This document shows positions 1 to 24,000 of a stretch of 24,000 nucleotides of DNA, in pieces. The position numbers were made by a program, and so were the translations under genes. The notes below the pieces were generated by a model that searched no databases, was not told where the DNA came from, and saw only the letters and a list, made by a program, of their open reading frames with translations. Within the stretch, counting starts at the first letter, position 1. Every line of letters starts with the position of its first letter. Source of the DNA: Citrobacter pasteurii (GTDB lineage: Bacteria > Pseudomonadota > Gammaproteobacteria > Enterobacterales > Enterobacteriaceae); the NCBI RefSeq assembly GCF_000826205.1, contig NZ_CDHL01000025.1; one strand, written 5' to 3'.

Positions 1-52
1 TATGAAGTATGAAGTATGAAATAATAAAATCTATTTTACATTATAGTCTCAG

Positions 53-79
53 AAGGCCGCTAAAACGGCCTTTCTTCTG
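53..79 (+). terminator. terminator-like hairpin at window edge
   Basis: Stem AAGGCCG (53-59) pairs with CGGCCTT (66-72) around a 6-nt loop, followed by a T-rich tail. It probably ends a gene lying upstream of the window. Confidence 0.4.
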
Positions 80-291
80 TCCGTTCTCTCGCAAATTCTT
101 TCACCCGTTTCCCCTGCCTGAATCGCAAAATTCACATAGCACACTGCATTCTCATCATCCATCAAGTATCAGGAAGTCGGAGAACAGTTGGCTGATGACC
201 ACCCGTTACGAAACTCACCGGCACCTCTACAAATTACCACTGGAAGTGGTAGAGTTTGCTGAAAAGTAACTATAGAACTAAGGATTATTAT

Positions 292-615
292 ATGTATCAG
301 GAAGTACTTGATGCGCTGAATGAAGAGAAAACAACTCGTCAGCATATGAATAAAATGAAAAAACTTTTTGATAAGGCAACAGAACCCAAGCTAAAAAAAA
401 TGATTGGTGCCGTTGGTTCTGAGTATGAAAAATGGCTTAAGAGTTTCACAAAATTAGCCAACCAAAAAACATATAGCCCGATCAGCAAGCAACAAAATGT
501 AGCTAAAGCAGAAGCTGCTAGAAAGCAAAAATTCATTCCTTCCATACCAATGAAAGACGGAACTGTACCCTTATCTGTCTCGGCACTTATAACTTACTGT
601 AATAGCATGATCTAA
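292..615 (+). CDS. hypothetical small Lys-rich protein (107 aa)
   Basis: First ATG inside ORF 256..615, with AAGGA about 7 nt upstream. The protein starts MYQEVLDALNEEK. No motif recognised. Confidence 0.45.
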   Translation: MYQEVLDALNEEKTTRQHMNKMKKLFDKATEPKLKKMIGAVGSEYEKWLKSFTKLANQKTYSPISKQQNVAKAEAARKQKFIPSIPMKDGTVPLSVSALITYCNSMI

Positions 616-617
616 AA

Positions 618-698
618 CTTCCGTTCCGACCGGAGCGTAGCCCGGTCAGTTCTGCATTCCCCTCGAACCTGGACACTCAGGTTATTCCGTCCAGTTCT
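618..698 (+). repeat. 43-nt intergenic repeat family, copy R1 (degenerate copy 618-655 + full copy 656-698)
   Basis: 656-698 ATTCCCCTCGAACCTGGACACTCAGGTTATTCCGTCCAGTTCT aligns ungapped with 1742-1784 at 33/43 positions. The preceding ...GGTCAGTTCTGC (644-655) repeats the 3' end of the unit. Confidence 0.7.
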
Positions 699-788
699 TT
701 TTGTTATTATTAACTATATGTGGCCTAGAGCAGAATTTGATCGATAAACGGTTAGGCCATTTGAGAGGCCTTTTTAGGAGTTATTCGT

Positions 789-1670
789 ATGAAAGATGAA
801 GTAAAAAGATTAAAACCACTTCCGGAAGTTCTAAGGAGATTGTTTTCTCTATCTGGTAATTTATGTTGCTTCCCTGGATGCGGTCAGTCAATGATAGATC
901 CCTCCGGCAATTTTGTGGGCCAGGTTTGTCATATTGAAGCAGCCAATACGGGTGGGGAGCGATTTAATGACAAGATGTCGAACGAGGATAGGCGCAGCTT
1001 TGATAACTTAATGTTACTATGTTACCCGCATCATATTGAAACAAATGATACAGTAAAATATGATGTTCTATCCTTAAAAAAGATGAAAGAAGAACATGAA
1101 AAAATCTTCTCCGATGATTTAATTGCCAACAAAATATTATTAAGCTTGAAGGATTACACCATAGATAGCTCGTTCAAAAAAGTATCAAATCTAAAAAATC
1201 TGTACAAAACTGTTTTTCCAGAGAATTATAAAATGGCTGAAGATGAAATGAATGATGCCGTAAATGCTTTTAATTCATCTATTGCCAAGTATTTATCATT
1301 AACTCCGTACTCAAGGAAAGTATTTGCTTGTGGAATAGCAAGATCAAATCACCCGTACAGTCTTTACCGTATAGATAATGATTCATTATATGTTGATGTA
1401 ACTGAGGTATGTAGAGCATTTGGTCGTGAAACAGATGATAGCGATATTCACAACTCTTTTAATGAAATTATAGCTAAGAATCTCATGCTCATCTCTGAGG
1501 TTAACATACACGTAGATTATGAAGTGGATAGGCTTGTATATACAAACTGCCTTGATCATAACGATTACGATCTAAATATATGGTTATTGCTAAAAAACTA
1601 CTGTAAAGAATCACAGATTGATATACGAAACTATCTTAGTGACTTAAACTTTAGTGGCTTAGATGATTGA
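789..1670 (+). CDS. HNH endonuclease-domain protein with unknown C-terminal domain (293 aa)
   Basis: AGGAG lies 8 nt upstream of the ATG. The N-terminus reads CCFPGCGQSM...GQVCHIEAANTGGERFN...FDNLMLLCYPHHIE, which is the CxxC / His / Asn / HH pattern of HNH (beta-beta-alpha-Me) nucleases. The C-terminal ~170 aa are unassigned. Confidence 0.75.
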   Translation: MKDEVKRLKPLPEVLRRLFSLSGNLCCFPGCGQSMIDPSGNFVGQVCHIEAANTGGERFNDKMSNEDRRSFDNLMLLCYPHHIETNDTVKYDVLSLKKMKEEHEKIFSDDLIANKILLSLKDYTIDSSFKKVSNLKNLYKTVFPENYKMAEDEMNDAVNAFNSSIAKYLSLTPYSRKVFACGIARSNHPYSLYRIDNDSLYVDVTEVCRAFGRETDDSDIHNSFNEIIAKNLMLISEVNIHVDYEVDRLVYTNCLDHNDYDLNIWLLLKNYCKESQIDIRNYLSDLNFSGLDD

Positions 1671-1702
1671 ATGGAAGTCTTTTTTTCAATCCAAAACCGA
1701 CT

Positions 1703-1723
1703 GGCCGCAGCAGCGGCCTTTCT
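1703..1723 (+). terminator. rho-independent terminator of the HNH gene
   Basis: GGCCGC (1703-1708), loop AGCA, GCGGCC (1713-1718), then TTTCT. It sits 33 nt after the stop codon. Confidence 0.6.
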
Positions 1724-1741
1724 ACTGTTATGACACCTTTA

Positions 1742-1784
1742 ATTCCACACGCAGTTAGACATAAAGGTAATTCCGTCCAGTTCT
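1742..1784 (+). repeat. 43-nt intergenic repeat family, copy R2
   Basis: ATTCCACACGCAGTTAGACATAAAGGTAATTCCGTCCAGTTCT matches R3 at 37/43 positions and R1 at 33/43. The upstream TTTA is also shared with R3. Confidence 0.8.
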
Positions 1785-1821
1785 GCTGGCTGTGCAAGAT
1801 CTGGCCTGGTATATTTACTGT

Positions 1822-2070
1822 ATGGAAATCCTAATCGCTCTGACCATTGCCGCCGTTCCTGCTGCTTATGTGGTATGGACTCGCTATTTCCGCATTTTCC
1901 CGCTGTCCTATTTCGGCATAGAGAATGTACAAAGGGTTGCCAAATGGGAAAGCCCCGAATGGCGCGAACGTGTGTTTGCACGCGGGGGGATGACCAGTAA
2001 CGAGTGGATCAGGATTAATACCCGCCAACTTGAAGCTATCAACGCAGAGCTACGCCGCCGGAATCTTTAA
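1822..2070 (+). CDS. hypothetical small protein with N-terminal transmembrane helix (82 aa)
   Basis: ATG at 1822 inside ORF 1792..2070. MEILIALTIAAVPAAYVVW is hydrophobic, and the tail is basic. A weak hairpin plus T6 lies at about 2090-2112. The gene is flanked by R2 and R3. Confidence 0.45.
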   Translation: MEILIALTIAAVPAAYVVWTRYFRIFPLSYFGIENVQRVAKWESPEWRERVFARGGMTSNEWIRINTRQLEAINAELRRRNL

Positions 2071-2125
2071 CTTTCTTGATAGCTTCATCAGGCTGCGCCA
2101 GCGGCTTTTTTGCGCCCCCCGTTTA

Positions 2126-2168
2126 ATTCCCCGCGCAGTTAGACATAAAGGTAATTCTGTCTAGCTCA
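2126..2168 (+). repeat. 43-nt intergenic repeat family, copy R3
   Basis: ATTCCCCGCGCAGTTAGACATAAAGGTAATTCTGTCTAGCTCA matches R2 at 37/43 positions in the same orientation. Confidence 0.8.
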
Positions 2169-2169
2169 C

Positions 2170-2190
2170 AAAAAAAGCCGCTTTCGCGGC
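2170..2190 (-). terminator. rho-independent terminator of the DinJ-like gene
   Basis: The minus strand reads GCCGC-GAAA-GCGGC followed by a run of 7 T, 35 nt after the stop codon. Confidence 0.8.
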
Positions 2191-2224
2191 TGTTTGAGCA
2201 GTATTTGTATTTATTCAACCACTT

Positions 2225-2752
2225 TCATTTCTTGGTTGAGTGAACTACATGAGCCACTTTATCCCCAAATTCCTGGACAGCAAATACAAAACTCGTTTGT
2301 TCTAGCGTAGAAAACGTTACTTTCTCATAGCCATACCCGAAATTTTGAGAATCAACAAGAATACTCATAGCTTTATTAAAGGCATTCAGCGCCAGTTCAG
2401 CATCCCGATTATTAGAAAGAAGGCTGATTTTCTCTTTGGCACAACGGTACAGTGCATCGAGGCGGCGGTAATATTCCTTCAGTTTGACCTTTTCAATCCC
2501 GTCCGGCTGTTCAGTCCATACCTGTAAATTAGAGATCACTGCGAGAGCTTCAGCTAACATATCTGAACTTTCACGTAACAAATCATGCGGCGTTTTTACA
2601 ATGGAGGTGATCACAAACGGCAGTTTCTTCTGCTCAGCAAGATACTGATAAAAAGCCGCAATAGCCTGAGTTTGGCTGATATTCAGCAGCTTCAGTACTT
2701 CATCAGCCTGGTTCTTTATATCATCGTCAATACGTGCATTAATGGTCGCCAT
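2225..2752 (-). CDS. RelB/DinJ-type ribbon-helix-helix N-terminal domain fused to unknown helical C-terminal domain (175 aa)
   Basis: AAGGAG RBS. The N-terminus MATINARIDDDIKNQADEVLKLLNISQTQAIAAFYQYLAEQKKLPF closely follows the DinJ pattern (ARIDEDLKNQA...LPF). No toxin ORF is adjacent. Confidence 0.7.
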   Translation of the reverse strand: MATINARIDDDIKNQADEVLKLLNISQTQAIAAFYQYLAEQKKLPFVITSIVKTPHDLLRESSDMLAEALAVISNLQVWTEQPDGIEKVKLKEYYRRLDALYRCAKEKISLLSNNRDAELALNAFNKAMSILVDSQNFGYGYEKVTFSTLEQTSFVFAVQEFGDKVAHVVHSTKK

Positions 2753-2785
2753 CGTTCCGCTCCTTGAGGTGATTACATATCAACC

Positions 2786-2838
2786 ATAATGCATATTTGC
2801 ATTACACGCAACAAAAATAATGCAAATATGCATTACAC
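2786..2838. promoter_or_regulatory. paired operator repeats upstream of the DinJ-like gene
   Basis: ATAATGCATATTTGCATTACAC (2786-2807) and ATAATGCAAATATGCATTACAC (2817-2838). The 18-nt cores TAATGCATATTTGCATTA and TAATGCAAATATGCATTA are exact reverse complements of each other. They overlap a minus-strand TTGTTG-17-CATTAT promoter candidate. Confidence 0.6.
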
Positions 2839-2866
2839 TGCTTTTTTACCTTCCTTTTTGCCACAT

Positions 2867-2891
2867 TGGACGTTCCGGTGATTCCGTCCAT
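2867..2891 (+). repeat. 43-nt repeat family, partial copy R4 (3' half only)
   Basis: TGGACGTTCCGGTGATTCCGTCCAT matches positions 15-39 of R1 at 20/25. Confidence 0.5.
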
Positions 2892-3060
2892 TAAAACAGA
2901 ACATAATCGGATTGCCGTCTACGCTAAACAACAGACATACGAAGAAATGCTATTTACCCTGGACATTCCGGCACTATCGGAAAAAATGTCCAGAGAAGCA
3001 TTTATGCAGATCGTATTTATTCGGGTTGACAGAAAGCTAAAATTATAGGCTGATTTAATC

Positions 3061-3840
3061 TCAACCCCGTCCTTTCAGCATGGCCACCGCATCCGCTTCG
3101 GGCATCTGAAACTGCACCCGGTGACGCGCCGCGACATCGAGCGCAAACACCTTCGTATAGACCTCCGTCGAGCTGATCGACTTGTGGCCCATCAGCGCCT
3201 GCAGCACCTTCAGTGGAATGCCGGCATACAGCATATGCATGGCGTAAGAGTGGCGGAACGTGTGCGGCGTCACCGGTACCGAGAACGTCACGCCGTCGGC
3301 CGCCGCGGTATCTACCGCTTCATTCAGCCAGGTGCGAACCGTGCGGTCGGTGATCTCCCAGATACGCGCCTTCTCCGTTCGCCCGGTGCGTTTGTTGCGC
3401 CGCTCCAGTGGAATTTTCAGCGTGGCCACCATCATCTGCAGCTGGCTGACGTACTGGTGATCGGATAGCGGAACCAGACGATGTGCCTGGATACCGGCGG
3501 GCGCGCGTCCGGCGGTCCGGGCTGCTTTTTCCGCGCGCTGTTTCAGCGTGGCCAGCTGCACAAACGGATACGGCGGCGCCAGCGAAAAATCCCCTCGAGT
3601 AAGCGCCAGTGCCTCGTTAACGCGGGCGCCCGTATTCCAGAGGGTGGCCAGCAGCATCTTACGGTGCAGATCGGGCACATAGTGGAGCAGGGCGCTCACT
3701 TCCGGCGCCAGCAGGTATTTCGGCAGTTCGTCCTGAACGAGCGCCATCTGCCGTAAGGCCAGTGCTGCGGGATAGTCGATGGTCACAGGCAGGGCGGCCA
3801 TTGAGCCCTGAGAAGTAACTGAAGGTATGAGGCCAGTCAT
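3061..3840 (-). CDS. tyrosine site-specific recombinase (plasmid resolvase/integrase, XerC/D-like, 259 aa)
   Basis: Catalytic signature: WNTGARVNEAL (Arg), HTFRHSYAMHML (HxxR), GHKSISSTEVYTKV (Tyr nucleophile). The gene is GC-rich. It resembles ResD-type multimer resolution recombinases of F-like plasmids. Confidence 0.9.
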   Translation of the reverse strand: MTGLIPSVTSQGSMAALPVTIDYPAALALRQMALVQDELPKYLLAPEVSALLHYVPDLHRKMLLATLWNTGARVNEALALTRGDFSLAPPYPFVQLATLKQRAEKAARTAGRAPAGIQAHRLVPLSDHQYVSQLQMMVATLKIPLERRNKRTGRTEKARIWEITDRTVRTWLNEAVDTAAADGVTFSVPVTPHTFRHSYAMHMLYAGIPLKVLQALMGHKSISSTEVYTKVFALDVAARHRVQFQMPEADAVAMLKGRG

Positions 3841-3907
3841 GATCGGTATCTCAGTATCATTAGTTGTTCAGGTAAGTCTGATGGATTTTTCGCGCCGTTT
3901 CTGGCTG

Positions 3908-4516
3908 TCAGAAGCTGTCCAGAATTTGATTCCATTCGGCCTTACAGTCCAGCAGGTACCGGAGGCCGTTGTCGACCCCGTCAAGTAAATCGGAAGCCTC
4001 TCCCATTTTTTCCCCAAAGCGGCGGGTGTTGACGTAATGAATTCCTTCAAGGCTCCGGGTGCCGTCATTTCTCCTGGCATATCGGAAATCTGTCGCCCGT
4101 TCATCCGCTTGGTGAAGAGCTTTAACCACCTCTTTGACGATTTTAAAATCGGAAGGCCGGTAGCTGTCATCAACTTCTAGGATCAGTTTTTGTGCCAGCG
4201 GCCATAGATTATTCAGGTTATGGTCATCTTTTTTGTACTGGTGTTTATCCGGGTCTTCTGCCAGTGCAAGGGCCAGTCCGATAATTTGTTTGATAAGGAG
4301 CTCCAAGTGATGTCGGTAGAGAAACAACACCGGATAAACCAGAAAATCCTGGTCCCGCCCGGATTCATCAATGTGGTTAATCAGAATATCAGCAGCTCGC
4401 CTGTAACCTTCGGTATAAGCTGTACCATGATCCGACATGTAATTCAGGCAGGCATTATTGTGCCAGTCGCTGTCGCTGGCCAGCAGCCCCGGTTCTAACG
4501 TTTTTCCCTTTTTCAT
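3908..4516 (-). CDS. hypothetical protein (202 aa), possible HEPN-like helical protein
   Basis: GGAG lies 5 nt upstream of the ATG. The composition looks helical. Motifs LFLYRHHLELLIK and TDFRYARR recall Abi/HEPN-like helical bundles, but I cannot place a canonical Rx4-6H motif. Confidence 0.6.
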   Translation of the reverse strand: MKKGKTLEPGLLASDSDWHNNACLNYMSDHGTAYTEGYRRAADILINHIDESGRDQDFLVYPVLFLYRHHLELLIKQIIGLALALAEDPDKHQYKKDDHNLNNLWPLAQKLILEVDDSYRPSDFKIVKEVVKALHQADERATDFRYARRNDGTRSLEGIHYVNTRRFGEKMGEASDLLDGVDNGLRYLLDCKAEWNQILDSF

Positions 4517-4585
4517 TTCAGCTCCAGAATCTTTTAACAGCCCCGGTTCGGTACCTTATCCGGAAATCCCGCCTACTGTATGTAT

Positions 4586-4936
4586 TCAGCGGTCAGCAGC
4601 CAGTTCTTCAGCCAGCTTCACAAACCCTTTGTGCTCAGTCTGCAGGTAATGACTGTAAATCCGGGCATCACGTTCTGTCAGTCCGGATGGATTACCGGTG
4701 AAGTAACGTTGTAGCACCGCAATACAGTGATTGTAGGTATCGAGATCATATTCCCAGTTTCCCAGCTCACCGGCCGCATCCAGCTCCCGGCGAAACTGCT
4801 CGTATTTACGGAGCAGAATGCCAAGACCTAATTCTGTTGCAGCATAAACATTATTTTCTCCTGGCGCGGAAATCGCATTACGGATTTTTTCAAAAGCATA
4901 ACTGAAATCATTTCTCTCATTGAATGCAGTAAACAT
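4586..4936 (-). CDS. hypothetical protein (116 aa), upstream partner of 3908..4516
   Basis: Strong GAGGAAAGGA RBS. Same strand as the 202-aa ORF and 69 nt upstream of it. No motif recognised. Confidence 0.6.
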   Translation of the reverse strand: MFTAFNERNDFSYAFEKIRNAISAPGENNVYAATELGLGILLRKYEQFRRELDAAGELGNWEYDLDTYNHCIAVLQRYFTGNPSGLTERDARIYSHYLQTEHKGFVKLAEELAADR

Positions 4937-5364
4937 GTCCTTTCCTCAGTTGAATAGTTAGCCGTGCAATTTTACCACACCTCAATCATCGCCAGATGAG
5001 TGCCACTCTGTTGAGAAAGTGACTTTCACAAAAATGAATTTCACATACTGAAATAATAAGCAGACATATAAACACTCTATTAAATTACCGGGCGGCGGTT
5101 TTCAGATGATCCGATTTTCTGGCGTATAACAACTTTCCGGAAGTGTACCACGGTGAGGGAATAAGCAAAGTGTCCTTCCCGGTGGTGTTCGTGCGGTCAC
5201 GGGGAAGCGGATAAGCACAACATATAGATGAGAACCCAGCTGATAGAGTGGCATATCTTGTGTTTTCAGGCCGCAGCGCGTCGGAGGTGGCGTGAAGATC
5301 CTTTTCTGGTATTTTTCGGATCTCAGCAGAAAAAAGAAGCGTCGTGCGGAATCACATGATGATA

Positions 5365-5381
5365 AATGACATCATGTCATT
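5365..5381. promoter_or_regulatory. perfect 17-bp palindrome, candidate operator of the RHH-KAP operon
   Basis: AATGACAT-C-ATGTCATT lies about 100 bp upstream of ATG 5479. TTGACT at 5385-5390 is a possible -35. Confidence 0.5.
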
Positions 5382-5478
5382 AAATTGACTGAATGAAATA
5401 ATGGTGATTAACTCAGATAGAGCTAATTCATTCATGCCACTTACCTCACCTCAAACACCACCGATGACAGGAGCGACC

Positions 5479-6573
5479 ATGCTGAGCCAGCTGACCCTGC
5501 GCTTTCACAAAAAACTCATCGAGGCACTGAAAATGCGTGCCGGCCACGAAAACACCTCGGTGAACGCCCTCGCAGAACGTTTTCTCGACAGCGCGCTGAA
5601 AACCGCCGCCCCGGAGGACAGCTATCTGGCGCTGCTCGCCGATCGCGATGAAGCCATCCGCGGGATGTACCGCAAAATTATGCTCGGCCAGACCTTCGGC
5701 CTGGCGCCGGTCACCCGTGACGAACTGCGGCTGCTGCTCGGACTGGCCCAGGAAGGCTGTGTCCACGGCCGCAACCGGCTGGTCACCCGCCCGGCCCTGC
5801 AGATGCTGCTCGACATCACCGGGGAACTGCTGGCCTGGCAGGCGGAGCAGGGGATACCTATCGATCTGCCGTACCTGCAGGGCATTTTTCACCTGCAGGG
5901 AACGGCGCCAGCCACCGAATACGCGGACTTTCTCGCGACGCTGCGCCAGCGCCCGATCATCGACCAGGGCTATGCCGAACGGCTGCTGCGCCCGCTGGCG
6001 TCACAGTGCTTCGATCTGCGCACCTTCCCGGATGAGGCCCTGGCGCAGATCTTCACCCTGCCACGCCTGCAGGCGCTGTTCCCGCTGGCGCTGCGGGGTG
6101 AACCCTGGAGTGAGGCGGATGCACGCCAGCTGGCGGAGGCCACCCGCCCCGTGATCCCGGCAGTCCGGGAGACAATAGAGGCAGGCACGCTGCGGTTCGA
6201 TATTCAGGTGGACGGACAGGCGATAGCGTCACGGCCCGGCGGCTGGTATGAGGTTCCGCGCCTGCACCTGCTGATCACCGGTCAGGATTTTGTCGTGCCG
6301 TTCGGCTGGACTCATTTCTCGGAGCTGCTGGGCCTGTTCACCCTGTATGCCCGCCATCCGGACGCACTCGCGCATGGCCATCACGGCGAGCACGTGATGT
6401 TCTCACCGCCGGGCAATGCCTCAAAGGACGGCTTTTTTGGCCTCGATGGGCTGCGGATCTTCCTGCCACCGGAGGACTTCGACACGCTGGTCCGTGAGCT
6501 GGTTACCCGCTGCAGTGAAGGGATGCTGGCTGATGCGCTGAATGGCCTGCGCGGCCTGTACGGAGATTTGTAA
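5479..6573 (+). CDS. ribbon-helix-helix (Arc/CopG-like) N-terminal domain protein with large unknown C-terminal domain (364 aa)
   Basis: AGGAG lies 5 nt upstream of ATG 5479, which is internal to ORF 5401..6573. MLSQLTLRFHKKLIEALKMRAGHENTSVNALAERFL has the strand-helix-helix pattern. The stop codon is 2 nt before the next ATG. Confidence 0.7.
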   Translation: MLSQLTLRFHKKLIEALKMRAGHENTSVNALAERFLDSALKTAAPEDSYLALLADRDEAIRGMYRKIMLGQTFGLAPVTRDELRLLLGLAQEGCVHGRNRLVTRPALQMLLDITGELLAWQAEQGIPIDLPYLQGIFHLQGTAPATEYADFLATLRQRPIIDQGYAERLLRPLASQCFDLRTFPDEALAQIFTLPRLQALFPLALRGEPWSEADARQLAEATRPVIPAVRETIEAGTLRFDIQVDGQAIASRPGGWYEVPRLHLLITGQDFVVPFGWTHFSELLGLFTLYARHPDALAHGHHGEHVMFSPPGNASKDGFFGLDGLRIFLPPEDFDTLVRELVTRCSEGMLADALNGLRGLYGDL

Positions 6574-6575
6574 CC

Positions 6576-8828
6576 ATGAGCCAGACAGCAGAACAACAAC
6601 CATGCGGAAAGCACCCCGATCGGGCCGTCAGCACAGCGGAAGAAGACTGCTATGGGTTCACGCACATTGCCACCGAGTTAGCCCGTGCCATTCAGGGGAT
6701 CGGCCGGGAGGGCAGTGCCGTGATCGGTATCGAAGGCGCCTGGGGAACGGGGAAAACCAGCCTCCTGAATCTGCTGCGTATTGCACTGGAGGCACAGAAA
6801 GAAGACCGGACGTATGTGCTGAGCATCTCCCCCTGGCTTGACGGCAGCGATACGCCACTGGTGGCGTCACTCCTGCTGCCGGTCGCCGGCATCATTGCCC
6901 GGGAAGAAGAAAGCCGGCTTTCGGCCGTAGAACGGGCGAACCTCAAAGAGAAAAACGCGCTGACCGGCACCGCCCGTACGCTCATGGACTATACCCGGGC
7001 CACGGCCCGGCGGCTGGCGCCGCTCGCGCAGCTGGCCGCCGTGGTTCCCGGTATCCCCGATGCCAGCGGTGGCCTGAAAGCCGTGGCCGATTCGGACTGG
7101 CTGAAAGAAAAAGAAAAAACCACGGCAGAAATGCGTGCCGGCATTGCAGAGAAAATCGCAGAACTGGATCTGAGCTTCATTATCCTGCTGGACGATCTCG
7201 ATCGTCTTGAGCCGGCCCAGGCCGTGGAGGTGATCCGCCTGGTGAAGTCGGTCGCGGATTTTCCCCGCTTCCGCTACCTGCTCTGCTATGACAAAGCGGT
7301 GCTGGCAGAGGCCATCAGCCAGGGGCTGGGCGTGGCCGACGGCAGCCTGTATCTGCAGAAAATCGTGCAGATTTCCTTCGGGCTGCCGCGACCGGAGGCC
7401 TTTGTGCTGCGCCGGCAATTTCTGGAGGAGGCCATCCGGTTATACACGTCGGTGAACGGGCGTATGCCAGGGACCAGTGTGCAGGCGGCCCTGACGAGCG
7501 TCGCCGACATTTATGGGGCCGCACTGAAAACCCCCAGGGAGGTCCGGATGGTCATTAATGCGCTGGCCTTCCGCTATGCGGGTCTGCGGGATTATGTCTA
7601 TTTCCCGGATCTGTGCTTCCTGCAGTTGCTCCGCACCACGAATGCCGGCCTGTATGACTGGGTGGAAGCCTACCTGTCTGAACGGGCGGTGGTGGCGTCG
7701 GGTGAAGGGCATATCAGTGAACAAGAGCAGGAAGTACTGACTGAGAAACTGCGGACTCACCTGTCGCCGTATTTTCCTGGCGAAGCACATACCGTCGATG
7801 CGCTGAGTCAGTGGGTTCCGGGGATCTCCACCGGGGTGACGGACCAGGCCATCCATCTGTTCAGAACTGACAGCGAACAGGAAAAAGCCATACTGACCGC
7901 CGGAAAACGGCTGGGCAGCCAGGCCTACTGGCGCTACTATTTCGCCTTCTCCGCCCCGCAGAACGTCCTGCAGCCGGCGATTTTTGACCACATCTTCGAA
8001 GTGGCCGGCCATCCCGGAAAGCAGCGGGAACTGGCTGAACTGTTGTTCGGGTATATCCAGCGCCAGAACCTGTCTTCACGGACCTGGTTTGAGCACATTC
8101 TGAGCCAGCTGACCGTGCCGCTCATCGCCTCACGGACTCCCGGTGAATGCCGCGGTTTGCTGCAGTTCTTCCTGGACTACGGTGATGAAATACTGAAACG
8201 CTATCAGACGGAGGATCCGCGGTTTGAGCTGCATGATCTCGACACCTACAGCGTCGCTGACCGGCTCATCTTCCGGCTGTTACGGGATAACACGAACGGT
8301 ACCCGGGTCTTCCTGACAGAGCAGGCCCGGGACGGCCGGGCCTGGTACTGGATGGCAGAATATGTGCGCCACCTGCTGTGGCAACACGGGATGGCCGGGG
8401 ACGTGTCAAAAGATGATCAGGAAGAGTGGATGGCTCCGGACACATTAGAGACGTTTCGGGACGCGCTGGGGGCCAGGCTGAACAGTGCCGCCATCACCGA
8501 TACGCTGCCGGCGTTCCCCCTGCTGAACAGGTATATCTGGGCATGGTGTGACATCAGCGGGCTGGACGCCGTCCGGGAATGGGTGACCGTTCAGAGTCAG
8601 GAGGATGAGACTTTTCTGCAGTTGCTTCTGCAGCTGCGGGATCATCGCACTCGTTCAGTACAGGGGCATTACCGCACCCTGAAACTGGCCAGCATGACCG
8701 ACATTCTGGGGGACGTGGCGCAGATTAAAGCCCGTATCAGGTGTATCAAAAAGACCGGGCAGTATGCAGAACAGGTTGCCCTGGTCGAGCGAGCCATTGC
8801 GGGAACCCGGGGATCGCTAAGGCCCTGA
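6576..8828 (+). CDS. KAP-family P-loop NTPase (750 aa)
   Basis: Walker A is IGIEGAWGTGKTSLLN and Walker B is FIILLDDLDRLEP. The KAP-typical blocks ISPW, VKSVADFPRFRYLLCYD and YLQKIVQISFGLP are present. A long helical C-terminal region follows. Confidence 0.9.
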   Translation: MSQTAEQQPCGKHPDRAVSTAEEDCYGFTHIATELARAIQGIGREGSAVIGIEGAWGTGKTSLLNLLRIALEAQKEDRTYVLSISPWLDGSDTPLVASLLLPVAGIIAREEESRLSAVERANLKEKNALTGTARTLMDYTRATARRLAPLAQLAAVVPGIPDASGGLKAVADSDWLKEKEKTTAEMRAGIAEKIAELDLSFIILLDDLDRLEPAQAVEVIRLVKSVADFPRFRYLLCYDKAVLAEAISQGLGVADGSLYLQKIVQISFGLPRPEAFVLRRQFLEEAIRLYTSVNGRMPGTSVQAALTSVADIYGAALKTPREVRMVINALAFRYAGLRDYVYFPDLCFLQLLRTTNAGLYDWVEAYLSERAVVASGEGHISEQEQEVLTEKLRTHLSPYFPGEAHTVDALSQWVPGISTGVTDQAIHLFRTDSEQEKAILTAGKRLGSQAYWRYYFAFSAPQNVLQPAIFDHIFEVAGHPGKQRELAELLFGYIQRQNLSSRTWFEHILSQLTVPLIASRTPGECRGLLQFFLDYGDEILKRYQTEDPRFELHDLDTYSVADRLIFRLLRDNTNGTRVFLTEQARDGRAWYWMAEYVRHLLWQHGMAGDVSKDDQEEWMAPDTLETFRDALGARLNSAAITDTLPAFPLLNRYIWAWCDISGLDAVREWVTVQSQEDETFLQLLLQLRDHRTRSVQGHYRTLKLASMTDILGDVAQIKARIRCIKKTGQYAEQVALVERAIAGTRGSLRP

Positions 8829-9057
8829 CAGGGCCTCAGGCATACTCAGTGGATCAGCGTTATCCGGATGCTGACCATCACAAAGATGCGCTCTGCCGAC
8901 GGGAGGCGAGCATTATCCCGTAAGGTGACCCGCGTGTGACAGGAGGAAGAACAGGCGCTGCGCAGGATACTGTCTGTCCTGTCCAGCGTCTGAACGCCAC
9001 CTCAGTTCTGCTTCCACACTTCCCTTTGACGTCGCACATGAAAAAATGCCGTACCGG

Positions 9058-9354
9058 TTATCTCCAGGGATCGTGCCCCGGTGTATCCTGAGTCTGACTG
9101 AGAATACGGATAATGGTGATCACCGATACGGATGGCACAAAATAGATCATATGCTGTGCCACCGGTAATGAGCAGATATCCTCGCCCAGCTCCGGACGCC
9201 GTGTTCCGATATCATGGGTGGCCAGCACATCAAACACAGCGGCAATCCGGTCGACATACTCATCTGCCTGACCAACGCCAAACTGTCTGAAGCTGTATTC
9301 CCAGATAGCAACAAGATCCTCTTCCGCCTTAGGGGTCAGCTCAATTTCTTTCAT
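9058..9354 (-). CDS. parE: ParE-family type II toxin (98 aa)
   Basis: MKEIELTPKAEEDLVAIWEYS...RPELGEDICSLPVAQHMIYF...ITIIRILSQTQD matches the ParE/RelE pattern. The start ATG overlaps the parD stop (ATGA). Confidence 0.85.
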   Translation of the reverse strand: MKEIELTPKAEEDLVAIWEYSFRQFGVGQADEYVDRIAAVFDVLATHDIGTRRPELGEDICSLPVAQHMIYFVPSVSVITIIRILSQTQDTPGHDPWR

Positions 9355-9602
9355 TCTGCCACCCTGGCTCTGACATGTTTCAAAAAGGCATCCTTGTTCC
9401 ACGGCTTTGGATCGCCGCTGCTGATCCCTTCGGCCAGCACATCGCGCAACCTTTGCAGGTGGGATTCCGCTTGCTTTTCACGCAGCAAACGCAGTGCATC
9501 ACGCATGACTTCACTCTGGGTACGGTAGTCACCAGCACTGACCAGGGAATCGATAAATTCACGCAGCTCATCACCTACGTCTACCGTCATCGTGCGGGCC
9601 AT
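9351..9602 (-). CDS. parD: ParD-family (RHH) type II antitoxin (83 aa)
   Basis: GGAGG RBS before the ATG at 9602, which is internal to ORF 9351..9791. MARTMTVDVGDELREFIDSLVSAGDYRTQSEVMRDALRLLRE matches the ParD/COG3609 pattern. Confidence 0.85.
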   Translation of the reverse strand: MARTMTVDVGDELREFIDSLVSAGDYRTQSEVMRDALRLLREKQAESHLQRLRDVLAEGISSGDPKPWNKDAFLKHVRARVAE

Positions 9603-9617
9603 ATTGCCTCCATAGAT

Positions 9618-9647
9618 TGATGTAAGATTTGTTCTTACATCAGTATA
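9618..9647 (-). promoter_or_regulatory. parDE operator palindrome abutting a -10 box
   Basis: Perfect 10-bp inverted repeat TGATGTAAGA-tttgt-TCTTACATCA (9618-9642). A minus-strand TATACT (9647-9642) is directly adjacent. Confidence 0.6.
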
Positions 9648-9889
9648 TTCCCTTTCTCCCCTGACTTCCATCACGCCGCTCAGATAGGAAACTTCAACCA
9701 TATAGTAGTAAGGATCCGACTTTACCTTTTTTCGGATCTCCGGTGAAAACCAGGCCATGTATGTAACTTCACTGCGATACTTTCGCATCAATTATTTAAT
9801 TTGACTCATTTAATATAGTTTGACTTCTATTAATCGGATGTGAGATAAGGATTGTCATAATAATCGGTTTGACAAAAGTGGACATTCTG

Positions 9890-10471
9890 ATGGGAAAAAT
9901 AGTCGATAAGTATCTGGAAGAAGCAAATCGTGTCATGACGCTGCGTAAAATACCAGCTGATGTCGATGCTGCCATTACCGAACAGGCCCGCCTGTCGGGG
10001 AAATCCAAAAACGATCTGGTGCTTGAGTTACTGACAGCCACATTCGGCGATCTGCTGGGGAATTTTGTGCGCACCAGTGAACTGGTTGCCCTGATGGACA
10101 AGGAGATTGCCCGACTGACAGAACGGGAGATCACGTTGCAGAGCTTTGAAAGCGATCTTGTCCCCATCTATAACCGGGAATACTGTCGTATCCTCGAACT
10201 TAATAATGAGGACGATCTCAAGCGTATTATGATGAACAATATTCCTTATCTCGAGCTTCGTGCACGGCAGCTTCGTTACGGCATGCTTCCGTTTCTGCCT
10301 AAAGGGATTTCGATGATAATGGCTCTGTTCTGCGAAGTTGCCGGACGGGACGGGCTGACTATCGCCCAGTTTTATACTTCTCTCTGGTTTGTTATCGAGC
10401 AGGAGGAGTATTACAGGGAGATCAATGAGATCAGAGATGCGAAATCCCTGCTGCCTGCTAAGGCTCTCTGA
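9890..10471 (+). CDS. RHH (Arc-like) DNA-binding domain fused to unknown ~130-aa C-terminal domain
   Basis: MTLRKIPADVDAAITEQARLSGKSKNDLVLELL is a typical RHH antitoxin/repressor N-terminus. The start is uncertain: the first ATG is at 9890, and an alternative ATG at 9935 sits directly at the RHH strand. Confidence 0.6.
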   Translation: MGKIVDKYLEEANRVMTLRKIPADVDAAITEQARLSGKSKNDLVLELLTATFGDLLGNFVRTSELVALMDKEIARLTEREITLQSFESDLVPIYNREYCRILELNNEDDLKRIMMNNIPYLELRARQLRYGMLPFLPKGISMIMALFCEVAGRDGLTIAQFYTSLWFVIEQEEYYREINEIRDAKSLLPAKAL

Positions 10472-10480
10472 AACGAGGAA

Positions 10481-10501
10481 AGCCCACCATAGGTGGGCTT
10501 T
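10481..10501. terminator. hairpin after the RHH-fusion gene
   Basis: AGCCCACC-ata-GGTGGGCT gives an 8-bp stem with only a short T tail. Confidence 0.45.
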
Positions 10502-10589
10502 CAATAACGCTTTGCCTGTGGTGCAACGCGACTAGAACCAGTTAAGGGGAAGTTAGCGCTGCAGGCGGATTCATCAAAAATGATACATC

Positions 10590-10621
10590 CCCACAGAACT
10601 CAGGTCAACCGGTTCTGTGGG
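10590..10621 (+). promoter_or_regulatory. inverted repeat in the Abi_2 leader
   Basis: CCCACAGAAC (10590-10599) and GTTCTGTGGG (10612-10621) form a perfect pair with a 12-nt spacer. A third CCACAGAA copy lies at 10651-10658, overlapping codons 2-4. Confidence 0.5.
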
Positions 10622-10647
10622 AAGTAATGAAATAGTAAGGTCTGACA

Positions 10648-11580
10648 ATGCCACAGAATACACCCGTAAATACCGTACTGCCTCTCATTTCCTCCCCGCG
10701 CCTGGGTAGCTACATTGTGACATTCAAACCTGTTGGTGATCACGAGCTGTACGGGACATACATCTGGAGTCAGCTGGCCAGCGGTTCCGTATACCCTCTT
10801 CTGCAGAATCTGGAAATTACGCTGCGTAATGCTGTCGATGCAGAGGGCAGAAGACGCTTTGGCGAAAAATGGTGGGATAATCCCAGTCTCTACTGTGGGA
10901 GACCTATCACCCAGACTGCTTTTTACGGAAAAATTCTCCGGGCCATCGATAACCTGAATGAAGCATGGAAGAAAAAGCAACGGAAAAGAAAAAAACCAAC
11001 TCATCCGTTGCCTCAGTGGAGCCATGATCAAATCATCGCTGCGACCGACTTCAGTGCATGGCATTTCATACTGAATAATGACTTTGCCGCGCCAAGCACT
11101 TCTCAAAACCAACATTACCTCTGGCCAGTTTCAACAGGCAGAGTTTTCAGAACATACAACAGCGTGTCAACAAACGAAAAGACAGCCCGTTCGAAAATGC
11201 GTGATCTGGTTGTGGAAATGCGTGAGTACAGGAACCGGCTTTCGCACAATGAACCTATCTGGGTTAAAGCGCCTAACGTCAGCGACGCAGCGACTGCAAT
11301 TGACACTATCCGGAATAAAATTCGAAAAATAGAGTCGTTAATTACCATCATCTCACCGGATAAACACCTGATAATGGAAAAAATGGGGCTGTTTAGTCAG
11401 GCGCTGCGGACCTGCTCCGTACAGGAACTGGCGATCCACAATTTTACCCATGCCAGTTGCTCACTGACGCGGCGTCAGAAACGTAATCTCCGGGGAGTGA
11501 TATCCGCAGCGGAAAAACAAAACCAGTCACAGGTGTTTGAGTACGCCAGCCGGATATTTTCACTCCATCGGGTCAGATAA
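10648..11580 (+). CDS. Abi_2 family (AbiD/AbiF-like HEPN) abortive-infection protein (310 aa)
   Basis: N-terminal SSPRLGSYI...YIWSQLASGSVYPLLQNLEITLRNAV and C-terminal YRNRLSHNEPIW (the R-N-x-x-x-H HEPN motif) match the Abi_2 pattern. TAAGG RBS. Confidence 0.8.
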   Translation: MPQNTPVNTVLPLISSPRLGSYIVTFKPVGDHELYGTYIWSQLASGSVYPLLQNLEITLRNAVDAEGRRRFGEKWWDNPSLYCGRPITQTAFYGKILRAIDNLNEAWKKKQRKRKKPTHPLPQWSHDQIIAATDFSAWHFILNNDFAAPSTSQNQHYLWPVSTGRVFRTYNSVSTNEKTARSKMRDLVVEMREYRNRLSHNEPIWVKAPNVSDAATAIDTIRNKIRKIESLITIISPDKHLIMEKMGLFSQALRTCSVQELAIHNFTHASCSLTRRQKRNLRGVISAAEKQNQSQVFEYASRIFSLHRVR

Positions 11581-11669
11581 TACAGTTCCGGTGTATACGG
11601 ATTGAGGCTGGCCGTGGTTCCACTTTTCCCGGCATGTGCCTTCCATTTCCGGCAAAAATGATAACAGTA

Positions 11670-12350
11670 TTAAATGGCTGACTCGGTCAGTTCAGACAAC
11701 CCCTGCATTATATGGCGCTTTCGTTCTTTGAGAAGAACCAGAGTTGCCGAGTGTGGCCCCTCTGAAAGAGGTGATTCCTGAAAACCACACTGCTTGCGAA
11801 TCCGTCTTGCCAGAGAAGATGCACGCAGGCCCAGCGGGGTAGTATAACGGGCCCGGATGCGAAGCAGTTCAGCACTGTCAGCACCGTAGGAAAGGTGTTC
11901 TGAGCTATTCGCTATATGGATACGGGCATCAAGAAGCATCCCTGGAAGCTCCATGATACGGTACATATCCCATGCCCGCAGCGCCCGCCAGTTCCCTTCC
12001 ACTCCGGCCAGACTGATTTCCGGGAACTCTGTTCCGGGAATAATCACAACCTGAGCCCTCGGATCATGGTTCTCTTTTTCTTTCCCTTTATCAATGGCCA
12101 CATCCGCACACTTGACAGCAAAAGATTCAAGAATAAATATCAGTTGCGAACCTATAAAACACAGCTCTGCTGCCTGCTCTCTGTCAGTTTTCTCCTGCTC
12201 AAGGTTCGCTTTATCTTTAATCGCCATTATTTCACGACGTCTGGCCAGTATATGTGTCAACAAAACTACTGAGAGTGCCCCGATATAGGGCCAACCCAGT
12301 GACAAAAACCCCCAGATATTCGTCGGCTCCTTAAGAAGTCCCGCCTCCAT
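11670..12350 (-). CDS. hypothetical membrane-anchored protein (226 aa)
   Basis: GAGGAAGG RBS. One N-terminal TM helix (WGFLSLGWPYIGALSVVLLTHIL) is followed by a charged coiled segment and a soluble domain. No motif recognised. Confidence 0.6.
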   Translation of the reverse strand: MEAGLLKEPTNIWGFLSLGWPYIGALSVVLLTHILARRREIMAIKDKANLEQEKTDREQAAELCFIGSQLIFILESFAVKCADVAIDKGKEKENHDPRAQVVIIPGTEFPEISLAGVEGNWRALRAWDMYRIMELPGMLLDARIHIANSSEHLSYGADSAELLRIRARYTTPLGLRASSLARRIRKQCGFQESPLSEGPHSATLVLLKERKRHIMQGLSELTESAI

Positions 12351-12478
12351 TGTCCTTCCTCAGTCAGAGAACCTGCTTCGTAAATAAAGACATATTTTTT
12401 GCCACATATCCTGTTCAGGTACAACAGATCAGTTTCTGCCTTTTTCCGGATCTGACCGCAAAAAGAGAGCGGGTGTCT

Positions 12479-12575
12479 GTACTGACCGTACTGTCTGTAT
12501 TAACTGTATCGTATGTACTGAATGTATCGTAATGTATTATGTGTATTGAGCCGTATTAACTGTATTGTGTATTTT
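12479..12575 (+). repeat. array of about 11 degenerate ~9-bp GTAYT repeats upstream of kfrA
   Basis: GTAC/GTAT starts at 12479, 12488, 12497, 12506, 12515, 12524, 12534, 12543, 12553, 12562 and 12569, spaced mostly 9-10 bp apart. The longer unit GTATTAACTGTAT occurs twice (12497 and 12553). Confidence 0.65.
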
Positions 12576-12622
12576 TCACACACAGGATACACTGAGTGCA
12601 TAACACCCCACGGAGAGAGTCC

Positions 12623-13246
12623 ATGAGCAAACTGCCTTCCCCTGACATGATCCGTCGCATCGAGGACGCCGCGGCGGCGCTCATCGCCGCCGGTACCGCG
12701 AACCCGACCAACGTCCAGGTCCGTGACCACCTCGGCGGCGGCTCGCTGGCCACCATTTCCCCAGTGATGCGCGCGTTCCGCGCCCGGCTGCGCGAACAGG
12801 CCAGTGAACAGACGCCGGAACTGCCGGCGGCGCTGGCGCAACTGCTGACCGGCCAGCTGGCCCTGCTGTGGCAGGCGGCGGTAAAACAGGCGGACGCCGG
12901 GGCGCTGGCCGCGCGCGAGCAGGCCGACGCCGACATTGAACAGGCCGACCTCGAGCGCGACGCCGCGCTGACCCGGGTGGCTGAACTGGAAAGCGAGCTG
13001 GCGGTGCTGCGGGAGGTTCAGGCCGAACGGGACCGTCTTCTGCAGCAGGAAACCGGGCTTCGGGAGCATACGATTTCGCTGCGTGAGGAGGTGGTGCGCC
13101 AGCAGACCCGGAACGAACATCTGAGTGCGCAGTTGCAGGAGAGCCGGGAGGAAGTGAAAACCCTGCGGGCCAGTGAAAAGGCGCTTCAGGCCGAACTGCT
13201 GGCCCTGGCGCGGGCAGAGCAGAAAGGCGGGGAGGGAACAAAATGA
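12623..13246 (+). CDS. kfrA: KfrA-like DNA-binding coiled-coil protein (207 aa)
   Basis: GGAGAGAG RBS. The N-terminus IRRIEDAAAALIAAGTANPTNVQVRDHLGGGSLATISPVMRAF follows the KfrA N-terminal pattern. A long Ala/Glu/Leu/Gln-rich coiled coil follows. Confidence 0.75.
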   Translation: MSKLPSPDMIRRIEDAAAALIAAGTANPTNVQVRDHLGGGSLATISPVMRAFRARLREQASEQTPELPAALAQLLTGQLALLWQAAVKQADAGALAAREQADADIEQADLERDAALTRVAELESELAVLREVQAERDRLLQQETGLREHTISLREEVVRQQTRNEHLSAQLQESREEVKTLRASEKALQAELLALARAEQKGGEGTK

Positions 13247-13288
13247 CACCGGAAATCAGATGCATTGCAACCGGAAGGAGGCAGAGCA

Positions 13289-13831
13289 ATGCCTTACTAC
13301 AATGGCCGCTGGCACCTCTATGACGAACGGGAACGGCGGGAATACGGAGAACGAAAACGGCAGGAGCGCAGCCAGCAATGGCAGGCGAACTGGATCAGCC
13401 GGCAGGGACTGAAAGCCCGACTCTGGACGGACAAGGCCATCGCGACATTCCTGCCCCCGCCGGAGCACGCGGGCCCCATCCGGGCCTGGCGGAGAAAGGA
13501 TGTGCTGACGGCAGAAGAAAAGCCGGACTTTCAGGCGTGGATAGCGACGCGCCGTGACTGGCTTGATGCGCGCTGCCGGCTGCCGGAGATCACCTACACC
13601 ACTTACGGCCTGCTGGCAATTGGCTGGAACCGGCGGGCCCCGGACAAACCGATCCGCTACCAGCGGCTGGTCTGGAATGAGGCGAAACAAGCGCTGACGG
13701 ACTACTCACGGCAGTGGCATAACTCGCCGTTTACCGGCGCGGATTTTGAAGAGGACGATCCGGATGACGTCGCCTGCGCGATCTTCGAATGGTATCTGCG
13801 CCAGTGCAGTACATCACCGGTACCGGAATAG
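13289..13831 (+). CDS. hypothetical protein (180 aa)
   Basis: GGAGG RBS before the ATG at 13289. GC-rich coding pattern. A degenerate paralogous fragment lies at 15806-16010. Confidence 0.65.
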   Translation: MPYYNGRWHLYDERERREYGERKRQERSQQWQANWISRQGLKARLWTDKAIATFLPPPEHAGPIRAWRRKDVLTAEEKPDFQAWIATRRDWLDARCRLPEITYTTYGLLAIGWNRRAPDKPIRYQRLVWNEAKQALTDYSRQWHNSPFTGADFEEDDPDDVACAIFEWYLRQCSTSPVPE

Positions 13832-13857
13832 TCAATGCCAGACTGCGGAGAGAAGAA

Positions 13858-14730
13858 ATGGATAAGGATGAGTTAGCCTCACGGCGCGCCGCCGCCATTG
13901 CGGAAGACGCGTGTTTTACCCGGGGACGCCTGCGCGATGAATTCCGGATGAAGCCAGCGACCGGGGTGGAGCCGGTCAGATGGTATAAAAGCAGTTATGG
14001 TGGCCAGTATGGCGTGTACCGTATCGCTGACTGCGTCCCGATGCGGGAGAAACGCCCGCCGACGGAGAAGCAACGGCGCGCCGGGCAGCGTCTGGCCGTG
14101 CTGTCCCGCCTGAACAGCCCCCGCGGCAGACTGGCACAGAAAGCCCGGACCTGGCTGAGCCTGGCGCCGTTGTTCCTGGACACGGAGACCACCGGCCTCG
14201 GCGACCACGCCGAAGCTCTGGAAATCGGCCTGACGGAGGCCGACGGTCGCGTGACTTTTGCAACCCGCCTCCGCCCGACGGTCGACATCGATCCGCAGGC
14301 CGGTGCCGTCCACGGGATCACGGCACCGGCACTCCGCGACGAACCGTCCTGGCCGGAGGTGGCCGCAACGCTTCAGCACATTATCGGTGCCCGTCCGCTG
14401 ATTATCTTTAATGCCCCTTTTGACCTGCGTATCCTGAAGCAGACCGCGGCGGCACATGGCGATCCGGCTCCGTGGCTGGACGGGCTCAAGGCCCACTGCG
14501 CGATGCAACTGGCCGCCGGCTATTACGGGGCCACCAACCGCTATGGCTCCATCTCGCTCGCCAGTGCCGCCCGTGAGGCTGGCCTCACCTGGCAGGATCG
14601 GGCGCATTCGGCCCTTGCCGATGCCCGGATGACCGCGGGCGTGGTGGCCGCCATCGCGGCGGACGACCTTCAGCTGAGACGGGAACTGGCCAGTTATGAA
14701 GAGTCCCCGCCGACAGAACAGCAGGATTGA
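13858..14730 (+). CDS. DEDDh 3'-5' exonuclease (DnaQ/epsilon-like) with ~100-aa N-terminal extension
   Basis: Exo I is FLDTETTGL, Exo II is IIFNAPFDLRIL and Exo III is HSALADARMT. ATG at 13858. Confidence 0.85.
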   Translation: MDKDELASRRAAAIAEDACFTRGRLRDEFRMKPATGVEPVRWYKSSYGGQYGVYRIADCVPMREKRPPTEKQRRAGQRLAVLSRLNSPRGRLAQKARTWLSLAPLFLDTETTGLGDHAEALEIGLTEADGRVTFATRLRPTVDIDPQAGAVHGITAPALRDEPSWPEVAATLQHIIGARPLIIFNAPFDLRILKQTAAAHGDPAPWLDGLKAHCAMQLAAGYYGATNRYGSISLASAAREAGLTWQDRAHSALADARMTAGVVAAIAADDLQLRRELASYEESPPTEQQD

Positions 14731-15288
14731 CGTATTCAGGGCCGACATCCTGACAGGTGAAGACTTTGCCGTTCACACAACAATAAGGACCGGATGTGAA
14801 TAAAAAAGCGTATTCAGGCAGTGCATTGCCATCCCGCCTGGCGTTACCGTCCCGGGTGACCTTCGTTCTGGAAGTTACCGGACTCTTCCTGGTGTGGTGG
14901 TGCCTGCTGAGACAGGAGTACACACCCGCCTCCTCTTTCATCGGAAATATCGCAGACGTCACGCAGTTCATTGGCGGACTGATTATGGTGATCTTTTGCT
15001 GCCGGGCATCTGGTTTTGCCGCGTTCATCCGCACCTTCGCGTATGGCGGTACCTGCGTGCCGTTGAATCAGACCTCCTCGCGGGAAGGTACACGCTATGT
15101 GCACCTGAACAGTTGACGGTTGTCACCTCAAAAGGCTACCAGGGCCCCCTGAAGGACAGCGTCGTATACACGAATGCAGGCATGATGAAGAGGCTGAATA
15201 CTAACATGACAGGATTAAATATTAGTTATGCCGTGCAGTTGATTGGTAATGAGGAAAAGAGCAGCAGAACAGCTCATGAGGTATATGC

Positions 15289-15762
15289 ATGATCCGCCTG
15301 TTATGTTCGATAGTTATGCTCGTTCTGACGTTTTCGGCCAGTGCGGATATCAGCGGCAGGGTTGTGCGCGTGCTGGACGGGGATACCATTGAGATTCTTG
15401 AATCAGGAAACAGACTGACCCGCGTTCGTCTGGCCGGCATCGATGCGCCTGAAAAGAGCCAGCCCTTTGGCCAGCGCTCCCGTCAGGCTCTTTCATCGAT
15501 GGTGGCGCAGCGCACCGTAACCGTCACGGGCGGAGATACAGATCGTTATGGACGGCTTCTGGGTACGGTGTGGCTTGACGCTAAGGACGTGAATGCCGAA
15601 CAGATCCGTAAGGGACTGGCCTGGGCGTACCGGTATCACGGAAACCCCGTCAAACCAGACTACGCTGCCCTGGAAAACGAAGCCAGATGTCAGGCAACCG
15701 GGCTCTGGTCAGCCCCCGGCCAGACAGAACCCTGGCGCTGGAGAAATCTGCATCAGGGATAA
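15289..15762 (+). CDS. nuc: secreted thermonuclease (staphylococcal-nuclease fold)
   Basis: Signal peptide MIRLLCSIVMLVLTFSASA. LDGDTIEI...VRLAGIDAPEKSQPFG...RYGRLLGTVW...GLAWAYRY matches the SNase pattern. GAGG RBS. Confidence 0.9.
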   Translation: MIRLLCSIVMLVLTFSASADISGRVVRVLDGDTIEILESGNRLTRVRLAGIDAPEKSQPFGQRSRQALSSMVAQRTVTVTGGDTDRYGRLLGTVWLDAKDVNAEQIRKGLAWAYRYHGNPVKPDYAALENEARCQATGLWSAPGQTEPWRWRNLHQG

Positions 15763-15805
15763 GGTTCTCTCAGTAATGCTCCTGATCCCGCATGATGCGG
15801 ACGGC

Positions 15806-16010
15806 ATGGCAAGCCGCGCTGATAGGCCTGTTTGATGAAAGGGAGCGGCGGGAATACGGTGAACGAAAACGGCAGAAATGAAGCCCGGGATGGCATGCGA
15901 TCTGGATCAACCGGCTGGAACTGAAAGCACATCTCAGGACGGATAACTTGGTTGCGGTGTGTTTAACCGCTGGCGTGGTGACCACTATCGGGATATGGCA
16001 GAGAAGATGA
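15806..16010 (+). pseudogene. degenerate fragment paralogous to the 5' part of 13289..13831
   Basis: 15828-15878 encodes LFDERERREYGERKRQK then TGA, compared with LYDERERREYGERKRQE in the intact gene. DNA similarity continues (CTGGATCA.CCGGC.GGAACTGAAAGC) with frame breaks. Confidence 0.6.
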
Positions 16011-16067
16011 TTACGCCCCGGAGTTCTTCCCCCCTTTCACTCAGGAATTCAGCCAACCCGTCAGACA

Positions 16068-16095
16068 GGAATATATAAGCCCGGCCTGACCGGGC
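16068..16095 (-). terminator. terminator of the phosphoethanolamine-transferase-like gene
   Basis: GCCCGG (16079-16084) pairs with CCGGGC (16090-16095). The minus-strand tail is TTATATATT. Confidence 0.5.
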
Positions 16096-16143
16096 CTTGA
16101 TAACGAGGAACAACTGCTGAAAATCAAATAGTCACCACGTATA

Positions 16144-17676
16144 TTAAAATCCTGAGTTTAAATCGTACGTGATATCTACTGCCGGATCATCCACTTTGTA
16201 CGCCTGTTTGCTTAAACCGTAGTCCTCTGTACTGGATATACCATCAAACAGGTTATAGGGACTAATTGAATCGCCGACGATCCCCATCCAGGTGGCCAGG
16301 CCATTAACAAACATCAGGCCAGATTTCCGGGATGTAACGATGGTTCTCTTGTCATCATCAGATGATATCTTAACCAAAGGAATATCATGATGATATTTAC
16401 TGGCGTAGTTATTATTTAATTTAATCTCGCCATTTATTTCACGATGAACCAGTCCATGATCTGAAAAATAAATCATAGAAAAAGATCGACCACTGTTTTT
16501 GCTCTTCAGTATATTATAGGTCTCTTTTAAGAAATCATCCGTCTGCCTGATACTCGAAATATAGCACGCAATATAGTTGTTAATTCTGGAGCGTGATCTG
16601 TACTGATCGTCCATTTCCTTAATTCTGTCGCAGACATTCGGATGAGACCCCATGGTATGCAACACGATAAATCGTTTTTTATTGGTACTCTTTGATAAGA
16701 CACTCGTTAACTTCCGTAACAGCGCTGTGTCCTGAATGTTGGATTCATTGTATCCCTGGAATTTAGTAAAGTAGGAGTATTGCGCATTTTTAGCTATCGC
16801 AGATACGGGCGAATCCCATTCACCAAACTGGCCCTGATTTGATAACCAGTAGGACTCGATACCAGCCCGGTTTACCAGTCCCATGATATTCTGGTTATAG
16901 TGTGGCTGCCAGTTGTGAGGATCCCCCTGTGTCAGCATCATACGCAAAGAACCTATGGTATAGGTACCGCCGGACGTCAGGCCATTGACGATGTCTGCAT
17001 TCACACTGTCCAGAAAGGGTGTATTACCGACAGGATAACCATATACATGAAAATAGTCCCTCCTGGCACTTTCTCCAATAATCAGAATGTAGTCATCATA
17101 TTTCGAATTATTTGTCAGATGAACTTCACCCCAGTCATTTTTGTTTACGTATTTTGATAGTTCAGCCTGATCCTCTTTATAATCGTTAATAGACCCCCCT
17201 GCTTTTTTGATAAAAACAAGTGCGCCAGATGATATGGTGAGAATAATTGCAACCATCATCACATAAGCTTTGTTTTTAATCGGCCTGATTTTAAATTTAT
17301 ATGACAACAGGTGTAACATATAAAAAATAACAGGGATTAAAAATGCATATACATATGATTTAGACGGTATCAATGTAAGAAATTCGAGACTTTCCTGACC
17401 GTCAGTAGCGAATAAAGATGATACATACTGATAAGACGGAAACCCGTAAGTAAACCCCACAGGGGCATACAGGCCAACAATTATCGATACCGGAAGCGTG
17501 ATCAGTCTATATGATTTTTTTGACCCCAGCGTAAAACTTATTAACAGCAGGAGAACAATGATGTTAAAGACCTCCGGATGTGAGTCACCGGTTGCTCTTA
17601 AGGTAAATTTTGACAATAAAAAAAGAGGAACAAGAAGAAATGTAATCAATATGTACTGCTTGTATTTTTTTTGCAT
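16144..17676 (-). CDS. sulfatase-family membrane phosphoethanolamine-transferase-like enzyme (510 aa)
   Basis: About 5 N-terminal TM helices. The periplasmic domain has IIGESARRDYFHVYGY, TSGGTYTIGSL, HTMGSHPNV, YISSIRQTDDFL and IYFSDHGL, which parallel the EptA/OpgE/MCR conserved blocks. It is clearly not MCR-1 itself. AT-rich. Confidence 0.8.
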   Translation of the reverse strand: MQKKYKQYILITFLLVPLFLLSKFTLRATGDSHPEVFNIIVLLLLISFTLGSKKSYRLITLPVSIIVGLYAPVGFTYGFPSYQYVSSLFATDGQESLEFLTLIPSKSYVYAFLIPVIFYMLHLLSYKFKIRPIKNKAYVMMVAIILTISSGALVFIKKAGGSINDYKEDQAELSKYVNKNDWGEVHLTNNSKYDDYILIIGESARRDYFHVYGYPVGNTPFLDSVNADIVNGLTSGGTYTIGSLRMMLTQGDPHNWQPHYNQNIMGLVNRAGIESYWLSNQGQFGEWDSPVSAIAKNAQYSYFTKFQGYNESNIQDTALLRKLTSVLSKSTNKKRFIVLHTMGSHPNVCDRIKEMDDQYRSRSRINNYIACYISSIRQTDDFLKETYNILKSKNSGRSFSMIYFSDHGLVHREINGEIKLNNNYASKYHHDIPLVKISSDDDKRTIVTSRKSGLMFVNGLATWMGIVGDSISPYNLFDGISSTEDYGLSKQAYKVDDPAVDITYDLNSGF

Positions 17677-17977
17677 ATTTCTGGTTATTCGCTAGCGGGT
17701 TGTATGAATACTGGTTATTTTACATGGGTAATGATAAATAATCACCTCTGATAAATGGCTTTAAATCCCCACCAGAAGAACTCCCCTGGCAAGACAGAAG
17801 CTCCTTCAGAGAGACGCCCCCCGAATGCGTCTCTCTGCTCATCAATAACAGTGGCAAATTGGATATTGGAAATTATTGTACGTTAAGAGTATTATTTAGC
17901 CAAAATACATAAGGTTACGCTCTTGGCGTACCTTTTCGTTCCATTGGACTTCAATCCCCATAGAATGATGACACTGG

Positions 17978-18340
17978 ATGAATGTAAAACGGCAAAAGGA
18001 ATATCTGGATATGACCCATAAAGTAGTTTCAACGCTGATCCTTTCAGGACGTTCAGAAGAATGCAAATGCGAAATTTATCAGCATGATACAGTTGAAGGC
18101 CCCAAATTTAACGCCTGTCTTTACCTACGACGAAGCGTTCTCATGGAGCTAAAGGAAGGGCCGTTTAGTCTACGTCACTCTGGTGCACCTACTTCAAAAC
18201 CTGTACTGACATGGGTTCAGGCCAGAATTCTTAAAGATATCGATGCAACCACTCTGGAAGCTACAGAGGCTACAATTAAAGATCGTTATGAGAATGAATC
18301 CTTCTTTATCCCAGCCTTTTTTGATTCTGCGCCTCTTTGA
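17978..18340 (+). CDS. hypothetical protein (120 aa)
   Basis: An ORF followed by a good terminator. The RBS is weak, and an alternative start lies at 18011. No motif recognised. Confidence 0.4.
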   Translation: MNVKRQKEYLDMTHKVVSTLILSGRSEECKCEIYQHDTVEGPKFNACLYLRRSVLMELKEGPFSLRHSGAPTSKPVLTWVQARILKDIDATTLEATEATIKDRYENESFFIPAFFDSAPL

Positions 18341-18345
18341 CCCCC

Positions 18346-18370
18346 AAAAGGCCGTTCCCGGCCTTTTTTA
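18346..18370. terminator. bidirectional terminator between convergent genes
   Basis: AAAAGGCCG-ttcc-CGGCCTTTTTT. Confidence 0.75.
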
Positions 18371-18386
18371 ATAACGCCAGTCAGCA

Positions 18387-19424
18387 TCATGTGTTCACGG
18401 GGCGTTTAAAATTTTTATTTCTCATACCAAACCGAAGAAACGGTTTTTCAAGCAAATAATAGCAAACAATGCCTCCGGTTATGCCAACAACAACCGAACC
18501 TAAAAAATAACATATCGCCAGGTTTTTATTCAAAATCTGCCCGAAGATTATGACAAAAACCACATACCATATCCTTTGAGAGACTGGATGAGACAAGTAG
18601 AGCGAATACGATATTTCCCCGAAGAACAAAGGTAATTTGCTTATGTTCCGATTAAAAAAATTCTCTAAAGAGACAACTCCGGCCACCATCATAAAGGCGG
18701 GTATCCCGTAAATCCAAAATCGCGAGGTCTGGTCAGCATTACAGGTCAATAGAATTGTAAAAGATAATATTACTAATCCCCCTCCCACCTTTACGCTGGC
18801 TTTCAATAAGTAACTTCTGAAGTAACCTAACCAGACACCGGCCAGAAACTCTAACATAATGGGGTTTGTATAGGTACTGAGCACCGGCCCTTTGAAATCA
18901 AAAAACATTCCACAGCACGTCAGGCCGCCCACAGAAATAAATATAAAAGCAATTCTTTTCTTAATTTCCTTCAAAAAAAGGCTAAGCCCGAATATAAAAT
19001 AAAAAAACATCTCATAGACCAGGGTCCACCCTATGGTATAGACCGGCGTAATGTCTCCAACATCCGGATTCAGGGTGGGAATGAGCAGAAATGATTTTAA
19101 GATAAATAATAGGTCAAGCCCCCTTGAGTTAAAGAACAGAGAGGGTACAAGAATAGCGGCCAAAACAATAGAAAGCGTAAACATCCAATAAAGCGGAATA
19201 ACCCTGAAAATTCGGGATATCCAGAATGACAGCGTATTATTTTTTTTACTTTCTGTTGTCACCCACATCACAAATCCGGATATTACAAAAAAAATATCAA
19301 CGCCGAATTCACCCACAGGATTACTGAAATAAGGAGAAACAACTGACATAACCATCGAATGATAAACTATAACTAAAAATGCCGCTAATCCACGAAGATA
19401 TTGAATGCCGTAATACTTTTCCAC
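18387..19424 (-). CDS. acyltransferase family 3 integral membrane O-acyltransferase (345 aa)
   Basis: IQYLRGLAAFLVIVYHS and GVDIFFVISGFVM are hallmark motifs, and there are about 10 TM segments. AT-rich. Confidence 0.85.
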   Translation of the reverse strand: MEKYYGIQYLRGLAAFLVIVYHSMVMSVVSPYFSNPVGEFGVDIFFVISGFVMWVTTESKKNNTLSFWISRIFRVIPLYWMFTLSIVLAAILVPSLFFNSRGLDLLFILKSFLLIPTLNPDVGDITPVYTIGWTLVYEMFFYFIFGLSLFLKEIKKRIAFIFISVGGLTCCGMFFDFKGPVLSTYTNPIMLEFLAGVWLGYFRSYLLKASVKVGGGLVILSFTILLTCNADQTSRFWIYGIPAFMMVAGVVSLENFFNRNISKLPLFFGEISYSLYLSHPVSQRIWYVVFVIIFGQILNKNLAICYFLGSVVVGITGGIVCYYLLEKPFLRFGMRNKNFKRPVNT

Positions 19425-20254
19425 AGGTCACAATCCATTTAATCTTAATTTAAATTTTAACATATCAAATAGCTTCATCTCTATTTACTTATGTTTTCAC
19501 AAGATCATTATACCCGTGATCGAGGAAGATGGGGACAGCTTGGAGATCGAAAGTTATTGAATAACTGGATTTTCTCCAGCACTGTAAGCTGTGTGGTATG
19601 GATTTTGTTTAATCAGGGGTTCAGGCGGGAAATCCCGCCTGATATATCAAATATAATGTTACCGTACATTCTTGTACGGTTGGCTATATCGCGGTAAATG
19701 CCGCCAGGCGGCATGGAGGCGCCAGCTGATGTTAACCAGTACACAGAAGCTCACTGGCGCCGTTGCCCGGCAAAGCCGGTTACTGTTCTGATAGATTCCA
19801 CCAATCCATCCCTTCCCCCTGTTAAGCCATAACCCGCTAACAGATAGCACAGGAAGCTATGTGCGCCGTCGGAGTTGTCACGACAAGGCTTAGCCGCAGT
19901 CGGGGCGTATCTCCGCGTTAGCGGGCCGTAAGGACCGCTTACGGGCGTGTTACTTGGGAGTTGTCGGCAGTATGAATTAAAGCGACTCAGAATCTAGTTA
20001 CAACATCCATCATTAAAAGCGATGTCTTCCGGCCCTCTGGGCCGGGTGGCGGCGCTTTTCAGTGGTGAGTTTGTGTGCGGAGTTGAAGATTTGGAAAGTC
20101 AGTTATCAGATGTTGGCAGTTTATAAAGTTCTGAACCCTGCCCGCCATTTTTGGCGGGAGCTACTTCCAGGCGCAAAGCGCCTGAACCGAACCGGCGCGG
20201 ACAACGTCCGCTGCAAGGGCGGGCGTTATACACATGTCCACAGGACAGGTGGTG

Positions 20255-20650
20255 AATAGGTTTTATTTTTAAAAGTAAGTAATAACTGAAGTTTAAAAGA
20301 AAGGAGATCGGGGGTTTAAAAGGATCATCGTGGTTTGTAAATAAACCATTTAGTGGTTTGAACGATATCCTTCCAGTGGATTGAAGCAATACCCTCTTGT
20401 AGTTTGTGTGGATAAGTAGAAGAACAACGAAAAGCGGCGAAACATTGCGCGATCGGTCACAGAAATGTGTGACCAACAACGGGCGGATTTTGTTTAAGTT
20501 TATTAACCCCGAGGTCTACAGGACGAGTTTGTCATTCAGAGACCTGAAACATGGACTGGAACAGGTGAAAACGGCAATACAAGCGGTAAAGCAGGCAGGC
20601 GGAAACCGGCGCCAGGGCACCAGGTCATATCGATTGTGTATTAGCAGGCG
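20255..20650 (-). other. IncFII-type origin of vegetative replication (oriV/oriR region)
   Basis: Lies immediately downstream of repA. GTGGTTTG, GTGGTTTG and GTGGATTG sit at 20330, 20353 and 20376 with 23-bp spacing. A DnaA box is at 20407-20415. The AT-rich tract at 20259-20303 carries a repeated TTTAAAAG. Confidence 0.55.
20407..20415 (-). promoter_or_regulatory. consensus DnaA box
   Basis: The plus strand reads TGTGGATAA, which is TTATCCACA on the minus strand. Confidence 0.6.
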
Positions 20651-21517
20651 TTAAGTTGTGACGAGCAAGGCATCACCGAGTCGAGCATAATGGCCACGCG
20701 AGAGCTTCATTCGCTCCGTGACACGACGTTCTATCTCCGCGCGCACCGAATCAAGACTACCGAAGAAGCGGCCCTTCCTGATTTCTTTCTGGATCTGCAG
20801 ACGAACCAGTTGCTCAATCTCTTTACGCGTTCGGGGAGCATCTTTACGCGCCCTGTGCCGTTTCATGCCGTGTTCATAACGTGACTTATGATACTGTCGG
20901 AAGCGTTCACGCACGTATGACCAGGCTGCACTGATAAGTTCATCAGCACCGGCGCGAGGTAGCCCTTTCTTCTCACGCTGCTTGTTCTCCCACTCGATAC
21001 GGCTGCGACGGGCTGCAGCAACTGCTTCCTCAGACACCCCCAGAACCTGCCACATCAGCGGCGTGAAAGTTATGTCTGTGGGGATATTGCAGCCGATTTC
21101 TTTGTCGTATTCGGTGTTATAGGTAATGAGATTGAGCTGAGCGAGAAACTTCAGTGCCCCCGTCAGGCGGGTGATCGACAGACGTTTTTTTTCCGTGGCC
21201 AGCCCGCAGCGAATGCTCATGGTAGTAAGCGATGAACCAACGCGATTAGCCAGGGGATTAAAATAATGGCACATTGCCTGAACAGCTGCTTCCAGAGCCC
21301 GTATGCGTAACACTGGCGGGCGCTTTTTGCGCTCACCACGGGCGATCAGCATAGCAACCAGAGCCTGAAACTCTGCACGCTGAGTGAAGCCAACAGCTTT
21401 CTCGCGAATTTTTTCGCAGAATGGTAGGGTTTTCTTTCCCTTTTCAGGAATGAACTCTGGATTCGGATTTTTTACCTGACGGTAAAGTGTAGTGGCTTCA
21501 GAAATCTGCTTACTCAC
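20651..21517 (-). CDS. repA: IncFII-family replication initiator RepA (RepA1), GTG start
   Basis: YRQVKNPNPEFIP, FCEKIREKAVGFT, PLANRV, CGLATEK..LSITR, ITYNTEYDKEIGCNIPTDITFT and SEEAVAAARRSRIEWENKQR closely follow RepA1 of R1/R100 as I recall it. The start codon is GTG, preceded by AGGAAG. Confidence 0.95.
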   Translation of the reverse strand: MSKQISEATTLYRQVKNPNPEFIPEKGKKTLPFCEKIREKAVGFTQRAEFQALVAMLIARGERKKRPPVLRIRALEAAVQAMCHYFNPLANRVGSSLTTMSIRCGLATEKKRLSITRLTGALKFLAQLNLITYNTEYDKEIGCNIPTDITFTPLMWQVLGVSEEAVAAARRSRIEWENKQREKKGLPRAGADELISAAWSYVRERFRQYHKSRYEHGMKRHRARKDAPRTRKEIEQLVRLQIQKEIRKGRFFGSLDSVRAEIERRVTERMKLSRGHYARLGDALLVTT

Positions 21518-21609
21518 TACTTCCTGCGCTTATGTTGCACAGAAGGAGTAAGCACGGAATCTCTTGTCTTTTTTCGCGCACGGGTTATACTCCCATACAG
21601 AAGCAACAA
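21517..21609 (-). CDS. candidate repA leader peptide (tap-like), start uncertain
   Basis: The open frame ends in a TAG (21519-21517) that overlaps the repA GTG by 1 nt (TAGTG). Possible starts are GTG at 21555 (12 aa) or TTG at 21609/21606 (about 30 aa). Confidence 0.3.
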   Translation of the reverse strand: MLLLYGSITRARKKTRDSVLTPSVQHKRRK

Positions 21610-21685
21610 CTTCTGTATGTTTCAAAGCAACCCCGTTAATCTTCTCGTCCGGCCAAGGTGAAGAGATTCTCGGGGTTTTGTTTTA
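21598..21685 (+). ncRNA. copA: CopA-like antisense RNA to the repA leader
   Basis: TTGTCT (21564-21569), 16 nt, then TATACT (21586-21591). Stem-loop I is CATACAGAAG-caacaa-CTTCTGTATG (21594-21619). Stem-loop II (21631-21675) is long and bulged, with G-T pairs that work only on the plus strand, then TTTTGTTTT. The predicted length of about 88 nt resembles the ~90-nt CopA of R1. Confidence 0.55.
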
Positions 21686-21769
21686 TCTGGCGTTTGTTGT
21701 TTACTACCCCAGATCCTGCCAACTTACGGCTTGGCTACCAATCATACATATCTGAATTCAATCTTCGGG

Positions 21770-21798
21770 ACTCTAACACTTAGATCCCAAACGATCAA
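21770..21798 (-). promoter_or_regulatory. predicted repA promoter
   Basis: The minus strand reads TTGATC (21798-21793), 17 nt, then TAGAGT (21775-21770). It lies 26 nt downstream of the Phd-like stop codon. GATC sites fall in the -35 and the spacer. Confidence 0.4.
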
Positions 21799-21823
21799 TT
21801 TAAAGAAATCCAACGGTTAACCA

Positions 21824-22024
21824 TTAACCATGCGCCTGAGAATCCTGAGACTCTAAAGCTTTTTTCATCTTTTCAAAAAGCTCAAGAGGCACACAGTAGA
21901 ACACTGGTTTGTTATAGCTCAAAATAGCCAGAGCCTCGCCATCAGTCGATGTTACTAGTTTTTCTGGATTAGCTTTAAGCTCAGAAACACCTGCAACACG
22001 GTTACAAAGAATCGTTCGCGACAT
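21824..22024 (-). CDS. Phd/YefM (StbD-like) antitoxin-fold protein, no cognate toxin (66 aa)
   Basis: GAGGG RBS. VSELKANPEKLV...GEALAILSYNKPVFYCVPLELFEKM matches the Phd/YefM N-terminal pattern. The gene occupies the position of copB/repA2. Confidence 0.75.
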   Translation of the reverse strand: MSRTILCNRVAGVSELKANPEKLVTSTDGEALAILSYNKPVFYCVPLELFEKMKKALESQDSQAHG

Positions 22025-22080
22025 TGAGAGCCCTCACAACAAGATAGCTAACTAATACCGCTCAGTATAGAACCACATTT

Positions 22081-22096
22081 AGACTTTAGAAAGTCT
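22081..22096. promoter_or_regulatory. palindrome overlapping the -35 of the Phd-like gene promoter
   Basis: AGACTTT-AG-AAAGTCT. A minus-strand TATACT lies at 22069-22064, and the -35 falls inside the palindrome. Confidence 0.4.
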
Positions 22097-22235
22097 TATT
22101 ATCGTTGATCTTTGAACGATCTGTGATCTAAAACAATCTTAGTACCTTCGTCTTGACTGTACGTTAGTTCCTGAGTAGCCTGTTATTGTTGGAGCTGATA
22201 TCCAACCGGGCGTGGAAACCCGATTTTACGTGTAC

Positions 22236-22261
22236 AAAAACACGCATTTGCGTGTTTTTTA
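22236..22261. terminator. bidirectional terminator/insulator
   Basis: AAAAACACGC-attt-GCGTGTTTTTT. Confidence 0.75.
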
Positions 22262-22421
22262 TTGCCTGTCGCCGTTTGTATATCAATGGTGGCTCAGGTA
22301 GGGCAACCGTCTAGGTTGGCCGGGTACACGTAACCGGTATTTCCACCCCTGCCTGGGCTACCACCAGAAGCGTGGAAACTTCGAGGTAGCTTTCGAAACT
22401 ATCTACGTGGAGGCTGAAACG

Positions 22422-22610
22422 ATGGCCGCAACTGCTCTCTTCCTAAGATTTTTCTCGTGCATTCCTGCAATTTATTTAAACCAATCCCCTGAAACTGTCT
22501 TCCAAGCAATTGAACCTGCCCCCCTCCTTAAAGAAGCTGGGATTTTTCCTTGCTTGAAAAGATTAAAGAAAGTACTGACTGTACCGTCAACTCCTATTCC
22601 ATTATGCTAA
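22422..22610 (+). CDS. hypothetical small protein (62 aa)
   Basis: GGAGG lies 8 nt upstream of the ATG. The ORF ends 13 nt before the LuxR-type gene. No motif recognised. Confidence 0.35.
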   Translation: MAATALFLRFFSCIPAIYLNQSPETVFQAIEPAPLLKEAGIFPCLKRLKKVLTVPSTPIPLC

Positions 22611-22623
22611 TTAGGAGCACAGT

Positions 22624-22884
22624 ATGTTACGAAATATTTTTCAAGATCAAGCACTTGAAATCGTACACAAGCACTTTCAATCGCTTTCAAGAAGACAACT
22701 GGAGATATGCCTCCTTCATACATTTGGCGTAGCAAAAAGTATGATTGCCAGCAATTATAATATTACTGTTGAGGCGGTTAAGCAGAATATAAAAAGAAGC
22801 GTGCAAAAACTGGAACTGGATAATAGTGATGCGCTGAGAATAGCCATACTCTCAACGATATTTGTAATAATGCTCAAAAAATAA
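22624..22884 (+). CDS. small LuxR/GerE-type helix-turn-helix regulator (86 aa)
   Basis: AGGAG RBS. LSRRQLEICLLHTFGVAKSMIASNYNITVEAVKQNIKRSVQKLELDNSDAL fits the GerE HTH pattern. Confidence 0.7.
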   Translation: MLRNIFQDQALEIVHKHFQSLSRRQLEICLLHTFGVAKSMIASNYNITVEAVKQNIKRSVQKLELDNSDALRIAILSTIFVIMLKK

Positions 22885-22892
22885 CAACTTCA

Positions 22893-22918
22893 ATGTACCC
22901 TAACGGGTACATTTTTTA
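22893..22918 (+). terminator. rho-independent terminator
   Basis: ATGTACCC-taac-GGGTACAT followed by TTTTT. Confidence 0.8.
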
Positions 22919-23172
22919 AGATTCATCTCATTTCACTTTACAAAAAATAGAAAAATTAAGATCATTAGTTCGAGTTTTATAAGTTGATCCGGCCTAGTAT
23001 AACTTTAAAACTCATTACAATAGCATCCTGAGCCATGAAGGCCTCACAATGACAGCAGGCAAACTTAAGTGTTTGTTAGTAAGACTGTTAAGTCGTCATG
23101 GTTGAGTGTGTTAGACCCCGTTGAACATTGAATTATTCCGTCATGGATCAATTCTGCGCGAAGCGTTCAAAA

Positions 23173-23682
23173 ATGAATATTGAGACTGTATGTAACCAAC
23201 AATGGTATCTTGCTCTCTATATTACGGGGGGCAAAAATCGCGAGAACCTATTCGACTGGCTACACGACAGGCGAATTACTCCCTGGACACCATTATCCTT
23301 AACGCAAATAAGACGAGCCGACGCTCCGCATGTTTTCAGAAAAAGGACCTCTGCCGTTTTTCCCGGATATTTTTTCCTTAAGGCCAATTTCGAATTCCAG
23401 AAGATAGATACTATTAGGGCACACTCTGCGTTCTGCAATTTTGTGAAATTTGGCAGCCAAATTTCCCCCGTAAATACAAGGGTGGTTGAAGCATTAATGA
23501 AAAAATACCCCGACCCCACGCATAACCCTGCAGCAAGGGCTGAACTTGAAGCTGCATCAGATATCTGGCTAACAAAAAGTCAGTACAAACATCTGACTAA
23601 AATTGATAGCGTCGAACACCCCGTATCCCGGACTGCAATGCTGTTTGATATGATCACCCATGCTGATGCCTGGGGTTTTTGA
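23173..23682 (+). CDS. RfaH/NusG-like (NGN domain) transcription antitermination factor paralogue
   Basis: QQWYLALYITGGKNRENLFDWL...AVFPGYFFLKANFE...AFCNFVKFGSQISPV parallels the RfaH N-terminal domain (WYLLYCK...LFPNYLFV...HFVRFG). The start was chosen at MNIETV, and earlier in-frame starts exist at 23128 and 23143. Confidence 0.8.
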   Translation: MNIETVCNQQWYLALYITGGKNRENLFDWLHDRRITPWTPLSLTQIRRADAPHVFRKRTSAVFPGYFFLKANFEFQKIDTIRAHSAFCNFVKFGSQISPVNTRVVEALMKKYPDPTHNPAARAELEAASDIWLTKSQYKHLTKIDSVEHPVSRTAMLFDMITHADAWGF

Positions 23683-23745
23683 AATGTACTTTACCGTAGC
23701 CTCTTAAACTGGCCTAACCAGTTATCACTCCATCCCTTTGACTTT

Positions 23746-23770
23746 CCCCCGTTTACGGGGGCTTTTTTTA
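23746..23770 (+). terminator. rho-independent terminator
   Basis: CCCCCG-ttta-CGGGGG, then C and TTTTTTT. Confidence 0.8.
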
Positions 23771-23776
23771 CACCGT

Positions 23777-23896
23777 TTTCCGGCAATGACGTCTGGGCTG
23801 GTCCTGCCCGATGAACACCCCCTGTTCCTTTAACCGGCCTACACTCAGGCTTCCTTCATTCTGGCGGAATGAAGGAACAGACGTCATTGCCAGAAA
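23777..23896. repeat. nested long inverted repeat
   Basis: The outer arms are TTTCCGGCAATGACGTCT (23777-23794) and AGACGTCATTGCCAGAAA (23879-23896), matching at 17/18. The inner perfect 11-bp hairpin is TTCCTTCATTC-tggcg-GAATGAAGGAA (23851-23877). Confidence 0.7.
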
Positions 23897-23919
23897 CAGG
23901 AACCCAAGAGAGACAAACC

Positions 23920-24000
23920 ATGCAATCCACCCAGGAACAGGTCAGCCACCTCTTGTGGTGCATTCTCGTTGCCTTACGTACGGCAGTCGAAAACCATCAC
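23920..24000 (+). CDS. 5' end of an ORF running off the window (MQSTQEQVSHLLWCILVALRTAVENHH...)
   Basis: ATG at 23920 with AAGAGAG about 7 nt upstream. The frame stays open to the window end. Only 27 codons are visible. Confidence 0.3.
   Translation, partial: MQSTQEQVSHLLWCILVALRTAVENHH

Follow-up and report, generated by a model that had tools for sequence, protein, structure and literature searches.

Introduction

An integron has the gene of a tyrosine recombinase at one end of an array of cassettes, most of them with a single gene, which share one orientation and are separated by repeated sites; a distinct primary site adjoins the recombinase, and the cassettes, rich in defence, toxin and unknown genes, reassort between replicons. 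The attC sites (57–141 nt) are conserved in structure and recombined as folded single strands, the cassettes are promoterless and read from the common Pc, and the integrase gene is divergent at the array start. ResD-family recombinases, among them F-plasmid ResD, which acts at rfsF, RsdB of pSLT and the Rsd/crs multimer resolution system of pSDL2, have so far been known only as multimer resolvase and repressor; for ResD itself both functions are named in the title of Lane et al. 1986, as cited in PMC5587640. The rfsF site is known as a border at which gene sets switch between IncI1 and IncR plasmids, and rfsF-resD has already been described as such a switch point (PMC8004404, PMC9412624).

Two further systems combine short repeated sequences with small plasmid modules. 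The ArdK-controlled CUP modules of IncN plasmids are repeated, co-oriented and intergenic; they place a promoter and a regulator site, which for ArdK is 13 nt long, at the head of small accessory or anti-restriction operons, belong to the maintenance region of resD-bearing plasmids, and are suspected substrates of rearrangement. In Acinetobacter, 28-bp pdif sites of XerC-6-XerD layout, which alternate in orientation and are used by the host Xer proteins, bracket small exchangeable plasmid modules including toxin–antitoxin and resistance genes.

The window analysed here is a stretch of 24,000 nt of Citrobacter pasteurii (contig NZ_CDHL01000025.1). A preliminary description made from its sequence had noticed a 43-nt direct-repeat family that delimits single-gene units next to a tyrosine recombinase gene, and had offered three readings: sites of cassette excision or exchange, a shared promoter or leader element, or scars of repeated insertions.

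Results

The repeat copies of the window (Table 1) were reproduced exactly at the positions first given for them, as were their ungapped identities (37/43 for R2 and R3, 33/43 for R1 and R2) and the half copy at 2867–2891, which matches R1 at 20/25 positions. It was also borne out that all of them have the same orientation and are intergenic, R4 overlapping just one unannotated 60-codon TTG ORF, and that the array ends about 170 bp from the recombinase gene (170 nt from the R4 end to the stop codon). The inverted pair TGGAC-N14-GTCCA, proposed as the conserved part, was found in R1–R4, mutated in R3 to TAGAC..GTCTA. The pattern GACRNWMMGGTNATTCYGTCYA, with up to 2 mismatches allowed, matched nothing in the 24-kb window but R1–R4, each on the + strand, and gave no match in 100 shuffles. 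A nhmmer profile of the three full copies, scanned over the whole 95.6-kb plasmid as had been suggested, recovered R1–R3 alone (E < 1e-10) and R4 weakly (E ~ 0.2). In view of the empty shuffles and of E-values of 1e-10 to 1e-13 for the window repeats, their chance origin can be rejected.

The supposed degenerate tandem copy at 618–655 is a decayed copy, although it can be aligned at its right end only (12/14 to the R2 right end over 642–655), and the nhmmer profile did not recover it. The scar reading fits this copy and possibly R3, which is located between two convergent terminators and has no promoter arm, and is not the best-supported one for the family overall. The fragments at 9003–9019 and 23110–23142, likewise assigned to the family at first, came up in none of the profile and pattern searches and are most reasonably attributed to chance, which also disposes of the fragment near the NusG-like gene as support for an RfaH-type target.

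Table 1. Junction elements, cassettes and recombinase region of the window (positions counted from its first nucleotide).
Feature	Position	Strand	Remarks
Decayed element copy	618–655	+	only right end CCGGTCAGTTCTGC (642–655) recognisable; abuts R1
R1, short-form junction element	656–698	+	palindromic core TGGACACTCAGGTTATTCCGTCCA = 670–693
Cassette 1 gene	789–1670	+	293-aa HNH-type nuclease-like protein
Terminator hairpin	1703–1718	+	closes cassette 1, just 5' of R2
R2, long-form junction element	1742–1784	+	core 1756–1779
Putative promoter arm D1 of R2	1785–1815	+	GTTCTGCTGGCTGTGC..GATCTGGCCTGG, then extended -10: TG 1807–1808, TATATT 1810–1815
Cassette 2 gene	1822–2070	+	82-aa membrane-type protein
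Terminator-like hairpin + T-run	2092–2112	+	closes cassette 2; read from sequence
R3, junction element	2126–2168	+	both arms mutated (TAGAC..GTCTA); core 2140–2163
Cassette 3 terminator	2176–2191	−	
Cassette 3 gene, reversed	2225–2752	−	175-aa protein, RelB/DinJ N-terminal domain
Two 27-nt direct repeats	2781–2838		each with palindrome TAATGCATATTTGCATTA; family D20
R4, final array copy	2867–2890	+	core only, TGGACGTTCCGGTGATTCCGTCCA; left flank = second class
S2, second palindrome	2959–2993		CTGGACATTCCG-GCACTAT-CGGAAAAAATGTCCAG
resD	3061–3840	−	259-aa tyrosine recombinase; catalytic domain + only ~35 N-terminal residues; Pfam Phage_integrase
rfsF-like inverted repeat region	5205–5262		GCACAACATATAG..GGCATATCTTGTG, between resD operon and pifC

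The family to which these copies belong has a consensus of about 45 nt, TTAATTCC-N~12-TGGACAttcAGGTnATTCTGTCCA, in which the TTAATTCC box is followed by a 24-bp palindrome, TGGACAttc-AGGTnA-TTCTGTCCA; the palindrome is organised as arm-spacer-arm, like the core site of a tyrosine recombinase. The element occurs, always between genes, in at least 1,082–1,221 PLSDB records, its hosts being more than 1,000 enterobacterial plasmids of IncF, IncI-like, IncX and IncN-like types, and the metagenome scan yielded 112 stretches. Across hundreds of contexts and genera the core is strongly conserved. The preliminary description had named a common chromosomal REP-type element as grounds for abandoning the recombination reading; this is rejected, as the element was located at 613 places in a set of 5,426 complete E. 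coli genomes, of which 606 are plasmid-borne and only 7 chromosomal. Conservation rests in the sequence and not in the structure of the element: the Rfam search gave nothing above noise and no structure signal, there is no compensatory change at arm positions -1 and 20 and only a weak association at positions 3 and 16, and the putative stem keeps an A·C mismatch in most copies. A structured RNA, a single-stranded DNA hairpin and a known RNA family are rejected on these grounds.

The comparative set comprised 210 element loci, 88 of them multi-copy, and in 87 of these 88 all copies lie on one strand, with a median spacing of 551 nt (10th–90th percentile 309–1445). When the 167 inter-copy segments were grouped, 99 cassette families resulted, and members of one family are found beside different neighbours. 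The longest cassette ORF is on the + strand in 51 families and reversed in 39 (39/90, 43%). Cassettes sampled include AbiD, FRG, DUF2971, T5orf172, HEPN-like, DpnII-fold and HNH proteins, and many of the genes resemble anti-phage defence genes. The element marks the borders of swappable, mostly single-gene cassettes in polar head-to-tail arrays. Cassette 1 of the window may serve as an example: the segment 670–1791, from the R1 core to just beyond R2, is matched at 95.5% in 18 other plasmids, and two loci, L113 and L211, combine the R1 right flank and the HNH cassette with another left flank; in L211 the cassette belongs to a different array (Abi, FRG, HNH and so on).

Reassortment is also seen in the flanks of individual copies. 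Among 200 distinct copies there are 89 left-flank and 111 right-flank classes in 158 combinations, and for 3 class pairs all four combinations were observed. The most frequent left-flank class is a terminator followed by the element, and hairpins with a T-run homologous to that of cassette 2 (GCGCCAGCGGC-T-run) stand 5' of many copies. In copies that share one flank the divergence begins within the core or at its edges, from -3 to +22. Strict-flank linkage places the exchange at core positions 8–15, while looser clustering and exact-flank pairs give breakpoints spread from -3 to +22 (left edge, centre and right edge); for this reason we do not claim a single fixed exchange nucleotide, and the scatter agrees equally well with recombination at short homologies and with a canonical crossover. 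Adjacent copies have identical central bases in 20.5% of cases against 27.5% expected (P ~ 0.04), a weak depletion; arrays should be unstable if all their copies served ResD well as substrates. At R4, homology with the C. freundii plasmid NZ_CP033743 begins at 2866, and the segment from R4 to resD is also present in pKpQIL and in L057, L158 and L206.

The recombinase of the window is 88% identical to F-plasmid ResD (223/253 residues, BLASTP), is below the cut-offs of the Xer models and scores 60.6 and 46.8 bits against integron-integrase models with cut-offs of 265 and 435. Among loci found by the DNA motif alone, 25 of 41 have a ResD-family gene within 3.5 kb on the right-hand side of the last copy, and none of 47 has one on the left-hand side (Fisher 1.7e-11). 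The position is characteristic of the type: a 271-aa ResD lies on the + strand 264–265 nt past the last copy, the F-type on the − strand at 170–330 nt, and a type with 48% identity about 2.9 kb away. The same core is retained beside ResD proteins that are just 43–49% identical. The element is carried by 6 of 80 ResD-F loci of representative genomes, and it is present in IncX1 plasmids, in which the ResD homologue is absent. The arrays in L211, L212 and IncX1 terminate instead at a serine recombinase gene, a type of array end found in about 5–8 loci as against about 38 with a ResD-family gene. These plasmids keep the ResD-type tail (...GGGGTTGGACAAGCC..GCGCGTCAGG) and homology breaks directly after it, so resD has apparently been replaced in them.

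Between R4 and resD lies the palindrome S2, whose hexamers TGGACA/TGTCCA, 21 nt apart, are those of the element. It stands at a fixed distance past the last copy (74–79 nt or ~141 nt) in 44 of 98 metagenomic loci, is conserved beside both ResD subfamilies and in the serine-recombinase variants, and is a candidate primary site of the recombinase; it has the 8-mer GGCACTAT in common with the rfsF region of F. The rfsF-like region of the window, in an alignment made by eye, is syntenic with those of F (L086, ~5990–6050) and R64 (L091, ~5690–5745; R64 rfsF position taken from PMC8004404), and is unrelated to the repeats. Window positions 2840–3065 have no significant similarity to F 40–56 kb, and no core copies were found in F and R64, F having just a degenerate remnant 3' of resD; the repeats as copies of rfsF are rejected on this basis.

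Of 198 distinct copies 42, about one fifth, are followed by a conserved promoter-like arm, D1 (~35 nt), R2 among them; most copies lack it. D1 is missed by a -35-dependent promoter scan. Past the -10 the D1 sequences diverge at once, and the genes that follow are many and different, from which we infer that D1 is an outward extended -10 promoter driving the next cassette. The ATG of cassette 2 follows the -10 by 7 nt, which would allow a leaderless mRNA. The shared-promoter reading thus holds for the long form only, and nothing supports the LuxR or RfaH targets (ops) proposed with it: the D1 -10 is downstream of the element, which is therefore not part of that transcript. The element is also found where the downstream genes are reversed or absent.

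Discussion

We consider the element to be a recombination site for cassette exchange, probably run by ResD and with a role as promoter or operator in its long form, and give this reading a probability of about 0.5. It is favoured by four comparative findings: cassettes recur with new neighbours, left and right flanks occur in new combinations on either side of the palindrome, copies point the same way regardless of how the genes are oriented, and arrays end at the recombinase gene. A circle with one copy would integrate at a resident copy, by which direct repeats would be left automatically, and two direct copies would recombine so that the cassette between them is excised; through integration and excision at the element, plasmids could exchange cassettes. 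The right arm of the long form would carry an outward promoter for the next cassette, and a protein bound to the palindrome could also regulate it. That recombination at the element is site-specific, that ResD is the enzyme acting there, and that the element has promoter and operator activity are inferences. Against the reading speak the scatter of exchange points, the difference between the core and rfsF, the small share of ResD-F loci with the element, its presence in IncX1 plasmids that lack ResD, the array ends with a serine recombinase, the retention of one core beside divergent ResD proteins, and the merely weak depletion of identical centres in adjacent copies.

The exchange reading, integron-like as first proposed, is the best supported comparatively, by reassortment, co-orientation and arrays that end at the recombinase, but identity with integron IntI and attC is not. 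As in integrons, the array is co-oriented (87/88) and has the recombinase gene (25/41 against 0/47) and the candidate primary site S2 at one end, and the cassettes are similar in content and in their reassortment between replicons. In contrast to integrons, the recombinase is ResD-like, lacks the N-terminal domain and scores far under the integron-integrase cut-offs, and the F-type gene is on the 3' side of the array; the sites are double-stranded palindromes of ~45 nt, conserved in sequence without the structural conservation of attC; many cassettes bring along or acquire a presumed promoter of their own, D1 being present on 42/198 copies, and 43% of the families are reversed. We therefore reject IntI/attC identity. 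From the ResD/rfsF system, which shares the closely related recombinase and, as judged by eye, apparently an inverted repeat in the syntenic place between pifC and the resD operon, the arrays differ in that the repeats lie on the opposite side of resD, in several copies that bound cassettes, are missing from F and R64, and resemble rfsF solely in the S2 8-mer. The broader proposal, somewhat more tentative, is that of a second, integron-independent cassette-capture platform, in which a ResD-family recombinase would insert, excise and swap single-gene cassettes at the 24-bp palindrome, some sites would carry a portable promoter, and the array would stockpile anti-phage and addiction genes by the partition and resolution loci.

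A less probable explanation, still to be taken seriously, is a conserved operator/promoter module like the IncN CUP or the IncP KorB operators, at which a plasmid- or host-encoded transcription factor would bind the palindrome and control accessory genes, reshuffling being a by-product of RecA-dependent or short-homology recombination with no dedicated recombinase. It would account for the fixed distance between the extended -10 and the palindrome, whose centre lies ~56 nt upstream of the presumed start, for conservation of sequence and not of structure, for the retention of the element in plasmids without ResD, and for exchange points spread over the conserved stretch. The CUP repeats provide a precedent of promoter modules that also recombine (PMC5371602). 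They are not the same element, since the profile has no match in R46 and the R46 CUPs are 300–450 nt long and unrelated in sequence; moreover, CUPs always head operons, have no polar link to a recombinase and are confined to IncN, while the element spans IncF, IncI-like, IncX and IncN-like plasmids. Against a purely regulatory module speaks the absence of D1 from most copies, and also their strict co-orientation where the gene is reversed (39/90 families) or where, as at R3, the copy lies between two terminators. The polarity towards the recombinase gene, including a copy at the resD 3' end, has no regulatory logic, and no regulator was found that all host plasmids share. The identity is confined to a core of just ~24 bp, a length close to the minimum that RecA-dependent recombination requires.

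It is unlikely that the elements are true recombination sites for another enzyme, be it a host recombinase, the adjacent serine resolvases or another plasmid protein, and that ResD is merely a neighbour because the arrays grow at the plasmid's resolution locus. The serine recombinases at some array ends point in this direction, and the TGTCC half-sites, which form palindromes of different spacing (24 bp and 33 bp), recall Tn3-type res subsites with the half-site TGTCYNNTA, although as a lead only. In addition, rfsF, the known site of F ResD, differs from the core, and the window has its rfsF-like region elsewhere. Serine recombinases, however, form a minority of array ends, and the retained tail beside them resembles a replacement of resD. 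As to host Xer proteins, the core is unlike dif and cer when compared by eye with their consensus; the pdif modules share the bracketing of small exchangeable units by short sites, whereas the sites here are all direct and tied to a plasmid-encoded recombinase. A miniature mobile element of MITE or REP type inserting into intergenic DNA, or functionless duplication scars, would agree with a short, palindromic, intergenic element often just 3' of terminators and with the decayed state of 618–655 and R3, but is very improbable given its near absence from chromosomes (606/613 places plasmid-borne), no target-site duplications or terminal repeats seen, strictly direct orientation in polar arrays, and the strong conservation of the core over hundreds of contexts and genera.

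The arrays look like an integron-like gene-exchange platform, and the literature searched by motif string and topic contained no description of it or of the element. If the exchange is driven by the recombinase, clinically important plasmids (pKpQIL-type IncFII(K), IncF, IncX, IncI-like and IncN-like) would have a way of passing small defence, toxin and unknown genes among themselves that needs neither transposons nor integrons. This would explain the long-noted variable region by resD, and the 45-nt element would offer a simple handle by which compact candidates for defence genes could be mined in their hundreds. It could also supply engineering with a new small site/recombinase pair and a portable promoter. 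Even if the element proved to be an operator, it would be a widespread, so far apparently undescribed regulatory module of plasmid accessory genes.

Some other features of the window deserve mention. The phosphoethanolamine transferase encoded at 16144–17676 was checked and is not a member of the MCR family. The cassette 1 and cassette 2 proteins had no match in Pfam and NCBIfam searches; the N-terminus of the former resembles PADLOC PDC-M68A, the SduA N-terminus and CBASS HNH effectors. Cassette 3 relatives (families F43, F56 and F76) are reversed in other arrays too, and the window from 2228 to 2836, 2861 or 2890 is matched at 86–88% in other plasmids. The 27-nt repeats next to this gene stand outside the repeat family and are likely to be its operator.

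The repeats and the element to which they belong

The three full copies of the preliminary description (R1, R2 and R3) have exactly the identities claimed for them, 37/43 for R2 against R3 and 33/43 for R1 against R2, and the 20/25 identity of the half copy (R4, core only) was reproduced. The supposed tandem copy preceding R1 is indeed a copy, but a decayed one, of which the right end CCGGTCAGTTCTGC alone survives, while the fragments at 9003 and 23110 that had been assigned to the same family are not significant. A degenerate core pattern with at most 2 mismatches occurs at only 4 places in the 24 kb, all on the plus strand, and at none in 100 shuffles; a profile search with R1–R3 over the whole plasmid returned nothing beyond the known copies.

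The window corresponds to 61271-85270 of the C. pasteurii FDAARGOS 1424 plasmid unnamed2 (NZ_CP077263.1, 95.6 kb), which is IncI-like; it has a type IV pilus, a shufflon and a NusG-like TraB, and its leading region includes psiB and ardA. The array is placed between the tyrosine recombinase gene resD and, on its far side, the partition genes, namely parM and the gene of a ParA-like ATPase, the latter just upstream of the window.

Features of the array, its surroundings and the loci compared (window positions unless a locus is named)
Feature	Position	Strand	Remarks
Array order			decayed copy, R1, HNH, R2 + promoter, membrane protein, R3, RelB/DinJ-N protein (reversed), R4, S2, resD
Possible left border	54-92
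Decayed copy	618-655
R1	656-698
Hairpins, then T-run	722-775		TGGCCTAGAG...TTAGGCCA, GGCC-ATTTGAGA-GGCC-TTTTT
R2	1742-1784
Extended -10 and start of 82-aa membrane-protein gene	1807-1824
R3	2126-2168
Two 27-nt direct repeats	2781-2838		palindrome TAATGCATATTTGCATTA in each
R4	2867-2891
S2, second palindrome	2959-2993		CTGGACATTCCG-GCACTAT-CGGAAAAAATGTCCAG
resD	3061-3840	-
rfsF-like inverted repeat	5205-5262		GCACAACATATAG ... GGCATATCTTGTG; F (L086) ~5990-6050, R64 (L091) ~5690-5745
22-nt motif TTTTTCGGATCTCAGCAGAAAA	5312-5333, 9728-9749, 12442-12463, 17515-17536
PifC-like, PifA-like and Abi-family genes	5401-8828 and 10648-11580
120-nt direct repeat	13315-13434 and 15827-15946
Phosphoethanolamine transferase	16144-17676	-
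Acyltransferase	18387-19424
271-aa type ResD	start 264-265 nt past last copy	+	15 loci
F type ResD	170-330 nt past last copy	-	11 loci
48%-identity type ResD	~2.9 kb from last copy	-	10 loci
Hypervariable 6 nt	L093 13479-13486
Serine-recombinase array ends	L211 7247-7615, L212 5591-5960, L092 ~13878		third inverted repeat GTCTGTTCAGAA..TTCTGAACAG

BLAST with R2 or the pKpQIL unit matched at least 1,082-1,221 PLSDB records from Klebsiella, Escherichia, Enterobacter, Citrobacter, Salmonella, Serratia and Erwinia, at 1-4 places each and in nearly all cases in unannotated intergenic DNA. Because 606 of the 613 places across 5,426 complete E. coli genomes are plasmid-borne, the element is not of the chromosomal REP type, a reading that the preliminary description had set against recombination. 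Scanning for the core gave 112 stretches in metagenomes and 4 in IMG/VR. The CUP repeats of R46, with a length of 300-450 nt, are unrelated to the element in sequence. No account of the element turned up in the openly accessible literature, which was searched by topic as well as by sequence string.

The alignment of 200 distinct copies gave the consensus ttaattcc....c...tTGGACATTCAGGT.ATTCTGTCCAg. Two pieces accordingly make up the conserved part of the element: a TTAATTCC box and then the core, a 24-bp palindrome in which inverted arms of 9 bp (TGGACATTC and GAATGTCCA-type) enclose a 6-bp centre AGGTnA. An Rfam search with the element returned nothing and, since no compensatory changes were seen in the palindrome, a double-stranded protein site appears more likely than a hairpin. 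Most often the left flank is the preceding gene's rho-independent terminator (GCGCCAGCGGCC-T-run). A terminator plus GGCCTTTCTTCTGTCCGTTCTCTCG, similar to the second left-flank class (GGCTTTCTTCCGTTCACA joined to TTGGAC) and to p447-IMP 8762-8800 and without the palindrome, may form the left border of the array. On the right, the conserved arm GTTCTGCTGGCWGYGCGRGATCTGGCCTGGTATAAT follows R2 but not R1, R3 or R4, and in all it is attached to 42 of 198 distinct copies; it stops at an extended -10, beyond which the sequences split into many different 5' leaders and genes, and we infer that it is a portable promoter. The 82-aa membrane-protein gene begins 7 nt past this -10 without a Shine-Dalgarno sequence, which suggests a leaderless mRNA.

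Reassortment of cassettes around the core

In 87 of the 88 loci with at least two copies all copies lie on one strand, with a median spacing of 551 nt (10th-90th percentile 309-1445). The longest ORF of the intervening cassette is on the plus strand in 51 families and on the minus strand in 39, so the strict co-orientation of the element is not due to gene direction. The 167 inter-copy segments form 99 families, which recur beside differing neighbours. The HNH cassette region (670-1791) has a 95.5% match in eighteen ~80 kb plasmids of Enterobacter, Citrobacter and Klebsiella, starting with the R1 palindrome's first base and ending shortly after R2, and in one of the eighteen (L211) it stands within an array of Abi, FRG, HNH and further genes. 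Matches to the reversed RelB/DinJ-N cassette elsewhere in plasmids span 2228-2836, 2228-2861 or 2276-2890; the third of these stops exactly where R4 ends. In the C. freundii plasmid NZ_CP033743 the resD-side homology begins at 2866, the left edge of R4.

The 200 distinct copies have 89 left and 111 right flank classes in 158 combinations, 21 left classes being joined to at least two right classes and 29 right classes to at least two left ones. Under strict flank criteria, core polymorphisms track the left flank as far as roughly position 7 and, from roughly position 15 onwards, the right flank, with the free central base partially linked to both; in exact-flank pairs divergence sets in at the left edge (-3), the centre (~6-12) or the right edge (+22). 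From these junctions we conclude that exchange takes place within the 24-bp core or at its edges, the data not fixing a single nucleotide position.

We favour, with a probability of about 0.5, a role of the repeats as recombination sites, where cassettes of one gene each would be inserted, excised and exchanged, in an array anchored by a 'last copy + S2' site next to a ResD-family gene; the long form of the element would in addition give the next cassette a promoter. The main rival, in which the element is a conserved module of operator and promoter that short-homology recombination reshuffles, has the promoter arm on its side and the gene-independent co-orientation to contend with, and we regard it as rather unlikely. 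A selfish mini-element or scar is very improbable.

Array polarity and the possible role of ResD

Loci recovered by the DNA motif alone show the polarity of the arrays: of 41 loci, 25 have a ResD-family gene within 3.5 kb on the right-hand side of their last copy, and of 47 none has one on the left-hand side of its first copy (Fisher 1.7e-11, samples not independent). The geometry is fixed within each of three ResD subfamilies. S2, found in 44 of 98 loci and next to both main subfamilies, lies at a fixed distance of 74-79 nt or ~141 nt past the last copy; it has the hexamers TGGACA/TGTCCA in common with the core and, at its centre, GGCACTAT in common with the rfsF region of F. The recombinase encoded in the window shares 88% identity with ResD of F and scores far under the cut-offs for both integron integrases and Xer. 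Published work gives ResD two roles, resolution at rfsF and transcriptional repression (Lane et al. 1986, as cited in PMC5587640), and describes rfsF-resD as the switch point of the IncI1 'Delta' and 'Col' gene sets and the entry point of foreign DNA in IncR plasmids (PMC8004404, PMC9412624). Beside the 271-aa ResD type, in L093 and ~25 related loci, the 6 nt that separate GTCCA from ATTAGTTACAACAT are hypervariable, reading GACCCT, TACCTC, GATTTC and others within otherwise near-identical flanks, and could be an alternative crossover spacer.

The repeats are not rfsF, as the classical rfsF is unlike the core. In F and R64, from which the element is absent, rfsF lies between pifC and the resD operon; its probable window counterpart, aligned by eye, is an rfsF-like repeat syntenic with both, between the resD operon and the pifC-like gene, so that two distinct types of ResD-associated site may be present on this plasmid. 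Among 80 ResD-F loci of representative genomes the element is present at 6, every time 3' of resD, and IncX1 plasmids carry it with no ResD homologue found. A serine recombinase stands at the array end in IncX1 and in the plasmid loci L211 and L212. The latter two keep the usual post-resD segment (last copy, S2, third inverted repeat, GGGGTTGGACAAGCC..GCGCGTCAGG), with homology stopping right after, which reads as a replacement of resD, but ResD could also be no more than a neighbour. The same tail, kept at L092 too, is found 3' of many ResD-F genes without an array. Recombination at the repeats by a different enzyme, for which the serine recombinases would be candidates, is improbable in our estimate.

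Cassette content and neighbouring genes

Twenty cassette proteins were scanned, with matches that include AbiD/Abi_2, the DpnII-MboI nuclease fold, FRG (PADLOC PDC-S15), T5orf172, DUF2971, DUF4145, the PemK/MazF toxin and, sub-threshold, HEPN; for the window HNH protein the matches are PDC-M68A, the N-terminus of SduA and HNH effectors of CBASS. By eye, several families recur among 70 cassette proteins that are 80 aa or longer: Abi (5), HEPN-like R-x4-H (~7), RelB/DinJ-N fusions (4), DUF2971 (3) and a 160-aa membrane protein (5). Judged by these matches, the arrays resemble a reservoir of compact genes for defence and addiction. In the RelB/DinJ-N cassette a gene for a toxin partner is not evident; the 27-nt repeats upstream of its reversed gene are probably that gene's own operator. 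The hairpins between R1 and the HNH start codon are a possible attenuator or terminator ahead of the nuclease gene.

The genes just past resD are PifC-like, PifA-like (P-loop NTPase, T7 exclusion type) and of the Abi family; the surroundings of resD as a whole thus resemble a plasmid defence island. The 22-nt motif present four times in the window, one copy just upstream of the pifC-like gene, has a near-identical counterpart, TTTTCGGATCTCCGGAGAAA, beside rfsF in R64 and F and may be a PifC operator or promoter element. The plasmid-borne phosphoethanolamine transferase gene near the acyltransferase gene is not an mcr gene, its score being far under all MCR family cut-offs. The copies of the 120-nt direct repeat, in the exonuclease/thermonuclease gene region, are 81% identical and 2.5 kb apart.

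What the first reader, a model, noticed from the sequence alone, without database searches (positions are those of the whole stretch)
5365..8828. RHH-domain protein + KAP-family P-loop NTPase: tightly coupled two-gene operon of unknown function (top candidate for an undescribed defence or addiction system)
Seen in sequence:
- A 364-aa protein has a first ~40 aa (MLSQLTLRFHKKLIEALKMRAGHENTSVNALAERFL) with the ribbon-helix-helix pattern. About 320 aa with no motif I recognise follow.
- Its stop codon is 2 nt from the ATG of a 750-aa protein. That protein has Walker A GAWGTGKTS, Walker B FIILLDDLDRLEP and the KAP-typical YLQKIVQISFGLP block, plus a ~450-aa helical tail.
- A perfect 17-bp palindrome (5365-5381) sits upstream.
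- The block is markedly GC-rich (one 60-nt line counted at about 62% GC) compared with its flanks.

Established knowledge: RHH proteins are typical autorepressors and antitoxins. KAP NTPases recur in defence islands, and few have a known mechanism.

Inference: this is an autoregulated sensor/regulator plus NTPase effector pair. It is embedded between an unknown pair, parDE and an Abi_2 gene, which is a defence-island context on a plasmid.
Basis: partly seen in the sequence, partly recalled or inferred. Interest (0 to 1): 0.8.

Follow-up and report, generated by a model that had tools for sequence, protein, structure and literature searches.

The report
Divergent pifC–pifA phage-exclusion operon
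This gene pair is not an undescribed system: it is a diverged copy of the F plasmid's classic pifC–pifA operon, in which a repressor controls an ATPase that aborts phage T7 infection, so it is an ordinary member of a long-known family.

Summary
The claim that the system is undescribed fails.

- **PifA:** ORF2 (6576-8828, 750 aa) matches the PADLOC PifA model end to end (E 9e-284). It is 41% identical to F-plasmid PifA. The KAP family is named after PifA.
- **PifC:** ORF1 (5479-6573, 364 aa) is 66% identical over its full length to F-plasmid PifC. PifC is the autorepressor of the pif operon and a fertility-inhibition factor.
- **Source:** the window comes from a 95.6-kb Citrobacter pasteurii plasmid.
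- **Palindrome:** the 17-bp palindrome is most likely the PifC operator. It ends 4 bp before a conserved promoter. Across more than 80 loci its sequence class follows residue 6 of the PifC ribbon-helix-helix strand: Thr goes with TGACAT-n-ATGTCA and Asn with TGCTA-n-TAGCA.
- **Pairing:** the two genes are not obligate partners. Chromosomal PifA homologues lack pifC. About a third of pifC genes are followed by a different gene.
- **Divergence:** this PifA differs most from the F allele in its last 200 residues (4-34% identity), so its phage trigger may differ.

Verdict: new member of a known kind, low interest.

The parts
5351..5357 (+). Extra half-site-like element ATCACAT. It is a direct copy, with one mismatch, of the left palindrome arm ATGACAT, 15 bp upstream of it.
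   Evidence: Sequence. Inverted repeat I4, 5350-5361 / 5370-5381, is 92% complementary. TCACAT is also present at the same place in L013, L015 and Enterobacter/Kluyvera loci. A role as an auxiliary PifC site is inferred.
5365..5381 (.). 17-bp palindrome AATGACAT-C-ATGTCATT: candidate PifC operator (pifO equivalent).
   Evidence: Unique in the window, 0.06 expected. The core is conserved in every Thr6-class pifC locus while the flanks diverge. Class association with RHH residue 6 holds in 64 of 66 metagenome loci, with no cross-class case. Binding by PifC is not tested.
5386..5414 (+). Likely pifC-pifA promoter: -35 TTGACT (5386-5391), 17-nt spacer, extended -10 TGaTTAACT (5406-5414).
   Evidence: TTGAC and TGATTAAC form the conserved block in alignment A4 of nine upstream regions. 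The consensus scan instead picked ATGTCA/AATAAT at 5374-5402, which overlaps the palindrome arm, but that -10 is not conserved in relatives. The transcription start is not mapped.
5469..5473 (+). Shine-Dalgarno AGGAG for pifC.
   Evidence: Sequence. GACAGGAG is conserved in relatives.
5479..6573 (+). pifC homologue, 364 aa: N-terminal ribbon-helix-helix domain (about residues 1-44, nt 5479-5610) plus a family-specific body of about 320 aa.
   Evidence: 66% identity over the full length to F-plasmid PifC, E 1e-172. The N-terminal 50 aa hits Pfam DUF6364 at 28.5 bits (cut-off 27.3) and gives weak hits to the HicB, CopG, FitA, Arc and RHH_5 RHH families. The body has no PDB sequence or fold match. 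The body family is small: 90 clusters among 1.84 billion representatives.
6576..8828 (+). pifA homologue, 750 aa: KAP-family P-loop NTPase, the phage-exclusion effector.
   Evidence: PADLOC PifA model, E 9.1e-284, 941.5 bits, profile positions 5-716 of 720. 41% identity over 724 aa to F PifA. Pfam KAP_NTPase, E 1.5e-36, residues 28-335. No transmembrane-grade hydrophobic segment: the maximum Kyte-Doolittle 19-residue average is 1.48.
6735..6761 (+). Walker A motif GAWGTGKTS (residues 54-62).
   Evidence: Translation. G54, W56, G57, G59, K60, T61 and S62 are invariant in 48 PifA homologues.
7176..7214 (+). Walker B region FIILLDDLDRLEP (residues 201-213).
   Evidence: Translation. D206, D207, L208, D209, R210, L211, E212 and P213 are invariant in 48 homologues.
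8226..8825 (+). C-terminal helical region (residues 551-750), the part most diverged from F PifA. Candidate trigger-recognition region.
   Evidence: Identity to F PifA is 4-34% per 50-aa block here, against 54-58% in the NTPase core. Family-wide conservation is also lowest here. The region is confidently modelled as helical. A sensor role is inferred.

Best explanation
The locus is a plasmid-borne pifC-pifA operon, a diverged allele of the F plasmid's 'phage inhibition by F' system.

**Shown here**
- Full-length homology of both proteins to F PifC and F PifA.
- A conserved promoter with an adjacent palindrome.
- A 2-nt intergenic gap.
- An intact KAP NTPase core, with no transmembrane segment.

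**Inferred from what is known of F**
- PifC binds the palindrome at 5365-5381 through its N-terminal ribbon-helix-helix domain. Such domains bind DNA as dimers, probably as a dimer of dimers. An upstream half-site at 5351-5357 may add to the site.
- The palindrome ends 4 bp before the -35 hexamer. Binding there would repress the bicistronic pifC-pifA transcript and keep PifA scarce.
- PifA is a membrane-associated, probably ring-forming P-loop NTPase. It recognises a phage protein made during infection; for the F allele these are T7 gp1.2 and the capsid protein gp10.
- Recognition causes a membrane permeability lesion with loss of ATP. Phage development aborts.
- The C-terminal 200 residues are almost unrelated to the F allele, so the phage trigger and range of this allele are probably different.
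- PifC may also act, as in F, as a fertility inhibitor of rival IncP/IncW plasmids by targeting their coupling protein.
For: **Identity of the proteins**
- PADLOC PifA, 941 bits, full length.
- BLASTP to F PifC, 66% over 364 aa; to F PifA, 41% over 724 aa.
- Pfam KAP_NTPase, E 1.5e-36.
- Homologous genes in public plasmid records are annotated 'transcriptional repressor PifC' and 'phage T7 exclusion protein'.

**Synteny**
- Same context as F: tyrosine recombinase, two small genes (ccdAB in F), a conserved inverted repeat, then pifC-pifA.

**Operator**
- The palindrome is unique in the window.
- It is footprint-conserved next to the conserved TTGAC / TGATTAAC promoter.
- The Thr6 class carries TGACATnATGTCA and the Asn6 class carries TGCTA(n0-3)TAGCA. 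This holds in 15 genome and plasmid loci and in 64 of 66 metagenome loci with no cross-class case.
- The class does not follow the phylogeny of the protein body.
- One homologue has a LuxR-type HTH in place of the RHH, which marks the N-terminus as the DNA-binding module.

**PifA structure**
- AlphaFold model, mean pLDDT 78.8.
- The best solved-structure matches are the heptameric RdrA rings of the RADAR defence system (E 1e-5), followed by ORC/Cdc6 and NLR/Apaf-1 ATPases.
- No transmembrane helix. PMC13001434 states the same for F PifA.

**Mechanism of the F allele, from papers**
- PMC8594841 (gp1.2 and gp10 dependence, narrow range).
- PMC13001434 and PMC9311878 (membrane depolarisation, nucleotide leakage).
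- PMC5696584 (PifC targets coupling proteins).
Against: - Nothing has been tested for this allele: no phage phenotype, no DNA-binding data, no mapped transcription start.
- PifA is only 41% identical to the tested F protein. Its C-terminus is essentially different, so trigger, range and even the effector output are extrapolations.
- The operator assignment rests on conservation and covariation. The promoter and the RHH N-terminus could co-segregate simply because they are adjacent and recombine as one block.
- I could not retrieve the papers that mapped pifO and the pifC promoter in F. The correspondence to the experimentally defined pifO therefore rests on my memory only.
- The PifC model is of low confidence: mean pLDDT 63.5, with the RHH strand modelled as helix in the monomer.
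- The BASEL authors question whether phage defence is PifA's primary role (PMC8594841).
Confidence: 0.88

Rival explanations
1. The pair is mainly a plasmid-competition or plasmid-maintenance module, not an antiviral one. On this view PifC's principal job is to inhibit the conjugative coupling proteins of rival plasmids (and, in F, to act near origin ori-1). PifA is a co-regulated passenger whose T7 exclusion is a side effect.
For: - PifC blocks IncP and IncW transfer through their coupling proteins (PMC5696584).
- pifC occurs in more plasmid records than pifA: 1348 against 1052.
- pifC occurs without pifA.
- It always sits in the replication/partition/resolution region.
- F PifA affected only T7 and one close relative in the BASEL panel, and the authors suggest it may not have evolved as an immunity system (PMC8594841).
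Against: - This does not contradict the identification; it only reweights the two functions.
- The genes that replace pifA behind pifC include a HEPN-like protein matching the PADLOC defence candidate PDC-S64 (E 1e-16) and a protein with weak SLATT-like 2TM similarity, below Pfam cut-offs. That points to a defence slot.
- PifA homologues stand alone in chromosomes and prophages next to other defence-type genes.
- The window neighbourhood carries PD-T4-5 and other defence-candidate genes.
Confidence: 0.1
2. The pair is a toxin-antitoxin (addiction) module. The RHH protein neutralises a toxic NTPase and represses the operon, which stabilises the plasmid by post-segregational killing.
For: - RHH N-terminus on the first gene, tight coupling of the two genes and an upstream palindrome.
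- Bona fide toxin-antitoxin genes lie on both sides.
- The BASEL authors could not obtain a functional ectopic pifA construct (PMC8594841).
Against: - Five of five sampled chromosomal or prophage PifA homologues have no pifC next to them.
- About a third of pifC genes are followed by unrelated genes or by none.
- PifC carries a 320-aa conserved body, unlike short labile antitoxins.
- F with pifA replaced by a resistance cassette is viable and is used routinely (PMC8594841). That does not by itself exclude toxicity of PifA without PifC.
- From memory, pifC mutants of F are viable and merely overexpress the operon. I did not verify this here.
Confidence: 0.03
3. It is a genuinely undescribed two-gene defence system that only shares the KAP NTPase fold with known systems.
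For: - PGAP labels both genes uninformatively in this record: 'hypothetical protein' and 'P-loop NTPase fold protein'.
- NCBIfam has no model that reaches its cut-off for either protein.
Against: - Similarity to F PifC and F PifA is full-length and collinear, not confined to a domain.
- The PADLOC PifA profile is covered over positions 5-716 of 720 at 941 bits. The next best KAP-type model, PDC-S20, scores 61 bits.
- Gene order, coupling and flanking synteny are the same as in F.
- Intermediate alleles form a continuum from 97% to 47% identity.
Confidence: 0.01

Closest known systems
F-plasmid pif operon (pifO-pifC-pifA; 'phage inhibition by F', T7 exclusion)
   Same: - Same two genes in the same order with a 1-2 nt gap.
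- PifC 66% and PifA 41% identical over the full length.
- Same flanking synteny with a ResD-like recombinase.
- A 17-bp palindrome lies upstream of pifC in both.
- PifA lacks transmembrane helices in both (PMC13001434).
   Different: - Operator class differs: AATGACAT-C-ATGTCATT about 100 bp upstream of the ATG here, against AATGCTA-GGT-TAGCATT about 30-47 bp upstream in F. RHH residue 6 is Thr here and Asn in F.
- The PifA C-terminal 200 aa are nearly unrelated, at 4-34% identity.
- pifA is GC-rich here (60%) but not in F (48%).
- The host plasmid is a MOBP mobilizable Citrobacter plasmid, not IncF.
- The ccdAB slot holds two unknown genes.
RdrA ATPase of the RADAR defence system
   Same: Best solved-structure match to the PifA model, over the whole length (Foldseek E 1e-5, probability 1.00). 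Both are large P-loop ATPases with helical C-terminal extensions used in phage defence. RdrA forms heptameric rings, which suggests PifA may also oligomerise.
   Different: TM-scores are low (0.27-0.33) and sequence identity is 10-13%. There is no RdrB-like adenosine deaminase partner here. RADAR's output is nucleotide modification, whereas PifA's reported output is a membrane lesion (PMC13001434).
Other KAP-NTPase defence proteins (QatA of the Qat system, PADLOC candidate PDC-S20, enterococcal EF_KAP)
   Same: Shared KAP NTPase domain with Walker A and B motifs. In EF_KAP the Walker B motif and the C-terminal region are both needed for defence (PMC13552941).
   Different: These score only 27-61 bits (PADLOC QatA and PDC-S20) and 25 bits (NCBIfam QatA, cut-off 600), against 941 bits for PifA. 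QatA works with QatBCD partners, which are absent here. EF_KAP has transmembrane helices and is reported not to act by abortive infection (PMC13552941).
RHH autorepressors of plasmid operons (Arc/Mnt/CopG/ParD type)
   Same: The N-terminal strand-helix-helix sequence pattern gives weak hits to several RHH families and to Mnt (E 0.8). A palindromic candidate operator lies beside the promoter of the protein's own operon.
   Different: PifC carries an extra conserved body of about 320 aa with no recognisable fold. In F this body region is presumed to carry the coupling-protein inhibition. PifC is not an antitoxin.

Membership tests
PifA (F-plasmid phage exclusion protein; PADLOC single-gene system 'PifA') | Full-length match to the PifA profile and to F PifA, not only to the KAP domain | tested here: met
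   PADLOC PDLC02361, E 9.1e-284, protein 12-742 on profile 5-716 of 720. 41% identity over 724 aa to F PifA.
PifA (F-plasmid phage exclusion protein; PADLOC single-gene system 'PifA') | KAP-family P-loop NTPase core with intact Walker A and Walker B | tested here: met
   Pfam PF07693, E 1.5e-36, 126.6 bits against cut-off 20. GAWGTGKTS and LLDDLDRLEP are present and invariant in 48 homologues.
PifA (F-plasmid phage exclusion protein; PADLOC single-gene system 'PifA') | No transmembrane helices, unlike most KAP NTPases | tested here: met
   The highest 19-residue Kyte-Doolittle mean is 1.48, below the usual 1.6 threshold. The model shows no membrane-spanning hairpin. F PifA is described as lacking transmembrane helices in PMC13001434.
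PifA (F-plasmid phage exclusion protein; PADLOC single-gene system 'PifA') | Abortive exclusion of phage, triggered by specific phage proteins (T7 gp1.2 and gp10 for the F allele) | not testable with these tools
   Needs phage assays. The divergent C-terminus makes a different trigger plausible.
PifC (transcriptional repressor of the pif operon; fertility-inhibition factor) | Full-length homology to F PifC | tested here: met
   66% identity, 364 against 362 aa, E 1e-172. Many homologues at 64-68% identity are named 'transcriptional repressor PifC' by NCBI or UniRef.
PifC (transcriptional repressor of the pif operon; fertility-inhibition factor) | First gene of the operon, immediately upstream of pifA and tightly coupled to it | tested here: met
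   2-nt gap here and 1 nt in F. The same arrangement is seen in Leclercia, Enterobacter, Cronobacter, Serratia and Buttiauxella loci.
PifC (transcriptional repressor of the pif operon; fertility-inhibition factor) | Autoregulation through a cis operator (pifO) upstream of pifC | tested here: inconclusive
   A conserved palindrome beside the conserved promoter covaries with RHH residue 6. No binding or expression data exist, and the papers defining pifO in F could not be read.
PifC (transcriptional repressor of the pif operon; fertility-inhibition factor) | Inhibition of IncP/IncW conjugation via the type IV coupling protein | not testable with these tools
   Shown for F and R64 PifC in PMC5696584. 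Not inferable for a 66%-identical protein.
Ribbon-helix-helix (MetJ/Arc/CopG) DNA-binding domain | N-terminal strand-helix-helix sequence signature recognised by RHH family profiles | tested here: met
   DUF6364 scores 28.5 bits against cut-off 27.3 on the 50-aa fragment, and all 9 diverse PifC N-termini hit it. There are weak hits to HicB, CopG_antitoxin, FitA-like_RHH, Arc and RHH_5 and to the Mnt repressor, E 0.8, in register. Support is moderate: the monomer AlphaFold model does not form the strand. That DUF6364 belongs to the RHH clan is my recollection.
Type II toxin-antitoxin system | Obligate pairing of toxin and antitoxin genes | tested here: not met
   PifA homologues occur without pifC in 5 of 5 chromosomal or prophage loci. 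pifC occurs without pifA in about one third of 65 metagenome loci and in several plasmids.

The most novel reading that the evidence does not exclude
The promoter-operator-pifC unit may be a portable, self-repressed expression cassette.

- It would come in at least two operator-specificity classes: RHH residue 6 Thr with TGACAT-n-ATGTCA, and Asn with TGCTA-n-TAGCA. These have been exchanged between PifC lineages at least three times.
- The gene slot right behind pifC would be a cargo-exchange site for defence effectors. Besides several very divergent PifA alleles it holds:
  - a 292-aa HEPN-like protein (PADLOC candidate PDC-S64);
  - a 457-aa protein with no detectable family;
  - a 250-aa protein with two transmembrane-like segments and weak SLATT similarity;
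  - a 375-aa unknown protein.
- If so, 'gene after pifC' is a cheap discovery handle for new plasmid-borne defence genes.
- The window's PifA allele, with its unrelated C-terminus, would sense a phage trigger other than T7 gp1.2 or gp10.

I found no paper in the held library describing this.
Probability: 0.45. Interest if true: 0.45.

Novelty: new member of a known kind. Interest (0 to 1): 0.22.

Why it matters
For the scan, the main value is negative. A high-scoring 'undescribed system' candidate is a classical, named system and should be down-ranked. PGAP's uninformative labels ('hypothetical protein', 'P-loop NTPase fold protein') hid this.

Three smaller points may interest people who work on plasmid-borne defence:
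- PifA is a large allelic series whose C-terminal third is hypervariable. Neither PifA nor PifC has a sequence relative among solved structures.
- The two operator/RHH specificity classes give a natural, testable example of repressor-operator co-variation hinging on one strand residue.
- The slot behind pifC carries alternative, mostly uncharacterised cargo genes.

Tried and rejected
- **PDB sequence search.** PifC gave no hit at E up to 10. PifA gave only two chance hits (E about 0.6). No relative has a solved structure.
- **PifC structure.** The AlphaFold model from a 44-sequence alignment reached only mean pLDDT 63.5: the helical core 80-220 is confident, and 223-330 is poor. Foldseek against the PDB gave nothing below E 0.06, with TM-scores of 0.16 or less. 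The fold of the PifC body stays unknown.
- **NCBIfam.** No model for PifC. For PifA only QatA, far below its cut-off at 25 bits against 600.
- **Genome-contig scan with PifA.** It returned only three close relatives, so I used plasmid records, exact-protein look-ups and a metagenome DNA-pattern scan instead.
- **Old primary papers.** The papers on pifO and the pifC promoter, and the KAP-family paper, are not in the held library. Statements about pifO mapping in F rest on memory and are marked as such.
- **Promoter scan.** The consensus scan's top hit (ATGTCA/AATAAT, 5374-5402) was rejected in favour of TTGACT / TGaTTAACT, because only the latter is conserved across relatives. The same scan found no promoter upstream of F pifC, so the relative positions of operator and promoter in F could not be compared.
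- **Terminator.** No intrinsic-terminator-like site was found between the pifA stop and the convergent parE.
- **Colistin resistance.** I considered whether the plasmid's phosphoethanolamine transferase is an MCR colistin-resistance gene. It is not: every MCR model scores far below its cut-off.

Full report
**1. The observation**

- ORF1 runs from ATG 5479 to TAA 6571-6573 and encodes 364 aa beginning MLSQLTLRFHKKLIEALKMRAGHENTSVNALAERFL.
- Two bases ('cc') separate its stop from ATG 6576.
- ORF2 (6576-8828) encodes 750 aa with GAWGTGKTS, FIILLDDLDRLEP and YLQKIVQISFGLP.
- Positions 5365-5381 read AATGACAT-C-ATGTCATT: two perfect 8-nt arms around one base. The core TGACATNATGTCA is unique in the 24-kb window, with 0.06 matches expected even allowing one mismatch.
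- GC content is 58-65% between 5501 and 9000, against 43-49% on the flanks.
- A longer 390-aa frame from ATG 5401 is open. All homologues begin at MLSQL, and AGGAG lies at 5469-5473, so 5479 is the start.

**2. What it is**

Family and pairwise matches identify both proteins.
- The PADLOC library matches ORF2 to its PifA model at E 9.1e-284 (941.5 bits), covering profile positions 5-716 of 720. The next KAP-type model scores 61 bits.
- Pfam finds the KAP_NTPase domain at residues 28-335, E 1.5e-36.

The window is identical to a stretch of Citrobacter pasteurii FDAARGOS 1424 plasmid unnamed2 (NZ_CP077263.1, 95.6 kb, MOBP, mobilizable). PGAP calls the two genes 'hypothetical protein' and 'P-loop NTPase fold protein' there.

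I fetched the F plasmid (NC_002483), where pifC and the adjacent NTPase gene (pifA) lie at 44672-45760 and 42445-44670.
- ORF1 is 66% identical to F PifC over the whole length (364 against 362 aa, E 1e-172).
- ORF2 is 41% identical to F PifA over 724 aa.
- Gene order and tight coupling are the same. So is the neighbourhood: a ResD-like tyrosine recombinase, two small genes (ccdAB in F), a conserved inverted repeat, then pifC-pifA.

So this is the pif ('phage inhibition by F') operon. KAP stands for 'Kidins220/ARMS and PifA' (PMC13001434, PMC13552941).

**3. What is known about the system (from papers)**

- F PifA is one of the best-studied abortive-infection proteins of E. coli. It blocks T7 and a close relative. 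Sensitivity depends on T7 gp1.2, with the capsid protein gp10 also involved (PMC8594841).
- The outcome is membrane depolarisation and nucleotide leakage (PMC13001434, PMC9311878).
- Its range is very narrow, and the BASEL authors wonder whether defence is its primary role (PMC8594841).
- pifC is named the 'pif operon regulatory gene' in the title of the cited 1985 J. Bacteriol. paper. It also inhibits conjugation of IncP and IncW plasmids by targeting their coupling proteins (PMC5696584).
- The primary papers on pifO and the pifC promoter were not retrievable.

**4. The palindrome as operator**

I compared 260 bp upstream of pifC in 15 loci besides the window: F and other plasmids, draft-genome contigs, and contigs carrying exact-match proteins.

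Every PifC with Thr at position 6 of the predicted RHH strand (SQL-T-LRF) carries TGACAT[C/G]ATGTCA or a close variant.
- Seven loci have the exact core about 105-117 bp upstream of the ATG.
- Pantoea has a one-mismatch copy.
- Salmonella has a degenerate one.

Among PifC proteins with Asn (SQL-N-LRF), including F, four of five carry a TGCTA(n0-3)TAGCA palindrome about 42-47 bp upstream. Serratia L006 has only half-site-like TAGCA/TGCTA copies.

An independent sample came from 72 metagenome contigs found with a degenerate pattern for the pifC 5' end.
- 49 of 50 Asn loci carried the Asn-type palindrome.
- 15 of 16 Thr loci carried the Thr-type palindrome.
- There were no cross-class cases. Both exceptions are one-mismatch variants.
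- After dereplication the table is 37/0/0/8 (Fisher p 5e-9). The loci are related, so this is not a true probability.

The association does not merely reflect descent.
- The C-terminal bodies of the Thr-class proteins of L013, L014 and L015 are 76-85% identical to the Asn-class F and Leclercia proteins, but only 63-65% identical to the Thr-class window protein.
- The Thr-class Pantoea body is 62% identical to the Asn-class Cronobacter body and about 34% identical to everything else.
- So the operator class follows residue 6, or the 5' module, across at least three body lineages.

In the footprint alignment the conserved block is (A)TGACATnATGTCATT-AA-TTGAC(T), then 17 nt, then TGATTAAC. This gives a -35 at 5386-5391 and an extended -10 at 5406-5414. 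The palindrome ends 4 bp before the -35. An extra half-site-like ATCACAT sits at 5351-5357.

The RHH assignment has moderate support.
- The N-terminal 50 aa passes the DUF6364 cut-off and gives weak hits to the HicB, CopG, FitA, Arc and RHH_5 families.
- It aligns in register with Mnt at a non-significant E-value.
- One distant homologue carries a LuxR-type HTH instead of the RHH on the same body. That marks the N-terminus as the exchangeable DNA-binding module.

DNA binding itself remains inferred.

**5. Are the two genes obligate partners? No.**

- tblastn finds PifC in 1348 plasmid records and PifA in 1052.
- Five of five sampled chromosomal or prophage PifA homologues lack pifC. They come from Aeromonas, Pectobacterium, Citrobacter, Salmonella and Providencia and are 50-56% identical to the window PifA.
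- In the metagenome loci with enough downstream sequence, the gene behind pifC is as follows:
  - PifA-like in 43 (29 nearer the F allele, 14 nearer the window allele);
  - a 292-aa HEPN-like protein matching PADLOC candidate PDC-S64 in 10;
  - a 457-aa protein with no family in 7;
  - a 250-aa protein with two N-terminal transmembrane-like segments and weak SLATT similarity in 2;
  - no recognisable downstream gene in the rest.
- Pairwise identities of PifC and PifA are decoupled between loci: F 66/41, Leclercia 68/69, Serratia 38/68, Kluyvera 95/81.

This argues against a toxin-antitoxin reading. It favours a regulator cassette with exchangeable cargo.

**6. The proteins**

PifA:
- It has no transmembrane-grade segment.
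- Its AlphaFold model (48-sequence alignment, mean pLDDT 78.8) shows a P-loop core followed by a long helical region.
- The best solved-structure matches are the heptameric RdrA rings of RADAR (E 1e-5, TM about 0.3), then ORC/Cdc6 and NLR/Apaf-1 ATPases. This is consistent with an oligomerising sensor ATPase, but it is weak evidence.
- Identity to F PifA is 54-58% in the NTPase core and only 4-34% in residues 551-750. A different phage trigger is therefore plausible.
- The PifA family forms a continuum from 97% to 47% identity across Enterobacterales and Aeromonas.

PifC:
- Its body (residues 50-364) belongs to a small family: 90 clusters among 1.84 billion representatives.
- It has no PDB sequence or fold match.
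- It is modelled with only moderate confidence.

**7. Context**

- The downstream 'Abi' gene is a full-length match to PADLOC PD-T4-5 (E 1.7e-115).
- The next gene matches candidate PDC-S67.
- An upstream gene has a Shedu/DUF4263-like nuclease N-terminus.
- ParDE and a RelB-like gene are present.

**8. Verdict**

The finding is real but not new. I rate it 'new member of a known kind' with low interest.

The by-products are modest leads rather than discoveries:
- two operator/RHH specificity classes;
- exchangeable cargo behind pifC;
- a hypervariable PifA C-terminus.

Noticed in passing
window 5294-5345 (arms about 5296-5301 and 5317-5323); the same element in L002, L003 (F), L004-L007, L010-L012, L016: A conserved inverted repeat AGATCC(G)-n13-15-CGGATCT, followed by cAG..GAAAAAAGAAG, lies about 150-190 bp upstream of pifC in nearly all loci, including F, Pantoea and Serratia. 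It always sits between the ResD-like recombinase side and pifC. It could be the recombinase's resolution site (rfsF in F) or an origin-associated element. That idea comes from memory and was not tested.
   Followed up: partly
L013 4582-5460; L016 4591-5460; L011 5169-6296; metagenome loci L035, L040, L056, L064, L082, L083, L091 and L024, L043: The gene directly behind pifC is sometimes not pifA. Alternatives are a 292-aa HEPN-like protein (PADLOC candidate PDC-S64, E 1e-16), a 457-aa protein with no family hit, a 250-aa protein with two transmembrane-like segments (weak SLATT/DUF6442), or a 375-aa unknown protein. This suggests a cargo-exchange slot.
   Followed up: partly
Pfam Abi_2 is below its cut-off.
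   Followed up: partly
window 11670-12350 (-) and 789-1670 (+): Two more defence-candidate genes. One matches PADLOC candidate PDC-S67 (E 7e-20). The other has an N-terminal DUF4263/Shedu-SduA-like nuclease domain (E 8e-19; PDC-M68A, E 1.6e-22).
   Followed up: no
window 3908-4516 (-) and 4586-4936 (-): Two genes with no Pfam, PADLOC or NCBIfam hit occupy the position that ccdAB holds in F, between the recombinase and pifC. Two small genes of similar size and position, not checked for homology, lie beside pifC in Leclercia, Enterobacter, Pantoea and Erwinia plasmids. This may be an uncharacterised stability or toxin-antitoxin pair.
   Followed up: partly
pifC in window 5479-6573 and in L002, L003, L007, L010, L014: pifC is GC-rich (61-66%) in every plasmid examined, whatever the background GC (48-54%). 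The GC content of pifA varies from 48% to 60%. Unexplained.
   Followed up: partly
protein P0259 (519 aa): A distant PifC-body homologue carries an N-terminal LuxR/GerE-type helix-turn-helix region instead of the RHH domain. This is a DNA-binding-domain swap on the same body.
   Followed up: no
L014 and L016, about 39 bp upstream of pifC; imperfect copies in L013 and L015: A second palindrome, CTGTATTCAG(A/T)GAATACAG, lies between the promoter and the pifC start in one Thr-class sub-lineage. It is absent from the window's lineage. Its function is unknown.
   Followed up: no
L013 1272-3203: In E. coli plasmid pKGu016_1 a SMODS nucleotidyltransferase plus an S-4TM effector pair (CBASS-like) sits immediately upstream of pifC. 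This is another sign that the region collects defence genes.
   Followed up: no
window 16144-17676 (-): A plasmid-borne phosphoethanolamine transferase. It is far below the cut-off of every MCR colistin-resistance model (best MCR score 52 bits against 1235), so it is not an MCR gene.
   Followed up: yes
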